Source of the DNA: Promethearchaeota archaeon
GTDB lineage: Archaea; Asgardarchaeota; Lokiarchaeia; Sigyniarchaeales; SOKP01
Assembly: GCA_016840165.1 (NCBI GenBank)
Contig: JAEOSU010000076.1
Coordinates: 64,001-128,000 of the forward strand
DNA length: 64,000 nucleotides
Reading direction: 5' to 3'
Shown: one piece after another, positions 1-64,000 of the stretch
Position numbering within the stretch: position 1 is the first letter of the stretch
Layout: the number at the start of each line of letters is the position of its first letter
Position numbers and translations under genes: made by a program
The notes under the pieces: model-generated
Told to the model about the DNA's origin: nothing
The model's input: the letters and a program-made list of their open reading frames with translations, nothing else
Database searches by the model: none

Positions 1-18
1 AACAGAGTGGTGTGAACT

Positions 19-1923
19 ATGGAAGGAGAAAGAATTTCTTATCATAAAACAGTTCAAAAAGTCTATGAGAGAATTAAAGAAGATGGAATAACGAGTATCT
101 GGGATAGATTCCAAGCTCAAGGATTCGGAGATAACCCGGATAAACGTTGTCCTTTTTGTCTCAAAGGAGCTAGATGTGATTTGTGTTCTAACGGACCATG
201 TCGAGCTGATGCCTCTATAGATAAGAGAGGGGTATGTGGAATTACAGCAGATGGCATGGCGATGAGAATGATGCTACTTAGAAATGTTATGGGAACCTCA
301 ACATATCATTATCATACCGAAACCACGCTAAGGACATTAAAAGCTACTATTGAAGGAAAAACACCTTTCAAAATAAGCGAACCAGAAAAACTGAAAACTT
401 TTGCTAAACGTCTTAACATCGATACCTCGGGTGGAGAAAATGACATCGCATTGAGATTATACCAATTTGTGAAAGATGATTTTAATGTTCCATATACTGA
501 ACATAGCAAGATTGTCGAAGCTTTAGCTCCAAAAGAAAGAAAAGAAATTTGGAAAAAATTAGGGATCTTTCCTGGTGGAGTTTATGGAGAAATGATGTTT
601 TCAACAAGTTCTTGCTTAACAAATGTGGATGGGTATTATGCAAGTTTAGCTTTGAAGGCGATGAGATTAGGTATAGCGATGGCTTATCAAAGTCAAATCG
701 TAAATGAATTTATACAAGATATATTATTTAACGTCCCAAGACCTCATAAAATGCGTGTGAATTTAGGTGTTTTAGATCCGGATTATGTGAATATTTTACC
801 TAATGGTCATGAGCCTTTCTTGGGATTTGCTATGGTCCAATTAGCACGAAAGCCAGAATGGCAAGAGAAAGCAAAAGCAGTTGGAGCAAAAGGGTTGCGA
901 ATAATAGCGAATATTGAAACAGGTCAGGAAATGATTCAAAGATGGGAAATGGATGATGTATTCTATGGATTTACAGGAAATTGGATAATGCAAGAAACCG
1001 TTTTAGCGAGTGGATGCATCGATGCGTTTGTATGTGATATGAATTGTTGCATGCCTATAGACCCTTTATATGCAGAAAAGTACAAGTTTAAGCTAATTCC
1101 TGTATCAGAAGTAGTGGTATTTGAGGGTATCGATGAAAGATTGGATTATATACCAGAAAAAGCGGAGGAACAAGCAGCAAAGCTATTACAAATGGGCATT
1201 GATAATTTTAACGAAAGGCATACAACCATTACACCTATAAGAGATCTGGAAATGGGTGAGGCAGTAGTCGGATTCTCAACTGAAAGCATTTTAGAAGCAC
1301 TAGGCGGAACACTTGATCCCTTATTAGGTGCAATAAAAGATGGAACCATTAGAGGAATTGCGGGTATGGTATCATGTACAACGCTCCGAGATTATGGACA
1401 AGATGTACATACCGTTAATGTAGTTAAGGAATTAATTAAAAATGATGTTTTAGTTCTTTCAATGGGTTGTGGAAATGGTGCTGTTCAGGTTGCAGGATTA
1501 TGTTTACCAGAAGCTAAATATTTAGCTGGACCTGGACTGAAAACATTATGTGAAAAATTAGAAATTCCACCTGTGTTAAGTTATGGAACATGTACTGATA
1601 CTGGTCGTGTTGCTGATCTTATTGGAGCAGTATCAAACGCATTGGGAGGAGTTGCAATACCCGATTTACCTGTAGTTGCTGTGGCACCCGAATATATGGA
1701 ACAAAAAGCCACCATTGACGCTATATTCGCTTTAGGATTTGGTCTTTATACATATGTAAATCCTGTTCCAACCGTCACAGGAGGTCCAGATCTTGTTAAA
1801 CTTTTAACCGTAGACTGTAAAGATATAACTGGTGGGATATTACATGTTGAAACCGATAGTAAAGAGGCTGTGAAGGCTATGCTTGATCATATAGAAACAA
1901 ACAGGAAGAAATTAGGAATATAA
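19..1923 (+). CDS. cooS: Anaerobic CO dehydrogenase catalytic subunit, atypical (CooS-V-like / prismane-CODH family)
   Basis: D/B-cluster Cys motif RCPFC..ARCDLCSNGPC...GVCG; C-cluster region NGHEP, DMNCC, VSCTT, MGCG, GTCTD; EQKA. The usual CCTG ligand motif reads NIETGQE. Confidence 0.92.
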   Translation: MEGERISYHKTVQKVYERIKEDGITSIWDRFQAQGFGDNPDKRCPFCLKGARCDLCSNGPCRADASIDKRGVCGITADGMAMRMMLLRNVMGTSTYHYHTETTLRTLKATIEGKTPFKISEPEKLKTFAKRLNIDTSGGENDIALRLYQFVKDDFNVPYTEHSKIVEALAPKERKEIWKKLGIFPGGVYGEMMFSTSSCLTNVDGYYASLALKAMRLGIAMAYQSQIVNEFIQDILFNVPRPHKMRVNLGVLDPDYVNILPNGHEPFLGFAMVQLARKPEWQEKAKAVGAKGLRIIANIETGQEMIQRWEMDDVFYGFTGNWIMQETVLASGCIDAFVCDMNCCMPIDPLYAEKYKFKLIPVSEVVVFEGIDERLDYIPEKAEEQAAKLLQMGIDNFNERHTTITPIRDLEMGEAVVGFSTESILEALGGTLDPLLGAIKDGTIRGIAGMVSCTTLRDYGQDVHTVNVVKELIKNDVLVLSMGCGNGAVQVAGLCLPEAKYLAGPGLKTLCEKLEIPPVLSYGTCTDTGRVADLIGAVSNALGGVAIPDLPVVAVAPEYMEQKATIDAIFALGFGLYTYVNPVPTVTGGPDLVKLLTVDCKDITGGILHVETDSKEAVKAMLDHIETNRKKLGI

Positions 1924-1926
1924 TAA

Positions 1927-1944
1927 TTTTTTTTCTATTTTTTA
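1927..1944 (+). terminator. T-rich archaeal-type terminator after cooS
   Basis: T-tracts immediately after the TAA stop. Confidence 0.45.
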
Positions 1945-2028
1945 TCTTAAGTTGCTAGTATTTATGAAGGGACAAACTAAGAACATGTTCAAGAGCAAAC
2001 TTATTTGAATACTAAAATTTTTCCTTTT

Positions 2029-2781
2029 ATGACTGAAGCAACTCAACCAAAAAAAGTATTTAGGAAAATTATTGAAATTGATGAGGAACTTTGCACCGGT
2101 TGTGGAGCTTGTGTAGTATCTTGTGCGGAGGGTGCTTTAGCTATTATTGATGGCAAGGCAAAGGTTATCAATGAAGTGTTTTGCGATGGATTAGGTGCCT
2201 GTATTGGAGAATGTCCTGAAGGGGCACTTAGAATCATTGAACGCGAGGCGCTTGAATTTGATGAAGAAGAAGTCGAAAACTATTTAGAATCTATAAAAGA
2301 AAAGACCATTAAAGAGAGTTATCAGTGTTCATGTCCATCTGCGCAAACTATGATATTTGAAGAGAAATTAGATGAAGAGACATCTATAGGAGCTTCTTAT
2401 TCTGCTCTTAGACAATGGCCAGTACAAATGCATTTAATTAATCCATTAGCACCCTATTTTAAAGGAGCAGACGTAATTTTGACAGCTGATTGTGTAGCAT
2501 ATTCCCTAGGAGGTTTCCATAGTGATTATCTTCGTGGAAAGTCTATAGCTATTGCCTGCCCTAAACTTGATCAAGGGAGGGAACGATATATTGAAAAAAT
2601 TCGAATGTGGATCGATGATGCAAAAATCAATACTCTTACAGTTATGATGATGGAAGTTCCATGTTGTACAGGCTTGTTAGCTTTAGCTAAGGATGCTGCA
2701 AATCAGGCTCAGAGAAAGGTTCCTATTAAATATATTATAGTTGGAATAAAGGGAGATATTTTAAAAGAAGAATGGATTTAG
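2029..2781 (+). CDS. 2x[4Fe-4S] ferredoxin-domain protein with Cys-rich C-terminal domain (type often found beside hcp)
   Basis: CTGCGACVVSC and CDGLGACIGECP; LRQWPVQ, ADC, IACPKLD, MEVPCC. ATG 2029 preferred over TTG 2005. Confidence 0.85.
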   Translation: MTEATQPKKVFRKIIEIDEELCTGCGACVVSCAEGALAIIDGKAKVINEVFCDGLGACIGECPEGALRIIEREALEFDEEEVENYLESIKEKTIKESYQCSCPSAQTMIFEEKLDEETSIGASYSALRQWPVQMHLINPLAPYFKGADVILTADCVAYSLGGFHSDYLRGKSIAIACPKLDQGRERYIEKIRMWIDDAKINTLTVMMMEVPCCTGLLALAKDAANQAQRKVPIKYIIVGIKGDILKEEWI

Positions 2782-2807
2782 TTTTTTAATTATTAATCAA
2801 ATGAATT

Positions 2808-3461
2808 TTAAATATCCATTACCACTTTCTTTTTAATAATTTTTCTCAGCATTACTGATAGAGCAGATTTTGATCTTCCTAAATTCTTTGCTAATTCTTC
2901 TAAAGAGATTAATCGGGGTATTTCAAAAAATCCTTGTTTAATAGCTTCATCTAAAACCTGCGATTCTTCTATGCTTAATCGCTCTTTCTGTTCATCAAGA
3001 ATATAGGGTGAAGTCCCTATTCTTAACAACTCGAAATCGATGTTTTTCTGCTCAAATATAGTTAATAATATATCAATATTTTTTCTACTAGAAACAAGCC
3101 TCCAGTAAGCATATCCCTCCCTTACGTTAACTGGAAACTTTACTAATACTCCACATTTAATAAGTGCATATAATAAGTAGGGATCTCTAGTTTTAACGTT
3201 AAATCGAACCTTATTTTCATCTTGTTCTAATATAGTAAAATCTTGAACAGAGGAATGATTTCTAACTAAATCAATTACTTCATCAATTTTGAAATCTTGT
3301 ATTTCAATAATAGAATTTCCTATAGATTTTTCTAAATCGTAGGGAAGGAAATATTCTATTTCCATTTTAATATTTGGGAATTTGTTAAAAATTTCCGAAA
3401 TCCAGATTTGTTCAGGAAATTTTATTTTCACTCGTGCTAAACTTGCTTTAGTTGAAACCAT
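2808..3461 (-). CDS. Transcriptional regulator with C-terminal HTH_10 (Bat-like) domain
   Basis: C-terminal AIKQGFFEIPRLISLEELAKNLGRSKSALSVMLRK. Confidence 0.85.
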   Translation of the reverse strand: MVSTKASLARVKIKFPEQIWISEIFNKFPNIKMEIEYFLPYDLEKSIGNSIIEIQDFKIDEVIDLVRNHSSVQDFTILEQDENKVRFNVKTRDPYLLYALIKCGVLVKFPVNVREGYAYWRLVSSRKNIDILLTIFEQKNIDFELLRIGTSPYILDEQKERLSIEESQVLDEAIKQGFFEIPRLISLEELAKNLGRSKSALSVMLRKIIKKKVVMDI

Positions 3462-3544
3462 CTAATTTAGTAATTATAAGCAATATAAATTTTTTTCAGT
3501 ATTTGAATAATTAATAATATATAGCTTTCGAAATATGTATTATT

Positions 3545-4144
3545 ATGGTCGAGAATAACAATTTATTATTAGGAGTCTGTGGAAGTCCTAGAAAGGAAGG
3601 AACTGAATTTGCCATTCAATATGCCTTGACTTATGCGCGGGAGAAATTTCATTTTGAAACTGAATTTTGGACGGTAAGAGCTAAAAAAATAAATTTTTGT
3701 ATCAATTGCGATTACTGTGTTAATGAGAAAAAAGGTTGTGTGTTTAAAGATGATATGCTTGAGTTGTATCCTAAATTAGAAAATGCAAAATTTCTATTAT
3801 TTGGAACACCGGTATTTCAAGGAAATCTTTCTGGGCAGTTAAAAACTGTAATGGATCGCTGCCGAGCACTAGTAGCAAAGAATCCGGAAGTATTTAAAGA
3901 AAAATATGGAGTTGCCATCGCTGTCGGGGGTGACCGTAGTGGAGGTCAAGAAATTGCAATACGAACAATTCTCGATTTCTATCAACAAAACCATGTAATT
4001 TCTTTGTCGGGAGGAGCCTTTGGTGCAAATTTAGGAGCTAGTCTATGGAGCAAAGATCGTGGAAAGGAGGGTGTAGAAACCGATGAGGAAGGTCTGCGAG
4101 CAGTACGGAAAATTATAAAACGTTTAGCAGAACTTAAATATTAA
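3545..4144 (+). CDS. Iron-sulfur flavoprotein (multimeric flavodoxin / Isf family)
   Basis: GSPRKEGT, CINCDYC..GC, TPVFQG, GGDRSGGQE. Confidence 0.9.
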   Translation: MVENNNLLLGVCGSPRKEGTEFAIQYALTYAREKFHFETEFWTVRAKKINFCINCDYCVNEKKGCVFKDDMLELYPKLENAKFLLFGTPVFQGNLSGQLKTVMDRCRALVAKNPEVFKEKYGVAIAVGGDRSGGQEIAIRTILDFYQQNHVISLSGGAFGANLGASLWSKDRGKEGVETDEEGLRAVRKIIKRLAELKY

Positions 4145-4230
4145 CTTCCAAATCCACAATATTTATTTGAATAAAATTGGTACCTTATTCTAAAATAAGA
4201 AAAAAATATGAAAATATTGCTTTGGAAATA

Positions 4231-4527
4231 TTAACCTACTCCAAATAACTTTTCTGCTTCTTTTTCACGTAACCCGCTAATTCCAAAAAGTTCTTTAAAA
4301 ATGTATTTACCTTTATACATTACCACAGGAGTATTAACTATACATCCATCAGCATCACAAAAAGTTCCTAAAAAATTCTCGTCATTCAGTAATTGACTGA
4401 CAAATTCCTCGTCATTTATGTCTTTTTCAACATAATTAACTTCGTTTTCATTCAACCACTCTTTAAGGGCATGACAACGTGAACAATTTTCCTTAGTGAT
4501 TATAATGGGAAGTTTAATTTCAGCCAT
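4231..4527 (-). CDS. Glutaredoxin-like protein
   Basis: CSRC near the N-terminus, cis-Pro TPV motif, extra CDADGC insertion. Confidence 0.75.
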   Translation of the reverse strand: MAEIKLPIIITKENCSRCHALKEWLNENEVNYVEKDINDEEFVSQLLNDENFLGTFCDADGCIVNTPVVMYKGKYIFKELFGISGLREKEAEKLFGVG

Positions 4528-4605
4528 GATATTTCTATTTAAGTTATTAGCTATAAAAAATTTTTATCTTCTAAATTATAAATGCTTTTCTAATAGATAA
4601 CGTGT

Positions 4606-5649
4606 CTAAACCAACTGCTTAATCAGCCATCTTAGGGCATTAATTAATTGCTCATCTTCATTCAACACGTTGATTGAAAAATATTGAAGGGGCATTCCAC
4701 ATTTTTCTAATTCATTAATGTCAAAGTTTTTATAAATAAAATCAGGACTTAATTCCTCCTTATCATGAAATTTATTACCAATGATCATTATTGGCATATA
4801 CTCCCCTTTATCTAAACATCTATTTAAAACAAGCTGAAACATATCTATAGTATCTTTAATACTGGATTTTTCTGATGCATTAAAGATTAAAATAAACGCC
4901 TGGGCATTATCTAGGCAGTAATCATAAAGATTTTTTTGAGTATCTTCGAAATCACTTTCAATACACTCATATGTTAATAATTCAATGTTGTCGATAATAA
5001 AATCATAGACTTTATTAGCTAGATTCCTCTTTGCTTCATCATCTTTATAGTTAAGGAATTGTATAACTTCCAAATTTTTTAACAATGTCGTTTTACCTGA
5101 ATTTCGAGGTCCAAAGACATAAATTTTTTTCAAATCTCCTTTTCCGATAATAGGTGTCGAAATATTAATTTTTGGAGTGATCATCATATAATATTTATCA
5201 AATGTATCTAAAAAATGCTTTCTAAAAGATTTTGAAGCTCTTTTTAATGGATTTTTCCTAAGTAAATTGTCTTCCTTAGTATGTAATAGTTTAGTGAGTT
5301 CTTTATAGGATTTCAATTCGGAAGCGAATTTCTCTAATTCATCCGATTTCGAAAGTAAATAGTTATAAACATCTGTAATTTCATCCTTATAATAAGCGGC
5401 ACGAATCATATAAGTTATCATTAACAAATCTTTACCCCCTCGTGCAATTTCTGAATCAATATAAAAGATGTGATTAATAGTCTGATATTTTCGATAAGCA
5501 AAAATGAAAGTACCCTCCTCATCTTGAAATTCAAGAATTCTTCCTAAATCAGGGTGCTCGTCTGCCACGAGGGGATTATTACAATAAAATGTATTAGGAC
5601 CTAAAACCGTATCAAAATAACTTAAACAAAGGATAGACTCATTTGGCAT
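4606..5649 (-). CDS. Longin/uDENN-like N-terminal domain fused to a divergent Ras-superfamily GTPase domain
   Basis: N-terminal LSYFDTVLGP; P-loop GPRNSGKTT; AFILIFN; G4 GNKFH. Confidence 0.7.
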   Translation of the reverse strand: MPNESILCLSYFDTVLGPNTFYCNNPLVADEHPDLGRILEFQDEEGTFIFAYRKYQTINHIFYIDSEIARGGKDLLMITYMIRAAYYKDEITDVYNYLLSKSDELEKFASELKSYKELTKLLHTKEDNLLRKNPLKRASKSFRKHFLDTFDKYYMMITPKINISTPIIGKGDLKKIYVFGPRNSGKTTLLKNLEVIQFLNYKDDEAKRNLANKVYDFIIDNIELLTYECIESDFEDTQKNLYDYCLDNAQAFILIFNASEKSSIKDTIDMFQLVLNRCLDKGEYMPIMIIGNKFHDKEELSPDFIYKNFDINELEKCGMPLQYFSINVLNEDEQLINALRWLIKQLV

Positions 5650-5831
5650 TTTGTATTAGAAAGGTATATTTTTCCTTATCTTATATAGAAGATAGTATTA
5701 GTTTTATATTAAACTATGAAATTAAAAAATAATCATATTACTCCATCTTGTTATTTTTTTCCTAAGCTTCAGCGAAATATGTAATAATTTATAAAAAACA
5801 AATTTTAATTCTCTTAAGGTCTCTCTAAGAT

Positions 5832-6281
5832 ATGGATTCTAATACTCAAAATACTGATTTCAATAATGCCATCAAAAACTTATTTAATGGCAAACTAATG
5901 GAACGAGTTGCTGCTGCTAAAAAACTTGGAGATATGAGAGATGGTAGAGCTACTAATTTACTGATAAAGGCATTAAAATCTGAAAAAGAGGGAATTGTAA
6001 TTAATCGAATTATAGAAGCATTAGGCGATATAAAGAATGCTAAAGCAACAATACCAATCGCTGAATTTCTAAAGGTTGAAACTCAAAAACCAGAAGAGGA
6101 ACAAGATAAAACGAGAATGTTTTTAATCATTGAGAGTTTAATGAAAATAGGAGATAAGAGAGCTTTAACTCATCTTGGAATATTATTAAACTCATGTCAT
6201 AGTGATATAAGAAAACTTACTGAAGAGGCATTTGAGTGTATTGATCCTAATTGGAAAGATAATATTAAAAGTGTGGAATAA
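5832..6281 (+). CDS. HEAT/PBS-lyase repeat protein
   Basis: RVAAAKKLGD, IIEALGDIK, LMKIGDKRAL repeats. Confidence 0.8.
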   Translation: MDSNTQNTDFNNAIKNLFNGKLMERVAAAKKLGDMRDGRATNLLIKALKSEKEGIVINRIIEALGDIKNAKATIPIAEFLKVETQKPEEEQDKTRMFLIIESLMKIGDKRALTHLGILLNSCHSDIRKLTEEAFECIDPNWKDNIKSVE

Positions 6282-6312
6282 TCTAAATAAAATATAATTT
6301 AAATTTAAGTGA

Positions 6313-6642
6313 TTGAAAATGAATGAATTTCCAGAATTTATAAAGGAATTGTTTGAGGAAGTTGAAGGGAAAAATGAAAAACAACAGGTTTCCATATTTA
6401 CACTTAGCACTTGCATGTGGTGCAAGAAATGCAAAGCTTATCTGAAGGATAGAAATGTAAAATATAAATATATTGATGTTGATAGTATTACTGCTGATCA
6501 AAAATCACAAATCTTGCAATTCTTACGAGAAAATTACAAACCTGATAGGATTGCTTATCCATTTTTAGTATGTGATGATAAATTCGTGGTGGGATATGAT
6601 CCTAATAAATATGAAGAATTAATAAAACCGGAGGGGAACTAA
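6313..6642 (+). CDS. Glutaredoxin (NrdH-like)
   Basis: TLSTCMWCKK, AYP, VVGYD; adjacent to FTR. Confidence 0.88.
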   Translation: MKMNEFPEFIKELFEEVEGKNEKQQVSIFTLSTCMWCKKCKAYLKDRNVKYKYIDVDSITADQKSQILQFLRENYKPDRIAYPFLVCDDKFVVGYDPNKYEELIKPEGN

Positions 6643-6643
6643 G

Positions 6644-7009
6644 TTGGATATGAAAACTAAAGAAGGTATGAAGCAGTATGTGGAACAGGTTAGCAAAAAA
6701 AATGACTGGATTCTGAATATGGATAGCAATACCTTTAATGATTTGATCGATGGATTGGTTGATAATTTTCAGAAGTATGGTTATCAATCTTGTCCTTGTC
6801 GCTTAGCATCGGGGAGCAGAGAGTTGGACCGAGATTTAATTTGCCCATGTGATTATGCTCCTTTAGATGTCAAAGAACATGGTGCTTGTTATTGCAATTT
6901 ATACATGCGTAATGATTTTTATGAAACGATTAAAAAAGATTATATTAATGTTCCCGAGCGCAGACCAGTAGAAAAAGAAAATGCGGTTTTAGAATATTTT
7001 AATGAATAA
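6644..7009 (+). CDS. Ferredoxin:thioredoxin reductase catalytic subunit
   Basis: CPCR, ICPC and CYC motifs; C-terminal VPERR. Confidence 0.92.
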   Translation: MDMKTKEGMKQYVEQVSKKNDWILNMDSNTFNDLIDGLVDNFQKYGYQSCPCRLASGSRELDRDLICPCDYAPLDVKEHGACYCNLYMRNDFYETIKKDYINVPERRPVEKENAVLEYFNE

Positions 7010-7207
7010 AATTCGCATTAAATCAATCAAATCCAATTTCTATTATCAAATTTTATTTCAATTTTTTATAAGTATCGGGTAAGTCTTTAATTATTATATT
7101 TTATTTAGTTCTCCTTCATTTGGAATTTCTAATAAGCGGTATTAGTTATTTTTCTTTTATTAATTAAAGAGATCAATTTTAAATAGTTTCATATTTAGTT
7201 AGTCCAT

Positions 7208-7813
7208 ATGGAGCAAATTATCTTTTATATAGGAGCGGGTGTATTCACCCTCACTAGCTTTACATTCCTTCTATTAAAAAAAAAGAATCCTAAAGTTGCT
7301 TCCTTGAATATGATTGTAAACGTCGTAACCATTGTTTCATATCTTCTCATGGTTAGTGGATTATTTGTAGCTTCTGCGATGAGTGGCGATGCGATATACT
7401 GGACAAGATGGGCTTTCTATGCTGTAAGTTGTTCGTTCTTGATGGTTGAAATTTCCATGCTTCTGGGTATAGATAAACAGGATAAACTAGAAATTATTGT
7501 ATTTAACTCCTTGGTCATGATAACAGGATTATTTGCTAGTATATCAGAAGGCATTATCAAATGGCTCTTTTTCACACTAAGTTCTTTAGCTTATTTATAT
7601 GTACTTTTTCACATATTCAAGAAGCGATCCAATGCAAAATTTATCGTTGTTTTTGTTGCAATCTTTTGGTCTGGATTTCCAATAATCTGGATATTATCTC
7701 CTTCGGGATTAATGCTAATTGATGCATTTTGGACGGCGTTATTTTACCTTGTGCTTGATTTGATCACAAAGGTGTATTTTGGATATCATACAACTCTGAA
7801 ATATTCTAAATAA
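7208..7813 (+). CDS. Schizorhodopsin (Asgard microbial rhodopsin, inward H+ pump family)
   Basis: 201 aa with 7 hydrophobic segments; helix C RWAFYAVSCSFLMVE (F-S-E motif plus Cys); helix F FWSGFP; helix G DLITK carrying the retinal Lys. Confidence 0.92.
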   Translation: MEQIIFYIGAGVFTLTSFTFLLLKKKNPKVASLNMIVNVVTIVSYLLMVSGLFVASAMSGDAIYWTRWAFYAVSCSFLMVEISMLLGIDKQDKLEIIVFNSLVMITGLFASISEGIIKWLFFTLSSLAYLYVLFHIFKKRSNAKFIVVFVAIFWSGFPIIWILSPSGLMLIDAFWTALFYLVLDLITKVYFGYHTTLKYSK

Positions 7814-7949
7814 AAAATAATATAACTTTTTTTTATATTTCTTAATTATTTTATGTCTTCTTATAAAAATCATTTTAAATCTTCCTTAGCAAGGCATCTT
7901 TATAGAATATAATCTATACAGATAAATATCCATTTTCAATACTATTTAT

Positions 7950-8105
7950 ATGCCAGAAAATGAAATCACTGATGATGAGTTAGAAGAGGAATTAGAAAAA
8001 GCATTAAAGGAAAATGAAGCTAAACGAGACCATTGTGGTACTGCCCTTCCAACTAATCGGGAAGTCGGAATACAAAGAACTGACGTTAAGATAAAAAAGG
8101 ATTAA
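7950..8105 (+). CDS. Small acidic protein, 51 aa (not in ORF track)
   Basis: ATG..TAA reads MPENEITDDELEEELEKALKENEAKRDHCGTALPTNREVGIQRTDVKIKKD; purine-rich coding-like composition; T-tract follows. Confidence 0.6.
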   Translation: MPENEITDDELEEELEKALKENEAKRDHCGTALPTNREVGIQRTDVKIKKD

Positions 8106-8174
8106 AAACAATTTTTTTTATATTTTATTTTCAATTTATTATCATTACTATTCCAACTTTTTTAGGTGATTTAA

Positions 8175-9158
8175 ATAAAGCAGCGAATTAAAGGACGAAG
8201 AAACTTTCCTACCGATGAGGTGGATCCTGAGAATTTCCTTAGCGATGATGAAGTAAAAGAATTAATAAAAAACAAAGACGAGTATAGTTTTCAGCAAGAG
8301 GATTATTTGAAGCTTTATAACTGCGTGCATTGTGGTGAATGTGACACAGAAATCGAACGAATGGAATTAAAAGAAAAATTCTTGAATGATGGAAATATTT
8401 TTGATGAATATAATGCAATGTTGGAATGTTTTGAAAAGTTTCGTTCTCCCTATCCTACTAACGAGATGCGCATTAAAAAGCCAGAAACTATTCCGAAAGA
8501 ATCTGATACTCTTTTCTTTATGGGTTGCCTATCAACGATAAGGATTCCAAGATATACTGAACATGCATTGCAATATCTTTTGAAGCAAAATATCGATTTT
8601 ACTACTCTTGAGAATGAAATCTGTTGTGGTTGGCATCTAATTTCATCGGGCTTAACTAAGGAATTTAACGTATGTAAACAAGAAAACATTGAAATTTTTG
8701 AAAAATATAAAAAGATAATTTGCTTATGCCCTGCATGCTATTTTTTGTTTAACGAATATTATAAACCAGAAATGAAAACTGACATTAAGATCGACTATAT
8801 CAGTGATTATTTGAAACCTTCAAAAGAAAAAAAAGAAGGATCTATTGCTATTCAACACTTATGTCAGTTAAAGAACCGCGGAAGGGAGGGAGTTGATAAA
8901 TTTGTTGAAGGCATACTTGAGAAAAGTGGGTATGACGTAAAAAATGTGCCTCATTGGTGTTGTGGAGGAGGAACAGGTTGGTTGAATCGAACAGATATTA
9001 TTGAAGCAATTGCTAGAAAGAGAATGGGAGATTTCGATAATACCGGAACCGATTATGTAACAACTTATTGTCCCTCTTGTTGGTGGATTTTATATAGATT
9101 TGGTAAGAAATGCAAGATTAAACCAGAAATTAGGGATCTATTTGAACTACTTCTTTAG
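8175..9158 (+). CDS. CCG-domain Fe-S protein (HdrD/GlpC-like), paralog 1
   Basis: CVHCGEC, FMGC, ICCG, CPAC, WCCG, CPSC. Frame is open back to ATA 8175, after an AGGTGA SD; the track start is GTG 8220. Confidence 0.85.
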   Translation: MKQRIKGRRNFPTDEVDPENFLSDDEVKELIKNKDEYSFQQEDYLKLYNCVHCGECDTEIERMELKEKFLNDGNIFDEYNAMLECFEKFRSPYPTNEMRIKKPETIPKESDTLFFMGCLSTIRIPRYTEHALQYLLKQNIDFTTLENEICCGWHLISSGLTKEFNVCKQENIEIFEKYKKIICLCPACYFLFNEYYKPEMKTDIKIDYISDYLKPSKEKKEGSIAIQHLCQLKNRGREGVDKFVEGILEKSGYDVKNVPHWCCGGGTGWLNRTDIIEAIARKRMGDFDNTGTDYVTTYCPSCWWILYRFGKKCKIKPEIRDLFELLL

Positions 9159-9168
9159 TTTTTGAACC

Positions 9169-10164
9169 ATGAGTGAAGATTATATTTGTCCTTGTCGAGA
9201 GATTGACCCTGAGCATTTTCTATCGAATGAAGAGGTCCTTGAGTTATTATCGAAAGAAAATTACAATTTTAAAGAACATGATTATTACAGGATATTCAAT
9301 TGTATCCACTGTAATGCATGTGGCACTTCTGAGGAGAGATTTTTATTAAAAGAAAAATTTCTAAAAAATGGGTATCAGATTGAAGGTTTAAATCAGATTA
9401 TTTCTAATTTTGAGAAATTTAAAAGCCCTTTTATTCATAATAAAAGTCGTGTGAAACCTATTGAGGGTATTCCTTCAGAAAGTAGTACTTTACTTTATTT
9501 AGGGTGTTTTACTACTGTCAAGACACCAAAATATGCCGAAAATATAATTAGATATTTATTAAAAGAAGAGGTTGATTTTTGCACCTTAGAGGAGGAGATT
9601 TGCTGCGGATATCCGATCCTATGTATGGGTGAGATAAGTTTTTATAATAAAATTGTAAAAGAAAATCTTCAATTATTTAAGTCCAAAGGATTTAATAGAA
9701 TCATAACTGTGTGCCCTAGTTGTTATATGGTGTTTAAAAAACATTATAGTGACCATGGAATTAGAGTAAATTACTTTACAGATTATTTAAAGCCAGTTTA
9801 TCCTAAAAAGAGGGGGAATCTTATCATTCAACATGCATGCCCCTTAAAAAATGGAGAAATTCCGGGAATAGCCGATGATCTTGAACATTTATTTAGTGAA
9901 AGTGGATATAATGTATTGAATGAAGTTCCGAGAGATTGTTGTGGATTTGGTGTAGGACATCAATTACGAGTGGATATATCAGAGGCTATCGCGATGAAAA
10001 GAATGAAAGATTTTACTGAAGAGGGCGGATACGTAAAAAATTTAGAGGGTGAAAATAATTTCATTACAAGTTATTGTCCAGATGCTTTCTGGGTCTTGAG
10101 AGCTTATGGTCGAAAGCAAAGAATTCCCTTTAAAGTTAAGGATATGTGCGATTTATTATTATAA
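9169..10164 (+). CDS. CCG-domain Fe-S protein (HdrD/GlpC-like), paralog 2
   Basis: CIHCNAC, YLGC, ICCG, CPSC, DCCG; collinear with the upstream paralog. Confidence 0.87.
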   Translation: MSEDYICPCREIDPEHFLSNEEVLELLSKENYNFKEHDYYRIFNCIHCNACGTSEERFLLKEKFLKNGYQIEGLNQIISNFEKFKSPFIHNKSRVKPIEGIPSESSTLLYLGCFTTVKTPKYAENIIRYLLKEEVDFCTLEEEICCGYPILCMGEISFYNKIVKENLQLFKSKGFNRIITVCPSCYMVFKKHYSDHGIRVNYFTDYLKPVYPKKRGNLIIQHACPLKNGEIPGIADDLEHLFSESGYNVLNEVPRDCCGFGVGHQLRVDISEAIAMKRMKDFTEEGGYVKNLEGENNFITSYCPDAFWVLRAYGRKQRIPFKVKDMCDLLL

Positions 10165-10299
10165 TTCTAAATTTGTAGTTTGAAAATCTACTTTTAAAAA
10201 CTAATTATGTAAAAATCAAGGTTTCAACATTAATTTTATAATTTAAACGAATAAATATTTTAAAAGTTCATAGCCATATTGAACTTAGATTAACCAGAT

Positions 10300-11004
10300 T
10301 TGGGTGTTATTATGCTATTTTCAGAAAATGAATTGAACAATGTTAAAAGAGAAATGAGCAAGCTAAAGAATAAAGTAGTTCTTAAATTATTTACTGATTT
10401 TAAAACGCAAGAAGATGGATCTAAGTCAAGATTGTGTATGTCTTGTGAGGGAACTCATGAATTGCTGAAATCATTGGAGGATTTATCGAATGGGAAATTA
10501 ACTATTGAGGAATTATCAATAGAAGAACATAGTGAAGAAGCAAGAAAATATAATGTTATCAGAATTCCCGCAATTCTATTCGTGGATGATAGTGGAAAAG
10601 AGATTATCCGATATTCCGCTCATCCTACGGGATCGGAGTTTGTACCCTTTTTAAATAGCATACAATATTTTTCTGGGGTTAGGCCATTTTATGCCGATCA
10701 GATACTTACGCATTTGAAAAAAATTGAAAAGTCAAATATGAAGATATTTATTACACCCACATGTCCTTATTGTCCTGTAACAGTACCGGTGTTAACATTA
10801 TTCGCAATAGTTTCTAAAGGGAAGATAACAGCTGAAGTTATTGATGTTAATTTAAATCCAGATATCGCAATGAAGTATCAAGTTCAAGGAGTACCCCATA
10901 CTGTTATAAACGAGAAAGATCATATTTATGGCATGTTTTCGCCCCAGGATTTATTAGATAAACTTACAAAAGGAGAAAGAGATTTTGGGGGAATGTATGC
11001 TTAA
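10300..11004 (+). CDS. Protein disulfide oxidoreductase (PDO / AhpF-NTD-like) 1
   Basis: Two thioredoxin folds with CMSC and CPYC; GVP. True start is probably ATG 10312. Confidence 0.9.
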   Translation: MGVIMLFSENELNNVKREMSKLKNKVVLKLFTDFKTQEDGSKSRLCMSCEGTHELLKSLEDLSNGKLTIEELSIEEHSEEARKYNVIRIPAILFVDDSGKEIIRYSAHPTGSEFVPFLNSIQYFSGVRPFYADQILTHLKKIEKSNMKIFITPTCPYCPVTVPVLTLFAIVSKGKITAEVIDVNLNPDIAMKYQVQGVPHTVINEKDHIYGMFSPQDLLDKLTKGERDFGGMYA

Positions 11005-11025
11005 TTCGATGAGGTGATTTGAAAA

Positions 11026-11709
11026 TTGTCTCAGGATGATAAATATCGAGAAATAATTAAAAAAGAAATGGCAAAATTAACTAAACTTGTAAAGCTAAAA
11101 GTATTCACATCTCAAAGTGCTAAGCCAGATGGTACAAAAGTAAGAGCTTGCATGGATTGTGGACAATTTATGTCATTATTGAGAATCTATGAAGAAAATT
11201 CTAATGGTTTACTTACTATTGAAGAGCTTAGTATTGATGAGAATCCAGAATTTGCGAAGAGATATGACATTCAAAGAGTCCCAACAATATTATTTATCGA
11301 TAATCATGGAAATGAACTAATTAGATATTTAGCAGCTCCTCAGGGTGGAGAAATTCAACCATTTATTCAAGCAATATTTACATTCGCAGGGGCTCCTAAT
11401 TATTATGAAGCTGCAATAAAACAGAATCTTAACAGAATTTCACCAGCCATAATCAAAGTCATGATTACTAACTCATGTCCATATTGTCCTCAAGTTGTTT
11501 CTATAAGTAATCAATTTGCTCTTGCAGCTGAGGGAAAAATTCGGACGATTATTATCGATATTTTAGCAAATCCGGATATCGGTCAATATTATGACGCTTC
11601 AGGAGTTCCATATACTATCATAAATGATAAAAAAACTTTAGCAGGTATGGTAGGTCCGAATGAGATAATAAGAGAGTTAATTGGGAGTAATAAAAGGGTA
11701 CAATATTAA
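11026..11709 (+). CDS. Protein disulfide oxidoreductase 2
   Basis: CMDC and CPYC; RVP and GVP. Confidence 0.9.
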   Translation: MSQDDKYREIIKKEMAKLTKLVKLKVFTSQSAKPDGTKVRACMDCGQFMSLLRIYEENSNGLLTIEELSIDENPEFAKRYDIQRVPTILFIDNHGNELIRYLAAPQGGEIQPFIQAIFTFAGAPNYYEAAIKQNLNRISPAIIKVMITNSCPYCPQVVSISNQFALAAEGKIRTIIIDILANPDIGQYYDASGVPYTIINDKKTLAGMVGPNEIIRELIGSNKRVQY

Positions 11710-11742
11710 TTTTAAATATATAGTTCTTGAAAAAGGAGAGAT

Positions 11743-12396
11743 GTGATAATTTTGCCCGCGTCATATATTATTGAAAAAATGTTAAAGGAAGAAATGAGTA
11801 AAATATTGCATCCAATTACAGTTAAAGTGTTTATTAACGAGAAAAATCAATCACAAACAAGTGAAATTATATCGAGACTAAAAAAGATTGAAGAGATTTC
11901 CAATGATAAGTTACAATTTGAGATATTATCTATTCATAATAAGAATGATTTAGTTGAAAAATATCAAATAGAAAGGTTACCTACAATATTATTTACTGAT
12001 GCTGAAGGAAAAGAGCTTATTCGTTATTTATCAGTACCGCAAGGCAGCGAACTTAGACCGTTTATCCAAGCACTTCAATTACTCTCTGGTGAGAAAAACT
12101 ATTATGAACCAGTCCTTAGAGAAAATGTGAGGAATATTAAATTTTCAAAAATTAAAGTGATGGTATCTAAATCGTGTGCTTATTGCCCTGAATTGATAAC
12201 CCTTGTGTCCCAGTTTGCCTTGGGAACCTCGGGAAAAATTAAAGCAGAAATTATTGATATATGCGAAAATCCAGATATTGGAAATCAATATAATATTGAA
12301 ACGGTTCCCTATATGGTGATTAATGATGGGAGCCCTATTATAGGTTTAATTAGTCCCTATGAATTATTGGAGCAAATTTTAAGTAATGGTACATAA
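11743..12396 (+). CDS. Protein disulfide oxidoreductase 3 (N-terminal CxxC lost)
   Basis: Collinear with PDO1/2 but retains only CAYC. Confidence 0.85.
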   Translation: MIILPASYIIEKMLKEEMSKILHPITVKVFINEKNQSQTSEIISRLKKIEEISNDKLQFEILSIHNKNDLVEKYQIERLPTILFTDAEGKELIRYLSVPQGSELRPFIQALQLLSGEKNYYEPVLRENVRNIKFSKIKVMVSKSCAYCPELITLVSQFALGTSGKIKAEIIDICENPDIGNQYNIETVPYMVINDGSPIIGLISPYELLEQILSNGT

Positions 12397-12419
12397 AGTT
12401 TGAATTATGAGGTTGAAAT

Positions 12420-13364
12420 ATGCTAAATATTGATATGGAAGGAATTGATTTAGAGAAGGTTTATGACCTTATAGTTTTAGGAGGAGGTCCTACTGCAATC
12501 GGATGTGCGATATATGCGAAACGCTTTGCAATGGATGTGTTGATAATTGGGAAAACTTATGGAGGTTTAATTGCAACAACTCATGTCGTAGAGAATTATC
12601 CTGCTATTTCCTCAATTAGTGGCCAAGGATTAATGGAAATGTTTAAAGAACATATGAATTCCCTCAATATTCCTTATATCTCCGATGAGATTAAGTCTAT
12701 TGAAAAATTAGATGACTACTTTGAATTACACTCTTTTTTCCAAAACTTTAAGGCTTATTCTGTATGTATAGCGACCGGATCAATTCGAAGAAAGCTGGGT
12801 ATATCAGGAGAAGAGGAATTTGCAGGAAGAGGTGTTTCTTACTGTGCAACTTGTGACGGTCCTTTTTATAAAGATAAGGTGGTCTGTGTTATCGGGGGAA
12901 GTGATTCTGCTGCAAAGGAAGCACTATTCCTAGCCCAAAATACAAGCAAGGTTTATATGATATATCGAGGCGAGGAAATACGAGCAGAACCAATAAATAA
13001 AAAGAGAGTTCTCGAAAACGACAAAATAGAAATAATATACAAAACAAATGTAGTTGAAATTATCGGAGAAGGAAAAGTAAAATCAATAGTTTTCGATAAT
13101 GGAAAAAAATTAGAGATTGATGGCGTTTTCATTGAAATTGGCTCGATTCCCAACTCTCAGATTGCAAAACGTATTGGAGTAGGACTTAATGAAAAAGACG
13201 AGATCAAAATTAATCGAAAATCTGAAACCAATATTCCAGGATTATTTGCTGCGGGAGATGTTGCTGACGCACCGTTCAAGCAAGCAATAACAGGGGTGGC
13301 AGAGGGTGTTATTGCAGCCTATTCTGCTTTTGATTATGTAAAAGAAATGAATATTGAATATTAG
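12420..13364 (+). CDS. trxB: Thioredoxin reductase
   Basis: GGGPTA, GRGVSYCATCDG, GGSDSA, GLFAAGDV. Confidence 0.93.
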   Translation: MLNIDMEGIDLEKVYDLIVLGGGPTAIGCAIYAKRFAMDVLIIGKTYGGLIATTHVVENYPAISSISGQGLMEMFKEHMNSLNIPYISDEIKSIEKLDDYFELHSFFQNFKAYSVCIATGSIRRKLGISGEEEFAGRGVSYCATCDGPFYKDKVVCVIGGSDSAAKEALFLAQNTSKVYMIYRGEEIRAEPINKKRVLENDKIEIIYKTNVVEIIGEGKVKSIVFDNGKKLEIDGVFIEIGSIPNSQIAKRIGVGLNEKDEIKINRKSETNIPGLFAAGDVADAPFKQAITGVAEGVIAAYSAFDYVKEMNIEY

Positions 13365-13440
13365 ATTTAAAGCATTTTTTGCTTTTATGTAAATTCTTTT
13401 TTATATTCTATTTTGTATTTGATCTATGTAATTATAGGAT

Positions 13441-13869
13441 ATGATTAGAAAAAATTATCGAAAATATTTCGGTTATTATATAATAATAGCTGTAATTTGG
13501 ATTATTTTGATTTTTTTATTGATAATTCTATTACAAAGATCATTACCTTTCACTGTGTCGCTATTTGTTAGTATTTTTTTGGTATCCTTTCCAATTTCTT
13601 TCATACTTGGTTTAAGATATTTTCTTATTAAACAAGATAGGCTGGAATTTGGATGGAATATAAGGAGTACAATAAAAACTCAAGTTCCTGTGTTTCAGGA
13701 TATAAATAACTTGAAAAATGAAATAAAAGCGAAAGTGTCTGAGTTGAGGTTTTTACAGCAGTATAAATTTAAGTCTTTTATAGTTGAGATCCAAAAAAAG
13801 AGACTCAAGAAAGAGTTGAAGATTCTGAGAAAACAATATATCAACATGAATCGTGATAATTTGTTATAA
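13441..13869 (+). CDS. Hypothetical two-TM membrane protein
   Basis: Two hydrophobic segments and a basic helical tail. Confidence 0.55.
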   Translation: MIRKNYRKYFGYYIIIAVIWIILIFLLIILLQRSLPFTVSLFVSIFLVSFPISFILGLRYFLIKQDRLEFGWNIRSTIKTQVPVFQDINNLKNEIKAKVSELRFLQQYKFKSFIVEIQKKRLKKELKILRKQYINMNRDNLL

Positions 13870-13986
13870 TAGACCCCTGCTAAATATTGAAAAAGTTTTT
13901 AGCTCTTTGATATCATGGAGTTTAAATTATTCTATTAAAATAAAATGGTACTCAGAAATTTTTAATAGAATGGAGAAGAATAATCA

Positions 13987-15300
13987 TTGTCTTGGCTTAG
14001 CAACATTCTAACTCTTATTCTAACCACGAGCAGTTACTTTCTCATCTATTTGTTATATTTAAAATATTTTAAAAAAAGGGGAAAATTATTTTGGAAGAGA
14101 ATAAAATTTAATAAGAAACATCGAACATTAAATACTATATTTGGACTTGGAATAATTTTATGTTTATGTAGCTCCTTAGCTTTATTCTGTTTCAATATCA
14201 GTCATCGTATTGCCTATTTAAACTTAGGTATATCTGGTGAATCGAAGTGGATTTACTCAAATGGACAAAAATATCTTCAAATTAATGCTGAAAACAATTA
14301 TGACTTAGGTTATCATACAGGATTCCATTTATCCTCTGAAATATTTAAAATGAGATTTTTACTTTCCATTTCTGAGAGTTCTTTTGGATTATCCTATTCC
14401 GAAATGATTAGTATATCTGAACAGTATCTACCATATATCCCACAGAAATACATTGAAGAAATGCAAGGTATTAGTGATGGTGCTACAGCAGGTAGTGGAT
14501 TCCCGATAAGTTTTACAGATATATTAGTTCAAAATGTAATTTTTGAAATTTTATATGGCCAAATTAATCCGCTCTCAGAATCAATAGATTTCACGTTAGG
14601 ATGTACGACCTTTGGCTCAAAAAATAACGACTCAACTATAATTGTTGGTCAGAATATGGATTTAGTTAAACCATTTTCTTGGGTACAATCATTCATTCTC
14701 CATAAGGTAGGTGATAATCCATATATTTTTACATATAGAATTGGTGGATGCTTGGCACTGCCCATGGGCAAAAATGAGTATGGGGTGACTATCATAACAA
14801 ATTTAGTTCAAACAAGATTAGTAGCTCCCATCATGACCCCCACGTTCGTTTTAATAAGAGAAGGACTTGAAAATATGTATAATATAGAAGATATATATAA
14901 AAATATGTTTCCAGAAAATAAAAGTGCATATAGTAGAAATTTCATAATTGCAAATACGACTTCTTTATTAACTGTTGAGTCATTACCTGAGAATCAAACA
15001 TTAATTTATCCTAATTCAACTGTGGTCCATTCTAACACCTATACAAATCCTAATTGGCAAAATTATTTGGTGGATCCACAATATTCCAAGGATAGACAGG
15101 TCTATGCTGAAAATTTACTAAATCTTGCCTATAATGATAATAAAATAAATAATGATGAGTTACTTACTATTTTAAAAGATTCACCTACAATATGTAGAGA
15201 TGAACAGGGTTTTATTGGAATGAGTACAGTAGCGTTCATGACATTCTATTCATTTGGATTAGGGAATCCAAATGGACATATTGGAATTATACCAATCTAA
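13987..15300 (+). CDS. Membrane-anchored C45-family Ntn hydrolase / acyltransferase
   Basis: EEMQGISDGA, autoproteolytic G|CTT, GQNMD, GKNEYGV, HSN; two N-terminal TM segments. Confidence 0.82.
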   Translation: MSWLSNILTLILTTSSYFLIYLLYLKYFKKRGKLFWKRIKFNKKHRTLNTIFGLGIILCLCSSLALFCFNISHRIAYLNLGISGESKWIYSNGQKYLQINAENNYDLGYHTGFHLSSEIFKMRFLLSISESSFGLSYSEMISISEQYLPYIPQKYIEEMQGISDGATAGSGFPISFTDILVQNVIFEILYGQINPLSESIDFTLGCTTFGSKNNDSTIIVGQNMDLVKPFSWVQSFILHKVGDNPYIFTYRIGGCLALPMGKNEYGVTIITNLVQTRLVAPIMTPTFVLIREGLENMYNIEDIYKNMFPENKSAYSRNFIIANTTSLLTVESLPENQTLIYPNSTVVHSNTYTNPNWQNYLVDPQYSKDRQVYAENLLNLAYNDNKINNDELLTILKDSPTICRDEQGFIGMSTVAFMTFYSFGLGNPNGHIGIIPI

Positions 15301-15331
15301 ACAGATAATAATTATAATTAAAAAAAAGTTT

Positions 15332-15640
15332 TTATTCGATTGGAACGTCTATAGCCCCTTCCATCCGATCCTTAAAAGGTACATCAACCTTCAATATACC
15401 ATTTTTGTATATAGCTTTAGATTTATCTGCAGAAACCGGACAACATATTGCATATGAGCCAACGTAGACCGTATTATCGGTTTCACCCTTTATAAAGAAA
15501 GAATCTTCATGCATCTTTAGAATTATTGTATCCTTTTCTACTCCAGGCATCGTTATTTCTATATGGTATTTATCTTGCTCATCATCGGCCCAAGCACAAA
15601 TATCTGGAGAGACTACATATTTTTCTTTACCTTCAGACAC
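15332..15640 (-). CDS. Small heat-shock protein (Hsp20 / alpha-crystallin)
   Basis: MPGVEKDTI, AIYKNGILKV; GTG start after a GGTGA SD. Confidence 0.88.
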   Translation of the reverse strand: MSEGKEKYVVSPDICAWADDEQDKYHIEITMPGVEKDTIILKMHEDSFFIKGETDNTVYVGSYAICCPVSADKSKAIYKNGILKVDVPFKDRMEGAIDVPIE

Positions 15641-15932
15641 GTTTATTCACCTTTTTTAATTATTTGGTTTTATAACAATTAGTATCACTAAAATTAGTTT
15701 TTTAAAAGTTTGTTTAATGATTTGTAAGAATTCTTACACTGTTATTATTTGAAAAAAAACTAAAGTATGGATTTTATTTTATTTTATAAATTTTGAAATT
15801 AATATTTTTAAAATTCGACTAAGGGGATTATATCTTCAAAAAAAATCGTCTCACCATCAAAACTAAGTTGAATCACATCTTAGTATATATATTATAATCT
15901 ATACACATAAAAGCAATTCAATTTTTAAAGTC

Positions 15933-16166
15933 TTGATGAATAAGCATCATCATGTTCAAAGTTATAAATTCCATCATATCGATACAGATAAGTGTAAAAG
16001 ATGTACTCATTTTTATTGTGAGGATGCTTGTTTTAGAGGAATTTATGATGTTATTAATAAAGATACTGAACCAAAGTGCACAATTATCAAAAAACGCGAA
16101 GATAAGTGTGTAAAATGTCATATATGTACAACTGCGTGCAAGTTTAGAGCTATTATGATTGATTGA
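15933..16166 (+). CDS. Small 2x[4Fe-4S] ferredoxin
   Basis: CKRCTHFYCEDAC and CVKCHICTTAC. Confidence 0.82.
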   Translation: MMNKHHHVQSYKFHHIDTDKCKRCTHFYCEDACFRGIYDVINKDTEPKCTIIKKREDKCVKCHICTTACKFRAIMID

Positions 16167-16268
16167 AAATCAATTATGATGAGCAGTATTTTTCTAAAAA
16201 ACTTATAAAATATAAATTTCAAAATTAATTAAGCTAATATAGGAAAATAAAAAATCTCCGTTATAATA

Positions 16269-16826
16269 ATGATATCTCAAAAATTAAAACTAGATGATAT
16301 TGATAAGAAAATTATTAGTTTAGTTCAAGAGGATCCTAATCTTACACATACTCAAATTGCTGAAAGGATAGACAGAAGCCAACCAACTGTTGGTATGAGA
16401 ATTAAGAAATTAGAAAAAGAAGGGATTCTCCAATTTCAACCCGGTATTAATTTTAAGAAAGTAGACTTATTTTTAGCTACTGTGGAGTTAAAGACAAAAT
16501 ATCCTGATGAAATTATCGATATGGCTAAATATTGTCCTTTTATGTTAAACGCTTTTCGTTTAAGTGGCGACCATAACATTTGTATTCTTCTTGCAAGCTC
16601 AAAGCTTGAGAAGTTAGATAATATTGTAAATTATCATTTTAGAAATAATCCTAGTGTCCAATCAGTTTCAATGGAAATCGTAACTCAAATAGCTAAGGAT
16701 TTTATACTTCCTATTGATTTTGATTCCGAGGAACATAACCCTACCTTAGAAGAAGGCTGTGGAGAGAACTGCAAGTATAAATTGGGTGCTTTGCAAGCAA
16801 AGGTAGAACAATCACATTTTATGTGA
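16269..16826 (+). CDS. Lrp/AsnC-family regulator A
   Basis: LDDIDKKII..SQPTVGMRIKKLE HTH; RAM domain SGDHN; Cys tail CGENC. Confidence 0.9.
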   Translation: MISQKLKLDDIDKKIISLVQEDPNLTHTQIAERIDRSQPTVGMRIKKLEKEGILQFQPGINFKKVDLFLATVELKTKYPDEIIDMAKYCPFMLNAFRLSGDHNICILLASSKLEKLDNIVNYHFRNNPSVQSVSMEIVTQIAKDFILPIDFDSEEHNPTLEEGCGENCKYKLGALQAKVEQSHFM

Positions 16827-16851
16827 TTTTTCTTTGAAAGAAAAACAATGA

Positions 16852-17421
16852 TTAGTCTTTCTCTTCTATTTTCTCAAATTGATATTTTGGAATATTAACA
16901 TTTAGTTCACAATCGGGTCCACAGTTGGTAGAATGAAGGTTAAATTTTTCGATTTGAAAATCTATAGGAACAACAAAGTCATGAATAGAGTCAATAATAA
17001 TATTAGTTTTCACGTTTGTAACATGTGGGTCTTTTCTAAAGCAGATATCTACCAACTTTTCAATAGTTTGTAGATCTGAAGCAGCTATAAAGCATAGAAG
17101 ATTGAATTCTCCAGATATTTTAAATGCATGATTAATGAATGGACATTTATCAAGTTTATTTACAATACTATCGACGTCTTTTGTTGATATAAATACGATA
17201 GCTGTTTTTATATCAACTTTCTTTATATTAAATCCCACTTGTTTAGTTAATAAATTCTTACGCTCCAACTTGATTATTCGAGCGCCTACTGCGGGTTGAG
17301 ATTTTTCAATTTCGGTTGCAATTTGACTATGAGTAATATCCGGATCTCGCTCAATCATCTCGATGATTTTATAATCGTCATCATCAATTCCTAATATTTC
17401 TTTAAAAGTTTTCTTTATCAT
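16852..17421 (-). CDS. Lrp/AsnC-family regulator B (paralog of A)
   Basis: SQPAVGARIIKLE; SGEFN; Cys tail CGPDC. Confidence 0.9.
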   Translation of the reverse strand: MIKKTFKEILGIDDDDYKIIEMIERDPDITHSQIATEIEKSQPAVGARIIKLERKNLLTKQVGFNIKKVDIKTAIVFISTKDVDSIVNKLDKCPFINHAFKISGEFNLLCFIAASDLQTIEKLVDICFRKDPHVTNVKTNIIIDSIHDFVVPIDFQIEKFNLHSTNCGPDCELNVNIPKYQFEKIEEKD

Positions 17422-17601
17422 ATCTTTGTACCTAGAGACGCTATTTTAATATAAATTTTGTTTCTATGAATATAAAATTTAGTTGTGTTTAATATTAACA
17501 AATATGAATAGTTACGATTAAGTTCTTTTGTTTTATAAATTATTTATCTAAATTTTGTTTAGTAATATAAGTTATGATATTATATTTGCTTTGATAGAAA
17601 T

Positions 17602-18582
17602 TTATAACAAATTTACAAAACTTGTAAGAATTTCAAGAATTAAAATTATTATCGTGAAACCAACAAATCCTAATATAAAATAAAGCGGTTTTCCTTTTTC
17701 CTTTTCTGGAATAACTTCGCGTACAATAGTATAGAGAATAACTCCAGAAATAAATGAGTAAAGTATATAAAAAAGTTCTAAATCTAAAACATTAAATTGG
17801 AATATAAGTTCAAGAATCAGCATAACAAGAATACCTAATATCGCAGCACTAGAAAGTAAGTATTTTTTTATCTTATTATCGCTTATATCTGTTTTTTCAT
17901 AAATTTCTAGATCGGTGAAAATGATATGCCCTTCAGATCTATGAGTTATAATTGCTCTTGACCATGCAAATACAAAAAAGAGTATACCTGATACGAATTC
18001 AATCGAAAGCAAACCTGCTAAAATTATTCCAATTAAAAAATGATACGTGAAATTTGTAAAAAAACGCAAATGTGATAAATCTTCACTGATACGGTTTTGA
18101 ATTTTTATTTTATAGCGATTTATTTCATTTAACATTTCCTCTTCTTGTTGATTTAAGCTGGTAATCGTTTGAGCTATGTCCCTTACGGCTGATTCATCTA
18201 AACTTTCCCGAGTTAGCTCTTTAGTTAAAACTTTTTCAATTCCCTTCTCAACTTCTTCTAAAGTCTTTTCCTTTTGAAGTAACTTACGCATTCTTCTCTG
18301 AGAGTTTACTTCAACTTTCTGTAGAATTAGTTTTTCAGTGACATGGACAAAAGAAAATCCCACCACTACAAAAAGATACTCAAAAATCACAATTTCAAAA
18401 GGAATGACAGGAATTCCTATAGCGACCTCTGGAAGTAGAACAAGAAAGAAATACGACAAGGAAATCCCCGCGATAAGCGATATATGGAGTTTTGGATGTT
18501 GATGTTCATAAAAATCTGCGATAAAGAAAAAGATGCCAAAAACTAAAGATACTATCGCTACAATTAAAAAATTCTCTATCAT
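17602..18582 (-). CDS. Polytopic membrane protein, ZIP-transporter-like, with a long helical insertion
   Basis: ISLIAGISLSYFFLVLLPE; FISGVILYTIVREVIPE. Confidence 0.6.
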   Translation of the reverse strand: MIENFLIVAIVSLVFGIFFFIADFYEHQHPKLHISLIAGISLSYFFLVLLPEVAIGIPVIPFEIVIFEYLFVVVGFSFVHVTEKLILQKVEVNSQRRMRKLLQKEKTLEEVEKGIEKVLTKELTRESLDESAVRDIAQTITSLNQQEEEMLNEINRYKIKIQNRISEDLSHLRFFTNFTYHFLIGIILAGLLSIEFVSGILFFVFAWSRAIITHRSEGHIIFTDLEIYEKTDISDNKIKKYLLSSAAILGILVMLILELIFQFNVLDLELFYILYSFISGVILYTIVREVIPEKEKGKPLYFILGFVGFTIIILILEILTSFVNLL

Positions 18583-18698
18583 TATTATTCACAAGATTGA
18601 AGAAATTTATAAAAGTTTTATGGTAAAGGTTTCAATTTTTAAGTAGAATTACAATTTATTGTATTGATATAAACATTTGATGTAGATAGTTGATGTGA

Positions 18699-19619
18699 AT
18701 GGACTTTCTGATAATTACTTCCAGACAAGATAAGGCTTCAATGAACATTCGAAATAATATATTAAATTCTACCTTATATTCTTTTAGAAAATCAGAAAAA
18801 GTATGGCATGAAAATCACATATATCAACTCGAAGGTTTTACAGAAAATAATGCTTTTAATAGTCTTTTAAACAAAAATCATATATATTTAGGACTGACAA
18901 ATGAACGTTTAATTTTTTTAAATGATTTAAAATTGAGGCAAACAAAAATTAATCCAAATGCCATTATTTTTGCAAGTCGACATACCTCGAAAACAGCAAG
19001 ACCAGCGATATTAATACACACAACAGGCAATTGGAGTGATGATGTGACTTTTGGTGGAGGCCCTTATGAATTATCTAAAACAAGTGCCTTGTTACAAAAA
19101 GCAGGCTTTTATTGCTTGGAGGATCATTTACAAAAAGAAAATATAACTAAATTTAACTTCGATATGGAAGTGACTCACCACGGTCCGACGAACTTAGATA
19201 TTCCTTTAGTATACATGGAATTGGGAAGTAGTAAAAATGAATGGACTTTGAGTAAGGCAGGTAAACTAGTTGGAGATGCTATAATTGATACCATCTTTAA
19301 ATATCTTTCTTATCAATTAGAAGAAGATATAAAAGTGGGATTAGGTTTCGGTGGAACGCATTATGCCCCGAATTTTAATAAAATTATGGGACTTTCAGAC
19401 ATCGCATTATCTTTTATATGCCCGAAATACTATATTCAAAATCTTAACAATAAGCTTATAGCCCAGATGATACAAAATACTACTGAAAGGATTGATTACT
19501 TCATAATCGACTGGAAAGGTACAAATTCAGCCGATAAAAACCATTTGTTTTCACTTTTAGAAGATTTTGACATTCCCATCAAAAAGAGTAAAGATTTTAA
19601 ATCTGAAATTGCTTATTGA
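18699..19619 (+). CDS. dtdA: Archaeal D-aminoacyl-tRNA deacylase (DTD2)
   Basis: FASRH, HTTGN, EVTHHGP, ELGSS..EW, GFGGTHYAP. Confidence 0.92.
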   Translation: MDFLIITSRQDKASMNIRNNILNSTLYSFRKSEKVWHENHIYQLEGFTENNAFNSLLNKNHIYLGLTNERLIFLNDLKLRQTKINPNAIIFASRHTSKTARPAILIHTTGNWSDDVTFGGGPYELSKTSALLQKAGFYCLEDHLQKENITKFNFDMEVTHHGPTNLDIPLVYMELGSSKNEWTLSKAGKLVGDAIIDTIFKYLSYQLEEDIKVGLGFGGTHYAPNFNKIMGLSDIALSFICPKYYIQNLNNKLIAQMIQNTTERIDYFIIDWKGTNSADKNHLFSLLEDFDIPIKKSKDFKSEIAY

Positions 19620-20470
19620 TGTTCTTCATAATATTTTTTTAAATTCTCAAAAACATAATGACAAGCCAAATAACCTTGAGTCGCTGCTTTAGATAAAATA
19701 TTGTTTAACAATTGAGGATCTTTCGCTCCTTTTATAATGGAAACATTAATTTCTCTTATATTATAATAACTTCTCCAAAATAAGGTAGGCCAATCTACAA
19801 GAGGACGTAAAATTTGATTAAATTTCTTTTTACCCTCTTCAGACAATTCAATTTCTTTGGCTAAATTATAAACATAAGCCCTACCTTCCTTTTTTTTTTT
19901 GAGAAATCCATCTTGAATTATTTCATTAAGATATTTTCGTAATTCGGTTAACTTTATATCAATAAAAATTTTATTTAGATTCTCTTTAATTGTTTTTGTG
20001 GTTAGTCCATTATTTTTGATCATGAAATATGTTCTCGCCAAAATGTTATATTTTAAAGGTACAGATTCGTGATCCATTTGATTATACTGGAAAAGATTTC
20101 CTAAAATTTCTTTCGCAATAAAATATTTGAGTTGTAATTGATCTATCTCTGAAAAATCCTTCTTAAATTTTGAGGAATCATTGAGATAAGATTTATAAAG
20201 TGTAGAGAGTAAAGATTTGATCGAATGAAATCCATCATCGAAAGAGAGTCTTACTGTGTCCAGAATTTCTATCCTATAACTAACATCATTTAGAAATCGG
20301 TCTTTCTCTACAGAAAATTGTCTTAATATATGAGGATTTGGCTCGAATTCATTGAGATAAGCGTCCCATTCTCTTTTGAACCTATAAGATTGAGTTTTTG
20401 AAATCCCTGAGAGTTTATATACTACTTCATACAACTTTGCTATAAATTCTTTTTCACTAAGCTCAGTCAT
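19613..20470 (-). CDS. Hypothetical protein, possible winged-helix region
   Basis: 285-aa ORF; LRKYLNEIIQDGFLKKKKEGRAYVY resembles a wHTH wing. Confidence 0.6.
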   Translation of the reverse strand: MTELSEKEFIAKLYEVVYKLSGISKTQSYRFKREWDAYLNEFEPNPHILRQFSVEKDRFLNDVSYRIEILDTVRLSFDDGFHSIKSLLSTLYKSYLNDSSKFKKDFSEIDQLQLKYFIAKEILGNLFQYNQMDHESVPLKYNILARTYFMIKNNGLTTKTIKENLNKIFIDIKLTELRKYLNEIIQDGFLKKKKEGRAYVYNLAKEIELSEEGKKKFNQILRPLVDWPTLFWRSYYNIREINVSIIKGAKDPQLLNNILSKAATQGYLACHYVFENLKKYYEEHQ

Positions 20471-20679
20471 CTAGTAATGCCTAACGCTTTTTCTAATTTA
20501 ACTGTATAAATTAATATTTATTAAAATCTAAAGATTTTTAAAGTTTCATTAGGATTTCAATTCGAAAAAATAGGGGATTAATAATATCGATATCAAAGAT
20601 ATTTTTTAGACCAATTCATTCTGATAATTAATATTAAGCATTTAGATCTTATGATATTTACATTTATTTAGGTGAGTAG

Positions 20680-21069
20680 TTGTTGAAAATAGAACATATA
20701 GCTCTTGCTTCAAATTCAGAACGAGAAAGTGATAGGTTTTTCATCGATTTATTGGGAGTGGAAAAAATCAGAAACTTTATGGTATCCAACGATAAAATGA
20801 AGAAATTTTTTAATGTGGACGATGCACATAACTTCATTAGATATGGAAAAGAAGAGTTTTCCGTGGAGGTTATTGTTACTAATAAGAAAGAACAAGTAAA
20901 AGATAGGTTCACTCATTCTTGTATTGTTGTAGAGGATGGAATAAAATTATTAGAGAAAGCAGAAGCTATGGGATATAAAACAATTAAAGTTCCCAGAGAT
21001 AAGGATAGTGGTTATTATTTATTTTTAAAAGACAGTTTTGGAAATTTATTTGAGATAAAAGAATCATAA
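20680..21069 (+). CDS. VOC / glyoxalase family protein
   Basis: IEHIAL, FFIDLLG, THSCIVV, FLKDSFGNLFEI. Confidence 0.85.
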   Translation: MLKIEHIALASNSERESDRFFIDLLGVEKIRNFMVSNDKMKKFFNVDDAHNFIRYGKEEFSVEVIVTNKKEQVKDRFTHSCIVVEDGIKLLEKAEAMGYKTIKVPRDKDSGYYLFLKDSFGNLFEIKES

Positions 21070-21150
21070 AACTTTTTATAGCAAATTCTTTTTTATAATT
21101 TTGAATTTGTCAAAATTATCAAAATTTGTTCTGAATGGAGGGAATAAATC

Positions 21151-21930
21151 ATTCCAAAGTCATATAAGCTCAAAGTAATATTAGGTGGCGCCCAAAATTC
21201 AGGTAAAACATCTTTCATAGATGGAGACACTCAAAATGAAAGTCCAATTGGAGTATCCTTTAAACCTATTGAGTGTTATGCAAATGGTATTGATAATTAT
21301 AAGTTTATTGTATGGGATCTAGAAGAGCGTGAAAGATTTCATTTTTTATTTCCTTATTTCTGTCGCGGTGCATGCGCTGGTTTATTATGTATCGATTTGA
21401 CTAACCGTAATTCCTTCTTAGAATTAGATAATTGGATAACTCTATTTAAACAGAATGCAGGATCCATCCCGATAATTTTAATAGGAACAAAGTATGATTT
21501 AGAACCACAAGAAGTGAGTGAAGAAGAAATAAATAATTACGCCATAGATCATGAAATAAACAATGTTTTTTTTAATTCAATATATGATGATAATAGCAAT
21601 AAAATAGAGATTTTTAAATCTATCGTTGAATCAATAGATCCGAATTATCCTCTTGAGAATTTTTCTCTTTTTACGCAAAAAGATTTTGTTTCTGAAGAAT
21701 TTAAAGAATTTTTACGATATTTTTCGGTATGCCCAATATGCAATAATGAGAACCATTACGAATCTTTAAAAAATATATATATTAGTAGTGACCCTAAGTT
21801 GATAATATTAAGAGACCAATTATATAACGCAATTGAAGTTTCTCAACATTTATCTTTAAAGAGGAGAAGAAACTTGAAAATTGGTATACCTTGCTGTGAT
21901 TGTTATAAAAGATTCTTTAATAATAAGTAA
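21151..21930 (+). CDS. Rab-like small GTPase with C-terminal Zn-binding domain; probable ATT start
   Basis: Frame of the 21397 ORF is open to 21148 and encodes KLKVILGGAQNSGKTS, IGVSF, WDLEERERF, FCRGA, then GTKYD; C-terminal CPIC...CCDC. GGAGG SD at 21137-21141. Confidence 0.85.
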   Translation: MPKSYKLKVILGGAQNSGKTSFIDGDTQNESPIGVSFKPIECYANGIDNYKFIVWDLEERERFHFLFPYFCRGACAGLLCIDLTNRNSFLELDNWITLFKQNAGSIPIILIGTKYDLEPQEVSEEEINNYAIDHEINNVFFNSIYDDNSNKIEIFKSIVESIDPNYPLENFSLFTQKDFVSEEFKEFLRYFSVCPICNNENHYESLKNIYISSDPKLIILRDQLYNAIEVSQHLSLKRRRNLKIGIPCCDCYKRFFNNK

Positions 21931-21946
21931 TGATTTTTGATTTTTT

Positions 21947-22753
21947 TTACTCATCCCATACTGCTGAGCTGAGCAAATGTTCGATACGTGTTCTTCTAGG
22001 TCGGACAAATTTAGTACGATTATCTTTACGTTCTAATAATAAATGCTTTTCCAAATTATTAGAATGAACCATATATACTTCTAAATCGCCTTTATCCAAG
22101 AAAATATGATTAAAACTAGGGACGTCATCAGCTCGTACTTTTCTGGAGGATGATGTCCCACAATAGAGATAAGTAGTGGGTCCAATTACATGAGCATGGG
22201 GTACATGGCGATGACCCATTAATACTAAATCAATTTCAAATAATTGAGTGAATTCAATTATTTCACCGGCATCGCGAACAGTGGTAAATTTTTGTCCCGA
22301 TAATGGAACAGGAATCAGATGATGATGTAGTGCGATAATTCGGTTTTCTAAATTTTTATTAAAACATCTTCCCATCCAATCTAATTGTTCATCTCCTATC
22401 ATTCCTTCACTCATATCGTCTCTTGCTGAGCATAGACCAACAATAATTGTATCTTTCTCTTCAATAACCATCTTAGATCTTCTTGGACCAATTAATCTTT
22501 CAAAAAAAATGAGGCCCGAATTCTTAGCGCAATGATTACCTGGAATCACCATTAATCGCGTTATTGCTTTGATTCTGTTAAAATAAGGAAGAATATTCTC
22601 ATACTGCACCACTCTTCCTTTATGAACAACGTCTCCCGTGCATATTACAACATCTGGATTAGCTTCCTTTATATAGTCAATGATATTTTCCAAATATTCC
22701 GCAACAAATTCACTTCCATAATGTAAATCACTAATCTGTATTATTTCTACCAT
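21947..22753 (-). CDS. Calcineurin-like metallophosphoesterase (Icc/CpdA-like)
   Basis: SDLH, TGD, PGNH, LHHH, GHRH. Confidence 0.9.
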   Translation of the reverse strand: MVEIIQISDLHYGSEFVAEYLENIIDYIKEANPDVVICTGDVVHKGRVVQYENILPYFNRIKAITRLMVIPGNHCAKNSGLIFFERLIGPRRSKMVIEEKDTIIVGLCSARDDMSEGMIGDEQLDWMGRCFNKNLENRIIALHHHLIPVPLSGQKFTTVRDAGEIIEFTQLFEIDLVLMGHRHVPHAHVIGPTTYLYCGTSSSRKVRADDVPSFNHIFLDKGDLEVYMVHSNNLEKHLLLERKDNRTKFVRPRRTRIEHLLSSAVWDE

Positions 22754-22887
22754 GCTATCAATACCATATTCATTATTTTATTTTAACCTAATGTGTTCTA
22801 ATGTATATTAAATTTTAAATTATATTAAAGACTGAATATGGCTTTTTATATAATCCTAAAATTATTATTCATGGAATAAAAGTAGTT

Positions 22888-23049
22888 TTAAAAGACGGTT
22901 TCAACATTGACATAGTTATTGATTTTTCGATTCTGTGCGATTTTATCTAAAATTAGCTTATCTCTACAATTAACACAAATTCCATTTATTTTTAACCAAC
23001 ACTCTTGGCCGCATTTAGAACATAAAAATTTTTTATAGATAATTTTCAT
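22888..23049 (-). CDS. Small C4 zinc-finger protein, 53 aa (not in ORF track)
   Basis: MKIIYKKFLCSKCGQECWLKINGICVNCRDKLILDKIAQNRKINNYVNVETVF; CxxC...CxxC. Confidence 0.65.
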   Translation of the reverse strand: MKIIYKKFLCSKCGQECWLKINGICVNCRDKLILDKIAQNRKINNYVNVETVF

Positions 23050-23222
23050 ACATATCTCTCATTTCTCTTATTAATTAAAGTATTTATTCGAAATTTTTTA
23101 AGCAATTTCGCCATATTATATAAAAACTATAGAGATATATATAGGTGATTCGAGCGGATTTTGGAGGAATATAATCAGTTTATTAGAATAAATAAATTAA
23201 CTATATATCTCGTGTTTAATTT

Positions 23223-26200
23223 TTATATTAATTTTTCTAAATCCTCTCGAATCATATGAAGCAATTCAGATCCTTTATTTTTACAGTCTTTAATTAATGC
23301 TTGACCATAATCAATAGATCCTCCCCCTTTACCATTAAAACGTTCTGAAAATTCTTTTATAAATGAACCCATATTAAGGTTAAGTTTATTGGAAGGTTGT
23401 TTTCCCATCATCCCAAGCAAAATTATTCCATTTTTAATGGTGCTAATAAATATAGCTATTATATCTTCTGAATACTTCATAATATTTTTACCTAAAGTAT
23501 TTAGATCTTTCTGAGAAATGTTATCAAAATGTTTAAGAATTAGATTAAAACTACTGAATTTTTCCGCATTATTAATAATATTATCAATATATTCTTTACT
23601 AAAGATATTCTGTAATTCTTTTAACTTTTTCTTTGCCTCTTCCCATTCTGAGAAAAATTTTTCTATTCGGAAAGGAATATTCTCTTTCGGAATTTTATCC
23701 TCCTTTTTTGTCTTTAAAACTATAGCTAATTCCGATAAAATATCTCCAGTAAATTTTTCTTTAGAAGTTAATTGGAGGTCACTATTCTTAACCTTTCCGA
23801 ATTTGAGCTGTTCAAGTGCTTTATTTAACTTTTTCCACTTATTAATTAATTCGTTTATGCGCCCTACAACAAATTCTCTATTCACTCCGAATTTCTCTTC
23901 TAAATGCTTCAATATTTTTTCTTGTTTTTCTTCATATCTTTTTGTAGCTTCTCCAGCGGTAAAAGTTAAACGAATAATCCCATCTTGAATTTTCCGCGAT
24001 TTGGTTATTTTAATCTTACCTGTTTCTGCAGTATTATTCAGATGAGTACCTCCACAAGCTTCCACATCAATTCCAGGGATTTCTACTATTCGAATCATTT
24101 TGCCTGGAACCGCTCCTCCCTGATAAATTCTCATCCCATATTTTTTTTCGGCCTCAGAACGGGGAATAAAAGATAGATTCAAGTCTATGCCTTTTTCCAC
24201 TATTTTGTTGGAAATATCTTCAATTTGCTTAAGCTCATCAGCAGGTATTTGAGCATAATGTGTTATATCTAAATGAGAATTTTTAAGAGTTTTTTTTGCC
24301 CCCGCTTGATTGATATGATCACCCAAAATTTCTCTCGCAGCGGCATTGACAATATGAGTAGCAGTATGATGTTGAGAGAGTTGATAGCGCCAACTTTTAT
24401 CCACTTCGACTGTAACTTCATCTCCTTCATTAAACTGTGGTGATTCGTCTAATACATGAACAATGTGATTTCCTTGTTTATAGACATTTTGAAATGGTTG
24501 GTCATCAATATTGCCAATATCATGCAATTGACCCCCTGAAGTTGGATATGCAACTGTTTGATCTAATATTGCATTATTATCGATGATTTTCAACACCTTT
24601 GCTTTATTAGATGTAATTGTGTAATCGTAATAGTAAAGAGCTTTAGTTTCAGGTACATTTTTTAAGTCAAGTTCAACTTCCTTTGTAATCTCTTGTTCTT
24701 TTTCCTTCATCTCATGCTTTTCTACAACTAGATTATAAAAATTCTCAGGAATTTTAATTGAAATTCCAAGTTTTTTTGCTGTTTCTTTGACCAGGTCAGG
24801 ACTTATTCCTCTGGAATCATATAATTCAATAAGAGTTTCAACGGAAATGTCTCCATCTTTGATTCTTTTTTCCAGAATTTTACCGGCCTTCTTTTTATTT
24901 TCATAGTATTTCTCTTTTTCCACCTCTAAAATTTCTTGAATTTCACCCAGATGTTCGGATAATTCTGGGAAGAGCCCATGTAATTCTTCTGCATGCCATC
25001 GACATACTTGCGCAAGATCAATATCCCATTGAAAGTGATCGATAAAAGAGATTGCACGACGAAAAATGACTCGTAAATTATAACCACCTCCCATATTAGA
25101 AGGCAATTTTCCATCATTTATAGCAAATAATAGCGTTCTTGTATGTTCTGCGATTGAATAGAGTGCAGTCATAGGTAAGATCTTTGATTTTAAATCTGAT
25201 ACTTGAAAATTTAATTTATCTGCTACTTTTTGCCAGGCAACGTCCATATTCTCGACTTCGTCATAATTTAAGTAAGCAGAATATTTTGAAAAATCATTGT
25301 AGAGTTCTAAATCTAATTTAATTTGAGTAATTTCCCTTAATTTTGAGATTACATAAGGAAATGTCGCTTCATAGATATTTGGAGTTCCTTGTGAGAACCA
25401 AGCAACTCGTTCTTGGCCCATTCCCATGTCAAGTACTTTTAGACTAAGTTCCTTAGGGCCCTCACTAGTTTGTTCGTACATAGTATAGACTTGATTGAAT
25501 AATTCTATTCCTCTACTAAAAAATTCAAGGCTACATCCAAATGACCCTCCACCAGCCCAACTATCCTCATGGATGGTAATCTCTTCTTTTGGTAAACCAA
25601 CACCTATATGAATAAAATCATGAATATCTTTAAACAACTGCCCTTGATCCCATTCCTCTGGTGAACCAAAAAAATGCTGTCCGATCATGGTGAAACCACA
25701 TAAATGAGCACCAGTTAAGCCTACATTTTCAATATCATTGAATCTTAAACAGAATTGAGGAATAATCAGTTTTTTTGCTGGGGGTTCAACTTCTCCGGTA
25801 ATAACATATGGTTGAAAAGCAGATATTGATGCAATAGTGAATTCTGACGTGGGATTCCATCTCGCAACGCATGGATAACGATTTATGGGAACATACCCTC
25901 TGGGTTCCAATATTTCAACTATTTTCTCCCATACTCCGATATAGGACAGTTTTACCTTAGCAGGGTTCTTTTCAATTATTTGAAAACCCCCAGAGCATAC
26001 CGGATCACCACAAACAGTTCTTTCTTTAAGTTGAGTCCAAAAATAAGTACCACAATGCTCACATTGTTTTCTCATATACCCTAATTTCCTTAATTCTTGA
26101 GTAGGAAAATATTTATCAGGGTTTTTTGAAGCTATCTCCTTAAACGCTTTTTTAATTTTTTTATCACTTTGAAGATCTTTTAGATCTTTTAATTCTTCAT

Positions 26201-26249
26201 TTAAGGGCAATTTAATCATTAACTCTAGTTGTGTATTTAATTGTTCCAA
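23223..26249 (-). CDS. alaS: Alanine--tRNA ligase, archaeal type
   Basis: N-terminal CEHC..FWT..CGD, YPCVARW, LRFNDIENVG; editing motifs HTATH and CGGTH; C-terminal GKGGG. Real start may be the ATG about 10 codons downstream. Confidence 0.96.
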   Translation of the reverse strand: MEQLNTQLELMIKLPLNEELKDLKDLQSDKKIKKAFKEIASKNPDKYFPTQELRKLGYMRKQCEHCGTYFWTQLKERTVCGDPVCSGGFQIIEKNPAKVKLSYIGVWEKIVEILEPRGYVPINRYPCVARWNPTSEFTIASISAFQPYVITGEVEPPAKKLIIPQFCLRFNDIENVGLTGAHLCGFTMIGQHFFGSPEEWDQGQLFKDIHDFIHIGVGLPKEEITIHEDSWAGGGSFGCSLEFFSRGIELFNQVYTMYEQTSEGPKELSLKVLDMGMGQERVAWFSQGTPNIYEATFPYVISKLREITQIKLDLELYNDFSKYSAYLNYDEVENMDVAWQKVADKLNFQVSDLKSKILPMTALYSIAEHTRTLLFAINDGKLPSNMGGGYNLRVIFRRAISFIDHFQWDIDLAQVCRWHAEELHGLFPELSEHLGEIQEILEVEKEKYYENKKKAGKILEKRIKDGDISVETLIELYDSRGISPDLVKETAKKLGISIKIPENFYNLVVEKHEMKEKEQEITKEVELDLKNVPETKALYYYDYTITSNKAKVLKIIDNNAILDQTVAYPTSGGQLHDIGNIDDQPFQNVYKQGNHIVHVLDESPQFNEGDEVTVEVDKSWRYQLSQHHTATHIVNAAAREILGDHINQAGAKKTLKNSHLDITHYAQIPADELKQIEDISNKIVEKGIDLNLSFIPRSEAEKKYGMRIYQGGAVPGKMIRIVEIPGIDVEACGGTHLNNTAETGKIKITKSRKIQDGIIRLTFTAGEATKRYEEKQEKILKHLEEKFGVNREFVVGRINELINKWKKLNKALEQLKFGKVKNSDLQLTSKEKFTGDILSELAIVLKTKKEDKIPKENIPFRIEKFFSEWEEAKKKLKELQNIFSKEYIDNIINNAEKFSSFNLILKHFDNISQKDLNTLGKNIMKYSEDIIAIFISTIKNGIILLGMMGKQPSNKLNLNMGSFIKEFSERFNGKGGGSIDYGQALIKDCKNKGSELLHMIREDLEKLI

Positions 26250-26424
26250 TAATTAGAAAAATTTATTATCTCCTAAAATTTTTCGCATTATATTTGATAC
26301 AAGTTTAAACTTCATGTATAACTTTGATTAAAATTGATTTTTTCCATGAGAACAATAGGTTTAAATAAAATAAAAGTAGATTAGTATTATTAGTTAATCC
26401 ATAATCAAAAAGGAGTGATATTAA

Positions 26425-26790
26425 ATGACTTTCCCATATTACGATCCATTTGGAGCTCTTGGAGCAATTCTCGGGATCCTTATTGTAGTTATTATTGCTT
26501 CATGTGTAATTCAAATAGCAATTGCAGTTTGGGTCTATAATGATGCTAAAAAGAGAAATATGGACCCAACAATGTGGCTTGCAATCACTTTATTAGCAGG
26601 GTGTATAGGTTGTATTATTTATTTAGTAGTAAGAGATCCTATTGCTACGGAAACTACCCCTATGGCTAAAGAACCGTATGATAATAAAGCTGAACTAGCA
26701 CAATTAGAAAAAGGTACATTCTGTAGCAATTGTGGTAGTGAGATACCAGCCGGAGCTAAATTTTGTCCTTCTTGCGGTAATCCACGATAA
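26425..26790 (+). CDS. Membrane protein with PLDc_N-like TM hairpin and C-terminal zinc ribbon
   Basis: WVYNDAKKR..W..IG.IIYLVVR; CSNCG...FCPSCG. Confidence 0.8.
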   Translation: MTFPYYDPFGALGAILGILIVVIIASCVIQIAIAVWVYNDAKKRNMDPTMWLAITLLAGCIGCIIYLVVRDPIATETTPMAKEPYDNKAELAQLEKGTFCSNCGSEIPAGAKFCPSCGNPR

Positions 26791-26792
26791 TT

Positions 26793-27251
26793 TCATAAAT
26801 CTTCCAAGTCTAATGATTGAAAACGAGAATATCCTTGCTTAACCAAATCATAATCTAAATATTCTATTTTATTTGGTATTATTTTCAAAATAAGTTTTCT
26901 TTTACCCCGTACTATTTTCTGAGCTTTTTCAAATTCTTCATCTCGTTCTCTCAGAAAGATAAGATTATCTACGCCTTCAGTGGTAATCTGCATCCCTTGA
27001 ATTTTTCCAGAATCTAAAGGAGAATAGATGCCAATACTAACAATAGGATTTTGTTCAATATTAGTAACTTTTCTTCCAGGGGCAAGTCCTACATATATAT
27101 TATAGTTTTCATGGGAATTTTCCATGTAAAAATCCATCGGAGTAGCACGGGGAATATTATTTAAACATGTACATAAGACTAGCACTTTTCTTTTATTTAG
27201 AAATGCTCTAATTTCTTCTTTTAATAGATTATCGGGCATTTTTTTGTTCAA
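26793..27251 (-). CDS. Pyridoxamine 5'-phosphate oxidase-like (FMN/F420 split-barrel) protein
   Basis: LCT..NIPRATP, KVTNIEQNPIVSI. Confidence 0.75.
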   Translation of the reverse strand: MNKKMPDNLLKEEIRAFLNKRKVLVLCTCLNNIPRATPMDFYMENSHENYNIYVGLAPGRKVTNIEQNPIVSIGIYSPLDSGKIQGMQITTEGVDNLIFLRERDEEFEKAQKIVRGKRKLILKIIPNKIEYLDYDLVKQGYSRFQSLDLEDL

Positions 27252-27331
27252 AACAAATCACCTATTAATTAGTAATTCCCATCATTAATAGGGATTATGT
27301 TTATGTATCCTGTTCTTTTAAAAGAAGATAA

Positions 27332-28468
27332 TTAAAGTAATTTACTATCTGGAAATCCAGTATTGTCTACTGCAGCACGCACATACGGAGAGATTGGTCC
27401 TCTTCCCAATGCCATAATTCTTATTTTTGCACCAAGAGAAGGATTTAATGCAGTTCCAAATTTTAATGAAGCTTCCTTCGGAATTTCATTAGATATAGTA
27501 GAAATTATTTTATCCATCTTTGATAATGATAATTTATGATCCCCGGAAACGGATACAATACATTTATCTATTTTATTAGGATCAGGTTCTAATAGAGGAT
27601 TATTCAAGGCGAGGTGCGCTTTATTGATTAAGTCTTTCTCGTCACCTAATGATTCTGTTATACCGATGAGTCCACTAGGGTATGCACCGTTCTTTTCAAG
27701 TACCTTTCTCACATCAGCATAATCAATATTTATTAAGCCACAATTATTGATTAAATTTAAAATTTCTTTTATGCTTCTGATTAAGACTTCATCCATTATT
27801 TTAAATCCAGATAAAACTGGCAGTTTTTCATTAAATCTCAATAAATTATCATTCGGAACAGTTATAAGGGTGTCAGTATTTTTCACGAGTCCCTTTAATC
27901 CTCTTTGGGCTCGTGATCTCCTCTCACTACCTTCTGAAGAAAAGGGAATCGAACAAAATGTAACTACTGTTGCATTATTTTTTTTTGCTTCTCTTGCAAT
28001 AATCGGAGCTGCTCCAGTTCCAGTCCCTCCACCCAATCCGTACGTTAAAAATATGACATCCGCATTCAAAGCTTCGGCTAGTCTTTCTACATCCTCCTCT
28101 GCCGCTGATGCTCCGATTTCTGGATCATTACCTGAGCCCAATCCATTACATATTTCCTTCCCAATTAATATTTTATTAGTAGCATTGGAATAATAAAGGT
28201 CGTGAGCATCAGTATTGATATTAAGAGTCTCCACGCAGTCCGTTTTGAATTCTTGCATTCTCGAAACTGTATTATTACCCGCTCCTCCAATTCCAACAAC
28301 TATAGATTTAATTTTTAGGACTTCCAATAAATCGGATAGATATTTATCGCTATCTAAATTTGCATTTTGATTATCTATTTTATTTTTGCGAGCAATTTCA
28401 TTAAATCTTGATCGTATTGATAGTCGTGATTTTACTACTTCCTTTAGATCAAACTCATCGTTCGACAT
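27332..28468 (-). CDS. ftsZ: Cell division GTPase FtsZ
   Basis: GIGGAGNN, NTD, GLGSG, GLGGGTGTGAAP, PFSSEG, T7 loop INIDYADV. Confidence 0.9.
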   Translation of the reverse strand: MSNDEFDLKEVVKSRLSIRSRFNEIARKNKIDNQNANLDSDKYLSDLLEVLKIKSIVVGIGGAGNNTVSRMQEFKTDCVETLNINTDAHDLYYSNATNKILIGKEICNGLGSGNDPEIGASAAEEDVERLAEALNADVIFLTYGLGGGTGTGAAPIIAREAKKNNATVVTFCSIPFSSEGSERRSRAQRGLKGLVKNTDTLITVPNDNLLRFNEKLPVLSGFKIMDEVLIRSIKEILNLINNCGLINIDYADVRKVLEKNGAYPSGLIGITESLGDEKDLINKAHLALNNPLLEPDPNKIDKCIVSVSGDHKLSLSKMDKIISTISNEIPKEASLKFGTALNPSLGAKIRIMALGRGPISPYVRAAVDNTGFPDSKLL

Positions 28469-28664
28469 TCACAACATCCGTTTTAAAAACTAATTTGTTT
28501 TATAATATGAGTATTATATCCATATAATATAGCGTAGTAATATGCATGTAATATCATCTATATTTAGGTTAAAGAAATTACTTAATTTGTGCGAAGAAAA
28601 GTAAATAGATAAAAGTACTAAAATTTATAAGAATAGATTTTCATGTTAAATATGTTAGGGGTTA

Positions 28665-28907
28665 TTGGTAATGGAAATTGATATTAATGAAAAGAACAAT
28701 GATAAGGCTTCTAGTGGGTCAGATAATAATATAATCAGTGTTAGAGTTATTATTAGTTGTCCTACTGGCGATTATAAAAAAAAGTTTAGAAATCAATTTC
28801 CCCGAGATCAAATGGACCTCTTTTTGGTTTCTGCTCGAGTTTTTGATTGGATGACATGTCCTCTTTGTGGAGAACTTTTGAATTGTAATTTTGAGTTTAA
28901 TATCTAA
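28665..28907 (+). CDS. Small hypothetical protein, possible Zn ribbon
   Basis: CPTG...WMTCPLCGE. Confidence 0.55.
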   Translation: MVMEIDINEKNNDKASSGSDNNIISVRVIISCPTGDYKKKFRNQFPRDQMDLFLVSARVFDWMTCPLCGELLNCNFEFNI

Positions 28908-28950
28908 TCTTGTTTTAATAAAGATAATAGTATCACATTTAGAGTAGATT

Positions 28951-30267
28951 TTAAATGTCTAAATCAAGTTTGATGGACCCATACTTTCCCCCTCCGCCAG
29001 GAGTATAAATAATCTGGTCATTTCTCATAGCTTCTATTATTTCACCAATTTTTTTGTCATAGTTGTTAATTTTGTTTAAGGACAAATCAATTAAAATTTC
29101 ATATTCGGGTCCTAATTGAGAGATCATCTTTTCATAAGCATTTAAAACGGTCTTACTAGTACTGCTTTTAACATTTTTAACTGAGCGAATAATATCGATT
29201 AATGGAATCGCATTGATATAAGGAGGACGGTGATTGGGATGTTGAGCTTTATTATATGAAGAAATCGTTTCGATTCTTTCATATACTCCCAACTTAATTT
29301 TAAAGTTCTTACTAGTTTTTTCCTTACAAGCAGGGCATATCATTTTTCCTTTAGCAACGGTATTGATAAACTCTTTTCGCGCACGCTCTAAATCTTTAGA
29401 ATAGTATTCAACGAATTGAGGAGTGATACGGTACTTATTAAAAATTGAGGTGGTAGATTCATTGATTTTTTTAAAAATTATTCGTCGTCGACATTTATAG
29501 CAAAACATATTGTAATATTTACCTAGTTTTGGATGTAAACCTACATTAAGAATAATTCTTCGAGAATCTTTTCTTCGCAGAGCGGATTCAATTTCCTCGA
29601 ATGAAGGATTATCAATTTCAATCCTATTAAATTCTCTTCCCAAAGAACGTGGTGATTGCGAATGAGCATCACTGTTACTGAGAAATGATACGTCTTTTAG
29701 ACATTCTAAACGATCTGCTAAATCTGTGTTAGCAGAAAGTCCTAGTTCAATAAATGAGACTTTTTTTAATGCATGATGGTAGCAGTCCTCTAAATTACTA
29801 TATTGATTTTGACGAAATATTGCTTTGAAAGGAGTAAATGCATGTGCTGGACCAATGATACCCCCTATATCTGTAATTTCATCCACTAACTCAGCAGGAG
29901 CTAAATTTACTCTTGGTCTCCCTCCCCATTCATTAAATAAATTTTTTGAATGATTCCTTAGCTTTTTTTGTGCCTTAATTACGCTTTGAAAGTCGGGAAG
30001 GAGAACTACATGATGGATATTTTCCATATCTTCTATTTCAGTTTGTAAAATGAAAAAAATATCATCATATTGATAGGCACCTTCAGGAGTTTTTTGAAGG
30101 TTATGTTGCATATATTTTAACCACTCGGGTTGTAATATATCTCCGGTTCCTAATATCTGGAGGCCTTTCTGTTTGCATGTAGCAACCATAGTATCCAAAT
30201 TCAGAGATTGCGACACTGCGATTGAATGAGGACTATGGATATGAAGATCTGCGTTAAAAATTTGCAT
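28951..30267 (-). CDS. Endonuclease Q family (PHP domain plus Zn finger)
   Basis: DLHIHS, GTGD, PAHAFTP, ELGLSA, NSDAHS, LGREFN, LGKYY..CYKC, CPAC, PGGGGKYG. Confidence 0.88.
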   Translation of the reverse strand: MQIFNADLHIHSPHSIAVSQSLNLDTMVATCKQKGLQILGTGDILQPEWLKYMQHNLQKTPEGAYQYDDIFFILQTEIEDMENIHHVVLLPDFQSVIKAQKKLRNHSKNLFNEWGGRPRVNLAPAELVDEITDIGGIIGPAHAFTPFKAIFRQNQYSNLEDCYHHALKKVSFIELGLSANTDLADRLECLKDVSFLSNSDAHSQSPRSLGREFNRIEIDNPSFEEIESALRRKDSRRIILNVGLHPKLGKYYNMFCYKCRRRIIFKKINESTTSIFNKYRITPQFVEYYSKDLERARKEFINTVAKGKMICPACKEKTSKNFKIKLGVYERIETISSYNKAQHPNHRPPYINAIPLIDIIRSVKNVKSSTSKTVLNAYEKMISQLGPEYEILIDLSLNKINNYDKKIGEIIEAMRNDQIIYTPGGGGKYGSIKLDLDI

Positions 30268-30326
30268 TATTTTAGCAAAAACTCGATTTCCTTTAAAATT
30301 TAATTATTAAAATATTATCAGCAAAT

Positions 30327-31385
30327 TCATTGCTGATTTAGTTTAATTTCACGCCATTTTTCTGCATTCTCAATGTCATTTAATTTTTCATAGCAAGTAA
30401 TGAGATCTTCAATGACATCATGCTCAACAGGATTAAGAGAGAATAATCTTTCGTAATACTGAACAGCAGTAGCAAAATTTTCTTGTTGGTAATGAATTTT
30501 AGCGACTTTTTTCAAGGCATTTTCGAATTCGGGAAATATTTCAAGAGCTATATTGTAATACTTCAGGGCCTGAGAATAATCTTGTAGTAGTTCGTAAGAA
30601 AATCCAAGATTTTCATAAAGAACTGGATCATCATCCTTCAGAGTAAGTGCCTTATTAAATGCTTCAATCGCCTTTATGTAATTCTCCTTAAATAAGTAGC
30701 ATAATCCTATATAATTCCAGGCTCTTAGAAGGTAAGGATCCAATTCTAAAGCTTTTGAAAAAGAATTGATGGCTATATCATATTCTCTTATTTCATAGGC
30801 AATTTCTCCAAAATCAAACCATAAAGCTGCATGATCTGGAGCTAAATTTAGTGCTTTTTTATTATAAAATATGGCTTTTGTGAAATCCTTTAAATCAAAA
30901 TATATAGAAGATAAATTATTGTATAATATTGGGTCGTCTGGATTGATTCTGATAGCTTTTTCATAGCTTCTTATTGCTTCATCATGTTGGTTAAGGTCTT
31001 TATAAAGAAGTGCCATATTATTTAGTGCATCTATATAACTTGGATCATATTCCAAAGATTTCTTATAATATTCTAATGCATCATCATAGTCTTCTTTTTC
31101 TTCATAGGCACATGCAATATTATAATAAACTATTGCGTCCTCAGGATCTAATTTAAGTGCACGAAAATATGACTCAACTGCATTTTCTAACTCACCTTTC
31201 ATTGAATAAGACAGCCCTAAATTGTTCCATACTTCTGAATAATAAGGATTAATGTCAAGAGCTTTTTTATAGCTAATTATTGCATTGTCAAAATCATCCT
31301 CATCATAATATGCATCTCCCAGATTAATCCAAGTGTCTAAATCATTAGGATCGTGCTTTAATGATTCTTTAAATCGTTCGATCAT
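30327..31385 (-). CDS. TPR-repeat protein (about 10 repeats)
   Basis: 34-aa WxNLG..Y...A...Y.KAL..DP repeats. Confidence 0.93.
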   Translation of the reverse strand: MIERFKESLKHDPNDLDTWINLGDAYYDEDDFDNAIISYKKALDINPYYSEVWNNLGLSYSMKGELENAVESYFRALKLDPEDAIVYYNIACAYEEKEDYDDALEYYKKSLEYDPSYIDALNNMALLYKDLNQHDEAIRSYEKAIRINPDDPILYNNLSSIYFDLKDFTKAIFYNKKALNLAPDHAALWFDFGEIAYEIREYDIAINSFSKALELDPYLLRAWNYIGLCYLFKENYIKAIEAFNKALTLKDDDPVLYENLGFSYELLQDYSQALKYYNIALEIFPEFENALKKVAKIHYQQENFATAVQYYERLFSLNPVEHDVIEDLITCYEKLNDIENAEKWREIKLNQQ

Positions 31386-31450
31386 AATTTCTTAATTTTT
31401 AAAATGCTAAATATCTAAAATCTTTTTGGAAAATATTTAATAACCGATTT

Positions 31451-32491
31451 CTAAGTTAAAATAATCATTTTATCAGTAACTTGATTCTCCAATAATATTC
31501 GAAAATATTCTTGCTCATCTTTGTATTTGACTTTTTCTAATTTACCTTTTATGAGAACAATTTCATCTTTTACCGCTTGTTCACAAAATCTCCCACGGAA
31601 GGAACACACTTCATTGATTCTGTCCAGAGAAATTTGCTGTTTATTGGTTAGGGAAGATATTATCTTTAATGGCTCTATTCTATAGCTACACGGTGTAAAA
31701 ATTGAATCTGTTGAATCTGTAATTTGTGCTTTAATATGAATCCTTCCCAAATTCTTAAAATTATAATCATAATAATTACCCTTCCAATCTTTTGGGCTTT
31801 TAATATATCGTATAAAAAAATCTATTTCCTTAAATTTCCCTTGATGCTGTTTTCTCATTTCAGTTTGTAAAAATGTTGTAAAAGGAATATCAGAGCCTCC
31901 CACACGCCAAATATAGTGATTTTTGTACTCTTCCATCTTATACTTACGACATCCATTTGGTATATTAAAGATCTGCTTTAGAGATTTTTGAAAATTTAGA
32001 CTATTTTTTGTTCCATAAATTACTAAATCAATATCAGAATCATTTTTGCTTAATCCAATCATTTGGGAGCCAGTTATGCCAATAGAGTCTTTTGAAATAC
32101 CCCCCTCATCAATAAATAGTTCACATAAATCTTTTGAGATTTTTTCGATTTGAGAGAGCTTTTTATCATTATCTAATGACTGAAAATAGGTTCTAGGAGT
32201 ATAAATCCGCTCAATATCTTCATTCTTTACACCTTGTAATTCCATATCACGTTCTTTGGAGAAGAAAAGATATTGTGGATAGGTCGTTTTCAATAAAGAA
32301 TATCTTTTTTCTAAATCATAAATCTTATTGTAAGCTATACCATTCTTTACTCTATCTCCATTATTATCTGGAAAAAATCTAATAAAACATATTTTTCTAT
32401 CATTTGGATGACGTAATCCTTTAACGTCAAAAAATAGATGGGTCTTTTTAGTTTCTACATAATCGCCCTCGATCCCTACAGGAATTATCAT
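31451..32491 (-). CDS. Archaeal Pol-beta-superfamily nucleotidyltransferase with C-terminal OB-like domain
   Basis: GITGS.MIGL....SDIDLVIYG. Confidence 0.8.
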   Translation of the reverse strand: MIIPVGIEGDYVETKKTHLFFDVKGLRHPNDRKICFIRFFPDNNGDRVKNGIAYNKIYDLEKRYSLLKTTYPQYLFFSKERDMELQGVKNEDIERIYTPRTYFQSLDNDKKLSQIEKISKDLCELFIDEGGISKDSIGITGSQMIGLSKNDSDIDLVIYGTKNSLNFQKSLKQIFNIPNGCRKYKMEEYKNHYIWRVGGSDIPFTTFLQTEMRKQHQGKFKEIDFFIRYIKSPKDWKGNYYDYNFKNLGRIHIKAQITDSTDSIFTPCSYRIEPLKIISSLTNKQQISLDRINEVCSFRGRFCEQAVKDEIVLIKGKLEKVKYKDEQEYFRILLENQVTDKMIILT

Positions 32492-32508
32492 GGAAAATCT
32501 GACCGAGA

Positions 32509-33612
32509 TTAATATTTTGAAGGTTTTTTTGATTTTATTTTATATTTTGGTATTTCTTCGATTTTTCGTAATTGATTCTCAAAATCGCGTTTTTCTCTTA
32601 AAAATCGTTCTTTATCTCTTTCTAATTTACCTCTCTCTTTTTTAATTGTATTTTTTTCACTTTCAATGGTAATTTTTTCCTTTTCAATTTTAGCATAGTG
32701 ATTCTTTAAATTTTTTAGTTTTCTTTCTAAATCTTGAATATTTTGCTCTAATGAACGATATGTTCTTTCAGCTTTCGGAACTTTCTTATTTAATTCTTTC
32801 AGTTTTGCTTCTTCCTCTTTTCTAGATTTTTCTAGATTTCTTACCTCTCTATTAACATTATCTCTGAACTCTTCTAAATTAATCTTTTTCTTTTCAATAT
32901 CACGAGCTTTTAGGTTAATGTCTTTTTTCTTATACTTAATTTTATCTTTATATTCTTTTAGACGTCTCTTCTCATCTTCAATACGATTCCGTTCATCTGT
33001 GAGTTCTCGTTTCATATCATTAATATCATTATTAAGCATATCCTTCTCACTCTTTAATTGTTTGATCTCTTTTCTTAAGTCCATTAACTTGTCTTCGTGT
33101 TTTTCAATAGTACTCTCTAAAGCATTTTCCCTTCGTTCCATACCCGGTATTTTTGATTTAATCTCTTTAATCCGATCTTCTGTTTTAGCCTTTTCCTTCT
33201 GTAAATTGATTTTTTCATTATCTAAGTCATCTTTAATAGCATTTAACTTATCTTGATAACGTTTTAAATCATTACTTTTTTTATCTAATTCCTTTTCTTT
33301 AATTTGGAGTGTATTTTTATGTTGTTTTATATCATTTCTCATTGTTTCTATTTCATTTTTTAAATTATCGCGTTCCTTTAAGAGATTTCGAACTTCTAAT
33401 TCCTTTTGTTTTCTTTTCTTCTCAAGATCATCAATATCATCGCTATAATCTTCAATCTTCTTTAAAACTTTTTCCCATTCAATTTTTTCTTTAACTAATT
33501 TAGCTTGCTCATCTTTTATTTTTTTGAGTAATTTTTGATTTGTAATATTATCTATTTCATTTTGGGGTGTTTTTTCTCGAATTTGATATTTAGGAATAGG
33601 TTTATCGTTCAT
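32509..33612 (-). CDS. Long coiled-coil protein
   Basis: About 320 aa of K/E-rich heptads; no TM segment or ATPase motif. Confidence 0.8.
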   Translation of the reverse strand: MNDKPIPKYQIREKTPQNEIDNITNQKLLKKIKDEQAKLVKEKIEWEKVLKKIEDYSDDIDDLEKKRKQKELEVRNLLKERDNLKNEIETMRNDIKQHKNTLQIKEKELDKKSNDLKRYQDKLNAIKDDLDNEKINLQKEKAKTEDRIKEIKSKIPGMERRENALESTIEKHEDKLMDLRKEIKQLKSEKDMLNNDINDMKRELTDERNRIEDEKRRLKEYKDKIKYKKKDINLKARDIEKKKINLEEFRDNVNREVRNLEKSRKEEEAKLKELNKKVPKAERTYRSLEQNIQDLERKLKNLKNHYAKIEKEKITIESEKNTIKKERGKLERDKERFLREKRDFENQLRKIEEIPKYKIKSKKPSKY

Positions 33613-33785
33613 TATAATTGCAACACTAATCTTACATCTTTAGTAAATAATAGTGATATTTATTCTAAAGTGTTTGTGATTTGATTTTATGATTTTTTCA
33701 AATGATTAGAGCTTATTTATATAATTTAGATACTATTATTTTCATAGTAAATTTATTATTAAACAAAGTGTATGGTGTTTAACTT

Positions 33786-34196
33786 ATGAATTTTGAAGAT
33801 GAGGAGGAAGAATTCGATGAAGAATTCGATGAAGAATTTGATGAAGATCTGGACGAAGATTTGGATGAAGAGAGAGATTTTGAATTAAAAAAACCAACTC
33901 CAGAAGTTCTTGCAACTAAAACTCCAAAAGGTACCATTAGCTCGGAAGCAAAAAAGATTTCCGTATATCTAATGTCAACAATAGGGCCGGGGGAAAAGAA
34001 ACAAAAATTATTAATATATACTGGATATCAGATTAAGGATATCAAGGAAACAGTGGCTAATATATTTGGTTTAGACCCCTCTGATTTTCATTTATCTACA
34101 GGAGGAGTCACAATGGAGGAGGGATTAACGCTAAATGATTATAATGTTAATGATGGAGATGATATTTTGTTAATTCCGGCTAGCACTGCTGGCTAA
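33786..34196 (+). CDS. Ubiquitin-like protein 1 (acidic N-tail, mature C-terminus -PASTAG)
   Basis: Beta-grasp pattern IKDIKETVA..FHLSTGG..LNDYNVNDGDDILLIP ending Ala-Gly-stop; lies in the E1/E2/JAMM/RING locus. Confidence 0.85.
   Translation: MNFEDEEEEFDEEFDEEFDEDLDEDLDEERDFELKKPTPEVLATKTPKGTISSEAKKISVYLMSTIGPGEKKQKLLIYTGYQIKDIKETVANIFGLDPSDFHLSTGGVTMEEGLTLNDYNVNDGDDILLIPASTAG
33807..33866 (+). repeat. 12-bp tandem repeat x5 encoding (EEFD)3(EDLD)2
   Basis: gaagaattcgat gaagaattcgat gaagaatttgat gaagatctggac gaagatttggat. Confidence 0.85.
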
Positions 34197-34241
34197 ATTG
34201 TCAAAATATTTAATATTTAAAATCAATAAGATATTTTTAAT

Positions 34242-35024
34242 CTATTTTTTATTTCTTGGAATTAAAGCAATTTCATCATCATCATCAATATTATACTCCC
34301 TTATAAGGGAATTTTCATGTAATAATATTCCGCCAGAGGAGAGTAAAAAATCATCGAGATTATATCCAAAAAATACTGCTATTCTTTCTTTAAGATCTCT
34401 AATGAAATCTGATGATTCGATTATTAAAATTTTAGTTTTCTCTCCTGGTTCAACTAAGGACCTAACATAAACTCGTATTCTGTCTTGCATCCCTATTTTA
34501 TTTTTTGGGGGATAATAAATAATCTTTTTATTATTCTTAGCTTCCAACATAGATTCAATTAGGACTTTCCTCTCTTCAGCATCATAATATAATAATTCTC
34601 TGAGGAAAAATATCTTATCCATTTTAGATAGATCTAATATTTCTATCTTCTCTAATTCTTCTGGAATAAATAATGAAAAAATAAACTCATGAAGTTTTGG
34701 TATTTCTTCATATGAATCATCTGAATCAGCATAATCATCAATTAGAGGCATTGCTTCGAAATAATCATTTAAAAAAGCACTAGAAATTCCTTTATGTGGT
34801 TTTCTATTCAAAGGAATCTTCTTCTTTAAAATTAAATTATCGGGTTCTTTTTTAGATTCTATGATTGTATAGAGAGTAACACTAGGTAAAACAGCAACAC
34901 TACTTATAATTAGGATTGAATTTAGAAGGATATGATCTATATTAAAGAAAATAAAGAGAAGATAGATTAAAATAAAGAATATATAGAGAATGATTGTACC
35001 AAATAATAGATGCTTTAGTTTCAT
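34242..35024 (-). CDS. Two-TM membrane protein with C-terminal Ubl domain lacking a terminal Gly
   Basis: C-terminal PGEK..IRDLKE..FLLSSGG..EYNIDDDDEIALIPRNKK aligns with Ubl1 and Ubl2. Confidence 0.8.
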   Translation of the reverse strand: MKLKHLLFGTIILYIFFILIYLLFIFFNIDHILLNSILIISSVAVLPSVTLYTIIESKKEPDNLILKKKIPLNRKPHKGISSAFLNDYFEAMPLIDDYADSDDSYEEIPKLHEFIFSLFIPEELEKIEILDLSKMDKIFFLRELLYYDAEERKVLIESMLEAKNNKKIIYYPPKNKIGMQDRIRVYVRSLVEPGEKTKILIIESSDFIRDLKERIAVFFGYNLDDFLLSSGGILLHENSLIREYNIDDDDEIALIPRNKK

Positions 35025-35109
35025 GATTTTATTTTTAATACCTACTTCTAAATTTTAAATATAAATCTCTTAATATAAATTCCATTGGAATAAATTTGCA
35101 ATTTCTCTT

Positions 35110-35785
35110 TTATTCCTCATTGATTAATTTTCTAACCTCAAAATATTTGTCTTCATTTAAGCAAAATAATACTATTCTATTTTGTCTTCTAATGGTTATC
35201 AGTTGTAATTTTTGTAAAATCTTAAAATACTTTTTTATAGAATTATAATTTCTTTTTAGCCCATTTGCAATTTCGGTGATTTTAAATTCTTTTAAAGAAT
35301 TTTTCTGTATGAAACTTATTATTTCTTTGACGATACTTTGTTTTAAATAGAAATGTAATTCATCAAACTCAGGATTTAAATCAAATTTGAAAAATACTCG
35401 TTGATTTTCAAATTTTTTAGATCTTACAAATTGAAATTTCTCTAAACAAGATAAATGCCATAATACTTGATTACTTCCAATGTTTATTGCTTTCATAATC
35501 TCATTAATATTTGATGGTGTTTGTTTAATTAAATTAAAGATTTCATTTCTTACTGGATGTTCTATGATGTTATTCTTCATCAATTTAGTCCCAGGAATAA
35601 GGATTTTTTTTTTTAATAAGCTTCTTTATGATTTTTTCGATGCTATTTTTATTTATATTTGGGTTTAACTTTACCCTATTACTAATGAATAAGACGATAT
35701 CTTCAATTGAAAAGAATGGTTTCTTTTTTAGATATTCTTTAATTAAGTCAAAAACAATATCTTCGGCATAATTGGGGGATTTCAT
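35110..35785 (-). pseudogene. Winged-helix (ArsR-like, double wHTH) regulator split by a frameshift in an A11 tract
   Basis: ORFs 35585-35785 and 35110-35583 fuse in frame if one A is removed from 35604-35614 (..IKKKILIPGTKLMKNNIIEHPVR..); HTH NEIMKAINIGSNQVLWHLSCLEK. Confidence 0.7.
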
Positions 35786-36042
35786 TAGTGTATACTTCTA
35801 ATATGTTAGATGAAATGAATTTATTAATGATTTCTTTTATCTAAAATGTTATCTTTCAGTTCATATTAATTACTAACCATTTATTCAATTTATAAGTATA
35901 TTTTCTTAGATTAATAATGGTATTTATGTCTTTATTCAAGAATTTTCAAAATCATTCCAATTGGTTTTATAATATCATTTTAGCATGTTCTTAGTAAGTT
36001 TAAAAATAAACTTTCAAAAAATAAAAAAAAGAAGTGAAAAAA

Positions 36043-36378
36043 ATGAGTTTTGATAATGATTTTGATGAGGAATTGGAACCATTAAAGTCTAAAACGCCTA
36101 CAAGTAAAACACCTTCAGCAGGAAAGAAACTGACTCTATATTTTATGTCAACTATCGGTCCTGGTGAAAAGAAAGAAAAGTTAACCGTAAATGATGCTAA
36201 TCAAGTCAGTGATATTAAAGAAACCTTAGGAAATTTATACGGTCTTGACCCTGATGAATTTCATTTATCATCTGGTGGAGTTACAATGGATGAAAGTAAT
36301 CAATTAAAAGATTATAACGTAAATGATGGAGACGACATTCTTTTAATTCCTGCGAGTACGGCGGGTAGACTTATATAA
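36043..36378 (+). CDS. Ubiquitin-like protein 2 (pro-form, -PASTAG|RLI)
   Basis: Close paralog of Ubl1 (MSTIGPGEKK, DYNVNDGDDILLIPASTAG) with a 3-aa extension; directly upstream of E1. ATG 36043 (GTG 36034 in the track). Confidence 0.87.
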   Translation: MSFDNDFDEELEPLKSKTPTSKTPSAGKKLTLYFMSTIGPGEKKEKLTVNDANQVSDIKETLGNLYGLDPDEFHLSSGGVTMDESNQLKDYNVNDGDDILLIPASTAGRLI

Positions 36379-36400
36379 TTTTCTATATAATTTATAATAA

Positions 36401-36432
36401 GAAGGCTTTAGTCCTTCATTTATTTTTTTTTT
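36401..36432 (+). terminator. Short hairpin plus T10 tract between Ubl2 and E1
   Basis: GAAGG-ctttagt-CCTTC followed by T10 at 36423-36432. Confidence 0.4.
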
Positions 36433-36445
36433 ATTAATAATTAAG

Positions 36446-37678
36446 GTGATAGGATTGGAGAAAAATTCAGATTTTTTTGGTAAAGAACTGTCAGTGGAGG
36501 AACGAGACTTATATGACCGCCAATTTCGCCTTGAAGGTTGGTCACAAAAGGTAGTAAAAAATTCGAGAGTCCTAATAGCAGGTGTAGGAGGTTTAGGTTG
36601 TGAAACTGCTAAAAATTTAGCTATGTTAGGTGTGGGTCATATCGATCTTGTTGATTTAGATATAATTGAACATTCTAATTTAAACCGACAAATACTTTTT
36701 ACTGGTGCTCAAATAGGAGAATCCAAAGCGATTGTAGCTGCTAGAAAATTGAGGGAAGTAAATCCAAATATAACTATAAAAGGGTATTCTACCTCTTTAG
36801 AACGATTAAATCCTGAAATTTATCAAGCCGTTGATATTGTGGTTGGTGGTCTTGATTCGATGATTGCTCGTTTAAACTTAAATGCGCAGTGTATAAGATT
36901 TAGAAAACCTTTAGTTGATGGGGGCGTATCTGGTTATCATGGGCATATCTATACCGTGTTTCCTTATAAAAATGCCTGCTATGAGTGTAACCCATTACCT
37001 ATTGGCGAAAGTGATGAAATGGCAGCTTGTACTGTAGTTGGAATTCCCCGGAAAAGAATTCACTGTGTTTTTAAAGGGGATATGGCTTTTAGAGAAAAAT
37101 TTGATAGAGATCCAAATCCAAAAGATATGAATGATATAAAATATATTCAAAAAGCGGCAAATGAATTAGTAAATAAACATAATTTCTTACCCGAATACAC
37201 TGAAGATGATATTGTAAAAATTATTGATAGACATGATCCAGGATTAATTACAGTTAATGCCGTTATTTCTGCTTTACAGTCTCATGAGACTATAAAGATT
37301 ATTCATTGGAAAAAAGGGCATAAAGGATTAGGAGCGCCCATACAGGATTATGTTATCTTTAATGGTATTACCATGAAATTATATCATATTGAAAAAAAAA
37401 GAAACCCAGAATGTTCTCAATGTGGAAGAAATGCTCGACGTGTTATTATAAAAATGAAAGCACAGTCACCTTGCATGAATATTATAAAAATTTTAAATCA
37501 TCATGGGTATAACTTAGAGGAAAATTTTGAACCCATTATTACACTATTGGATTTCAATGATATACAAGTTATTGATTTAGAAAAGAATGCTAGAGAAAAT
37601 GATTTACGTAATTTAGAATTTTTAATTGTAGCTGGGTTTGTTGGTGGAGAAATTTATGTAACACTAAAATTAAAATGA
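36446..37678 (+). CDS. Ubiquitin-like activating enzyme E1 (UBA2/UBA3-like)
   Basis: YDRQ, GVGGLG, DLDIIEHSNLNRQ, Zn sites CYEC and CSQC, catalytic-Cys motif ACTVVGIPRKRIHC, C-terminal UFD-sized domain. Confidence 0.92.
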   Translation: MIGLEKNSDFFGKELSVEERDLYDRQFRLEGWSQKVVKNSRVLIAGVGGLGCETAKNLAMLGVGHIDLVDLDIIEHSNLNRQILFTGAQIGESKAIVAARKLREVNPNITIKGYSTSLERLNPEIYQAVDIVVGGLDSMIARLNLNAQCIRFRKPLVDGGVSGYHGHIYTVFPYKNACYECNPLPIGESDEMAACTVVGIPRKRIHCVFKGDMAFREKFDRDPNPKDMNDIKYIQKAANELVNKHNFLPEYTEDDIVKIIDRHDPGLITVNAVISALQSHETIKIIHWKKGHKGLGAPIQDYVIFNGITMKLYHIEKKRNPECSQCGRNARRVIIKMKAQSPCMNIIKILNHHGYNLEENFEPIITLLDFNDIQVIDLEKNARENDLRNLEFLIVAGFVGGEIYVTLKLK

Positions 37679-37764
37679 ATTTATGATCAAAATAAATATT
37701 TATAATAATTGTCTTATCAAAAACTATAAGAATTGAAAATTAAAAAAAAAGGGGTTGAAAAAAA

Positions 37765-38292
37765 TTGAGTTTAAGAAGTAGTCGTATTTCTCGAGATTTT
37801 GCGGGTTTAAAAAAGATGCTTAAGAATGGAACCATGGTTCAATTAAAACCATTTAATCCAAAAAAAAAAAGTATTGATCATTTAGCTATTACTATCAGAG
37901 GTCCCAAAGGAACAGCTTATGCAGGGGGTCTTTTTAAATTAGAAATGAAATTCCCTGCTCAATATCCTAAGCAGCCTCCATTTGTGAGACTCCATACACC
38001 AATTTGGCATCCAAATTTTTGGCCTAAACCAAGTGAATATAAAGGACAAAGAAATATCTGTTTAGCATTAGTTGATCCTTCTTTAGTTGGTAAAAAAGGA
38101 GGTTGGAGTCCTTCGAAAACAGCAGTCACTATAGTGCAAGCAATAATTGCTATGTTAAATACACGCGGAAAATATGTTAATCCAACAGATGTATTTAATA
38201 AAAAAGCAGCAATCGAAATGATAAAGGATCAAAAATTCTTCGAGAAAAAAGTTAAAAACCTAGTAAAGAAGTATGCAAAAGAAAAGTGGTGA
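37765..38292 (+). CDS. Ubiquitin-conjugating enzyme E2 (UBC fold)
   Basis: GPKGTAYAGGLFKL..FPAQYP.QPP, TPIWHPN, NICL, WSPS. Confidence 0.94.
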   Translation: MSLRSSRISRDFAGLKKMLKNGTMVQLKPFNPKKKSIDHLAITIRGPKGTAYAGGLFKLEMKFPAQYPKQPPFVRLHTPIWHPNFWPKPSEYKGQRNICLALVDPSLVGKKGGWSPSKTAVTIVQAIIAMLNTRGKYVNPTDVFNKKAAIEMIKDQKFFEKKVKNLVKKYAKEKW

Positions 38293-38299
38293 AAATAAT

Positions 38300-39106
38300 A
38301 TGAAAAATGATGAAATTCCTGATGATCCAATTAGAGAAGCCATTAAACAAAAAATAAAAAACAAAATCAAAAAAGAATTACTTAAAGAAATATATTCGGA
38401 ATTACAATTAGAAGAAGAAATTACAAACGAGATAACCACTGAAATAATTAGTGATCCTTTATTAGAGCATTCCGAGATCAATAAAGCTAATCTTGAACCG
38501 ATTCCTTCAGAGATCGTAGAAACTTCTGCTAGTAATGGTAAATTTAAAGCACCTATAGCTATAAATGTAAAATCCATTCTAAAAATTGCCAGTCACGCAT
38601 TAAAATATGCTCATTCAAAAATCCCAAGAGAAGAATGGGTTGAGGTTATTGGCTTACTTGCTGGAACATTTGATAAAATTCATAACGTTTTATATATTGA
38701 AGATGTTTATCCAATGGGACATGGTAATGCTGTGTATGCGGAAATTAAAGATTATAAAAATTATGTAAGAGCTTTTAAAGATATCAAAAAAAGTAGATTG
38801 TTTATATGTGGCTGGTATCACTCTCATCCATCCTATGGATGCTTTATGTCTAGAGAAGATTTAGGTACCCAATCGCGGTATCAAACATTATGGGATAAAG
38901 CAATAGCACTTGTAATTGATCCTTATCAGATAAATGGAAAATCATTGGGTTTTGAAATTTATCGTGCGAATTTTAAAAAACGAGAGTGGTTTTCTGTACC
39001 TTTTGAGATTAATGGAAATTTAGATGTGGGAATGTTACCTGAAATTTTGGATTTTATGAACCCAATTATAGAGGGGAAGGCTGCTTATTTAGAATATGAT
39101 GAATAA
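38300..39106 (+). CDS. JAMM/MPN+ isopeptidase (Rpn11/CSN5-like)
   Basis: EVIGLL, GWYHSHPSYGCFMSREDL, ALVIDP. ATG 38300 preferred over 38273, which overlaps E2. Confidence 0.93.
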   Translation: MKNDEIPDDPIREAIKQKIKNKIKKELLKEIYSELQLEEEITNEITTEIISDPLLEHSEINKANLEPIPSEIVETSASNGKFKAPIAINVKSILKIASHALKYAHSKIPREEWVEVIGLLAGTFDKIHNVLYIEDVYPMGHGNAVYAEIKDYKNYVRAFKDIKKSRLFICGWYHSHPSYGCFMSREDLGTQSRYQTLWDKAIALVIDPYQINGKSLGFEIYRANFKKREWFSVPFEINGNLDVGMLPEILDFMNPIIEGKAAYLEYDE

Positions 39107-39126
39107 AATCAAAGGTTGATTAATCT

Positions 39127-40266
39127 ATGGTAAAAAAGAAAAATTTGATAATCCTTCTTTTTGTCTTAATTGGTTTTGTCCATGGGTTGATCTCAATTTC
39201 ATTAAATATTTTTCTAACTTGGGTATTTATCGGTTTGTGGATATTTTTCATAATAAAAATTTTCGAAAACATAAAACAACATCGCGAATTTAATTCACCT
39301 TATAATACGGCATTTTTTGTTATTCTTCCTTTATTTATTGGGATCTTTTATTCTATGTGGGGCTACTATACGAATTTATTTGGTGAAAATCTCTTTATGA
39401 ACTCCAATATCTATTTTAGTTTATGGAGCTTAATTTTTGGATTTCCATTTGTTTTATATGGATCTTATTCATTATATCGTTGCTTTAAAAAGTATAATGT
39501 GATCTATTTTGGGAGAAGAGCTGTAAAGGCTAAAGTGGTTGGATATCTACTATCATTCTCAATAATTTTTGGTATTATTCTTTATTGGATAATTTTTTAC
39601 TCTATTATTGAGTTTTTTAATTATTTATTAATTCCTTTACATTTCTCTTTAGATTTAAATCTTTTAATCATTTTTATATTGACTATTCTAATTCTTATTT
39701 TATTTGGATTTTTAAATCCTCAAAGACGATTATCTCCTTTAACTCGAGAATATATAGCACAGCGTACTCGAAGAATTAATGCTCTCACAAGACCTAGTAT
39801 TCAAAATCAGAGAGTAAAGACAACTAACCGATCAACTTCTCCCTCAACTAGAACAGTGACCCGATCAACTACTACTTCCTATAGATCCTCAAGGATCACT
39901 CCAAAATCTAAAAGCCATGCGAGGAGAACAACAAGAACCACTGAAACTAAAAAGACAAAAACTAATCTAAAAATTCGAAATATAAATGCTTATAAGCCAA
40001 AAGCGGCATTTCTGACAGAAGAAGATTTCAAATGCATTTTCTGTTTTAATTTGCCAAAATTTCCCGAAGATAAAGGTAGAGGGATCATTTTATGCCCTAA
40101 TTGTAGATATCCTTCCCACGCAGATGAGTTTAAAGACTGGTTAAAAACTTCAAATTTATGTTCACGTTGTAGCGCACCCATTCCCTCTAGCTTTAGAAGA
40201 AATCCAAGAATTATTAGTATAAAAAATTATATTTCTATCTATAAACAAATTTTAAAAAAAACATAA
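39127..40266 (+). CDS. Polytopic membrane protein with C-terminal RING-like domain (candidate E3 ligase)
   Basis: About 6 TM segments, an S/T/R-rich linker, then CIFC-x16-CPNC-x4-H-x2-E-x3-W-x6-CSRC. Confidence 0.78.
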   Translation: MVKKKNLIILLFVLIGFVHGLISISLNIFLTWVFIGLWIFFIIKIFENIKQHREFNSPYNTAFFVILPLFIGIFYSMWGYYTNLFGENLFMNSNIYFSLWSLIFGFPFVLYGSYSLYRCFKKYNVIYFGRRAVKAKVVGYLLSFSIIFGIILYWIIFYSIIEFFNYLLIPLHFSLDLNLLIIFILTILILILFGFLNPQRRLSPLTREYIAQRTRRINALTRPSIQNQRVKTTNRSTSPSTRTVTRSTTTSYRSSRITPKSKSHARRTTRTTETKKTKTNLKIRNINAYKPKAAFLTEEDFKCIFCFNLPKFPEDKGRGIILCPNCRYPSHADEFKDWLKTSNLCSRCSAPIPSSFRRNPRIISIKNYISIYKQILKKT

Positions 40267-40298
40267 TTAGATTGCATAATTCAAGTATTATCAAAGAA

Positions 40299-41258
40299 TT
40301 ATTTATTTGTTCCAATAATTCTTCTTAATTCTCCAACCGTAGTTTTTAATTCTGAATATACATTATGGGGATGGATGGATTCATAACTTTCAATAGTGAA
40401 TTTAATTTTAGACTGATCCTCCAAATTTGGAAAATCACTCAGGATGAATCTTTTTGCCATTTGTCTGACTACATCCTCAGAAAAAAGTGGATTTAGATGA
40501 GCTGTTCGAACTAGCCTTGCCTCTTCTGGTCTTTTTAGAACTGACTGCATTTTTCCCGACATTGAACCTTCTATGATATCAATTATATCTAAAACATCAA
40601 TTTTATGATTGTTTAAATCTTTAATCTGCACAATAATAGTTCCTTTTGATCGCTGATTATGAGAACTAAAAGGTAAGATATTGAGGAGTTTCTTAATATC
40701 TTCTTCCCGCAGATTGATATCTCTTCTATTTTTAATAATTTCTTCAGCATACTCTTGGCTCATTTCTTTTGCACAAGGGCAAACCGTCATACCAACGGCA
40801 CTTGCCCCAATATAGTAGTTAAAATCAATCTCTCCTGATTCATCCTTACGGGCTTTTACAAAAGAACTTATATCATATGACTTTTGGATATTTCTTTGTT
40901 GTTCATCTTTAGTTTGAACGACTATTTTGCCTTCAAGTTTTACATAGACTTTTCTGGTATAAGGATGCTTTTTGAGAAGTTCTCGTGCAATTCTATCTCC
41001 TACCACTTCTACAGATGGTGTTGGTTTGAAAATTACCTCATTTATGATCTCTTCGATAGTTTCAGAGGTGCGAGACATATGAATCCCTCGTTGTTTGGCA
41101 GGAAGAGATATCAGTGCAGAGATCTTAGGATAAAAGGAGTAGCGCTTATTTTCTTGAATGATCTCGACTTTTTTTTCGACACCAACAATCCCAACTTTAT
41201 CGATAGGAATATCGATTTTTGAGCCAGAATTCTGTAAATCTTTTTTAAAGTGGCTAAT
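40299..41258 (-). CDS. mptA: GTP cyclohydrolase IV (MptA/FolE2 family); probable ATT start
   Basis: GMTVCPCA, SHNQR, LKRPEE, NPLFSED, ESIHPH. The conserved N-terminus (DLQ..IDKVGI..LPAKQRGIHMSR) lies upstream of the track ATG 41078 in the same frame. Confidence 0.9.
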   Translation of the reverse strand: MSHFKKDLQNSGSKIDIPIDKVGIVGVEKKVEIIQENKRYSFYPKISALISLPAKQRGIHMSRTSETIEEIINEVIFKPTPSVEVVGDRIARELLKKHPYTRKVYVKLEGKIVVQTKDEQQRNIQKSYDISSFVKARKDESGEIDFNYYIGASAVGMTVCPCAKEMSQEYAEEIIKNRRDINLREEDIKKLLNILPFSSHNQRSKGTIIVQIKDLNNHKIDVLDIIDIIEGSMSGKMQSVLKRPEEARLVRTAHLNPLFSEDVVRQMAKRFILSDFPNLEDQSKIKFTIESYESIHPHNVYSELKTTVGELRRIIGTNK

Positions 41259-41396
41259 TAAGTATCACTAACTTAAAATTATTTATCTATCTAATAAAAG
41301 TAGATATCTAATATAAAAAATATTAATGACCAAGTTTGTTCTACTAAAATTTATAATTTAATTTATATCATTACTATGCTTATCTAATTTAAAAAA

Positions 41397-42566
41397 ATGC
41401 CTGAAAAATATCTCTATTGTAAATTTGGGTTAATAGGAGAGAATTTAGAATTAAAACAAAATATAAATTTGTCATTTGACAAAGAAGGAAAAATAACTGA
41501 GTTAAAATTTGATGAGATCGAAGCAGACATTAATTTTGATAGAACACGAGAAAATTATGTTATGATTCCAGGATTGATAAATTCTCATATTCATATTGGA
41601 GATAGCTTTGCTAAAGAGAGAGGTCATAATAAAAGATTAATTGAAGTTGTAAGTCCTCCCAATGGCATTAAGCATCTATTGTTGCGGGAAACTTCCGACA
41701 CCAAAAAAATTAAAGGAATTAAATATGCTATACATGAGATGATATCGAATGGAATAACCTATTTTATAGACTTTAGAGAAAATGGAATTAAGGGGATTGA
41801 ACTTTTACAAAGAGCACTAAAAGATGAGAGTATTAAATGTTTGATATTCGGCCGTTTTGATCAAATAGATGATCTACAGGAAGTATTTTACAAATCAGAT
41901 GGAATTGGATTATCAAGTTATCATCACCTAACCGATGATGTAAAGTTAGAGCTTAGAAGAATGAAATCCCGTCTGTTTAAAAAGATAGCTTGTCATGTTG
42001 CTGAACTCAATCATGAACCTCTCCTTTTAAATGAAATATTAGAGGATGCTTTAGTCGATATAATTGTACACGGAACACAATTAAAAATTCCCGATCTAAG
42101 AAAAATTCAAGAAAAAAAAATTAAAGTTGTGCTATGTCCGAGGAGTAATGGATATTTTGGACTCGGATATCCTCCAATTAAAGAGATGTTGGAGTTAAGT
42201 ATTCCTTTTTCATTAGGAACTGATAATGTTATGGTTAATAATTTAAACTTATTTGAGGAAATGCGTTATTTATATTATACTGCAAGAAATCAAATAAACG
42301 AAGAGGATTTGGGCTATTTTAATGCTAAAAATATTTTTAAAATGGTTACTATTAATGCAGCTAAAAACTTCGACATTGAATCAGAAGTAGGGTCAATATC
42401 CTTAGGTAAAGCAGCTGATTTAGTTATGATTGATTTAAATAATCCAAATTTTTACGTTAATAAATTAGATAAAGCTGAGTTCTTTTCATTACTTCTTCAT
42501 AGGACTAATGTAAGGAATATCAACCAAGTATATATTGGAGGAAAGCTAATTTATGAAAGCGACTGA
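41397..42566 (+). CDS. Metal-dependent amidohydrolase (SsnA/TRZ-like deaminase family)
   Basis: PGLINSHIHIGD, HVAE, VHG, CPRSN, LGTDN, GKAADLV. Confidence 0.87.
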   Translation: MPEKYLYCKFGLIGENLELKQNINLSFDKEGKITELKFDEIEADINFDRTRENYVMIPGLINSHIHIGDSFAKERGHNKRLIEVVSPPNGIKHLLLRETSDTKKIKGIKYAIHEMISNGITYFIDFRENGIKGIELLQRALKDESIKCLIFGRFDQIDDLQEVFYKSDGIGLSSYHHLTDDVKLELRRMKSRLFKKIACHVAELNHEPLLLNEILEDALVDIIVHGTQLKIPDLRKIQEKKIKVVLCPRSNGYFGLGYPPIKEMLELSIPFSLGTDNVMVNNLNLFEEMRYLYYTARNQINEEDLGYFNAKNIFKMVTINAAKNFDIESEVGSISLGKAADLVMIDLNNPNFYVNKLDKAEFFSLLLHRTNVRNINQVYIGGKLIYESD

Positions 42567-43221
42567 TAAACCATATATCATTTTAAGTGCCGCTATGACC
42601 ATCGATGGTAAAATAGCTTCTAAAGAAGGAGACACTGACATATCAGATGATAAAGATTGGAGGGAAGTCCATAAACTCAGAACTAAAGTAGATGCAATAA
42701 TGGTTGGGAAAAATACAATATTGGCTGATAATCCAAAACTCCATATTAAATTTTATTCCCATTCTGGTTATTATCGTATCGTAGTAGATAGTAATTTAGT
42801 AACGCCAATAGACTCTAATGTTATTACATATCAACTAGACTTATATCCTACTATTATTTGTACTACTGAAAATGTACCTATTGATAAAATTAGGGAATAT
42901 GAAGCAAAAAATGTTAAAATTATTACTTCTGGTCGAAAGGAGCACGTTGATATAAATGCTTTATTACTAAAATTACATCAAATGGGTATTAAGTCAATTC
43001 TATTAGAGGGGGGAGGAAATTTAAATTGGAGTTTTATAAAAGAAAACTTAGTGGATGAAATTCGATTGACAATCGCTCCTTGGATTATTGGAGGGCAAAA
43101 TGCGATTAGTTTGGTTGAGGGAGATGGCTTCTCGCAAATGAAGAATGCACCTCGGTATCATCTATCTAAAGTTAAAACAAGAAATAATTATGTAAAATTG
43201 AAATTTTTGAAATTGACATGA
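42553..43221 (+). CDS. 2,5-diamino-6-(ribosylamino)-4(3H)-pyrimidinone 5'-phosphate reductase (RibD_C only; Rib7/ArfC type)
   Basis: AMTIDGKIA, DAIMVG.NT...DNP.L, LLEGGG, VDE; no deaminase domain. Confidence 0.9.
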   Translation: MKATDKPYIILSAAMTIDGKIASKEGDTDISDDKDWREVHKLRTKVDAIMVGKNTILADNPKLHIKFYSHSGYYRIVVDSNLVTPIDSNVITYQLDLYPTIICTTENVPIDKIREYEAKNVKIITSGRKEHVDINALLLKLHQMGIKSILLEGGGNLNWSFIKENLVDEIRLTIAPWIIGGQNAISLVEGDGFSQMKNAPRYHLSKVKTRNNYVKLKFLKLT

Positions 43222-44321
43222 GAAAATCGACATTACCTATAGAAAAACTCAAATCAATATCATTACGCAAGATACAAAAAAAAGTAAGTGAGATTACGAG
43301 TGAGTTTAATAAAGAACATGATAAAGTTATAACTTATTCAAGGAATTTTACAATTTCATTGTCTAATTACTGTCTAAATCATTGCAGTTATTGTTTTTAC
43401 AATCATCGGGTGCCTAAAGATCAAGATAATAGAAATACCATATTACTTTCTAATTCTAAATTAGACTCATTAATTGATAGTGCAAAAAAATTTGATTGTA
43501 AAGAAGCACTAATTTTATCTGGGGAAGTACCAGACAGTTTTCAAATTGTAAGAGATGAACTTAAAGCCAGAGGTTTTGCGTCATTTTTCCGATATTTGGT
43601 CACTTTATGCAATAAACTTTTGGATATGAACTTCTTACCTCATACTAATGTGGGGTTAATCTCTTTTGATTATATGAAAGAATTGAAGAATATTAATGCA
43701 TCAATGGGATTAATGTTAGAGAGTACGTGCGAAAGATTATCAATGAAAGGAGGAGTTCATGAATTTTCTCCTGGAAAGATGCCGGAAAAAAGAATTAGGT
43801 TTATTGAAAATGCGGGAAAACTTAAAATTCCGTTCACGACTGGTCTATTATTAGGGATCGGAGAGGATGAAACAAATAGGATTGAGGATTTATTTTTAAT
43901 ATACGAACTACATAAAAAGTATGGTCATATACAAGAAATTATCTTACAAAATTTCATAGAGAAGCAGAATATTCAATATCATCCCATTAGGCCTATACCC
44001 ATAGAAGAAATACTCAGAATAATTGGTATTGCTAAAATAATTATGGGAAATGAAATTGAAATCCAGGTTCCCCCAAATCTTTTAATGGGTTATGAAAAAG
44101 AAGCAATAACAATGGGGATTACTGATTTTGGAGGTATATCGCCAATAACATTAGATTATATCAATCCAACTCATCCATGGCCCCAAATCGACTATTTAAC
44201 AAAAATTTGTAAAAAAGAAGGGTATGAATTGAAAGAAAGATTACCTATTTATGAGAAATTTATTAGAAAAGAAGGATTCTGTTCAAAAAAAATTAAAGCT
44301 GTAATTAATAAAATAATGTAG
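43218..44321 (+). CDS. cofG: FO synthase subunit 1
   Basis: TYSRN, CLNHCSYC, PHTN, SMGLMLE, IPFTTGLL.GIGE, QVPPNL, GGISP.T.DYINP. Confidence 0.93.
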   Translation: MRKSTLPIEKLKSISLRKIQKKVSEITSEFNKEHDKVITYSRNFTISLSNYCLNHCSYCFYNHRVPKDQDNRNTILLSNSKLDSLIDSAKKFDCKEALILSGEVPDSFQIVRDELKARGFASFFRYLVTLCNKLLDMNFLPHTNVGLISFDYMKELKNINASMGLMLESTCERLSMKGGVHEFSPGKMPEKRIRFIENAGKLKIPFTTGLLLGIGEDETNRIEDLFLIYELHKKYGHIQEIILQNFIEKQNIQYHPIRPIPIEEILRIIGIAKIIMGNEIEIQVPPNLLMGYEKEAITMGITDFGGISPITLDYINPTHPWPQIDYLTKICKKEGYELKERLPIYEKFIRKEGFCSKKIKAVINKIM

Positions 44322-44327
44322 AGACAT

Positions 44328-45452
44328 ATGGCAGCAGCATATAACCATATTGATAAAAAAGTAAAGAAAATTCTCAAGAAAGCTGAAAATTCTGAGGAGA
44401 TAACCAAAGATGAGGCTTTGGAATTATTAAAAGTAACCGGAAATGAATTTTTTGCTCTACAAAATACTGCGAATAACCTTTGTTTTCAGAAAAAAAATAA
44501 TGTGGTAACCTTTGTTATAAATCGTAATATTAATTTTACAAACATTTGTTATCAGGGATGCCGTTTTTGTTCCTTTAGCGTTCCTAATAAAGAAAAAGAT
44601 GCTTTTCTTTTAAGCATTGAAGAGATTCATGATAAAACTGTGCAAGCATATCATTCAGGATGTACTGAAATATGCATTCAAGGGGGTATAAATCCAGATT
44701 TAAATTTTGAATACTATTTAGATATCTTAAGTATTGTTAAAGAAGTTAATAGGAATCTCCATATTCATGCCTTTTCTCCCCAGGAAATTTTCTACATGGC
44801 GAAATTGCATGGTACTAGCATTGAAGAAACTTTAAAGGAACTTAAGAAAGCTGGATTAGATTCAGTTCCTGGAACTGCAGCAGAAATTCTTGTTGATAAA
44901 GTAAGAAAGATTATTTGTCCAAAGAAAATATCAACCGCACAATGGATTAATATTATAAAGACAGCCCATAATCTGGACATTCCAACCACTTCAACGATAA
45001 TGTATGGCCATATTGAGGATCTTATAGATCGTGTAGAGCATTTACACATTTTAAGAGAAATTCAAAAACAAACTTCTGGGTTCACTGAATTTGTACCACT
45101 TCCTTTTGTAAACGAAAATCCCATATTATCTAAATTACCTAACTTTCCCTTAAGACTACATTATGGTATGGGAGATCTAAAGTTATTTTGTGTTGCAAGG
45201 CTATTTTTTAATAATTATATAGACAATATTCAATGTTCGTGGGTAAAATTAGGTCCTAAGATGGCTCAGGTTTCGTTAAACTATGGTGTAAATGATTTCT
45301 CCGGCACACTGATGGAAGAAAATATATCAAAGTCAGCGGGAGCAGATTATGGAGAGTATTTATCACCTCAAGAAATAACATCTATAATAAAAACAGCAGG
45401 AAAAAAACCTGCTCAAAGAGATACTTTGTATAAAATTTTAAAATTTTATTAA
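44328..45452 (+). CDS. cofH: FO synthase subunit 2
   Basis: NRNINFTNICYQGCRFC, HAFSPQE, PGTAAEIL, MYGHIE, FVPLPF, SWVKLG, GTLMEENI. Confidence 0.93.
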   Translation: MAAAYNHIDKKVKKILKKAENSEEITKDEALELLKVTGNEFFALQNTANNLCFQKKNNVVTFVINRNINFTNICYQGCRFCSFSVPNKEKDAFLLSIEEIHDKTVQAYHSGCTEICIQGGINPDLNFEYYLDILSIVKEVNRNLHIHAFSPQEIFYMAKLHGTSIEETLKELKKAGLDSVPGTAAEILVDKVRKIICPKKISTAQWINIIKTAHNLDIPTTSTIMYGHIEDLIDRVEHLHILREIQKQTSGFTEFVPLPFVNENPILSKLPNFPLRLHYGMGDLKLFCVARLFFNNYIDNIQCSWVKLGPKMAQVSLNYGVNDFSGTLMEENISKSAGADYGEYLSPQEITSIIKTAGKKPAQRDTLYKILKFY

Positions 45453-45465
45453 TTTAGAATTCTAA

Positions 45466-47343
45466 TCATTTCCTTGCTTGCTCTTGAAGCAGATTTAGAA
45501 TGAAATGTTGGGTAATTAAGTCAGAACTTATTTTTCCAAGAACGATTCCCTCTTTAACTACAGGCATTGCTGAAATTTTATATTGCTCAAGTTCTCTGAC
45601 TATTTCTAGCAAACTCAAGTCGGGAGATGCTGTAATTACATCCTTCGTCATAATATTTTCAAGATTAGTAGCACTAATTCCTTCAGCAATAGCTTTCGTT
45701 ATATCCCAATCTGTTAATACTCCAACGAGTTTCTGATTTGAAAGAACTGCAACTATTCCACTATTTTCATTTATCATTAATTCAGCAACTTGTTGCATAC
45801 TACTTTGAACATCAATAACTGGAATAGTAATCATTATATCTTTTGCTGTTCTCAGACTTTCCTTTCGAGAAAGGCGTTGAAGGCTTATCTGTTCAGCCGC
45901 AGCAGATGGTAACAGGTCCTGATTTGAGGTTAAAATTTCGACTAACTCATTCATGTTATGTTGAATCACATTTTCTCTATATTCTCCTCCAGCTTCTAAT
46001 CGTTCCATCGAGAGTTTAGCAAATTCCTTAGCATGATCCTTTAACCATATCTCAACCTTATCTGGATGTCCTAATAAGTTGTTTGGGATTTGAAGATTAT
46101 CTGGTGTTTTTATTATATGTTCTTGTGCTGCAAAAATTACTCCTCCAGAATTAACGAGATAATCATTCGCAATCATAATTCCTTTTCCTCGATAAACCAC
46201 TTGCTCCATAACTGTTCTTGCCGCTTTCCTATTGGGATCAGGAGAGTAGGTATTCGCTCCTTCCACTATTAATGACCAATTTCCAATACGATCGACCGTC
46301 ATTGAAGGATTATCAATGTTACTTACCCCCAAATAGTTAAATATTGGTGCTGCAGGAACTAAACAAAAAGCATTTTCACGAAGTAGGTTATTAGGATTAT
46401 TTGAATATTTGATTGGATGTTTGTGGCCTTTAGATATAATTTTACTCTTAAAATAATTAAGTGATACTCTCTTCTCTTCTACCCATATATCAAATAGTTC
46501 TTTAACTGGTAATCCATCCTCATCATAAAGATAGCCCTCTAAATCGCTTATTCCAATTACTTTCGCCTTTGGAAGACGCTCGGAAAGTATTCTAGCTGCA
46601 TGGGCTCCCACAGCTCCAAAGCCTTGAATAATCAAGCTCACTTCTTCTGGTTCTGGAACTTCCAATGTAGAAAATTGGGAAAGCACAGTTAGACGTGGCA
46701 TTATTTTTAATAAAGTTTGCAAAGCAATTACGACTCCTCCAGCCGCAGCACCAAGCTCATCAATTCTATTTCCTCCCATATCTGCAGTTTTAGATACAGC
46801 ACTATCAATTCCATTTTCAATTGCAATAGTTTTCATATCCATATCATTTGTACCTACATCTGGACCGGGTACATATACATTTTTATATCTATTAATTAAT
46901 CTTGCAAAATGGCGTACAATCTCGGTGTGTTGATCTGGAGGTATATCTCGTTCTGCTATAATTCCAGACTTACCTCCTCCATAAGGAAGATTGGCTGCTG
47001 CATTCTTTAAAGTCATTCCTCTTGCTAGGTTGTATATATCTGAAGGTACTAAATCTGGAAGCATTCTAATTCCTCCCATACTAGGTTTGCCCATTGATAA
47101 ATTATCAACGACTAAATATCCACCTACTTCTAGTTCGGAGTTTTTATCCCATATACAGGCTACAAGCTGTGGCCCTAATTTATCACTTATAATCCCAATG
47201 CTAGACAGTAAGTTTTCATCAGTTTTAGTAAATTCTAAATAACACAGACCATTTTCTTCGAAAAGACGGTTTTTAAGGATATTTTTGGGTAGATGTTCTT
47301 TTAGAAAACTTTCCATATTTTTAGGAATCATTTTTACCACCAA
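45466..47343 (-). CDS. Glu/Leu/Phe/Val dehydrogenase fused to a C-terminal CBS pair
   Basis: GGIR, MTLKNA, GGGKSG, GPDVGT, QGFGAVG, EGAN, NSGGV; CBS motifs LVGVLTDWDI and ISAMPVV. Confidence 0.88.
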   Translation of the reverse strand: MVVKMIPKNMESFLKEHLPKNILKNRLFEENGLCYLEFTKTDENLLSSIGIISDKLGPQLVACIWDKNSELEVGGYLVVDNLSMGKPSMGGIRMLPDLVPSDIYNLARGMTLKNAAANLPYGGGKSGIIAERDIPPDQHTEIVRHFARLINRYKNVYVPGPDVGTNDMDMKTIAIENGIDSAVSKTADMGGNRIDELGAAAGGVVIALQTLLKIMPRLTVLSQFSTLEVPEPEEVSLIIQGFGAVGAHAARILSERLPKAKVIGISDLEGYLYDEDGLPVKELFDIWVEEKRVSLNYFKSKIISKGHKHPIKYSNNPNNLLRENAFCLVPAAPIFNYLGVSNIDNPSMTVDRIGNWSLIVEGANTYSPDPNRKAARTVMEQVVYRGKGIMIANDYLVNSGGVIFAAQEHIIKTPDNLQIPNNLLGHPDKVEIWLKDHAKEFAKLSMERLEAGGEYRENVIQHNMNELVEILTSNQDLLPSAAAEQISLQRLSRKESLRTAKDIMITIPVIDVQSSMQQVAELMINENSGIVAVLSNQKLVGVLTDWDITKAIAEGISATNLENIMTKDVITASPDLSLLEIVRELEQYKISAMPVVKEGIVLGKISSDLITQHFILNLLQEQARK

Positions 47344-47451
47344 AAACGATATTTTATTTAAAATATCTATTAACTATTATGAGTCATTTGAATTTAAAAT
47401 TGATTGGTTAATATATAAGAAAGCTATTAAAAATTAGAATGATTTGAATAT

Positions 47452-49353
47452 GTGATTATGGTTAATGATGAGAAGAAACTTCTTGTAATTGGTATCGATC
47501 AAGCTATTCCCTATCTTCTTAATAAATTCCTAAAAGAGGGATTACTTCCTAATATCGAAAATTTGGTGAATAATGGGGTCATTGGAGAAGGCTATTCTTG
47601 TCCTCCTTGCGATACTCCTACAAATTGGACAACGATAGCTACAGGAGCCACGACAGCGGTTCATGGAGTGACAAGCTTTTATATGCATCTTCCTGGTGAG
47701 CCTCTTGATTTAGGAATGAAATATCGATCAAGAACACAACTATATAAAAATTGTAAAGCACAATATTTATGGAATGTAGCGGATAGCAATGGATATAAGC
47801 CTTTTGTTTTGAATTACCCTTCTGGTTGGCCAAATGTATTTAAAAATGGAGTAATGAGCTTATTTACTTGGAATATTCCTGAATCCTTACCCAAAATGTT
47901 GATTTCAACTGAAATCTATAAGATCGTATCAAACACACAGTCTTATTTAAAAAATGGTGAGATCTCAGAATATATTTTTGAAAATATCCAGAGTCTTACC
48001 CAAAATCTAAAAATGTCAATTGAAAGTCAAAATGCTTCTTGGAAGAATTTCAAAATTGAGTTGAATAAGAGTAAGAACCAAATGTATGATTCGATTAAAA
48101 TTAGTGGAATTGATTCTGGAAAATTTGAGATTGTTAAAGAAAATGAATGGAGCCAATGGTTAAAGTTAAATGTCAATTCAGAGTTCGGTGTTTTACCGTG
48201 TCTTTTTAGAATAAGACCGTTGAAGGTAGAAGAAAATGGCAAATATATTAAATTAGAACGTTCTGGAATCTATAATACAAAAGGATGGTCAGTACCCGAA
48301 TCATTTGGGGAAAAAATCGTGAAGAATGTGTTTGAATATGACCTACCGAAGAAAAGGGATGTCGAATTTATGATTTATGGAAAAATGAAAAATTTTCTAA
48401 AGTCAGCTAGAAATGAAAGTTTATCCTTAGTTCAAGCACTTTATTTTGCCAAAAGAGATTTTAACTGGAATTTTTGCTTCTTTCACTATCATCCATTAGA
48501 TACTATTAATCATGACCTTCTGGCGTTATTACATAAAAACTCAACTGTATATAGTGAAGCGAAAGCAAGCAAGGCACTCAAAAATGTGGAAACCGCATAT
48601 AAAATCGTCGATGAGATGGTGGGGGAATTGATGAAAAGATGTGTAGATGAAGATACAATTACTTTATTTATTTCTGATCATGGTGCAATTCCTATTTGGA
48701 AAGTAGTTAATATCACTAAAATCTTAACTGAAGCGGGATTAATTACTTATAAATTTATTCATTCTCAGAAAAAGTATATTATAGATTGGAATAAAACAAT
48801 GGTATTTCCTTATATGGAGCCTCCCTTTATCTGGGTTAATTTAGAAGGGAGAGATTCTTCAGGAATTGTTAAGCAAGAAGAATTTGAGAATGTGAGAGAC
48901 CAAATTATTGAAGTCCTTTCAAACGTAAAAGAACAAAAAACAAATGTAAAGCTGATAGATAAAGTATTAAAAAAGGAGGACGCGTCAGATTTTGGTTTGA
49001 ATGGTGAAAGAGTGGGAGATATTGTTTATTTCTTAAATCCTCCTTATGGTGTATTTGATGGCGATTTAGATGCCTTAGATGCATCTTCTTTATCTCCAAG
49101 TGCATATAATAAACCCATAACTTACAATTCCAAAAGATTTTTTGGAGCGCATGCATACTATACTCCGGACACGATTTTTGGAAATTTTTCTGTAAGCGTA
49201 CCTTTAATAATTAGTGGAAAGGGAATCGCAAGAGGAGTGTCTCTAAATAAAATTATAAAATTAACAGATATAGCTCCCACCTTATCACATTTACTTAATA
49301 TTCCAAAACCTCAGCAGGCACAAGGTAGTATTATTTACGATATCTTAGAATGA
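47452..49353 (+). CDS. Alkaline phosphatase superfamily nucleotide pyrophosphatase/phosphodiesterase
   Basis: IGIDQ, DTPTNWTTIATG, ISDHG, NLEGR, DIAPT. Confidence 0.85.
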   Translation: MIMVNDEKKLLVIGIDQAIPYLLNKFLKEGLLPNIENLVNNGVIGEGYSCPPCDTPTNWTTIATGATTAVHGVTSFYMHLPGEPLDLGMKYRSRTQLYKNCKAQYLWNVADSNGYKPFVLNYPSGWPNVFKNGVMSLFTWNIPESLPKMLISTEIYKIVSNTQSYLKNGEISEYIFENIQSLTQNLKMSIESQNASWKNFKIELNKSKNQMYDSIKISGIDSGKFEIVKENEWSQWLKLNVNSEFGVLPCLFRIRPLKVEENGKYIKLERSGIYNTKGWSVPESFGEKIVKNVFEYDLPKKRDVEFMIYGKMKNFLKSARNESLSLVQALYFAKRDFNWNFCFFHYHPLDTINHDLLALLHKNSTVYSEAKASKALKNVETAYKIVDEMVGELMKRCVDEDTITLFISDHGAIPIWKVVNITKILTEAGLITYKFIHSQKKYIIDWNKTMVFPYMEPPFIWVNLEGRDSSGIVKQEEFENVRDQIIEVLSNVKEQKTNVKLIDKVLKKEDASDFGLNGERVGDIVYFLNPPYGVFDGDLDALDASSLSPSAYNKPITYNSKRFFGAHAYYTPDTIFGNFSVSVPLIISGKGIARGVSLNKIIKLTDIAPTLSHLLNIPKPQQAQGSIIYDILE

Positions 49354-49355
49354 AT

Positions 49356-50939
49356 TTATTCATCTTGAATATATGGTTTATGCATCTCTAGACAGATTTG
49401 AGCTCTTTCTAATTCTCTTCCTAAATAGTTAAGATGTTCAAGATTTTGAGTAAGATCTAAGCCAATAAATTTCTTACATAATGCTTCAGCATTAGTGCCG
49501 ATGAGAGTTTTTAAGAGTTTATTTTCATTGGAATAAAATTGTAAATATATTTTTTTATCGTATTGCTCAACATAGATTCGAAAATAGCCATTTTTATCGG
49601 GAGTATAAGGGATATTTTCCGATTTCACATTTAAAACGTTATAAAGATCGATTTTTGGTATCTTCTGACGGGTCTTTCCTTTTGATCGAAAAACCATAAT
49701 TCCTTGGTTAATAGGAGGAGATTTTCGATATTGGGCTAAAAAGTTCAATTTCACACTTTCTTTTAGTTCTGAGATTCCTCCCATTAATTTTACACTGTGC
49801 TCTACCGAGAAAAGGATCCCAATTCCTAACTCAATGGCAATACTTGCTAGAAGTCCATTTACTCCTACTGAATCAATATCCATTAGTTCAACCACATTTG
49901 AAATACCAAAGAAAAGAGGTAATTGAAATGATTTATTTTTCTTTTCACCAACCATTTTATTATACAAAAAATAAGACTCTAAAGAATTGCAAATCCCAGG
50001 CGATATAGGAGTTTCTAATAGTGGATCCGCAATCAGTTTTTGAAATCCTTTGTCTTGCAAGATTTTGGTTAAATTAAATAAATTCTCAACTCTATCCTTT
50101 GGATTTCTGGGAAAATAAGCATTCTTAATGTCTGTTGGCAAAATAACTATTGGTATAGTTTTAGGAATATCTAAAAACTCTTTATAATTACCTAAATCAA
50201 AGCTAAGGATCATATCAATATCAGAATTGATAGCGGCCATAATCTCCGATTTATCCATTGAATCTATACTGAGTAACACATCAAAATTACGGCGAATAGT
50301 ATCAATAATATTAGGGATTTTTTCTGGATATACTTTATTTGCCACACATCCAATATCAATAATATCTGCTCCAGATTCAATATAGTGTTTCACCTTCTTA
50401 AGAATATTTTTTTCCGTTCTTTCGGTACAATTTACTATTTCTGCAATAATAGGAGGAGGGAGATGAGGGGAGATCATTATGTCTGATTTCTTTTTATTTA
50501 TATAAAACGAAGTAGTACTAATTTCTTTCTCAGCAATTTTTTTTTGTTCCTCTAAAATCGTATAATATTCTTTTTCACCAGACATTTCAATCAACTTATT
50601 AGCAGGTACTTTTCCTGAAAGCGTTATATTTTCAAGATTCTTGAGAATAAAGGGTAAATCTGAGGCAAACTCGGGACCTTTTTTTACTTCAACCCCATAT
50701 TTTTGTTCTAACGATTTTGCATCCCATTGTACAAATCCCGGCAATAAAATTAAATCATAATCAGAAAGAGATACCTTATTAAGGATGTCCATAACGATAT
50801 CGTTAGTAAGAAAAGCAGAAATCGTTATTGGTGCTTTAAATACATCTATCTTATATTTTTTAATTGGTTTGATTACTTTTGAGATAATAGGAAAACTGCT
50901 TGTACCGGTGATGATTAATATGTGCTTATCCAAAATCAC
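49356..50939 (-). CDS. Dihydropteroate synthase-like protein (archaeal MptH/Orf20 type, C-terminal DUF4346-like)
   Basis: GADIIDIG, SIDS, ADPLL, FFGISNVVELMDIDSVGVN, HLNYLGREL. Confidence 0.87.
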   Translation of the reverse strand: MILDKHILIITGTSSFPIISKVIKPIKKYKIDVFKAPITISAFLTNDIVMDILNKVSLSDYDLILLPGFVQWDAKSLEQKYGVEVKKGPEFASDLPFILKNLENITLSGKVPANKLIEMSGEKEYYTILEEQKKIAEKEISTTSFYINKKKSDIMISPHLPPPIIAEIVNCTERTEKNILKKVKHYIESGADIIDIGCVANKVYPEKIPNIIDTIRRNFDVLLSIDSMDKSEIMAAINSDIDMILSFDLGNYKEFLDIPKTIPIVILPTDIKNAYFPRNPKDRVENLFNLTKILQDKGFQKLIADPLLETPISPGICNSLESYFLYNKMVGEKKNKSFQLPLFFGISNVVELMDIDSVGVNGLLASIAIELGIGILFSVEHSVKLMGGISELKESVKLNFLAQYRKSPPINQGIMVFRSKGKTRQKIPKIDLYNVLNVKSENIPYTPDKNGYFRIYVEQYDKKIYLQFYSNENKLLKTLIGTNAEALCKKFIGLDLTQNLEHLNYLGRELERAQICLEMHKPYIQDE

Positions 50940-52014
50940 TCATCTGTGTTTTATCAAAAGGAATATATATATCATCTAATATAGAACCTGTTGCTTCCTT
51001 TAATCTTAAATTATCAATAATTGGCTTAAATTCTCCGTCTAATAGACCATTGGCTATGAAAGCTGCTCCTTGTGCCGCACGCTTTGATAAGTGACTATAG
51101 GTCTTCATGAGTCTTACGGGAGCGATATCTTTCAGATTTGAGATTATTATCTCCCTAAGATATGCTAAGTTTGCACCTCTCCCCGCTAATAAAATCTCTT
51201 GGATATTGGATCTACTGGCAAATGAAGAAGAAATTGCATAAACTGCTTTTTTTACACTTGAAATATAGGCTTCAAGAGCAACCCTAGTCTGATCATCTCT
51301 TTCAGCCAGAAGCATTATTTCTTCTAAGCTTAGATCTTCATAACCAGCAATATAGGAAACACCACCCTTGTAAATATTTTTCTTTTTAATAGTTTTAATA
51401 AGATATGCTAATTCACCGTCCAAACTGCCACATGCTTTGAATCCCATAATATTAGAACCACCAATTCCATCAATTATTCGTCCTTTTTCAATAGCTAAAA
51501 CCGCAGTAAACCCATACCCTATTTCTACCATGATAAAATTAGTTTTTTGAGGAGGTATCTGAAGGCTCTCCATTTGATCCCGAATACCGGTAACAGCTGT
51601 ACATAGTTTATCTGCGGTCCCCATATCAATTTTATTAATTTTCCTATATCTAGGTATAGTCGGTAAATGTTTTACTCCAGGAACAATTATTCCAGGGATT
51701 TTTTCTGCTTTAATTAGGCGTAAAACCTCCCCTAAACCTATTAATTTTTCTTTCTCATCTTGTTTAAACTTTAAGAGTGTATAATGAATGTCTCTTTCAG
51801 TTAAATCTTCAACATTTTTTAAGGGAAGTCCAAAACCACTAGGGGCCACCATTAAATCAATTTTTTCAACAGATTTAATTATTGTAATTGCCTTTTGTGG
51901 TTCTTTAATTAATTCTTTTGATGGTAAAGAAGTATCGAGAATAATCTCATCATTATTTAATCCAAAAAAATCCCAGCTCAGTGATCCCGGATCAATTCCT
52001 ATAACGCGAAACAA
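50926..52014 (-). CDS. DUF1464 (ASKHA / butyrate-kinase-like) protein of C1-cofactor biosynthesis clusters
   Basis: GIDPGS, APSGFG, PGVKHLPTIP.YRKINKIDMGTADK, DGIGG, LDGELAY. Confidence 0.87.
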   Translation of the reverse strand: MFRVIGIDPGSLSWDFFGLNNDEIILDTSLPSKELIKEPQKAITIIKSVEKIDLMVAPSGFGLPLKNVEDLTERDIHYTLLKFKQDEKEKLIGLGEVLRLIKAEKIPGIIVPGVKHLPTIPRYRKINKIDMGTADKLCTAVTGIRDQMESLQIPPQKTNFIMVEIGYGFTAVLAIEKGRIIDGIGGSNIMGFKACGSLDGELAYLIKTIKKKNIYKGGVSYIAGYEDLSLEEIMLLAERDDQTRVALEAYISSVKKAVYAISSSFASRSNIQEILLAGRGANLAYLREIIISNLKDIAPVRLMKTYSHLSKRAAQGAAFIANGLLDGEFKPIIDNLRLKEATGSILDDIYIPFDKTQMSDFG

Positions 52015-52193
52015 GAGAAATCAGATTTCATTAAAATTGAATATATAATTCTTTTATACTTATTAGTTTATAATTATTGCTAAAGATATTATACTGACTT
52101 TTAGTTCATAGTGATTAAATATTAATAAACTAAAAAATTCATTTCCAAATAATTTAAAATTGAATTAAATCAAATAATATTAAAAAAAGAAAG

Positions 52194-52733
52194 GTGTTCA
52201 AAATTACTGTGGTAGATGTTTATGTATGTAAAATTTGTGGAGAAGCATATATTGGAGAGAAGATGCCCACGCATTGTCCTTTTTGTGGGGCTCATAAAAA
52301 GTATTTAGTGAAAGCCAGAGATTATGATGACACGGGTGCTTGGGAAGTAGATTTAAATGAAAAAGATAGAATAAACGCAGAGAAAGCTTTAGAAGTTGAA
52401 ATCTCTAACACTATATTCTACAAATGCGCAAGTCAAAAAACTCCAAGTTTAGAAGGTCAAAAATTATTTAAAATATTATCTAAAGTAGAAAATGAACATG
52501 CTTCTGTCTGGAAGAAAATTTTAAAATTAGAGAAAATTGAACTTCCAAAATATGATGCGTGTGCTTCTGAGTACATCCCAAATCTAGAGGAATCTCATTC
52601 TCGAGAAGAGAGAGCGATTAATTTTTACAAACAAGCAGCAGTAGAATCTGCGAATCCTCGAGTGAGAGAAATTTTTCAAGCTTTTGTAGAGGTAGAAACC
52701 GATCATCTCCAATTATCTGAAAAAAGACTTTAA
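52194..52733 (+). CDS. Reverse rubrerythrin-like protein (rubredoxin plus ferritin-like diiron domain)
   Basis: CKICGE..CPFCGA; E..ExxH pairs (VENEH, VETDH). Start may be 52203 or 52209. Confidence 0.87.
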   Translation: MFKITVVDVYVCKICGEAYIGEKMPTHCPFCGAHKKYLVKARDYDDTGAWEVDLNEKDRINAEKALEVEISNTIFYKCASQKTPSLEGQKLFKILSKVENEHASVWKKILKLEKIELPKYDACASEYIPNLEESHSREERAINFYKQAAVESANPRVREIFQAFVEVETDHLQLSEKRL

Positions 52734-52807
52734 TAGAGCTTTTTTATTTTTTTTAGATAATTTTTAATTAACTGTGAAGGATTTATTTAATTAATTCATT
52801 TTTTAAA

Positions 52808-53542
52808 TTGTCGTTATCCATGGAAGTAAAATATCAAAATCTTGGAATCAAAGAAGACTATTTGTATGAAATATTAGCAACAACTTTTTCTTTCAAGGAT
52901 AATGACTTAATTCCAAATACTTCATGTATGGGAATAAAAATAATTAATAATACCATAATCATCAAACCCTATCATAATACTAAAACTTACAAAAATTTAA
53001 AAAACAACTCTTTAATTTGTATTAATCTTGTGGAAGATATTTATTTATACGCATTAGCAGCCTTGAAAGGACCGTTTCTCTCAAAAAGAGATTATACTTT
53101 TCTAGAGAAAGATTATGATTATTATAGTCTAAAAAGTAATCAAAAGATCTTTAAGCATCTAAGAACAAATCAAATTCCTTACCTTAGAGAATCATGGGCA
53201 ATAATAATCTGCAGAACGAAAAAAGCTGTAGAAATTAATAAAGAGGATATTTTTGGATCAGTCAATCTTACTGAATTTACTTTAGAGATACTTTCTATAC
53301 TAAAGTTTAAAGATTCATACAAATTGTATAATAGAGCTGAGAATTTAACTTTGGAAGCACTTATTTTAACTACTCGGCTTAAAATTGCTCGTGAAAAAAA
53401 TGACAATGATCTAATAAATCATTTTCAAAATAAAATTAGAGATATTATTAGCAATATTAAAGAATTCAGTAAAAATCCAGATGTATCAAAATCAATTAAT
53501 CTTATTAAAGAATTTGTTAGGAATTTAAATTTAGAGTTCTAA
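52808..53542 (+). CDS. DUF447 family protein
   Basis: YEILATT, PNTSCMGI, T.TYKNL, YNRA....LEALI..TR. Confidence 0.8.
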   Translation: MSLSMEVKYQNLGIKEDYLYEILATTFSFKDNDLIPNTSCMGIKIINNTIIIKPYHNTKTYKNLKNNSLICINLVEDIYLYALAALKGPFLSKRDYTFLEKDYDYYSLKSNQKIFKHLRTNQIPYLRESWAIIICRTKKAVEINKEDIFGSVNLTEFTLEILSILKFKDSYKLYNRAENLTLEALILTTRLKIAREKNDNDLINHFQNKIRDIISNIKEFSKNPDVSKSINLIKEFVRNLNLEF

Positions 53543-53916
53543 GATATCTTTTCGATATACATAAGCGGATAGCTTAAATCTTTTATCCATTTTATCGCAG
53601 CTTTAATTTTTACTGATTCATATTCCAGATCAATTTCCGCATTAATAATTTCCCCTGATATATCATCATAAGCAAATTCAGTTTTTTTATCTCCAATTAT
53701 CTTATCTTTATTGAGGTGTATTTTTATGTTTTTAACATAAGGTTGGCAAGAAATAGAAGCTTCAATCCCTTTCTCAATAGATTTTATAATATCTACATTT
53801 GAAGATATTGGTAGACCACATAATATATGATAAAGCGCACCCAGCTTTATTCCCACTTCAAAACAAGCTCTTTCTCTTTCAGAAAGATTTTTAGGAAAAT
53901 AGTTATTTATCGACAT
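53539..53916 (-). CDS. mptD: Archaeal dihydroneopterin aldolase (MptD)
   Basis: ERACFEVGIKLGALYH, IEASISCQPYV, YPLMYI. Confidence 0.85.
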   Translation of the reverse strand: MSINNYFPKNLSERERACFEVGIKLGALYHILCGLPISSNVDIIKSIEKGIEASISCQPYVKNIKIHLNKDKIIGDKKTEFAYDDISGEIINAEIDLEYESVKIKAAIKWIKDLSYPLMYIEKIS

Positions 53917-54929
53917 TAATTCTCATTTAAAATTTCAATTTTAGCTCCAAAATTATTTGGTTTACAAATATAAATATGACCTCCAAATCCGCTTATCAGT
54001 TTTTGAACTTCTTTCAACAGAAGATGAGCCTCTTCATCTGATTCAGTTATTGCAACAACACTAGGGCCGAATGATGACATTCCATAAGCTTTCAGCCCAA
54101 GATGCTCAAAAAAATTCAAAATTTTCTTTACTATGTCATGTTGAAGATCAATTTCAATTTTTTTAAATCCAATAGATTGAATTCTTTTTAATCCTTCACC
54201 AAAACAAATAATATCCTTTTTGAGAATTCCAGGAATAATTTTCATTAATATTTGATGTGATACTTCATTAACTTCATTTTTTGGAATTGGTGCATGTTTA
54301 TGGAATATGCTTACTTCCTCATCACCATAAGCTCCCTTTTTCACATTAGGAATCACTAAAACAAAACGCCAATGTTCCGGAATAGGATGTCTAAATATTG
54401 TAAGAGCTGGGTCTGCAGAAGTGGAAGCAGAGGATGGTAGATAGGTCTCTTTTTCCTTTCCAAGACCAAAATCATGTCCCGCATCAACGATGAATCCACC
54501 GCTCTCAAAACCTCTCCAACCTATACCGGAAGTACCTCCCCGTTCCATAAGTTTAGTTAATTTTTTTATTGATATGTTATTAATTTGCTTTAATTTCATA
54601 ATAGCTGTGGCAATAGCTAATGATAATTGAGTTTTAGAGCCTAATCCAACATGGCTTGGATAATATCGTTTCAGAGAAAAATGAAAATTTTTATTACTAA
54701 TATTAAATGTTTTAAACACTTTCGAAGCTTTTTCATTAATGACTTCTATGGATTCCCTGTAATATTTATGAGCTTCTATCTTGAACTCTTCAGCATGATT
54801 TGAAGCTTCGAATACAACATTAGGTCTATCAAGCATTAATCCAATCCCGCCATCGATTCTATTTGTATAGCCATTCTCATCTATTAAGGAAAGATGTATC
54901 CGACAAGGAGTGGTTATGCGAATTTTCAT
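53916..54929 (-). CDS. mptG: Beta-ribofuranosylaminobenzene 5'-phosphate (RFA-P) synthase, GHMP family
   Basis: TPCRIHLSLID, RIDGGIG, HVGLGSKTQ, RGGTSGIG, GGFIVDAGH, GMSSFGP. Confidence 0.9.
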   Translation of the reverse strand: MKIRITTPCRIHLSLIDENGYTNRIDGGIGLMLDRPNVVFEASNHAEEFKIEAHKYYRESIEVINEKASKVFKTFNISNKNFHFSLKRYYPSHVGLGSKTQLSLAIATAIMKLKQINNISIKKLTKLMERGGTSGIGWRGFESGGFIVDAGHDFGLGKEKETYLPSSASTSADPALTIFRHPIPEHWRFVLVIPNVKKGAYGDEEVSIFHKHAPIPKNEVNEVSHQILMKIIPGILKKDIICFGEGLKRIQSIGFKKIEIDLQHDIVKKILNFFEHLGLKAYGMSSFGPSVVAITESDEEAHLLLKEVQKLISGFGGHIYICKPNNFGAKIEILNEN

Positions 54930-55122
54930 ACTAATGATACTGAGATATTTTTGAAGCTAAGATTAAGAATTTTTACAATAATTTAAAGTTAATATTTCAA
55001 CTTTTTTCAAGAGTATAATTATTATGAAATTTTCAAAAAGAAACAAATTATAAAAAAAAAGAATCTTATTTTTTATCTAATAAGTGAGATATTCAGGCTT
55101 ATAGACACTTTTGTCATAGATT

Positions 55123-55494
55123 ATGATAGATATTTTTATTGTTGAAGATGATAGTTCATTGAGAATGCTTTATGAGAAAGCTCTCGCATTAAATGGATAT
55201 AATATTCTTGGTTCTGCAAGAGATGGTCAAGAAGCAGTCCAAATGTATCAAGCATTTAAAAATAAACCTGATATTATCATAATGGACCATCGAATGCCTA
55301 TAAAAAATGGTATTCAAGCAACTAAAGAAATTTTAAAGAACCCGTCTAAAGTTAAACCAAAAGTGATTTTTGCAAGTGCAGATAATTCTATTAAAGATAT
55401 TGCATTAGAGATTGGAGTAAAAAGTTTTAAAACTAAACCATTTACACTTCAGAAACTTTTTGATAATATAAAAAAAGTTTTAGTTAATGATTAA
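55123..55494 (+). CDS. Single-domain response regulator (CheY-like)
   Basis: VEDD, IMDHRMP.KNG, SA, KPF. Confidence 0.92.
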   Translation: MIDIFIVEDDSSLRMLYEKALALNGYNILGSARDGQEAVQMYQAFKNKPDIIIMDHRMPIKNGIQATKEILKNPSKVKPKVIFASADNSIKDIALEIGVKSFKTKPFTLQKLFDNIKKVLVND

Positions 55495-55517
55495 AAATAA
55501 AAAAAAAATAAAAAAAA

Positions 55518-56558
55518 TTATTTATACTTCTGTATTTTAATAATTCGATAAATATCCTCTATCGAAGTTAAGCCAGCGATTACAGCAACCAAAATCATCA
55601 AATTACTTAAGAGATCATAAAAATCAACGCTAACTCCCTCGTTTATCCACAGACCAGAAATTTCGTCATGGTAGAACCATGGAAAAATTTGAGGATTTTG
55701 AGCTAAAAAGATAATAAGTGGGATTCCCGCGAATTTTAGAATAATTTTTACTCCATGTATTATTTGATGGATGGAAGGTTTATAATTTCCGATAATTCCT
55801 CTGGAGATATCTAAGGAAGCTTCTATAGTTAGCAACACACCAAATATTCGAATAATGAGACTAAACAAGGGATCAAGTAACCCTATGAAAATTGGTTGAG
55901 TTATGAAGAAGATCCCTGCTATTAAACCTATTCCACCAGCAATAATCTCTTCCAGTGGTTTAATAAAAGGCTTAAGTGGTTTACCAGTTCTTTTCGAAAC
56001 GGGGTATCCCTCCTCACGAGCTTTCTCCTTAAGTATTTTTTCCTTTTCCAATTCCTTTTTCGATTTAAAGTCTTCGGGAAAGTATCCTTCCATTGAAAGC
56101 ACTACGAAAATAATACTAATGACAGAAAAAGAACCTAAGAGCCCTAGTTGAATCCCTGATACAAGATTTCCAATTATAGTCCCAAAAGACGGATTTTCGA
56201 AAATGATATTAACAAGCATAGCTATAACATTTAATATAATTATTACGGCAAATACAATTGTTAATACTCGAAGGTAGAGGGGCCACATTTCCTTAGTGAT
56301 ATAAATATGAGGAGTACCACGTCTTTTATATTCTTTTGCAATAGTTTTTGGAGTACCCATGTGTTCAATAGCGTCATGGATCGACTTTAATGTAATCTCT
56401 CCCGTATTTGATAATTCTCTGGCTTTTTCCCGCAAGTGGTCTTCCAGATCGGCTAAAATTTCCTTATGCTCTTTCTTTTCTTTTAACCACTCAGGAAGAG
56501 CTTTTTTTACTTCCTTAAGATATTCTTTTATTATATTTTCACTTTCTGTATTACTCAT
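55518..56558 (-). CDS. HAAS-domain membrane protein 1
   Basis: YLKEVKKALP..EILADLEDHL..MGTPKTIAKEY, followed by about 6 TM segments; overlaps padR. Confidence 0.75.
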   Translation of the reverse strand: MSNTESENIIKEYLKEVKKALPEWLKEKKEHKEILADLEDHLREKARELSNTGEITLKSIHDAIEHMGTPKTIAKEYKRRGTPHIYITKEMWPLYLRVLTIVFAVIIILNVIAMLVNIIFENPSFGTIIGNLVSGIQLGLLGSFSVISIIFVVLSMEGYFPEDFKSKKELEKEKILKEKAREEGYPVSKRTGKPLKPFIKPLEEIIAGGIGLIAGIFFITQPIFIGLLDPLFSLIIRIFGVLLTIEASLDISRGIIGNYKPSIHQIIHGVKIILKFAGIPLIIFLAQNPQIFPWFYHDEISGLWINEGVSVDFYDLLSNLMILVAVIAGLTSIEDIYRIIKIQKYK

Positions 56559-57072
56559 CTAAAAAACCTCTTGATTTTAATTCTAGATCAATCTGATGTC
56601 CACATACATCACAAAAACTAATATCTTTAACAGACAAATCGATTTTGTTAGCGCAGTTAGGACAATAAAAGTATTGATCTTTTTTAAGTTTCACATTTAC
56701 ATCGAATAATGGTGCAATCGCTTCAGTAAGTTTTGAAAAGAATCCAGATAAGAAATTAAAAACTTTTTTTCCTTTTTCCGTAATAAAATAAAACTTTCTT
56801 CTTCTCCCGATATTTTCTCGTTCCGATTTTATCAACTCATCTTCTTCTAGTTTTCTTAAAATAGGATAAAGAGTACCCTCTTCAATGATTAAAATTTCAT
56901 TAGTTTGTTCTTGCAAATCTTTAGAAATCTGATATCCATGTACTCCCTCGTCACCATATCGCTTGATTATTGACAGGATACATAATGTTGAGATTCCACG
57001 ATTGATCTCAGATTCGAATTTTGATGCATAATCAATAAATTCAGGATCAAATCCTTTTACTCGTTTTATCAT
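56551..57072 (-). CDS. PadR-family regulator with C-terminal zinc ribbon
   Basis: HGYQI, EGTLYPILRKLE, RRKFYFITEKG; CPNC...FCDVCG. Confidence 0.92.
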   Translation of the reverse strand: MIKRVKGFDPEFIDYASKFESEINRGISTLCILSIIKRYGDEGVHGYQISKDLQEQTNEILIIEEGTLYPILRKLEEDELIKSERENIGRRRKFYFITEKGKKVFNFLSGFFSKLTEAIAPLFDVNVKLKKDQYFYCPNCANKIDLSVKDISFCDVCGHQIDLELKSRGFLDE

Positions 57073-57129
57073 TTTTTTTTCCTTCTTCTACTGTTTTTCT
57101 TTGATTTAAATGTGAATAGTATCTTTTCG

Positions 57130-57150
57130 ATACTATGCTATGTATAGTAT
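57130..57150. promoter_or_regulatory. Inverted repeat, candidate PadR operator
   Basis: ATACTAT-N7-ATAGTAT, about 60 bp upstream of the padR start. Confidence 0.5.
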
Positions 57151-57240
57151 GGGATGAATCATATTTAAATCTTTGGATCCTTATTATTTTTTAAACTAAG
57201 ATTTATTTTATTTTAGTCGTTATAATTCCTTAGAGATTTT

Positions 57241-58059
57241 ATGGAGTTATCTATTATACTTAGGAATAAGCTTGATTTGTTAATCTCATTTCTAAATAAT
57301 AAGAAAATCATTGTTGCTTTCTCTGGTGGAGTAGATAGTAGCTTATTAGCTTATCTTTCTAATCAGTATACTAAGGAAACGTTATTAATAACAGTAAAAT
57401 CGTTACTCAACCCCAGTGAGGAGATTGAAGAAGCAAAGTTGTTTGCGAAAAAATATAACATTCCTCATCAAGAAATAGTAGTAAATCTATTAGATAACGA
57501 GGATTTCGTAAATAATTACAAAGATAGGTGTTATATCTGCAAAAAGGAATTATTTGGGAAATTTGTTGAAATTAAGCAAAATAAAAACTTTAATCTAATA
57601 ATCGATGGTTCTAATGCAGATGATAAAGAAGATTTCAGACCTGGGATTAAAGCTTTAGAAGAATTAGATATCAAATCTCCATATATCTTATTTGATATAA
57701 CTAAACAAGAAATTAGAGATTTAAGTCAACATTTTAATCTAAAAACATATTCAAAACCCTCGGGTGCGTGTTTTGCATCTAGAATTCCTTATTCTCAAAA
57801 AATTACTGAAAGTAAAATTCAAATGATTCGGGAAGCAGAAAGTTATTTGAAAAGACGACTTGGTATTAATCAATTAAGAGTTAGATATCATGAGGATCGA
57901 TTAGCAAGAATTGAATTGCCTCCTAATAGAATTTCAGAAGTTCTAAATCAAAAAAGTTTAATGGAAATTAAAAGCAGATTTAAGGAATTAGGATTTGTGT
58001 ATATCACTATTGATATTGAAGGATTTCGATCTGGTTCCTTAAATGAAATCTTAAACTAA
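57241..58059 (+). CDS. larE: ATP-dependent sulfur transferase LarE
   Basis: AFSGGVDS, RCYICK, DGSNADD..DFRPG, ACFASRIPY, LRVR, GFRSGSLN. Confidence 0.92.
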   Translation: MELSIILRNKLDLLISFLNNKKIIVAFSGGVDSSLLAYLSNQYTKETLLITVKSLLNPSEEIEEAKLFAKKYNIPHQEIVVNLLDNEDFVNNYKDRCYICKKELFGKFVEIKQNKNFNLIIDGSNADDKEDFRPGIKALEELDIKSPYILFDITKQEIRDLSQHFNLKTYSKPSGACFASRIPYSQKITESKIQMIREAESYLKRRLGINQLRVRYHEDRLARIELPPNRISEVLNQKSLMEIKSRFKELGFVYITIDIEGFRSGSLNEILN

Positions 58060-59433
58060 CTGTTCTGATTTAATGTATTTTAAGATCTCTTTCCTTTTAT
58101 TTAAAGCTTGCTTAGCAGCTTCTTCTATGTCTTTTTTCATTTTTTCGACCATAGTAGGAGTTTCCTCGCCTATTTCTTGTTTAATTTTTGTATAAGCTGA
58201 TTCACGAAACCGTGGTAATAGTTCTTTTTTACGATTACCTTTAAAAATCATTGAAACTTGTTTTGAATAATCTACATATCCAATTTCAGCACAATCAATA
58301 CTTTTTTTTTTTAAATCGTGGATAATTTCTTTGGAATATCTTTCAGGGCAATAAATGAGGAGAGCATCCAGAGAAACACCAAGATAATCAACTCCCACTG
58401 CATCTAACATCTTTAAAACCTTCGAATTGACTAATTTTCTTATACGCTCTTCATAAATTGTCACCCCACAATTCGCTTCAAAATTAATTTCCCAAAGATC
58501 CCCTCTCAAACCACCATTAGTAACATCACACATAGCATGAACTTCATTTATATAGTCTGAGTTCAAAATTATTTCGCATGCTTTCAAGAATTTAATATTC
58601 ATAGTTTCCTTAACAACATCATGATTCCCAGAATAAATAGCGGTTGTTGATATTGTGCCTCCACCTGCTCCTTCTGTAAGAATTATTTTATCTCCAGGTT
58701 CGATATTCCTTCGGGCTAGAAGATGATCAGTGATTCCTACTGCTGAAACTCCACCAACTAGTCTATCTCCTATAACCATATCACCTCCTATTCTTAATGT
58801 AGATCCCGCGGTTATAGGAACCTCTGCTAGCTCTGAAATAGTAGAAATTCCTGCCATAAAATCGAATAGTTTTCCCACATCAGCATCATCTCCTAAATGT
58901 ACGTCTACCATGAGTGAGAGAGGTTTTGCTCCTTTTACATAGAGATCGCGCAAACATGCTCTTGCAACATGAAATCCACATATAAATGGGAAATCACTTA
59001 GTCGACTATGAATGCCCTCCATTTTGGATGCAATTATTATTTCTTCTTTATTATTTATTTCTATTTTAACCGCCCCCGCATCATCAAGAGAGCTGGGTGA
59101 TAAGAAAGCTTTTTTATCTGTTTCAGAGAGTTCTGCGACTAATTTATGAACAAAAAAATCACCAGCACCTCGACAACCAACGCCTTGATTTCCAACGGAA
59201 ACGTTAGCATTGTTAATAGATAATAAATTTTTTATAAAAGAAGCTGAAAGTTTAGAAATATCACTTTTTATACATTCTTCGTATACGGCATTTGCTAATC
59301 GATTAGCATTATTTATATCTATGTCCTTAAAATCAAGATATTCTTGAACTAATCTTTGTATAATTTCTTGTTTGGTTTTTCCTTTTTCGATTAATTTTCT
59401 TGTTAAACCTTCTAAATCACTCAATTTATTCAC
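58051..59433 (-). CDS. AIR-synthase-related (PurM/HypE/SelD superfamily) archaeal protein
   Basis: DLEG, GVGCRGAGDFFVH, DDAG, HSRLSDFP, DVHLGDD, GSTLRIGGDMV, DVTNGG. Confidence 0.85.
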   Translation of the reverse strand: MNKLSDLEGLTRKLIEKGKTKQEIIQRLVQEYLDFKDIDINNANRLANAVYEECIKSDISKLSASFIKNLLSINNANVSVGNQGVGCRGAGDFFVHKLVAELSETDKKAFLSPSSLDDAGAVKIEINNKEEIIIASKMEGIHSRLSDFPFICGFHVARACLRDLYVKGAKPLSLMVDVHLGDDADVGKLFDFMAGISTISELAEVPITAGSTLRIGGDMVIGDRLVGGVSAVGITDHLLARRNIEPGDKIILTEGAGGGTISTTAIYSGNHDVVKETMNIKFLKACEIILNSDYINEVHAMCDVTNGGLRGDLWEINFEANCGVTIYEERIRKLVNSKVLKMLDAVGVDYLGVSLDALLIYCPERYSKEIIHDLKKKSIDCAEIGYVDYSKQVSMIFKGNRKKELLPRFRESAYTKIKQEIGEETPTMVEKMKKDIEEAAKQALNKRKEILKYIKSEQLV

Positions 59434-59545
59434 TTTTTGTATTTAATTTCTCTAATAAGAATTTCTCATATCATTTATAGAATTTTCATAAAAAAAAATA
59501 GTTTATTAGAAATAAAAAAAAATTGAAAGTCTAAATTGACTGACT

Positions 59546-60271
59546 TTACATTTTTTCTTTTCTAAGTTTCTGTAGGATAATAATTGATAATGGTATTAAC
59601 CATAGGAAGGCTGCAAAAAGCATCATCCATTCAAGAAAAGGTAACGTCGTTGAGGGTGGAGGAAATACAAATAGAATTGCCGCTGTGGGTGGCCCAACTA
59701 TCATATACGCGCCTAAAAATCTTGGATAAATGGACTTCTTAAACAATATCGCAATACCATTAAAGAGTGCACCCGTTGCTAATCCAGCAAATACTATAAT
59801 GGAGAAAATATAATGGAGCCCCAATTCGGTGGATCTGTCTTCGCTAAACAATCCAATACCAAATAAGCCGATAGCTGCGATTATAAGACATACTAAGCCC
59901 AGAATTATATTAATTAAAACAAAAAAATTGAAGATTCTTTTCGAAAATGGATTAGTTGAATCAAATACTACTTCTTTTTTACCAGCTATTAATTTTTTAT
60001 AAGAATAGAGAAAAATTGGAACAAGAAAAAAAGCAGTAATCATAGCAATACTATCTAAGATAAATGGAGTTGGAGTATAACGAAAAGACCCTAAATCACT
60101 AATATAATTGTCAATTATGTTATATCCTTCTGGACCAAAAAATACAGCGATAAGAGCACCAATTAAAAGCCCACCTAAAAAGAGTAAATTACTCACATAG
60201 ATACAGATCTTAATAACTCTTGGCTGGACAATTTTGTTAAAGATAACATATTTTGAATTACCATCATTCAT
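59546..60271 (-). CDS. DUF998-like membrane protein
   Basis: YNIIDNYISDLG, GIGLFSED...LH, LEW. Confidence 0.7.
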   Translation of the reverse strand: MNDGNSKYVIFNKIVQPRVIKICIYVSNLLFLGGLLIGALIAVFFGPEGYNIIDNYISDLGSFRYTPTPFILDSIAMITAFFLVPIFLYSYKKLIAGKKEVVFDSTNPFSKRIFNFFVLINIILGLVCLIIAAIGLFGIGLFSEDRSTELGLHYIFSIIVFAGLATGALFNGIAILFKKSIYPRFLGAYMIVGPPTAAILFVFPPPSTTLPFLEWMMLFAAFLWLIPLSIIILQKLRKEKM

Positions 60272-60328
60272 GTTATTCTTTAATATAACAATTACTTAAA
60301 AGTTAAGGAAAAAAAAGGTAAAAAAAAG

Positions 60329-61549
60329 TTAATATTCTTTCTTTATTTTGGACAATTTATAGACTTTATAGTAATTCCCAATCATTCCTCCAATGGTTCC
60401 TATGATGATTAGAATTATTACCCAGAAGTAGATAATAAACTTTATATCTGTTATGTCATTAGGAATTGAGGCAATAATGCCACCAGAGAACACATCAATC
60501 GGGAAGATTTCAGGGTGTTGTAAAAGGAATAGTAACAATGGTATATAGGTAATATCATAGAGCGTAGTGATTACAATGAGAACTTGTTGACCAGTATGAT
60601 TTGAAACACCCACAGCTAAACGGATAAGACATAAGAGTCCATTAACAAAAACTAATAATCCAAAAATCGTTAACCATTCCAGGAATTCTGTATTGAAAAG
60701 ACCAAGTATGGAAAATGGTTGTAAAATTAAGATTAATCCAAAAATGATTCCCCCAACCGCTCCAAAGATCAATTCTCCTAAATTAACTGGTTCCTTTTTT
60801 TTGAGAGCGCGTTTTGCTTTTGCTTGAGCTAATTTCTCTTTCCTTAAGAGCTTGGCTTCAGCCATTTTTTGCTTGCGAACATATTTTGCTTCTTCTAATC
60901 TTTCTGCTCGTATTTCACGTTTAGCTTTTACTTCGGCTAATTTCTCATCACGTAGAATTTTAGCCTCTTCTAATGTTTGTTTTGTATATTCTTTAGCTTC
61001 TTCCATTTCTTCTTCTGTAAGGTGAAATGGAAAAATTAGTTCTAACCTTTTGGGTATAATACCAAAATCTTCCGGCAAAAAACCTTCATGAGAAAAGTAT
61101 ACAAAAGCAATGGTGATCACTACAGCAGATATCAAACAACCAATCCAAATCCCAGAAAATGCACTTCCTAAAATTTCCCACCAAGGAGTTATAAAAACTT
61201 GAAAAACCGCGACAACGATATTAATCAGCACAATTATCCCCCAAAAGAAAAATAACGAACGGAGATAAAATTCAAACAACTCTTCAGTTATAAAATATTT
61301 AGGTGTTCCCCTTCGTTTGTAGAGTTTTGCAATACTTTCTGGAGTACCCATTCGATCAATGGCCTCTTGGAAGTCTTTATTAGTTGGCTCACTTCCTGAA
61401 GCTATAAGTTTTGCTTCATTGATGACTTGAGACGCTAAATCATCTAAAATATGTTGTAATTGTTCCTCCTTCCATTTAAGCCATTCGGGCATTTTTTTCT
61501 TTACTCGATCTATATAGTCCTTTAAAATTTCATTATTTGGAACACTCAT
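60329..61549 (-). CDS. HAAS-domain membrane protein 2 with helical repeat insertion
   Basis: Paralog of 55518-56558 (MPEWLK, MGTPESIAKLYKRRGTP.YFIT.E, EGFLPEDF). Confidence 0.75.
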   Translation of the reverse strand: MSVPNNEILKDYIDRVKKKMPEWLKWKEEQLQHILDDLASQVINEAKLIASGSEPTNKDFQEAIDRMGTPESIAKLYKRRGTPKYFITEELFEFYLRSLFFFWGIIVLINIVVAVFQVFITPWWEILGSAFSGIWIGCLISAVVITIAFVYFSHEGFLPEDFGIIPKRLELIFPFHLTEEEMEEAKEYTKQTLEEAKILRDEKLAEVKAKREIRAERLEEAKYVRKQKMAEAKLLRKEKLAQAKAKRALKKKEPVNLGELIFGAVGGIIFGLILILQPFSILGLFNTEFLEWLTIFGLLVFVNGLLCLIRLAVGVSNHTGQQVLIVITTLYDITYIPLLLFLLQHPEIFPIDVFSGGIIASIPNDITDIKFIIYFWVIILIIIGTIGGMIGNYYKVYKLSKIKKEY

Positions 61550-61652
61550 TTTTATTCACATATTTGATTTAATTTATCTAAAATATTTATTTTAATAAAA
61601 GCTAATCATTATCAGTTATTAAAAAAAATGGAGACCAATTTTCATTATCAAT

Positions 61653-63131
61653 TTGAATAAAAAAATAAGAAGTTTATTTTTATCTAATAAAGGAAAGGAT
61701 ATGAAAGAAAAAAGTAGCTTCCGTGCAAAAGAAAGAGGTAAACGGAGAGCATTTGGGACACATATGACATCTATTGAGATTTTCCTTGAATTCATCTTTC
61801 CTGAAATTGAAAATGAACTAGAAGGCTACATTTGGGTTGATCTTTATGCTGGGGAGGGAAATTTAATATTACCTATATTAAATCATATAAATATTGAAAA
61901 GAGAGAGGGTTTTTTTCGAAAAAACATCTTTTTATTTGATATTCAAAAGAAAATGGTACAAAAATGCATTCACAACGCAATATCATATGGTATTTCTGAA
62001 TCTGTGGCAAAAAATAATATTAAAGTGCGTGATAATCTTGAAAGTTTCCCTGAATTTCTAAAATCATTAAAGAAGCCAATCTATCATATTACGAATCCAC
62101 CGTATCTTTATTTAGGATATATTAGTAAACATAAATCAACAAAACCTTTTTTGAGATATTTCAAAGATGAGAATACTGGATACCAAGACTTATACCAAAT
62201 AGCCATGATTAACGATCTAAGGAACAATATTAAAGATCTTATTTATATTATTCCCACTAACTTCTTATATGGTGCTTCTGTCTCCAATAAATTCCGTATA
62301 GATTTTTTAAAGTACTACAATATTCGTCAAATGATAATCTTTGAGACGAAAATGTTTAAGTTTACAGGTACAAATATTTGTTTTGGTTTTTTTGAAAGGA
62401 AAAAGAATCCTAAACATGAGGTCAATAGATTTGTTGGAACAAAAATTTATCCAAATAATCACATTTTAGAGAAAAAGTATAATTTATACCCCGATTATAA
62501 ATACCGTGCTGGTTCTGAATTCGAAGCTTTCCTTAAAAAATTCAAATTAAGGCATCCTTTAAAAGTAAGATATTATTTATTAGCTGTTGATGTCCATCAG
62601 AATTTGGGTAAAAATGAAATTAACCTATTGAATGCAAATAAATACAAAAATGGTAAGTATGAAAGAGTAGCTTTTAGTGTTAATCCTGACTTGTATCATA
62701 AAATTAAATCGAATATACTATATGTAAGAACAGTAGATACTGGTTCGAATAATGGAAGGGTTGGATTGAATATTATAAAGGAAGATTTTAAAGTTGATGG
62801 TATTTATGTCTCTGGTAATACATATCGTACCCATCCCATTCAAATCTTTTTAACACCGGAGCAATCTATCAAAGACCAAATGCTATTAAGAAAATATTTC
62901 AATTTTGTATTAGAAGCATTTAGACATAAATTAGATAGTGAATTTTTGACCACCTATAAATATTCTAATGCTTCCTATACTAGAAAATATTTAGGATTAA
63001 GTCAGGTTAGAAAGCTAATTGAAACGTTTCCATTCAATATAAGAGAATCTGAGAAGATAAGTCTGAATAAAATTATTAATGAGAAAAAATTCACGGAGCT
63101 AATGCATTTTTTAAATAGTATAAACTCTTGA
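61653..63131 (+). CDS. N6-adenine DNA methyltransferase (gamma-type motif order), no cognate nuclease seen
   Basis: Motif I DLYAGEG, motif IV TNPPY, DLYQ, IIPTNFL. Start is probably ATG 61701. Confidence 0.82.
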   Translation: MNKKIRSLFLSNKGKDMKEKSSFRAKERGKRRAFGTHMTSIEIFLEFIFPEIENELEGYIWVDLYAGEGNLILPILNHINIEKREGFFRKNIFLFDIQKKMVQKCIHNAISYGISESVAKNNIKVRDNLESFPEFLKSLKKPIYHITNPPYLYLGYISKHKSTKPFLRYFKDENTGYQDLYQIAMINDLRNNIKDLIYIIPTNFLYGASVSNKFRIDFLKYYNIRQMIIFETKMFKFTGTNICFGFFERKKNPKHEVNRFVGTKIYPNNHILEKKYNLYPDYKYRAGSEFEAFLKKFKLRHPLKVRYYLLAVDVHQNLGKNEINLLNANKYKNGKYERVAFSVNPDLYHKIKSNILYVRTVDTGSNNGRVGLNIIKEDFKVDGIYVSGNTYRTHPIQIFLTPEQSIKDQMLLRKYFNFVLEAFRHKLDSEFLTTYKYSNASYTRKYLGLSQVRKLIETFPFNIRESEKISLNKIINEKKFTELMHFLNSINS

Positions 63132-63134
63132 ATT

Positions 63135-63998
63135 TTAAATACTAGCAAATAGAAATGCTACTAAGCCCAAAAAAGCTCCAATTTTTAGGAAAAGGCTGAT
63201 TCGCTTAAAATCTCTCTTAGTTTGTTCCTTTTTAAACATGAGTATTATAACATATCCAACATCAATTAATCCAAAAGTCATAGGGAAAAAAAAATAGGCA
63301 GGACTAATAATGGGGGTATAAAAAGTTAAAATAAAAAATATTATGGCAAATATAGCAAAGAGCATTGAAATGTACTTTGACTTTTTTATACCGATCTTAA
63401 TAGCTAAGGTTTTTACTCCCAACTGTTTGTCTCCTTCAAGATCCTCACATCCCTTTATAACCTCACGAGATAATAGGAGAAAAAATGAAGTGAAGAAAAA
63501 ATAGTATATATATATCGGGATAATTGAACTATTAAGAATCGCTCCATATATCAAACCAATCGAAAAGGATATACTAACAATAATATTTCCGAGAAAACCA
63601 CTTTTTTTGCCCCATTTAGCATATACCCATCCAATTAACCCAAAAAAAGCTGCGATAATTATATTTGATAAACCTAGTATATTTAATGTACTATTAAACA
63701 CACTAGCTGTGAGCCCTAATATTAAATAAATAACGAATAGGATCTGTGCTTGAGTTATAGTTATTGAACCTCGTGGGATTGGTCTTTGAGGCCTATTAAT
63801 TAAATCAATTTCAATATCATAGATATCATTGATAACCATTCCCGAACCTGCGATAAAAACATAAGCTAAGATTCCTAAAATAATATTTACAAGGAACTTT
63901 TCGGGTAAAATACCAGTACGTGTATTTAATAATCCAATAATTACAGTAAGAGAGCCCATTAAACAATTTACAGGTCGTAAAATTTCAATAGCATCCTT
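63135..63998 (-). CDS. Digeranylgeranylglyceryl-phosphate synthase (UbiA family), 5' end beyond the window
   Basis: INDIYDIEIDLINRPQRPIPRG, REVIKGCEDLEGD...GVKTL; frame stays open upstream (EILRPVNC) to the window edge. Confidence 0.9.
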   Translation of the reverse strand, partial: KDAIEILRPVNCLMGSLTVIIGLLNTRTGILPEKFLVNIILGILAYVFIAGSGMVINDIYDIEIDLINRPQRPIPRGSITITQAQILFVIYLILGLTASVFNSTLNILGLSNIIIAAFFGLIGWVYAKWGKKSGFLGNIIVSISFSIGLIYGAILNSSIIPIYIYYFFFTSFFLLLSREVIKGCEDLEGDKQLGVKTLAIKIGIKKSKYISMLFAIFAIIFFILTFYTPIISPAYFFFPMTFGLIDVGYVIILMFKKEQTKRDFKRISLFLKIGAFLGLVAFLFASI

Positions 63999-64000
63999 AA

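Follow-up and report, generated by a model that had tools for sequence, protein, structure and literature searches.

Does this locus encode a working ubiquitin-like conjugation system and, if so, is its modifier ubiquitin or a family of its own? From the window, a stretch of 64,000 nucleotides of Promethearchaeota DNA, we consider it probable that the genes make up a working archaeal ‘eukaryote-type’ ubiquitin-like conjugation system that uses its own family of modifiers. A sequence-only reading had drawn attention to the locus, and all the gene positions that it gave were confirmed. The genes are as follows.

32509–33612, minus strand: coiled-coil protein, 367 aa, Lys/Glu-rich, divergent from Ubl1
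33786–34196, plus strand: Ubl1, 136 aa, ubiquitin-like modifier ending ILLIPASTAG-stop
34242–35024, minus strand: TM-Ubl, 260 aa, membrane-anchored Ubl paralog ending IPRNKK, without Gly
35110–35583, minus strand: winged-helix protein, 157 aa, with two winged-helix DNA-binding domains
35585–35785, minus strand: 66-aa ORF without assigned function, lying upstream of the winged-helix gene in the same orientation
36043–36378 (alternative start 36034), plus strand: Ubl2, ubiquitin-like modifier ending ILLIPASTAG-RLI-stop
36446–37678, plus strand: E1 activating enzyme, 410 aa, ThiF-type
37765–38292, plus strand: E2 conjugating enzyme, 175 aa, UBC fold
38273–39106, plus strand: Rpn11-like JAMM/MPN+ metalloprotease with intact motif
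39127–40266, plus strand: polytopic protein of ∼6 TM helices with a RING-like zinc domain (TM-RING), the probable E3

Both soluble tags are ubiquitin-family proteins by sequence profile, and not Ufm1, Atg8 or Rad60-SLD (Pfam). Against the Pfam ubiquitin model PF00240, whose cut-off is 25.4 bits, Ubl2 scored above the cut-off at 29.9 bits and Ubl1 slightly below it at 24.5 bits, while the Rad60-SLD score for the tags, 20.8 bits, fell below the cut-off of 23.8. Their cores are 67% identical. Ubl1 has a long acidic N-tail before its beta-grasp core, and a 12-bp repeat (5.4 copies, 33807–33871) codes for its EEFD/EDLD run; in Ubl2 the tail MSFDNDFDEELEPLKSKTPTSKTPS precedes the beta-grasp core, and its orthologs place the start codon at the ATG at 36043. 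The acidic tails reported earlier were found in both proteins, rich also in Lys, Thr and Pro, and a psi-x-x-K-T-P motif is present in the Ubl2 tail of 61/61 orthologs. The claim that both soluble Ubls end in PASTAG holds for Ubl1, where a stop follows directly; Ubl2 continues with RLI. From sequence, Ubl1 would be made in mature form and Ubl2 as a short precursor.

In both tags conservation reaches ...A-S-[T/I/V]-A-G and ends exactly there, with 0–6 variable residues beyond, the pattern that marks a C-terminal Gly as processed and reactive. Orthologs in the Ubl1 position end in IPAS[T/I/V]AG followed by 0–6 residues, those in the Ubl2 position have a stop directly after AG in 42 cases, and all 847 relatives of Ubl2 (76–97% identity) carry the AG end.

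The set of Ubl, E1, E2, JAMM and RING-type proteins had been called complete, and domain families with intact catalytic motifs were indeed found for every step. The E1 (ThiF 1.2e-59, Pfam) has a nucleotide loop at G46–G51, two structural CxxC pairs (C178/C181, C323/C326) and a catalytic Cys195 whose stretch, AAC195TVVGIP, aligns with the catalytic-Cys stretch of SAE2, GCTIRNTP. Its best solved relatives are SAE2/UBA2 (6.7e-39), UBA1 (6e-37) and UBA3 (1.4e-35), with UBA5 at only 7e-17. The E2 (UQ_con 9.8e-26, Pfam) carries H82-P83-N84 and a catalytic Cys99 flanked on both sides by lineage-specific inserts; its solved relatives include UBE2R/G/T/N, UBE2F and UBC9 at ∼1e-14 to 1e-11. In the JAMM protein (JAB 2.3e-13, Pfam) the motif E121, H183, H185, S193, D196 is intact behind a low-complexity N-extension of ∼95 aa; among solved structures the protein is closest to the Rpn11-like protease of Caldiarchaeum (6fjv, 4.5e-15) and to Rpn11/PSMD14 (2e-14). 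Because this ORF overlaps the E2 gene by 20 nt, its true start may be a later ATG. Neither UBA1/2/3-type E1s nor JAMM proteases usually act on tags with a penultimate Ala, which counts against the proposed Ala-Gly conjugation.

The last gene encodes about six TM helices with both termini inside, a basic Ser/Thr/Arg-rich linker and a cytoplasmic C-terminal zinc domain. The protein has no Pfam family, and its RING-like domain (residues about 299–352, window 40021–40182) matches no Pfam RING model; none of its 370 relatives carries a name, and a protein-language search with the TM part (residues 1–200) found nothing. Cys and His supply only seven ligands of the domain, the sixth place being taken by Glu or Asp (C303, C306, C323, C326, H331, E334 or D333, C345, C348); all of these fall among the invariant columns of the alignment, and W338 is likewise invariant. 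Among the structures that best match the AF2 model of the domain (pLDDT 73.8), almost every one is a RING or U-box domain, although the matches are weak in absolute terms (Foldseek E ≥ 0.015; VIA Z ≤ 5.0); HRD1, gp78 and Pex RING domains are among them without being the best, and every kind of RING matches equally. Co-folding with the E2 scored 0.66, as compared with 0.04 for the best control; 58 of the 80 solved complexes and 2 of the 110 mismatched pairs attained this mark. The runs shared at least 97% of their contacts, partner pLDDT was at least 91, and the interface is canonical, with helix 1, loop 4 and loop 7 of E2 facing I304–N308, W338 and the last zinc loop of the RING. The high score may arise because the program has memorised the many E2–RING complexes already solved. 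The modelling supports a RING/U-box fold for the C-terminal domain, and we regard the TM-RING protein as the probable E3 of the system.

The genes on the opposite strand include a second membrane protein. TM-Ubl scores 31.7 bits against PF00240 (Pfam), and runs from two N-terminal TM helices through a disordered linker and a helical domain to a C-terminal beta-grasp, modelled by AF2 with helices at 3–26 and 31–45 and the beta-grasp at 182–256. Its best Foldseek matches are ubiquitin (TM 0.85–0.92, rmsd 1.1–2.2 Å), and hydropathy with K/R counts places the C-terminal part in the cytoplasm. It is kept in 67 loci (median identity 51%) and, judged by its RNKK end without Gly, appears non-conjugatable. 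The sequence-only reading left out the two conserved minus-strand genes between the Ubl genes. One, the winged-helix gene, is kept at its position in 60 loci, and its product matches HTH_5 (ArsR) at 23.5 bits against a cut-off of 22, with HTH_45 and HVO_A0114 slightly below theirs (Pfam); it is probably a local regulator. The other, the 66-aa ORF, is kept in 61 loci (median identity 62%) and had no significant Pfam match. The coiled-coil gene adjoins Ubl1 in 55 of 80 loci. Its product, for which Pfam gave only sub-threshold matches to coiled coils, carries psi-x-x-K-T-P at residue 11 (IREKTP) and the variant IKSKKP at its C-terminus; 52/53 orthologs have the motif among their first 32 aa and 50/53 among their last 32 aa, and none has it in the middle. 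We consider the coiled-coil protein a candidate partner or substrate of the Ubl system.

A test of synteny had been put forward, and E1, E2, JAMM and TM-RING proved colinear on one strand in 73 of the 73 related Lokiarchaeia loci that hold all four genes. The Ala-Gly modifiers always adjoin these genes in Lokiarchaeia. The arrangement is far beyond chance. Within Lokiarchaeia, gene order by itself is weak evidence of functional linkage, because flanking housekeeping genes are also syntenic there. Contigs of Helarchaeota and Hodarchaeales provide stronger evidence, because there the flanks differ; the five-gene order after Ala-Gly tags recurs on them and in another lineage. Of 400 Asgard genomes, 200 encode TM-RING. 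Median identities are 89% for E2 (77 loci, the highest of the region), 84% for Ubl2 and 79% for E1, and 49% for the flanking amidohydrolase; purifying selection on the operon is strong.

Is this, then, simply the ordinary Asgard ubiquitin system, its tags equivalent to ubiquitin and its Ala-Gly end and N-tails products of neutral lineage drift? Pfam names the tags ‘ubiquitin’, and the parts list corresponds to that of the Caldiarchaeum Ub/E1/E2/srfp/Rpn11 operon (PMC5654768). Moreover, the cluster as such is already known: the Asgard Ub–ESCRT study of Hatano et al. counts it as a discrete Ub genomic region of Lokiarchaeota and includes the E2 ortholog A0A0F8VF99 in its E2 alignment (PMC9192718; see also PMC5654768). 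The literature on Lokiarchaeum, however, uses as its Gly-Gly ‘Ub’ the protein Lokiarch_37670, with the C-terminus ...ATQAGG-ISIIH (PMC9192718, Supplementary Data 1), which was bound by Loki UEV proteins in yeast two-hybrid (PMC9192718). The host genome encodes the ortholog of that protein in another gene, on contig C4, ending ...ATQAGGA, and contig C53 holds a second canonical E1/E2 pair, 39–43% identical. In addition, the AG end of the tags shows no variation in at least three classes of Asgard archaea, and a direct reading of the alignment shows Ub positions I44, R72 and R74 matched with Ser, Ala and Thr, so that ubiquitin-type recognition surfaces are not kept. These observations support the Ala-Gly tags as a family apart from the Gly-Gly ‘Loki ubiquitin’ of published ESCRT work, in agreement with the separate family and dedicated cascade first proposed, and we think equivalence to ubiquitin unlikely. 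The text of PMC9192718 was found to discuss neither the Ala-Gly tags nor the membrane RING nor TM-Ubl, and no description of Ala-Gly tag ends with a membrane-built ligase was found in the searchable literature.

Still less probable, in our judgement, is that the tags are joined to a membrane lipid, in the manner of ATG8-PE, or to very few fixed partners instead of many membrane proteins, so that the membrane ‘E3’ marks a lipidation site or anchors a structural assembly with the coiled-coil neighbour. A lone terminal Gly, like that of ATG8 and ATG12, and the membrane location of both ligase and Ubl paralog would fit such a role, and the psi-x-x-K-T-P motif common to tag tails and coiled-coil termini would suit a few dedicated acceptor sites. 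Yet the E2 is a canonical UBC enzyme with the HPN of lysine aminolysis and resembles neither ATG3 nor ATG10, the E1 belongs to the UBA1/2/3 and not the ATG7 type (3rui, only 2.2e-08), the cluster includes no lipid-handling gene, and the genome-wide frequency of psi-x-x-K-T-P is that of chance. That the Ubls serve as non-covalent adaptors or carry sulfur, without protein conjugation, is very improbable. Beta-grasp proteins with ThiF-type partners do carry sulfur in many prokaryotes, and the TM-Ubl paralog clearly functions although its end is not reactive. But sulfur transfer has no use for a catalytic-Cys E2, a RING-like domain or a JAMM protease, the E1 contains an insert with the catalytic Cys and lacks a rhodanese domain (Pfam), and a separate MoeB-like E1 of 246 aa is encoded on contig C4.

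For the preferred reading, a conjugation system with its own Ala-Gly modifiers, we infer the following course. Ubl1 would expose its C-terminal Ala-Gly as made, and Ubl2 after removal of RLI, most likely by the linked Rpn11-like JAMM; E1 would adenylate the terminal Gly, load the tag onto Cys195 and hand it on to Cys99 of E2. The cytoplasmic RING-like domain would then bind E2 and help to move the tag onto lysines of proteins located in the cytoplasmic membrane or at its surface, substrates that we assume from the location of the ligase. The main job of the JAMM protease would be to take tags off again; deconjugation is its likelier conserved role because most orthologous tags need no trimming. 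TM-Ubl would probably act as a membrane adaptor or decoy, and the winged-helix protein would probably regulate the locus. An ERAD-like membrane quality control, as proposed at first, is speculation by analogy from the two membrane-anchored proteins.

Eukaryotic pathways with membrane-embedded RING ligases include Hrd1, with the Ubl-domain membrane proteins Herp/Usa1, as well as gp78, MARCH and Pex2/10/12. The locus shares with them a polytopic protein with a cytoplasmic RING, a soluble UBC E2 and a membrane protein bearing a putatively non-conjugatable Ubl domain, but it has no Cdc48 link and its archaeal host has no ER; the resemblance, an analogy, is one of layout only. UFM1 (-VG) and ATG8/ATG12 (-FG/-WG) are single-Gly modifiers. 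The analogy with UFM1 drawn in the sequence-only reading survives as regards the one terminal Gly but not the enzymes, since E1 and E2 are of UBA1/2/3 and UBC type and not UBA5/UFC1, nor ATG7/ATG3, and the tags are ubiquitin-family by profile. SUMO has a disordered Lys-bearing N-tail with psi-K-x-E consensus sites; the tag N-tail similarly carries conserved lysines in a short motif, found also on the neighbouring coiled-coil protein.

The Lokiarchaeal ‘Ub region’ comes from the same organism group and shares the E2 ortholog, whereas the ‘Ub’ tested there was the Gly-Gly type encoded away from the operon (PMC9192718). The closest known system is that of Candidatus Caldiarchaeum subterraneum, whose operon (Ub, E1-like, E2-like, srfp, Rpn11-like JAMM) has been reconstituted in vitro, with trimming of pro-ubiquitin and deconjugation by its JAMM protease demonstrated (PMC5654768, PMC6043591). 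Both bring the same five functions together, with a catalytic-Cys-domain E1 and a UBC-fold E2 with HPN; the Caldiarchaeum JAMM is the closest solved relative of ours, the modifier can start as a short precursor, and the RING is predicted to sit on E2 helix 1, loop 4 and loop 7 via Ile/Phe and Trp, the counterparts of which in Caldiarchaeum, I30 and W58, have been mutated and tested (PMC5654768, PMC6043591). In contrast to the Gly-Gly modifier of Caldiarchaeum, those of the locus are two Ala-Gly paralogs with a conserved acidic/K-T-P N-tail; the RING is the C4-H-(E/D)-C2 C-terminal domain of a ∼6-TM protein as against the C3H2C3 srfp; and TM-Ubl, the winged-helix regulator and the coiled-coil neighbour are extra conserved partners. 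We conclude that the cluster, which the literature already lists as the Lokiarchaeal ‘Ub region’, represents a variant of the known Caldiarchaeum-type operon that has not been described before.

All of the ORFs that the sequence-only reading had placed at 33786-40266 of the window, whose G+C content is ∼30%, were found there. The region also holds genes for a winged-helix protein and a 66-aa ORF, both of which were absent from that reading's gene list. The features are as follows.

33786-34196, + strand: Ubl1, a soluble ubiquitin-like tag (ORF)
34242-35024, − strand: TM-Ubl, the membrane-anchored Ubl paralog (ORF)
35110-35583, − strand: winged-helix protein
35585-35785, − strand: 66-aa ORF
36043-36378, + strand: Ubl2, the second soluble tag, from the ATG used as in its orthologs; a GTG at 36034 opens the ORF
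36446-37678, + strand: E1 (ORF)
37765-38292, + strand: E2 (ORF)
38273-39106, + strand: JAMM protein (ORF)
39127-40266, + strand: TM-RING, a 379-aa membrane protein and the candidate E3 (ORF)

The end of the E2 gene and the JAMM ORF share 20 nt (38273-38292). The first ∼95 residues of the JAMM ORF are of low complexity and poorly conserved, and its true start may be a later ATG, at residue 10. No Cdc48 or proteasome gene was found in the locus. Downstream, at 40299-43221, lie a gene for a FolE2-type GTP cyclohydrolase (PF02649, 3.8e-44) and an amidohydrolase/reductase pair; since these genes are syntenic across Lokiarchaeia, the conserved gene order of the class extends beyond the operon.

Both soluble Ubls had been described as ending in PASTAG. 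This is right for Ubl1 (PASTAG-stop) and wrong for Ubl2 (PASTAG-RLI-stop). A Gly-Gly end, whether direct or produced by trimming, is absent, both tags being of the Ala-Gly type. The tag end was compared among the best 120 Ubl2 relatives and, for 80 related loci, in both tag genes; conservation reaches ...IP-A-S-[T/I/V]-A-G and ends there. The motif [AS]S[TIV]AG is present in all of those 120 relatives and in nearly all locus orthologs, and is followed most commonly by a stop codon, otherwise by 1-6 unrelated residues (YF, RLI, YI, CFE). That conservation halts at AG is the classic mark of a C-terminal glycine that must be free.

Against PF00240 (Pfam, cut-off 25.4), Ubl2 scored 29.9 bits and Ubl1 24.5 bits, just below the cut-off; TM-Ubl was likewise assigned to ubiquitin, and ubiquitin chains were matched by the tag in phmmer. 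Judged from their sequences, the tags can be placed in the ubiquitin family as beta-grasp modifiers, the structural match being predicted for the domain of their paralog TM-Ubl. In the alignment, read directly, the LRLRGG tail of ubiquitin is replaced by PASTAG and Ile44 by Ser, so that the surfaces by which ubiquitin is recognized by its enzymes are not kept in the tags. PDB entries 8hm1-3 and 8ypt (‘putative ubiquitin’), considered as Asgard structures, are Bacteroides ubiquitin homologues. The acidic run EEFD/EDLD of Ubl1 is encoded by a 12-bp tandem repeat, GAAGAATTCGAT, of which 5.4 copies occupy 33807-33871; since the length of this run varies among orthologs, the tail of Ubl1 is probably changing in length by repeat slippage. 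In one related genome (locus L073, 6185-6716), the regular Ubl2 is preceded by an insertion that holds a further gene of Ubl2 type (PASTAG-stop) and a short E2-like piece; this looks like a local duplication.

More than 847 relatives of Ubl2, 76-97% identical to it, were found. Where a source is named, it is a MAG of Promethearchaeota, Hermod-, Hod- or Odinarchaeota, or a sediment metagenome; that of one relative, LCGC14_1459110, is a marine sediment metagenome. A wider profile search, over 1.8 billion representatives, showed that Ala-Gly-ended relatives exist well outside the operon family, with ends such as ...IPTSTAGGF in Helarchaeota and ...IPHSTAG in Hodarchaeales, and also yielded tandem Ala-Gly Ubl forms. 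Some larger Asgard proteins (P0251, P0253, P0257, P0259, P0261, P0263, P0274, P0285, P0287, P0329; P0265; P0307, P0373) also finish in an Ala-Gly Ubl domain; of these, one family has a zinc-ribbon at its N-terminus (YNCPKCK...), another is a HerA-like ATPase and a third joins CDC48_N to VWA. By way of the Ubl end, these proteins could be attached to targets themselves.

All three enzymes keep their catalytic features intact. E1 matches ThiF (Pfam, 1.2e-59 over residues 25-324). The nucleotide loop and both CxxC pairs are present in it, as is Cys195, which aligns on the catalytic-Cys stretch of SAE2 (SUMO E1 subunit 2). Among solved structures, E1 is nearest to UBA2, UBA1 and UBA3 (1e-39 to 1e-35), with UBA5 (7e-17), MoeB and ATG7 far behind. 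E2 matches UQ_con (Pfam, 9.8e-26) and was assigned to the UBC fold; across 22 sequences, neither H82-P83-N84 nor Cys99 varies. A UFM1-like system does not fit this locus: the tags match ubiquitin, Pfam listed no Ufm1 family match, E1 is nearer to UBA2/UBA1/UBA3 than to UBA5, and E2, unlike UFC1, has HPN. The JAMM protein matches JAB (Pfam, 2.3e-13) and carries the full motif (E121, H183, H185, S193, D196); its closest solved relative is the Caldiarchaeum Rpn11-like enzyme 6fjv, and proteasomal Rpn11 is also close. For the Caldiarchaeum enzyme, both trimming of pro-ubiquitin and removal of ubiquitin from substrates have been shown (PMC6043591, PMC5654768). Because trimming is unnecessary in most tag orthologs, the conserved job of the JAMM protein would more likely be deconjugation, and the removal of tails secondary.

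The candidate ligase, TM-RING, consists of about six hydrophobic helices, followed by a strongly basic Ser/Thr/Arg linker and a conserved C-terminal domain; the Lys/Arg-rich loops place both of its ends in the cytoplasm. It belongs to no Pfam family and matched no Pfam RING model at E ≤ 0.1. In 27-41 TM-RING sequences C303, C306, C323, C326, H331, D333, E334, W338, C345 and C348 are invariant. Seven Cys/His of the zinc domain are thus invariant, and position six is taken by the invariant Glu334, with Asp333 beside it, in place of an eight-ligand set; the spacing between ligands 4 and 5 is 4, as compared with 2-3 in the RING cross-brace. Glu334 is kept in the copies from Helarchaeota and another lineage, and Asp333 varies there. 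A sequence search against solved structures gave only an insignificant match, to the C-terminal zinc domain of IFT144 (E 0.17), and residues 1-200, the TM part, drew no usable hit in a protein-atlas feature search.

Structure prediction is suggestive of a RING-like fold. The AF2 model of the C-terminal domain (pLDDT 73.8) returned top lists in two independent searches, Foldseek and VIA, that were almost entirely RING/U-box, among them Ring1b, RNF4, TRIM, CHIP, Prp19, gp78, HRD1 and Pex RINGs; the scores of these model-based matches were weak (Foldseek E ≥ 0.015; VIA Z ≤ 5.0), as is expected for a zinc domain of 60 residues. In co-folding, E2 with the RING-like domain reached a predicted score of 0.66, as compared with 0.04 for the best control; this mark is reached by 58/80 solved complexes and by 2/110 mismatched pairs. 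At least 97% of contacts agreed between runs, and the pLDDT of the partners was at least 91. The interface, as modelled, sets helix 1, loop 4 and loop 7 of E2 against I304-N308, W338 and the last zinc loop and is of the textbook type; since E2-RING complexes are abundant in the PDB, the high score may stem from resemblance to them, and the co-fold, a model, shows likeness and is not proof of binding. From the position of the candidate ligase, target proteins are likely to be tagged at the membrane.

In the AF2 model of TM-Ubl, two TM helices are followed by a disordered linker, then by a helical domain and finally by a beta-grasp, which is predicted to superpose on ubiquitin with a TM-score of 0.85-0.92 and an rmsd of 1.1-2.2 Å. 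The protein ends in IPRNKK, and its conjugation is therefore impossible.

Relatives of TM-RING were found in 137 species-level genomes, and 80 loci were fetched. E1, E2, JAMM and TM-RING are colinear in 73/73 loci that have all four genes, and in 55 loci the coiled-coil gene, TM-Ubl, the regulator and Ubl2 are present as well. For E2 the loci have a median identity of 89% with the window gene, for Ubl2 84% and for E1 79%; TM-RING (58%), TM-Ubl (51%) and the flanking amidohydrolase (49%) are lower. The identity of E2, Ubl2 and E1 lies so far above that of the flank as to indicate unusually strong constraint on the core enzymes. Beyond Lokiarchaeia, the order Ala-Gly tag, E1, E2, JAB and a ∼390-aa polytopic protein with the same zinc domain recurs in Helarchaeota, in Hodarchaeales and on other contigs, with different flanks. 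Housekeeping flank genes are likewise syntenic within Lokiarchaeia, so this recurrence is the better evidence for functional linkage. In total, TM-RING was found in 200 of 400 Asgard genomes; several families of other classes often have it (26/31, 19/22 and 8/12) and, among the same 400 genomes, others lack it (0/19, and 0/89 across three families).

A second ubiquitin-like set exists in the same genome. A fourth ubiquitin-family gene, of Gly-Gly type, lies on contig C4 (44374-44565, − strand; L001 1486-1746; L098) and ends ...ATQAGGA (...VITVMATQAGGA). By direct reading it is near-identical to its ortholog Lokiarch_37670 (...ATQAGG-ISIIH), which served as ‘Ub’ in the study of Asgard ubiquitin and ESCRT (PMC9192718, Supplementary Data 1). 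Around the place where it should start, the frame lacks ATG, GTG and TTG alike (KKITQYRF..., as compared with MTQYRF in the Loki protein). A MoeB-like E1 of 246 aa stands ∼5 kb away, beside Roadblock/LC7 and LSM genes, with an LRR protein adjacent. Contig C53 (L097 2037-10363) carries a second canonical E1 of 527 aa, with an adenylation domain 43% identical to that of the window E1 and the same catalytic-Cys motif, and close to it, on the opposite strand, a second E2 of 169 aa (39% identical). This pair adjoins a 1643-aa MIT + TPR protein. MIT domains bind ESCRT-III in eukaryotes, and with such a neighbour the C53 pair may serve the Gly-Gly Ub as its cascade and provide the ESCRT link. The proposal that the locus encodes a separate modifier family with its own cascade thus gains support from gene content, namely the Gly-Gly Ub on C4 and the E1/E2 pair on C53.

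The tags share a lysine motif with the coiled-coil protein encoded beside them (32509-33612, − strand). In the latter, psi-x-x-K-[T/S]-P occurs within the first 32 residues in 52/53 orthologs and within the last 32 residues in 50/53, there in 1-4 tandem copies (IKSKTPSIKTKTPS...KY), and never, among the 53 orthologs, within the ∼300 Lys-rich residues between the ends; the copy in the window has IREKTP at the N-terminus and a variant, IKSKKP, at the C-terminus. The motif is also present in the tails of 61/61 Ubl2-type and 45/53 Ubl1-type orthologs, and Ubl-fusion proteins have K-S-K-T-P directly ahead of the beta-grasp. It is a real, locus-specific feature shared by the tags and their coiled-coil neighbour; hypothetically, psi-x-x-K-T-P would be an acceptor-lysine consensus. 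As a genome-wide substrate finder the K-T-P motif was rejected, because its loose form occurs 57 times, approximately the chance number (a rough estimate from residue frequencies), and its strict form is limited to Ubl2 and a single site within a folded flavoprotein; these counts mark no proteome-wide substrate set.

Clusters of this type are already known. The Caldiarchaeum operon (Ub, E1-like, E2-like, srfp and Rpn11-like) has been reconstituted (PMC5654768, PMC6043591), a Lokiarchaeum E1-like protein appears in the cluster survey of that work, and a discrete ‘Ub region’ has been described in 29 Lokiarchaeota genomes, with an ortholog of the window E2 aligned (Hatano et al., PMC9192718). The Ala-Gly end, the membrane RING and the membrane Ubl are mentioned in no paper that we found in the literature searched, which excludes most subscription journals; on Ala-Gly or other non-diglycine Asgard Ubls, an Asgard membrane E3 or a link to ERAD it gave general statements only. 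As for prior characterization as the standard Asgard ubiquitin, it does not apply to the tags, since the Loki Ub that has been studied is a different gene; the cluster itself had already been catalogued. What the sequence-only reading had found is real, and its interpretation was partly right.

Membrane ubiquitin tagging, as in ERAD, endosomal sorting and peroxisomal import, is regarded as a eukaryotic elaboration. Here the only ligase candidate of the system is an integral membrane RING protein, and the tag differs from the Gly-Gly ubiquitin studied so far; if the system works as proposed, Asgard archaea already ran two parallel Ubl pathways, one of them membrane-bound. Searches for K-epsilon-GG remnants, the usual kind, would miss modification by an Ala-Gly tag. 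With small parts that occur in hundreds of genomes, some of them from relatives of cultured strains, the system makes the origin both of membrane-linked ubiquitylation and of diversity among modifiers directly testable. A much more extended scheme, which we consider rather unlikely as a whole, would make the Ala-Gly tag, E1/E2/JAMM, the six-helix RING ligase and the membrane-anchored Ubl a second, Asgard-wide and membrane-dedicated Ubl pathway, a prokaryotic forerunner of the eukaryotic membrane-embedded RING ligase pathways of ERAD, MARCH or peroxisomal type. Lysines would be picked in it through psi-x-x-K-T-P read by E2, as Ubc9 reads psi-K-x-E, with the N-tail of the tag as chain-forming site and the coiled-coil neighbour as built-in substrate.

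A role in ERAD-type quality control, suggested by analogy, would be speculation. In layout only, the locus is like Hrd1 with Herp/Usa1: in both, a RING ligase that spans the membrane several times goes with a soluble E2 of UBC type and with a membrane protein whose Ubl domain is dead. This likeness is silent on common descent; the RINGs of HRD1 and gp78 do turn up when the modelled TM-RING domain is compared with known structures, with no preference over other RINGs. The locus differs from the reconstituted Caldiarchaeum system in its candidate E3: there the E3, srfp, is a small soluble RING-H2 protein, and here the sole RING-like domain forms the C-terminal end of a protein of 379 aa with about six TM helices.

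Follow-up and report, generated by a model that had tools for sequence, protein, structure and literature searches.

Gene content and organization of the locus

The window (the whole 64,000-nt stretch of DNA analysed, G+C ~30%) belongs to a Loki-type Asgard archaeon (Promethearchaeota/Lokiarchaeia) and carries free ubiquitin-like modifiers (Ubl1 and Ubl2), a ubiquitin-like cascade and the gene for a membrane protein with a ubiquitin-like domain of its own, hereafter TM-Ubl (Table 1). Ubl2, which heads the divergent operon, ends in ...STAG-RLI. TM-Ubl starts 85 nt 3' of a gene for a triple winged-helix protein (wHTH), and its placement on the opposite strand, downstream of a frameshifted regulator, is therefore as the preliminary description gave it. 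In the window this wHTH gene is broken into ORFs of 66 and 157 aa by one extra A within a run of eleven (A11, 35604–35614), while the relatives carry it intact (223–226 aa); with A10 in place of A11, the frame reads ...LIKKKILIPGTKLMKNN..., matching the intact orthologues. The extra A may be an assembly or sequencing error or a real break. Unless it is a sequencing error, the frameshift may leave the wHTH/TM-Ubl pair non-working in the source strain.

Table 1. Features of the TM-Ubl locus. Positions are counted from the first nucleotide of the window and residue numbers (aa) refer to TM-Ubl.
Feature	Position	Strand	Basis or remark
Ubl1, free modifier, end ...STAG-stop, convergent with TM-Ubl	33786..34196	+	sequence, Pfam
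TM-Ubl gene	34242..35024	-	open ORF, 260 aa + stop
Basic tail RNKK, replacing ...STAG of the free Ubls	34245..34256	-	alignments
Ubiquitin-family beta-grasp domain, aa 184–256	34257..34475	-	Pfam, AF2, Foldseek, alignment to free Ubls
Tail module, aa 85–173: acidic N part, helical bundle aa 116–166, PP motif	34506..34772	-	alignment, AF2, complex model
Basic juxtamembrane linker, aa 56–84	34773..34859	-	K+R counts
TM helix 2, aa 32–55, invariant polar S42, T50, Y52	34860..34931	-	hydropathy, alignment
TM helix 1, aa 8–28, preceded by basic N-terminus	34941..35003	-	hydropathy, K/R counts; AF2 helix 3–26
Palindrome ATTCCAATGGAAT (TTCCA-A-TGGAA), candidate operator	35079..35091		directly upstream of TM-Ubl TATA-like boxes
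Triple winged-helix (wHTH) partner gene	35110..35785	-	split in window, intact in relatives
Conserved block AAAACC-CAWTGGAATGA-TTTGAAG, palindrome-related	35941..35968		divergent wHTH/Ubl2 intergenic region
Divergent operon Ubl2-E1 (ThiF; 36446..37678)-E2 (UQ_con)-JAMM (JAB)-polytopic membrane protein with RING-like finger	36034..40266	+	ORFs, Pfam

The ubiquitin-like domain and its C-terminal end

The C-terminal domain of TM-Ubl matches the ubiquitin family PF00240 above its curated cut-off (aa 187–255, E 1.3e-7, 31.7 bits against 25.4). This is the only Pfam family obtained for the protein at E ≤ 0.1, the UBX-type beta-grasp (PF00789) being absent at that threshold. AlphaFold2 (AF2), run with 24 homologues, predicts a beta-grasp fold at aa 182–256 with pLDDT values of 73–87, comprising strands at 182–189, 196–203, 226–230, 233–235 and 250–256 and a helix at 208–219. 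The best Foldseek matches of the domain are ubiquitin and SUMO chains (target TM-score 0.8–0.92, rmsd 1.0–2.3), and the ubiquitin of Caldiarchaeum subterraneum (6fno_D) is among its matches. Structure prediction thus bears out the ubiquitin-like domain that had been described from the sequence, and by sequence and predicted fold TM-Ubl falls within the ubiquitin fold family.

Identity over the domain amounts to 38% with Ubl1 and 34% with Ubl2. The motifs PGEK, FxLSSGG and YN..D.D.I.LIP, which the preliminary description had listed as shared with the free Ubls, are indeed shared, since PGEK, LS(S/T)GG and YNxxDxDxIxLIP are invariant across TM-Ubl, Ubl1 and Ubl2 together with other columns; throughout the TM-Ubl family, the PGEK loop, LSSGG and DYxIxDxDEIxLIP are invariant. 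These data support the view that the domain is a paralogue of the free Ubls.

TM-Ubl ends in ...LIPRNKK-stop where the free Ubls read P-A-S-T-A-G. The same description had taken this Gly-less RNKK end to make the protein non-conjugatable, a point that extends well beyond the window: among the 118 homologues having an xIP motif, 116 carry no Gly after it, the tails reading SRKK in 41 cases and RNKK in 14, and the two homologues with a Gly are isolated cases. This near-uniform absence argues that loss of the activatable end is a fixed trait of the TM-Ubl family, and TM-Ubl is unconjugatable because the family has fixed a Gly-less tail. Judged by its sequence, it fails the defining feature of conjugatable (type-1) modifiers, namely a C-terminal Gly that is exposed or exposable by processing.

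Membrane hairpin and topology

Two hydrophobic segments, at approximately aa 8–28 and 32–55, correspond to the two N-terminal TM helices and the membrane tethering reported earlier. Across 24 homologues, the mean number of K+R residues is 3.5 in the seven N-terminal residues and 9.2 in the 25 residues that follow the second helix (aa 56–80), and the five-residue loop between the helices holds none and one acidic residue. Under the positive-inside rule, this distribution places both ends of the protein, and with them the Ubl, on the cytoplasmic side. The hairpin is accordingly predicted to be N-in/C-in, and the Ubl to face the cytoplasm rather than the outside of the cell, the orientation that would have counted against the role first envisaged for it.

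The middle region is a separable tail module

A profile of the TM-Ubl family, scanned against the genomes, also matched unrelated ORFs through aa 30–177 only. One of these encodes a protein of 612 aa whose matching region is C-terminal and which also has a beta-propeller, one TM helix and a hydrophobic segment at the N-terminus; another encodes a zinc-finger protein of 168 aa in which this region is likewise C-terminal. We refer to it as the tail module, an unnamed Lokiarchaeial receptor-tail domain defined by alignment A4. The 'acidic helical middle' of the preliminary description is thus no linker but a conserved discrete domain of ~85 aa.

An HMMER search with a module profile (alignment A3) of 1.84 billion representatives returned 104 matches at E ≤ 1e-3, of which 46 reached E ≤ 1e-10. 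The module lies at the extreme C-terminus in most of the 104, in proteins of up to 2081 aa, many of which combine a hydrophobic N-terminal segment with one TM helix 80–250 aa from the end. Their long N-terminal parts, which we take as ectodomains, include beta-helix/NosD, FG-GAP, WD40/PQQ, LamG and Ig-like regions, and the few named module proteins come from Lokiarchaeota. The module of the sister genera thereby appears to be the cytoplasmic C-terminal tail of large surface proteins. The predicted topology of TM-Ubl puts its own module in the corresponding position, cytoplasmic and C-terminal to the last TM helix.

The relationship to other module proteins rests on searching in the reverse direction. 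A profile built from TM-Ubl sequences alone retrieves the module in three other loci (L019, L020 and L021) with E-values of 7e-22 to 1e-18, and TM-Ubl matches the A4 profile at E 1.9e-28, a value to be read with the fact that A4 contains TM-Ubl's own module and those of close orthologues. Modelled alone, the module core (P0001, aa 116–168) is predicted by AF2 to form a small helical bundle with pLDDT values of 84–95.

Comparisons of the module with known domains gave no relative. The window's copy matched no Pfam family at E ≤ 10, and the 12 other copies gave scattered matches at chance level only; the best sequence-profile match in the PDB had E 0.38; and the best VIA-align score of the AF2 model against 48,161 chains was Z 5.0, a value that small helical bundles reach by chance and that neither assigns a fold nor marks the fold as new. 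Within the source genome, profile searching found no second module-bearing protein. One candidate for a second copy, C12:28484-28744, was set aside as it matched weakly (E 0.0065 and 0.09) and had no adjoining wHTH gene.

Pairing and fusion with the winged-helix partner

In 17 of 17 loci, the gene directly upstream of TM-Ubl, on the same strand, encodes a wHTH of ~223 aa, whose orthologues share a mean column identity of 76%. The wHTH profile also detects numerous paralogues in sister genera, as many as 21 in one genome, whose coordinates interleave with those of the module matches. We counted the pairing in the five genomes for which both sets of matches were listed completely (59 module and 79 wHTH matches in 20.4 Mb). 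A wHTH adjoins the module in 48 of the 59 cases: the nearest same-strand wHTH starts 40–500 nt downstream of the module in 36 and sits directly upstream of the module-bearing ORF in 12. For three further module matches the nearest same-strand wHTH is elsewhere on the contig, and for eight, some of them near a contig start, the contig and strand of the module hold no wHTH match. By our own arithmetic from 79 wHTH matches in 20.4 Mb, chance would yield ~0.08 downstream adjacencies.

The two units also occur as one polypeptide. Two ORFs, of 1111 and 1000 aa, hold module and wHTH in a single frame (four examples were checked), and the shorter has a TM helix at 626–644, the module at 690–768 and the wHTH at 791–991. 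Elsewhere, a wHTH gene overlaps the stop codon of a 1896-aa membrane protein, and at one locus a wHTH gene is followed by a short wHTH paralogue and then by a 1507-aa membrane protein with a terminal module. All fusions seen are in a single genome (G270), and none was found among the 104 library representatives. Adjacency together with fusion is a classical sign that two units, here module and wHTH, form a functional pair.

As to the nature of the partner, Pfam assigns HTH_5 (ArsR) to the second winged helix and HrcA_DNA-bdg to the third in 13 of 13 wHTH orthologues, and weak sequence matches in the PDB are to the archaeal DNA-binding proteins Sso10a-2 and Lrs14-like. The partner accordingly looks like a DNA binder. 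A reading of the wHTH as an ESCRT-II/Vps25 relative was discarded at the level of sequence families, because Pfam reports neither EAP30 nor Vps25 in the 13 orthologues, only DNA-binding wHTH families.

Predicted complex of module and wHTH

Since the wHTH of the window is frameshifted, the complex was predicted for the wHTH and the cytoplasmic part of TM-Ubl from another locus (L005), whose TM-Ubl is 53% identical to that of the window, with a separate alignment for each chain. All three runs gave an ipSAE of 0.78, against 0.00 for the highest-scoring of three controls. In calibration, 58 of 80 solved complexes scored this high, as did 2 of 110 mismatched pairs, counts that apply only approximately here because the alignments were our own. 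Contacts agreed between runs to at least 97%, and the partner had a pLDDT of 84.

On the wHTH side, the predicted interface covers aa 15–131, that is, the first two winged helices, and takes in the invariant stretches FFS (24–26), IPGTKLM (63–69) and ALWHLSxLEKF (107–117). On the TM-Ubl side it covers aa 85–181, corresponding to the module; the PP motif, the ERKxLI helix and the invariant residues I115, F116 and F140 all fall within it. Neither the third winged helix nor the Ubl domain contributes to the interface. The module is thus predicted to bind the wHTH regulator directly. Because the interface holds the presumed recognition helix of the ArsR-type domain, the model also allows that the wHTH may be a protein-binding scaffold rather than a DNA binder.

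Distribution and rearrangement of the TM-Ubl family

A protein search retrieved 367 TM-Ubl homologues at E ≤ 1e-3 from Lokiarchaeial metagenome bins; among the matches listed, the homologues are ~262 aa long and mostly full-length. Mean column identity reaches 0.80 in the Ubl, the most conserved region, against 0.75 in the module core and 0.71 in the TM hairpin. In a survey of 301 genomes of the phylum, full-length matches were confined to four genera of one family (g1, g2, g6 and g7), and the other genera gave matches to the Ubl domain alone or nothing.

Gene order in g7 is that of the window. In g6 the core operon (coiled-coil gene / Ubl-E1-E2-JAMM-RING) occupies one contig, and a separate contig carries a cluster of TM-Ubl, wHTH, another free Ubl and a 226-aa protein paralogous to the RING part. 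The core operon of g3 is accompanied by no wHTH, no TM-Ubl and no second Ubl. For g4, we found no E1 orthologue in two genomes, no full-length TM-Ubl in four and no module in five.

TM-Ubl was found only in genomes with the E1-E2-JAMM-RING cascade, and the wHTH gene and a free Ubl gene always accompany it. In the family's 71 genomes, wHTH matches of orthologue grade (E below ~1e-100) coincide with module matches of the TM-Ubl type, with three exceptions (G150, G219 and G318) in which the matching gene is cut by a contig end. The co-occurrence with the cascade that had been proposed as a check on TM-Ubl is hence one-sided, in that TM-Ubl is confined to cascade-bearing genomes but the cascade of g3 exists without it, which argues that TM-Ubl is no obligate subunit of the cascade.

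A candidate operator upstream of TM-Ubl

The sequence TTCCAATGGAA is conserved upstream of TM-Ubl, within the 85-nt spacer that separates it from the wHTH gene. Of 14 orthologous spacers, 8 contain its palindrome exactly, that of g7 among them, and three others deviate at one base. The core CCAWTGGAA is absent from three loci without the cassette (53 kb). Counted within the window, the 10-mer is not significant by itself, with two overlapping matches and 10 of 100 shuffles reaching two, so that the argument for an operator depends on conserved position. On this ground the palindrome is a candidate operator of the TM-Ubl gene.

Proposed role and alternative explanations

We lean, by a modest degree of confidence, towards TM-Ubl being a membrane tether, or anti-factor, of the regulator encoded at its locus, with the Ubl as a handle for the ubiquitin machinery; TM-Ubl would thereby probably link ubiquitin-like tagging to gene control at the membrane. 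The protein would be anchored by its hairpin with both ends in the cytoplasm, followed by the basic linker, the module and the C-terminal Ubl. The latter would have been copied from the free Ubls of the locus and have since lost its Ala-Gly end, so that E1 could not activate it; being unconjugatable, the fold would act only as a surface for recognition or modification by others. The module would hold the regulator at the membrane through the regulator's first two winged helices. When free, the regulator would act on the palindrome upstream of TM-Ubl and on the related site in the promoter region that also serves the Ubl2-E1-E2-JAMM-RING operon.

Ubl receptors, an unfoldase/proteasome, the JAMM protein or the membrane RING ligase may read, modify or remove the tether through its Ubl handle. 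The state of the tagging system would then set the fate or conformation of the tether and, with it, the amount of free regulator, and expression of the tagging operon would track that state in a feedback. The pairing and docking on which this model builds are well supported in silico. Sequestration of the regulator and its binding to DNA at the two sites are what we infer; the reader of the Ubl and the sign of the feedback are speculation on our part.

The main rival is an ERAD-type adaptor that scaffolds the six-helix membrane RING ligase or recruits the proteasome or Cdc48 to membrane substrates. The gene for the membrane RING protein is 4 kb away, and in g6 the cassette has moved off E1-E2-JAMM yet retains an adjoining RING paralogue. 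In addition, conservation of the TM hairpin is unusually high and includes invariant polar residues, which fits helix packing in the membrane. We nevertheless regard this explanation as unlikely, given that g3 has a complete operon including the membrane RING protein without TM-Ubl, that the wHTH is the sole partner backed by adjacency, fusion and modelling, and that the domain order differs from that of HERP and TMUB1. Such a function is possible as an added role of the tether, with which it is compatible.

Two further readings are less likely than either the tether or the ERAD-type adaptor. As a decoy or competitive inhibitor, TM-Ubl would fill the Ubl sites of E1, E2 or JAMM with a dead-end Ubl and so damp or localise the cascade. 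The absent Gly end and the invariance in the family of the free-Ubl motifs (the PGEK loop, LSSGG and DYxIxDxDEIxLIP) would suit such a part, but these motifs may merely serve the fold, and both the module and its wHTH partner would be superfluous, which makes a decoy quite improbable. Non-cleavable ubiquitin fusions act as degradation signals, and TM-Ubl might by analogy be a membrane-anchored acceptor whose Ubl or Lys-rich linker takes free Ubl or its chains, as a membrane mark or degradation signal; in its favour are the conserved Ubl lysines K196, K198 and K212, a juxtamembrane linker very rich in Lys and the L-x-x-K-I/V-P that the closest relatives carry there, but K-x-P is not retained in the wider family, whose consensus is KKKY, and we consider an acceptor role quite improbable as well. 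With its confinement to the closest relatives, the K-x-P linker motif was rejected as an acceptor trait of the family.

Relation to known systems

In eukaryotes, ubiquitin-fold domains inside larger proteins serve as docking handles and not as tags, and membrane RING ligases cooperate with UBL-domain membrane proteins. The Hrd1, gp78 and Dsc (Tul1) ligase complexes include such proteins, namely HERP (HERPUD1; Usa1 in yeast) and TMUB1 (Dsc3 in yeast). Like HERP/Usa1 and TMUB1/Dsc3 (for the Dsc complex, see PMC11513148), TM-Ubl is an integral membrane protein with a predicted cytoplasmic, non-conjugatable UBL in a system that includes a membrane RING ligase. Unlike HERP and TMUB1, in which the UBL is N-terminal, TM-Ubl has its Ubl C-terminal to the hairpin and carries an extra domain predicted to dock a winged-helix regulator, and the ligase operon of its system occurs without it in sister genera. 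No sequence relation beyond the ubiquitin fold was found between TM-Ubl and HERP or TMUB1, and what it shares with the eukaryotic membrane UBL proteins is only their architecture.

Tethering of regulators by membrane proteins has parallels in bacteria and eukaryotes. The RsgI/SigI systems of Clostridium thermocellum are anti-sigma/ECF sigma pairs with extracellular carbohydrate-binding sensor domains. The module family resembles such anti-sigma/sigma systems in its many paralogous pairs per genome, varied ectodomains, single-pass membrane proteins, adjacent regulator gene and predicted binding. It differs from them in its partner, a triple winged-helix protein, in its archaeal setting and in a docking module without detectable relation to anti-sigma domains; TM-Ubl itself, unlike RsgI/SigI, has a Ubl instead of an ectodomain. 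TM-Ubl would be a specialised member of a set of Lokiarchaeial pairs, each consisting of a module-tailed membrane protein and its own adjacent wHTH, in which the sensing ectodomain has gone and a cytoplasmic Ubl has been added.

It is possible, if somewhat doubtful, that these pairs form a Lokiarchaeial signalling system in which the receptors' common tail module holds a dedicated triple wHTH factor and which TM-Ubl has rewired to a Ubl input; this reading would cover up to ~20 receptor/wHTH pairs per genome. If true, the system would be a previously undescribed form of transmembrane signalling. Gene pairs of receptor and regulator may be a main transmembrane signalling route in these archaea.

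Membrane-tethered factors under ubiquitin-proteasome control are known from yeast (Spt23/Mga2) and from mammals, where NFE2L1/Nrf1 regulates proteasome genes. The logic proposed for TM-Ubl is alike in its membrane-held regulator, ubiquitin-dependent release and feedback on the genes of the machinery, where for TM-Ubl release and feedback are what we infer. In Spt23/Mga2 and Nrf1, however, the factor itself is the membrane protein that is ubiquitylated and processed, whereas in the TM-Ubl system tether and factor are separate (fused in few paralogues) and the ubiquitin fold is in the tether. If the signalling-system reading is true, TM-Ubl would represent an archaeal forerunner of the ubiquitin-controlled release of tethered transcription factors that Spt23/Mga2 and Nrf1 exemplify.

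Within the archaea, the ubiquitin-like cascade beside TM-Ubl is comparable to that of Caldiarchaeum subterraneum. We know of no membrane-anchored UBL protein, docking module or paired winged-helix gene in the C. subterraneum operon. That operon comprises Ub, E1, E2, a small RING finger protein and Rpn11 (PMC5654768, PMC6043591). A literature search of incomplete coverage turned up nothing published on Asgard archaea that treats a membrane-anchored Ubl or the pairing of receptor and wHTH. Should the signalling-system reading be true, TM-Ubl would be the first non-conjugatable UBL-domain protein outside eukaryotes with a defined partner. As a fixed, membrane-anchored and non-conjugatable copy of an Asgard Ubl, it indicates that the split between tag and handle was already present in this lineage. 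Its paired regulator, moreover, makes the regulation of an archaeal ubiquitin-like system testable at the level of binding, palindrome recognition and turnover of the tether.

Association of the tail module with winged-helix proteins and zinc fingers

One genome of genus g7 (G270) has membrane proteins whose single ORF encodes both a complete triple winged-helix domain and the tail module (the helical domain that TM-Ubl shares with large surface proteins). Such proteins are putative transcription factors tethered covalently to the membrane. Where a pair is of the 'wHTH upstream' type, the full-length wHTH gene and the membrane-protein gene are separated by an additional, shorter winged-helix paralogue of about 140-160 aa, whose profile match is restricted to positions 13-137. 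Another companion of the tail module is a zinc finger rich in Cys and His (C-x2-H…C-x2-C…C-x2-C…C-x2-C). It is N-terminal in a soluble protein of locus L021, and in P0173 and P0182, two large surface proteins of the beta-helix kind, it lies on the C-terminal side of the module.

The wHTH gene of the window itself consists of two ORFs (66 and 157 aa) broken at an A11 run. Reading this run as A10 yields …LIKKKILIPGTKLMKNN…, as in the intact orthologues of 223-226 aa. The break may stem from an error in the assembly, or it may be genuine, as an inactivation of the gene or a switch that works by slippage.

Coordinates of the features described in this section
Feature	Location	Strand	Remarks
A11 run splitting the wHTH gene	window 35604-35614, within 35110-35785	minus	read against intact orthologues
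TM-Ubl linker stretch L-I-L-K-K-K-I-P	window 34815-34835 (aa 64-70)		
Tail module + wHTH fusion ORFs	L031:750-4082; L032:698-3697	(-)	genome G270, genus g7
Short winged-helix paralogue ORF	L033:1359-1790	(+)	similar short ORFs in G030, G159, G019, G270
Zinc finger + tail module	L021:2270-2776	(-)	soluble, 168 aa
N-terminally extended Ubl	L022:1577-2503	(+)	Ala-Gly end kept
N-terminally extended Ubl	L023:2122-2907	(-)	Ala-Gly end kept
N-terminally extended Ubl	L024:1752-2657	(+)	Ala-Gly end kept
226-aa RING-protein paralogue	L025:11622-12299	(+)	beside g6 cassette; genome G210, contig C6
Third CCAWTGGAA palindrome copy	L004 about 4488; L005 4525-4531		inside JAMM coding region

Variation among the Ubl proteins and their loci

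The juxtamembrane linker of TM-Ubl fits the pattern hydrophobic-x-x-K-(T/I/V)-P, which is conserved only in the closest relatives, the wider family having KKKY at this place. The N-terminally extended Ubls that relatives encode at loci L022, L023 and L024, which retain the Ala-Gly end, would be conjugatable, 'cargo-fused' tags. One extended Ubl ends in STAG and carries an N-terminal domain resembling Roadblock/LC7 by eye; in two, ending in VAG or STAGFF, the N-terminus comprises a zinc-ribbon and a coiled-coil.

Genus g6 carries the TM-Ubl/wHTH/Ubl cassette apart from E1-E2-JAMM. The paralogue kept next to the cassette shares 48% identity over 143 aa with the membrane RING protein and corresponds only to the Ser/Thr/Arg-rich linker and RING-like finger of that protein.

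The third copy of the candidate operator palindrome, about 200 nt from the JAMM start in two relatives, is absent from the window. The mechanical ORF of Ubl2 begins at GTG 36034 (VKKMSF…, window 36034-36045); the orthologous loci align from ATG 36043 (MSF…), the likelier start.

Follow-up and report, generated by a model that had tools for sequence, protein, structure and literature searches.

The window that we analyzed is a 64,000-nucleotide stretch of a Promethearchaeota (Lokiarchaeia-type Asgard) metagenome-assembled genome (MAG; GCA_016840165.1, JAEOSU010000076.1:64001-128000). It contains two paralogous soluble ubiquitin-like modifiers, Ubl1 and Ubl2, and Ubl2 is the first gene of a co-oriented operon that continues with an E1, an E2, an Rpn11-like JAMM metalloprotease, and a membrane RING protein (Table 1). 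Upstream of this operon lies a run of genes for a nucleotidyltransferase, a coiled-coil protein, Ubl1, a membrane-anchored UBL protein, a double winged-helix protein, and a 66-amino-acid protein. The entire gene order is retained in about 55 of the 80 related loci compared, nearly all of which come from Promethearchaeota MAGs. E1 is the next gene after Ubl2 in 63 of these 80 loci, and the linkage of Ubl2 to a ThiF-type E1 and a UQ_con E2 is syntenic in 63 loci. The membrane protein that closes the operon is syntenic in about 50 loci, and a profile search returned no Pfam match for it.

Table 1 Features of the modifier locus (positions counted from the first nucleotide of the window)
Feature	Position	Strand	Basis or remark
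Ubl1, paralogous modifier, 136 aa, longer acidic repeat arm	33786-34196	+	Gly136 directly before TAA
Membrane-anchored third UBL-domain protein, 260 aa	34242-35024	-	Pfam ubiquitin, 31.7 bits
Ubl2, operon-linked ubiquitin-like modifier precursor, 111 aa from ATG	36043-36378	+	PF00240 match
Ubl2 Gly108 codon, GGT	36364-36366	+	
RLI tail codons, AGA CTT ATA	36367-36375	+	TAA stop at 36376-36378
Conserved AT-rich 3' element TAGACTTATATAATTTTCTATATAATTTATAATA, overlapping the tail codons	36366-36399	+	Alignment of operon loci
Short GC stem (GAAGG, 36401-36405; CCTTC, 36413-36417), then T-rich run	36401-36436	+	Conserved position
E1-like activating enzyme, ThiF family, 410 aa	36446-37678	+	PF00899, E = 1.2e-59
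E2-like conjugating enzyme, UQ_con, 175 aa	37765-38292	+	PF00179, E = 9.8e-26
Rpn11-like JAMM/MPN+ metalloprotease, 277 aa, candidate trimming and deconjugating enzyme	38273-39106	+	Pfam JAB, E = 2.3e-13
Polytopic membrane protein with C-terminal Cys/His finger, candidate E3, last operon gene	39127-40266	+	ORF

The third UBL protein of the locus is found between Ubl1 and Ubl2 in about 55 loci. It ends in ...ALIPRNKK, without a terminal Gly, and therefore cannot be conjugated. Two smaller observations concern the junction of Ubl2 and E1. Where most E1 orthologs open with ATG-GTG-ATA, the window reads AAG-GTG-ATA, which leaves the GTG as the start of its E1. In one MAG (L008:82-3531), the two genes are about 3.1 kb apart, compared with a spacer of about 90 nucleotides elsewhere, which suggests an insertion into the conserved spacer.

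Seventeen related loci (L028, L034, L036, L041, L044, L051, and 11 more) encode a soluble Ala-Gly Ubl with no other operon gene in the flanks examined. Several of them come from genomes that also have an operon locus, and they are probably extra copies; short tails are present on some and absent from others (IF, CF, IY). A search of the window's own genome found no such operon-less copy. The same genome does hold a fourth ubiquitin-family open frame (L084:1486-1746, minus strand; G000 contig C4, about 44359-44619), which ends in ...VMATQAGG-A-stop. It is of the Gly-Gly type with a one-residue tail, the second tailed Ubl of this organism, and it may use a noncanonical start, as the open frame contains no ATG, GTG, or TTG.

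Ubl1 and Ubl2 share their C-terminal residues, and Ubl2 carries three more

Ubl2 is laid out as a disordered, acidic/Lys-Thr-Pro N-terminal arm followed by a beta-grasp core. It matches the Pfam ubiquitin family (PF00240) at 29.7 bits against a cut-off of 25.4, and 830 homologs were found, the nearest named ones being from Promethearchaeota. Ubl1 falls slightly below the same cut-off, at 24.5 bits, yet is 57% identical to Ubl2 overall (BLASTP, E = 6e-46).

Ubl1 ends in ...DYNVNDGDDILLIPASTAG (an LLIPASTAG end), with TAA immediately after. Ubl2 repeats the last 19 residues of Ubl1 through ...LLIPASTAG and then adds Arg-Leu-Ile before its own TAA. An earlier note, made from the sequence of the window, had reported both the shared 19 residues and the added RLI; the open reading frames, their translations, and a comparison of codons confirm them. 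Over the shared residues, 11 of 19 codons differ between the two genes (12 nucleotides), and every change is synonymous, from which it follows that the identity is kept by selection on the protein. Recent gene conversion and a duplicated assembly were considered as sources of the identical residues and rejected, given that 11 of 19 codons differ.

The di-glycine end found in ubiquitin, NEDD8, SUMO, SAMP, and CsUb is absent from this family, which always ends in Ala-Gly (S-T/I/V-A-G). Judged by its sequences, the Ubl1/Ubl2 family is a Ubl of its own type and not ubiquitin proper.

The Ala-Gly end is invariant and the tails that follow it vary

The earlier note had asked whether orthologs keep AG followed by variable tails. 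They do: across 120 protein clusters and 63 operon-linked and 55 upstream loci, we find an invariant AG and hypervariable tails. Among the 120 closest clusters, the end ...IP(A/S)S(T/S)AG is practically invariant, and its Gly is present in all 120 as well as at all loci. After AG, 35 clusters have nothing, 38 have YF, 10 have RLI, and 7 have YI; KLI, CFE, K, IF, and many singletons also occur. Overall, 0 to 7 unconserved residues follow AG, in 42 different tails (about 120 protein clusters plus 63 genomes). RLI/KLI/NLI and YF are each retained across many sequences at 84 to 97% identity, which could reflect selection on the peptide instead of on the underlying DNA. Tailed and tail-less orthologs are otherwise indistinguishable.

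The paralogs were separated by genomic context, with the operon-linked copy taken as the Ubl2 position and the upstream copy as the Ubl1 position. At the Ubl2 position, 41 of the 63 operon loci are tail-less and 22 are tailed, with nine tail types of one to four residues. At the Ubl1 position, 44 of 55 loci are tail-less (a count that includes two loci listed with read-through text), and the remaining 11 carry 11 different tails of two to seven residues. Per genome (n = 55), both modifiers are mature in 33, Ubl1 is mature and Ubl2 tailed in 11, both are tailed in 8, and the reverse arrangement is found in 3. On a tree of E1 plus E2 from 58 genomes, tail presence changes at least seven times at Ubl2 and at least eight times at Ubl1; these counts are minima, taken from a quick tree in which several forks are unresolved.

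The window genome and two others, L004 and L005, form one clade (support, 100), and RLI follows the Ubl2 Gly in each of them. At Ubl1, the window genome has no tail, L004 has IVSIL, and L005 has KINRNI. The two nearest relatives thus have tails on both paralogs, and the combination of a ready Ubl1 with a pro-form Ubl2 is peculiar to the window genome within this small clade. Identity to L004 and L005 is 91 to 95% for Ubl2 versus 85 to 87% for Ubl1, and no UBL gene of the locus is better conserved than Ubl2.

In distant relatives, AG-type Ubl genes also occur in tandem, head to tail: P0121 (L088:59-1177) has three units and P0122 (L090:205-957) has two, both known from contigs of about 1.2 kb, and P0145 is a further case. 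An acidic arm and a STAG end recur in every unit, and VL or IY follows the final one; cutting after AG would be needed if these units are used. In other relatives (P0125, P0128, P0129, P0131, P0139, and others), an Ala-Gly Ubl domain forms the C terminus of a protein of 270 to 565 residues that ends exactly at AG.

The tail of Ubl2 reads into a conserved 3' element

The alignment of the operon loci ran from the codons for Ala-Gly through the spacer up to E1. The Gly codon is followed by TA(A/G)ACTTATAT-AAnTTTCTTCATAAAnTATAATA, then by a short GC stem, a T-run, and the start of E1. The AT-rich element, 34 nucleotides long with two TATA-like motifs, is conserved in position and sequence in 63 of 63 operon loci aligned (46 re-aligned), whether it is translated or not, and its 22-nucleotide core occurs once in the window. 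In most genomes, the GC stem reads AAGGGC...GCCCTT and is followed by T7-10. A structured RNA in the Ubl2-E1 spacer was considered and rejected: RNAalifold gave three pairs only, with no compensatory changes, and the window spacer folds no better than its shuffles (z = -0.54). The spacer (36366-36436) is nearly identical from base to base across the 63 loci. Judged from its sequence, it might terminate or attenuate transcription behind the modifier gene, serve as the promoter of E1, or bind the syntenic winged-helix protein.

Where no tail is present, the element opens with the stop codon (GGN TAA/TAG ACT TAT ATA A...). The window, L004, and L005 lack one base at the wobble position of the Gly codon, so that GGN TAG ACT TAT ATA A is matched by GGT AGA CTT ATA TAA and the T of the old stop completes GGT. 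The tail bases align base for base with the noncoding TAG/TAA-ACTTATATAA that follows the Gly codon at the stop of tail-less orthologs, one base shorter, and RLI is the +1-frame translation of the conserved noncoding element TAGACTTATATAA. Other tails have similarly simple derivations. Both RLI and KLI are the flank TAR-ACTTATATAA read after a 1-nucleotide loss, KLI coming from the TAA version; YF corresponds to TAA-to-TAC plus TAT-to-TAA two codons on; and TFK is the YF type with an additional 1-nucleotide loss. At the other paralog, L005, L009, and L015 have AAA (Lys) where the window's Ubl1 has TAA, a change of one base, and read on for four to six more residues. Because the tail comes from translating part of an element whose conservation is just as high in genomes that leave it untranslated, the conservation of RLI and YF within subclades is explained without selection on the peptide.

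The first residue after the cleavage site (P1') in the 42 tails is mostly K, Y, L, S, Q, C, or R, which are one-step sense derivatives of stop codons, and is never D, E, P, G, or W. The missing D, E, and P are at most a hint of selection for cleavability, as the tails are not independent. When stop loss was simulated in the 41 tail-less Ubl2 genes, the median number of extra codons was 27 after substitution, 7 after a +1 shift, and 9 after a +2 shift; the observed maxima are 4 residues at Ubl2 and 7 at Ubl1. From these comparisons, only short extensions seem to survive, and longer ones seem to be selected against.

The operon JAMM is the best candidate for trimming Ubl2

E1 enzymes adenylate the free carboxylate of a terminal Gly. 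By analogy with characterized systems, the RLI tail of Ubl2 would have to go before E1 can activate it. As the most strongly conserved UBL gene of the three and the first gene of the operon, Ubl2 is surely used, and we infer that a peptidase acting after the Gly must operate on it.

The nearest precedent is from Caldiarchaeum, in which the JAMM protease CsRpn11 cuts the 9-residue tail of pro-ubiquitin exactly after the Gly and the uncut precursor is refractory to E1 (PMC5654768; PMC6043591). CsRpn11 is specific for its own ubiquitin, its processing of a CsUb G77A variant with an AG end is strongly slowed, and residues after the cleavage site alter its rate in a range from faster to fully blocked (PMC6043591). 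Given the slowing by an AG end, the JAMM of the window must be adapted to an Ala-Gly substrate.

The JAMM encoded in the operon is most probably the enzyme that cuts Ubl2 after Gly108, the best candidate by its sequence and in a model of the complex; it would also take the tag off targets. Among proteins of solved structure, it is closest to Caldiarchaeum CsRpn11 (6fjv/6fju, E = 4.5e-15), followed by eukaryotic Rpn11/PSMD14 and then CSN5, and it matches PF01398 (JAB) at 50.4 bits versus 19.1 bits for PF14464 (Prok-JAB), the latter under its cut-off. On these matches, it is closer to Rpn11/CSN5 than to the SAMP-type prokaryotic JAMMs. The predicted catalytic residues E124, H183, H185, S193, and D196 (E...HSH-x7-S-xx-D) are invariant in 32 orthologs. 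The gene is co-linear with Ubl2, E1, and E2, and usually with the RING gene too, in 53 loci, a count of loci where tblastn recovered most of the JAMM and one that includes L007, which has an in-frame stop.

In a model of JAMM residues 96 to 277 with Zn and Ubl2 residues 28 to 111, the complex scored 0.66 versus 0.26 for the best control, although like complexes have been solved and the score may reflect likeness only. Of 80 solved complexes, 58 attain this mark, as do 2 of 110 mismatched pairs. Between runs, contacts agreed at 95% or more, and the partner pLDDT was at least 82 (82 to 84). The model places Ubl2 residues 100 to 110 against E124, H183, H185, and S193-D196, a likeness to the already solved CsRpn11-CsUb and Rpn11-ubiquitin complexes and not a proof.

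Outside the catalytic domain, the JAMM has an N terminus of about 95 residues that is charged and helical-looking (IKQKIKxKIKKELLxEIYxEL), and its acidic C-terminal YLEYDE is invariant in all 32 orthologs. In L007 (L007:5330-6148; MAG ABR11), the JAMM gene has a TGT-to-TGA nonsense codon just before the GWYHSHP motif; the gene is intact in the sister genome L008. Both Ubls of L007 are tail-less, and the nonsense codon could stem from a sequencing error or mark a genuine loss.

The earlier note had proposed that Ubl2 is a precursor from which RLI has to be trimmed and that the linked JAMM matures it. Both proposals hold up: the invariant AG and hypervariable tails argue for the first, and homology to CsRpn11, the motif found in 32 of 32 orthologs, linkage in more than 50 genomes, and the complex model make the second the most likely assignment. 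It is unlikely, though still worth weighing, that some other peptidase does the trimming, either another JAB/MPN protein or an unrelated carboxypeptidase, and that the operon JAMM serves as a deconjugase only. The genome has at least five PF01398 (JAB/MPN) matches plus further PF14464 (Prok-JAB) matches, a three-residue tail could fall to nibbling by an exopeptidase, and the L007 JAMM carries its nonsense codon. That codon, however, may be a sequencing error and sits in a genome whose modifiers need no trimming of a tail, while linkage in more than 50 genomes, the placement of the Gly108-Arg109 region at the metal site of the complex model, and the ability of CsRpn11 to do both jobs on its own ubiquitin (PMC6043591) favor the operon JAMM.

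The tail is probably a drifting, trimmed-off extension

We consider it probable that the tail is an ordinary extension that is trimmed off by the JAMM and drifts by stop codon shifts, and not a designed switch. In this lineage, a single base would have dropped out where the Gly codon meets the stop; the resulting frame shift would carry translation three codons into the AT-rich 3' element and so add Arg-Leu-Ile. The tail would then be cut after Gly108 before adenylation by E1, as in Caldiarchaeum, most probably by the Rpn11-like JAMM of the same operon. If a post-Gly peptidase is always present, selection holds the stop of either paralog in place only weakly, and its position drifts. Short tails would come and go almost neutrally, with a constitutive peptidase buffering the drift of the stop, and the state with a mature Ubl1 and a pro-form Ubl2 would be one transient combination and not a conserved regulatory design.

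The earlier note had gone further and proposed that RLI gates Ubl2 while Ubl1 is always ready. Under such regulated gating, RLI would be a selected propeptide, Ubl2 would stay inactive until the JAMM is switched on, and a constitutively ready Ubl1 would complete a division of labor. Several observations fit this proposal: the window genome and 10 others share the configuration, RLI is common to the whole near clade, long tails appear to be selected against, and the dependence of the CsRpn11 rate on the residues after the site means that a tail can tune maturation (PMC6043591). The comparative data nevertheless speak against it, and we regard gating as improbable. All four combinations of mature and tailed ends occur, with both-mature the commonest; tail presence has flipped at least seven to eight times per paralog; the two closest relatives are tailed at Ubl1 too; the tail sequence is accounted for by the shifted-frame reading of a noncoding element that is equally conserved where it is untranslated; and no regulator of the JAMM is evident. 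A zymogen-like system would keep the pro-state in orthologs of the gated paralog and lack it at the ungated one, and the loci do not show this pattern. The claim of a gate is thus not upheld.

A weaker form of tuning deserves mention. By analogy with CsRpn11, the sequence of the tail could in principle matter kinetically for trimming, and it is conceivable, if a long shot, that tail residues act as a heritable rate-setter, with fixed short tails tuning the entry of a modifier into the conjugatable pool relative to its tail-less paralog. If this were true, stop slippage into the 3' element would give evolution an inexpensive way to adjust an archaeal ubiquitin-like system.

It is very unlikely that the tail is simply kept, leaving Ubl2 nonconjugatable in this clade, whether as a protein that acts noncovalently or as a decaying gene. 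While RLI is present, the Gly carboxylate is unavailable, and a nonconjugatable UBL paralog (the one ending in RNKK) is already found in the locus. Against this, Ubl2 is the most conserved of the trio, purifying selection acts on its AG end and the 19 residues before it, the E1-E2-JAMM operon still begins with it, and nothing but the tail distinguishes tailed from tail-less orthologs.

That a one-base assembly or sequencing error at the Gly/stop junction made a false tail has almost no probability left: the tail does differ from tail-less orthologs by a single base, and the window does come from a metagenome-assembled genome, but identical tail codons occur in the independent assemblies L004 and L005, RLI is found in 10 metagenomic protein clusters from several sources, and runs from several studies contain 58 to 76% of the stretch's 31-mers (two RNA runs contain 0.04 to 0.07 of its words).

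Comparison with known systems

Eukaryotic ubiquitin is made from precursors, which are polyubiquitin genes with extra terminal residues and fusions of ubiquitin to ribosomal proteins. These precursors are processed by Cys-protease deubiquitinases, with Rpn11 confined to the proteasome lid. The likeness to the family described here lies in a conserved reactive Gly, a nonconserved extension, and its removal by a deubiquitinase. The tandem genes of distant relatives, which end in STAG-VL or STAG-IY, resemble polyubiquitin genes; the window genes are single units.

The closest archaeal counterpart is the CsUb precursor and CsRpn11 of Caldiarchaeum subterraneum (PMC5654768; PMC6043591; PDB 6FJU, 6FJV, 6FNN, 6FNO). 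In that organism, the source of the first characterized operon of this type, a modifier, E1, E2, RING protein, and Rpn11-like JAMM likewise form an operon, the modifier gene adds a short extension beyond the reactive Gly, and the JAMM has the same catalytic motif. The two systems differ in that CsUb has Gly-Gly plus nine residues whereas the Loki family, known from sequence, has Ala-Gly plus zero to seven; the Loki locus also has two soluble paralogs and a membrane-anchored one, long N-terminal arms, and a membrane-embedded RING. In the Helarchaeia, a tailed Asgard ubiquitin has been noted, and the authors removed the tail for an active modifier. That ubiquitin likewise has a short tail beyond the reactive glycine and an operon with E1, E2, and a RING E3; it differs in being of the Gly-Gly type and ESCRT-linked, and a comparison of paralogs or of tail turnover has not been described for it.

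The closest analogue of one mature and one pro-form paralog is the ATG8 family. Arabidopsis ATG8h and ATG8i end at Gly, without the extension that other ATG8s lose to ATG4 (PMC7301642), so that within the same genome some paralogs are tailed and need a protease and others are Gly-ended. The family itself, the Cys protease ATG4, the E1 and E2, and the lipid target are unrelated, and the likeness is one of logic and not of descent. In the literature on Asgard archaea, the ubiquitin-ESCRT paper (PMC9192718) has nothing on the tails of Loki modifiers, a search on Lokiarchaeota E1, E2, and the C-terminal glycine returned general reviews only, and one on PDB entries 8HM1-3 ("Putative ubiquitin") found nothing relevant.

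Implications for Asgard modifier systems

These comparisons caution that a difference between paralogs in a single genome should not be taken as regulation. They also bear on experimental work: for biochemistry, the modifiers must be expressed truncated at the Gly, and proteomic searches should seek Ala-Gly-ended remnants, not di-glycine.

That ubiquitin-type tags are made as precursors was already known for both archaea and eukaryotes. What the present loci add is a natural experiment spread over dozens of genomes, in which an extension has been gained, altered, and lost by one-base events while the Ala-Gly has stayed unchanged. Together, these sequences provide indirect but strong evidence that Loki-type Asgard archaea have a constitutive post-glycine peptidase that tolerates almost any short tail.

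Follow-up and report, generated by a model that had tools for sequence, protein, structure and literature searches.

Archaeal operons encoding ubiquitin, E1, E2 and RING proteins are considered to lie at the root of eukaryotic ubiquitylation, and the E3 studied in them so far is small and soluble. To our knowledge, the design of a membrane-bound ubiquitin-type ligase has so far been tied to eukaryotes. The locus described here raises the question of whether an archaeal operon of this kind could encode a ligase at the membrane. It lies on contig JAEOSU010000076.1 of a Promethearchaeota archaeon (assembly GCA_016840165.1; GTDB lineage Archaea; Asgardarchaeota; Lokiarchaeia; Sigyniarchaeales; SOKP01), of which positions 64,001–128,000 of the forward strand were analyzed; this whole stretch of 64,000 nt is called the window, and window positions are counted from its first base. 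The gene in question (39127..40266, + strand, including the stop codon; ORF list, ATG start) encodes a protein of 379 amino acids, here called TM-RING, which we consider with a probability of roughly 0.7 to be a membrane-anchored RING-type E3 of an archaeal ubiquitin-like system.

The C-terminal zinc domain

The RING core of the protein (C303–C348; 40033..40170, + strand), delimited by the translation, an AF2 pLDDT of 96, fold matches and an alignment with RNF24, reads CIFCFNLPKFPEDKGRGIILCPNCRYPSHADEFKDWLKTSNLCSRC and contains the motif C303-x2-C306-x16-C323-x2-C326-x4-H331-x2-E334-x3-W338-x6-C345-x2-C348. Seven of the eight Cys/His ligands of a cross-brace are in place with correct spacings, and the sixth is Glu334 (codon 40126..40128, + strand), assigned to this position by the RNF24 alignment and a family census. 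Ligands 3 and 4 are separated by x2 and ligands 4 and 5 by x4, which is RING-C2-like and not the x1/x2 arrangement. Trp338 (codon 40138..40140, + strand; Trp in 224 of 225 family members, with a modelled E2 contact) is the central-helix Trp four residues after ligand 6, the E2-contacting residue in RING E3s. A word search found 370 homologues of the window protein, and the family comprises 124 clusters at 50% identity. Neither W338 nor any of the eight ligand positions varies among 30 homologues; therefore, the motif is not due to chance. The family is labeled only "hypothetical protein" in every source, and no model in Pfam or NCBIfam covers it.

In the full-length AF2 model, the C-terminal domain had too low a confidence to be used (pLDDT 54–73, with only weak rows in its Foldseek search), and this domain was therefore refolded alone. 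Residues 285–379, modelled from a 123-row alignment, reached a pLDDT of 96.2 and a pTM of 0.85. In this model, the C-terminal tail (residues 353–379; 40183..40263, + strand) packs on the RING core with two helices, 354–358 and 365–378 (pLDDT >90), which align with the flanking helices of TRIM/RING1B/Rad18-type RINGs. The first Foldseek match in PDB was the RING of TRIM37 (3lrq, E 3e-3, prob 1.0); further matches were the U-boxes of LubX and CHIP as well as RING1B/BMI1, HRD1 (6f98), RNF8, RNF4 and Rad18, and zinc domains of IFT-A and GATOR2 were also among them. A VIA search of 48,161 representative chains, which is independent of Foldseek, returned RINGs or U-boxes in all of its best 50 rows (Z 7.7–5.0). 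Single Z values of this size are modest, as expected for a domain of 60–90 residues, so it is the unanimity of the rows that constitutes the evidence.

Sequence profiles point in the same direction. Family profile A2 matched the RING-H2 domain of RNF24 (2ep4) with an E-value of 3.8e-5; in the HMMER alignment, ligands 5 and 6 correspond to H331 and E334, and the RING-H2 Trp to W338. With profile A1, soluble relatives are reached whose sixth ligand is His, and four of these distant His-type relatives pass the gathering score of Pfam zf-RING_2 (28.2–31.3 bits vs. 27.3). The window protein itself had no RING-family match in Pfam, even at E 0.1, and is not among the PF13639 matches in a scan of its own genome. 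On the whole, a RING/U-box fold of the C-terminal domain is supported by the predicted structure. A PHD finger and a zinc ribbon were considered and rejected in view of the fold matches and of where the Trp is located.

These results bear on an earlier note on this DNA, in which a zinc motif with Glu at the sixth ligand and a Trp was described and interpreted as a RING variant. The motif recurs exactly in the translation of 40033–40170, and the interpretation is borne out by the RING/U-box fold, the alignment of E334 with ligand 6 of RNF24 and the soluble His-type relatives passing zf-RING_2. The structure prediction and fold search proposed there give a RING/U-box and not a non-RING zinc finger.

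A likeness of another kind was observed with the C-terminal zinc domain of IFT144/WDR19, which the stretch "CPxCxYPAH..E" within 40033–40266 of the window resembles. The match had an E-value of 0.016 with the single sequence and of 0.002 with the family profile, and a Foldseek probability of 0.99 (PDB chains 8bda_I, 8bbf_A and 9a2d_F); the Foldseek matches of this kind include 9a2d_F and 8bbg_A. Relatives of the window protein also show weak Pfam matches to the zinc fingers of IFT121, IFT122 and IFT144. This likeness may reflect a shared RING-derived origin or convergence.

The membrane domain and the linker

Residues 1–195 (39127..39711, + strand) form a putative membrane domain of six TM helices, N-in/C-in, according to AF2 and a positive-inside count. 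The helices of the full-length model span residues 3–23, 26–52, 58–82, 99–121, 135–163 and 177–195, with pLDDT values mostly of 70–90. Lys and Arg in this domain are confined to the N-terminus, the loops 44–60 and 118–137 and the segment after TM6, and there is not a single one in the loops 22–27, 83–98 and 164–176. By the positive-inside rule, this distribution places both termini, and hence the zinc domain, in the cytoplasm. The pattern fits six TM helices with both termini cytoplasmic.

The membrane domain is followed by a linker (residues 196–290; 39712..39996, + strand), which is rich in basic residues, Thr and Ser and is predicted to be disordered (pLDDT 31–49). Its 95 residues include 20 Thr, 17 Arg, 11 Ser and 8 Lys, and with 25 Lys and Arg vs. 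2 Asp and Glu its net charge is about +23. Between close homologues and the window protein, the linker is the least conserved region (identity 0.38 over residues 223–288). The cytoplasmic loop 53–61 (HREFNSPxN) has an identity of 0.90 in the same comparison, followed by TM4 (0.82), the RING (0.80), TM3 (0.78) and the cytoplasmic hairpin 118–134 (0.76). Thus, within the lineage of the window, the membrane domain is under much the same constraint as the RING. In distant lineages the TM domain diverges strongly, and few of its columns reach at least 60% across 64 distant full-length clusters.

No match to the TM domain was found in Pfam or NCBIfam, and none that was usable in ESM Atlas. The VIA search of the modelled domain gave only generic helical matches, the best being a Plasmodium surface protein (Z 8.6). 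Hrd1 (9z0e_C) ranks 26th with Z 6.2 and an rmsd of 5.1 Å over 147 residues, a score level with that of many unrelated helical proteins. These search results are no evidence for or against any fold family, and there is nothing in them to support homology with Hrd1. Accordingly, of what the earlier note had said on this part of the protein, the HRD1 likeness stands as it was put there, as architectural only, because the fold search of the TM domain gave no specific match. Its count of about six TM segments agrees with the six long AF2 helices and the Lys/Arg pattern, and the basic, Ser/Thr-rich linker it described is found in the composition of residues 196–290.

Operon context, distribution and loss

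Four genes precede TM-RING on the same strand. The first encodes a ubiquitin-like protein (Ubl) ending ...STAG-RLI (36034..36378, + strand), which is syntenic in 67 of 80 loci, the rest being cut by contig ends. Next are an E1-like (ThiF) gene (36446..37678, + strand; PF00899, E 1.2e-59) and a gene for an E2 of the UQ_con type with an HPN motif and Cys99 (37765..38292, + strand; PF00179, E 9.8e-26), whose residues H82, P83, N84 and C99 are invariant. The fourth gene encodes a JAB/MPN (Rpn11-like) isopeptidase with HxHx7Sx2D (38273..39106, + strand; PF01398, E 2.3e-13), and its start overlaps the end of the E2 gene. TM-RING begins 20 nt past the JAB stop codon and, as the gene downstream is convergent, it is the last of this co-oriented run of five genes.

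A species-level genome scan yielded 136 loci, 80 of which were kept, all of them from Promethearchaeota (Asgard) records. The order Ubl-E1-E2-JAB-RING is found in 80 of 80 kept loci, as far as the contigs reach. Since the synteny extends beyond the operon, more distant lineages were examined. TM-RING is still located beside JAB, E2, E1 and Ubl in three other families (24–39% identity), one of which (L088) has a rearranged operon order, and the locus L092 (family f21) contains an 83-aa soluble His-type RING near E2 and E1 genes. Matches to TM-RING are present in 215 of 400 sampled genomes of the phylum and, within this sample, in 117 of the 134 genomes of the window's own family. Five genomes that are at least 90% complete but lack TM-RING contain only an E2 paralogue of 39–43% identity, as opposed to the 55–59% identity of operon E2s in other families; operon-type E2 is, therefore, missing wherever TM-RING is missing.

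A remnant of the RING motif was observed in one of these five, a complete 4.36-Mb genome of the same order (locus L099, G135:C1:585000-603000), where positions of approximately 9199–9323 read "LCTNCN*PQHKDEFGEWV...YSRC", with an in-frame stop and ligand 7 lost. No Ubl, E1, E2 or JAB gene was found within the 18-kb stretch around it, and the only E2 of this genome is a paralogue of 39% identity. In another record (DATKTW010000176.1), a whole Asgard operon with a TM-RING of 62% identity is filed under a "Candidatus Nanopelagicaceae bacterium" MAG; this contig was probably mis-binned under its actinobacterial label.

The surroundings of the operon in the window hold several further genes. Just upstream are a TM-anchored Ubl-domain gene (34242-35024, − strand) and a winged-helix-like gene (35110-35583, − strand), which keep their places in 67 and 60 of the 80 loci, respectively. 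A further upstream Ubl (33786-34196, + strand) has a strongly acidic N-terminal tail (MNFEDEEEEFDEEFDEEFDEDLDEDLDEE...). This tail and the basic tether of TM-RING (39712-39996) are complementary in charge, which could recruit the modifier to the ligase. On the other side, the ORF at 40299-41078 (− strand) encodes a GTP cyclohydrolase FolE2/MptA. Its Pfam match begins only at position 58 of 260, counted from the first ATG, so the annotated start is probably too far downstream or non-canonical.

Glutamate at ligand position 6

To the census of the family, 225 members with the motif contributed. Ligand 5 is His in every one of them and the Trp is present in all but one (224/225), and at ligand 6, 216 members have Glu, 8 have His and 1 has Ala. 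Those with His are the most distant relatives, and all eight are without TM segments. Conversely, every Glu form with at least 200 residues ahead of the motif has TM segments. The pairing of Glu with TM segments and of His with a soluble protein is probably one evolutionary event rather than a repeated correlation. The neighboring Asp333 is variable across the family, which makes E334 the constrained residue. It would complete zinc site 1 together with C303, C306 and H331, and our confidence in this role as a zinc ligand is lower than that in the membrane-anchored RING-type E3. Two TM-RING members have Ala at ligand 6 ("PAHADAF"; L095 in G128:C2, and P0133) with the other seven ligands intact, and the Glu side chain may thus be dispensable for the fold.

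Predicted contact with the E2 of the operon

A complex was modelled in three runs from the alignment of the operon E2, the RING alignment and two zinc ions. The median ipSAE was 0.66 vs. 0.02 for the best control; in calibration, the mark used was attained in 58 of 80 solved complexes and in 2 of 110 mismatched pairs. A score of 0.00 was obtained in one of the three runs. Agreement between the runs was at least 2% of contacts, and the partner pLDDT was at least 83. On the E2 side, the modelled interface consists of helix 1 (residues 3, 6–7 and 10), P68-K69, 108–112 and S115-P116-S117, and on the RING side of 304–308, E334, W338, 341–342, L344, S346-R347 and S349, with W338 predicted to touch E2 residues 69, 115 and 116. 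In silico, the RING is thus placed on the canonical E3-binding face of the operon E2 (helix 1 / L4 / L7). As RING-E2 complexes have already been solved, a pass of the complex model may be due to memory, and it indicates likeness and not binding.

The hydrophobic pair after ligand 1 (I304/F305) is IF in 191 of the 225 members, and about 206 of them retain R347, the residue directly before ligand 8, which is in contact with the E2 in the model. The Pro after ligand 7 is a Ser in the window protein, and only 21 members have the Pro. At the linchpin position after ligand 8, the window protein has S349 and the family has Ser (126), Asn (41), Asp (33), Arg (4) or Lys (3), so that the linchpin Arg/Lys occurs in only 7 of 225 members.

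Besides TM-RING, the same genome (G000) contains three ORFs passing zf-RING_2, whose open frames are 97, 205 and 685 aa long, and, outside the operon, a second E2 of 173 aa; the coordinates of these RING and E2 ORFs are C15:31162-31293, C6:72728-72859, C61:4873-5007 and C53:27877-28308. Given these three canonical ORFs and the second E2, TM-RING is not the sole candidate E3.

Proposed mechanism and alternative explanations

Under the favored reading as a membrane-anchored E3, the six TM helices would hold the protein in the cytoplasmic membrane with both ends inside, and a disordered basic tether of about 95 residues would carry the C-terminal RING. Two zinc ions would be bound in a cross-brace, one by C323/C326/C345/C348 and the other by C303/C306/H331 and the carboxylate of E334. 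According to the model, the RING would dock on the charged operon E2 via I304/F305, W338 and S346/R347, using helix 1 and the loops around Y67-P68 and S115-P116-S117 of the E2 as docking surface. The Ubl, ending with Ala-Gly, would then be transferred to lysines of membrane-proximal proteins or of the ligase itself. By analogy with the Caldiarchaeum system, the neighboring JAMM protease would mature the Ubl and reverse the tag. The His form of a soluble archaeal operon RING of the srfp type would have given rise to the Glu form, or vice versa, and the Glu form would be tied to the membrane-fused clade.

Evidence against a fully canonical E3 is the absence of a linchpin Arg/Lys, the Ser in place of Pro after ligand 7 and the lack of a Pfam RING match. 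RING-like domains of IFT-A and GATOR2 are structural modules and, by the same token, the zinc domain of TM-RING might be a non-catalytic RING-like module which does not activate E2~Ubl, serving as an assembly or docking element that holds the E2, the JAMM protease or a membrane-tethered Ubl protein at the membrane. The missing linchpin residue, the scores below the Pfam RING cut-offs, the match to the WDR19/IFT144 zinc domain (E 0.002 with the profile, 0.016 with the single sequence) and the IFT-A and GATOR2 chains among the Foldseek matches would all be in line with such a role. Nevertheless, we regard it as unlikely, as precisely the E2-contact residues are conserved: the hydrophobic pair after ligand 1, the Trp (224/225) and R347 (about 206/225), which touches the E2 in the model. 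Further, the complex model uses the canonical E2 face, and the soluble RING near E2 and E1 genes in L092 is of the operon type which is active in Caldiarchaeum (PMC5654768). The domain might even be another treble-clef finger, PHD or zinc ribbon, on a membrane protein that takes no part in ubiquitin-like transfer, since its C4-H-x-C2 spacing (x2, x4, x2) resembles the PHD pattern and a weak Pfam match to Zn_ribbon_15 (E 0.048) was found. This is highly improbable: the 50 best VIA rows and the top Foldseek rows contain no PHD or zinc-ribbon chain, the operon linkage is conserved, and a Trp at ligand 6 + 4 is a hallmark of RING-H2/RING-v (PMC5240574).

A different reading keeps the ligase activity but assigns another role to E334. 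Site 1 would hold its zinc with three protein ligands and water, or would in part resemble a U-box, and the invariant Glu would owe its conservation to contact with the E2. The Ala at ligand 6 in two members fits this reading, as does the list of modified RING types, which contains Asp, Ser/Thr and Gly but not Glu (PMC5240574). Residue 334 also touches P116 of the E2 in the complex model; however, ligand 6 adjoins the L7 loop of the E2 in any RING, and hence this contact does not discriminate. The spacing between ligands 5 and 6 is exactly x2, the same column is His in the soluble relatives and Cys in RNF24, and C303, C306 and H331 are still invariant, all of which makes a Glu outside the metal site rather doubtful in our view.

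The TM domain of the preferred membrane-anchored E3 may do more than anchor the protein. TM3/TM4 and the conserved loops on the cytoplasmic side might recognize or extract membrane proteins, TM-RING might be a prokaryotic forerunner of Hrd1/Pex-type ligases, and, in the archaea from which eukaryotes descend, tagging might have been coupled to the quality control of membrane proteins or to ESCRT-type sorting. We offer this as speculation, with little likelihood attached to it.

Comparison with known systems

The closest working likeness of TM-RING is the archaeal operon RING E3 srfp, to which it is homologous. The srfp of Caldiarchaeum has E3 activity; its ligands 3/4 are out of register, it contains an extra Cys, and R69 at its linchpin position mattered for function (PMC5654768). 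In Asgard operons, the srfp type is represented by the Helarchaeial RING E3 (bioRxiv 10.1101/2023.07.25.550441). Like srfp, TM-RING is encoded in an archaeal Ub-E1-E2 operon, its ligand 3/4 pair (C323-x2-C326) is out of register relative to eukaryotic RING-H2 and makes use of an extra Cys, and it shows the central Trp as well as a hydrophobic residue following ligand 1. Also, soluble members are within reach of profile A1, including the one near E2/E1 genes in L092. In contrast to the small and soluble srfp, however, TM-RING is a protein of 379 aa in which six TM helices are followed by a tether of 95 aa; it has a Ser instead of R69 at the linchpin position and, unlike the soluble relatives found here with His, a Glu at ligand 6.

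With HRD1/gp78, and also TRC8 and Pex2/10/12, TM-RING shares the order of domains, with the TM bundle first and a cytosolic RING after it, a likeness of architecture only, and the RINGs of HRD1 (6f98) and Pex proteins are among the fold matches of the C-terminal domain. It differs from HRD1/gp78 in that no sequence match of the TM domain was found, the RING is located at the very C-terminus and it carries a Glu as ligand 6. The stretch "CPxCxFPA...E/Q...CxxC" is common to TM-RING and the C-terminal zinc domain of IFT144/WDR19, but the latter lacks the His of ligand 5 (Leu or Ser) and ends a beta-propeller/solenoid protein. We know of no link between the IFT144 zinc domain and an E2. Two modified RING types also come close: plant RING-D has an Asp at ligand 5 or 6 and a spacing of 10 between ligands 6 and 7, and RING-C2 has a Cys at ligand 4 with x2 and x4–5 spacings (PMC5240574). 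TM-RING is like RING-D in having a carboxylate at a late ligand, Glu instead of Asp, and shares the x2/x4 spacing with RING-C2. Both types are eukaryotic, however, and no listed type has C4 together with His as ligand 5 and a carboxylate as ligand 6 (PMC5240574).

Implications

In a literature search covering the text of published work, no account of Asgard operons with a RING fused to a membrane domain was found. The gene described here joins an operon RING to a six-helix membrane domain that is conserved. With its invariant Glu at a zinc position, the family offers a natural test of the ligand chemistry that a RING tolerates. If TM-RING is active, ubiquitin-like tagging at the membrane predates eukaryotes, and this would bear on how ERAD-type ligases and ubiquitin-ESCRT cargo sorting originated.
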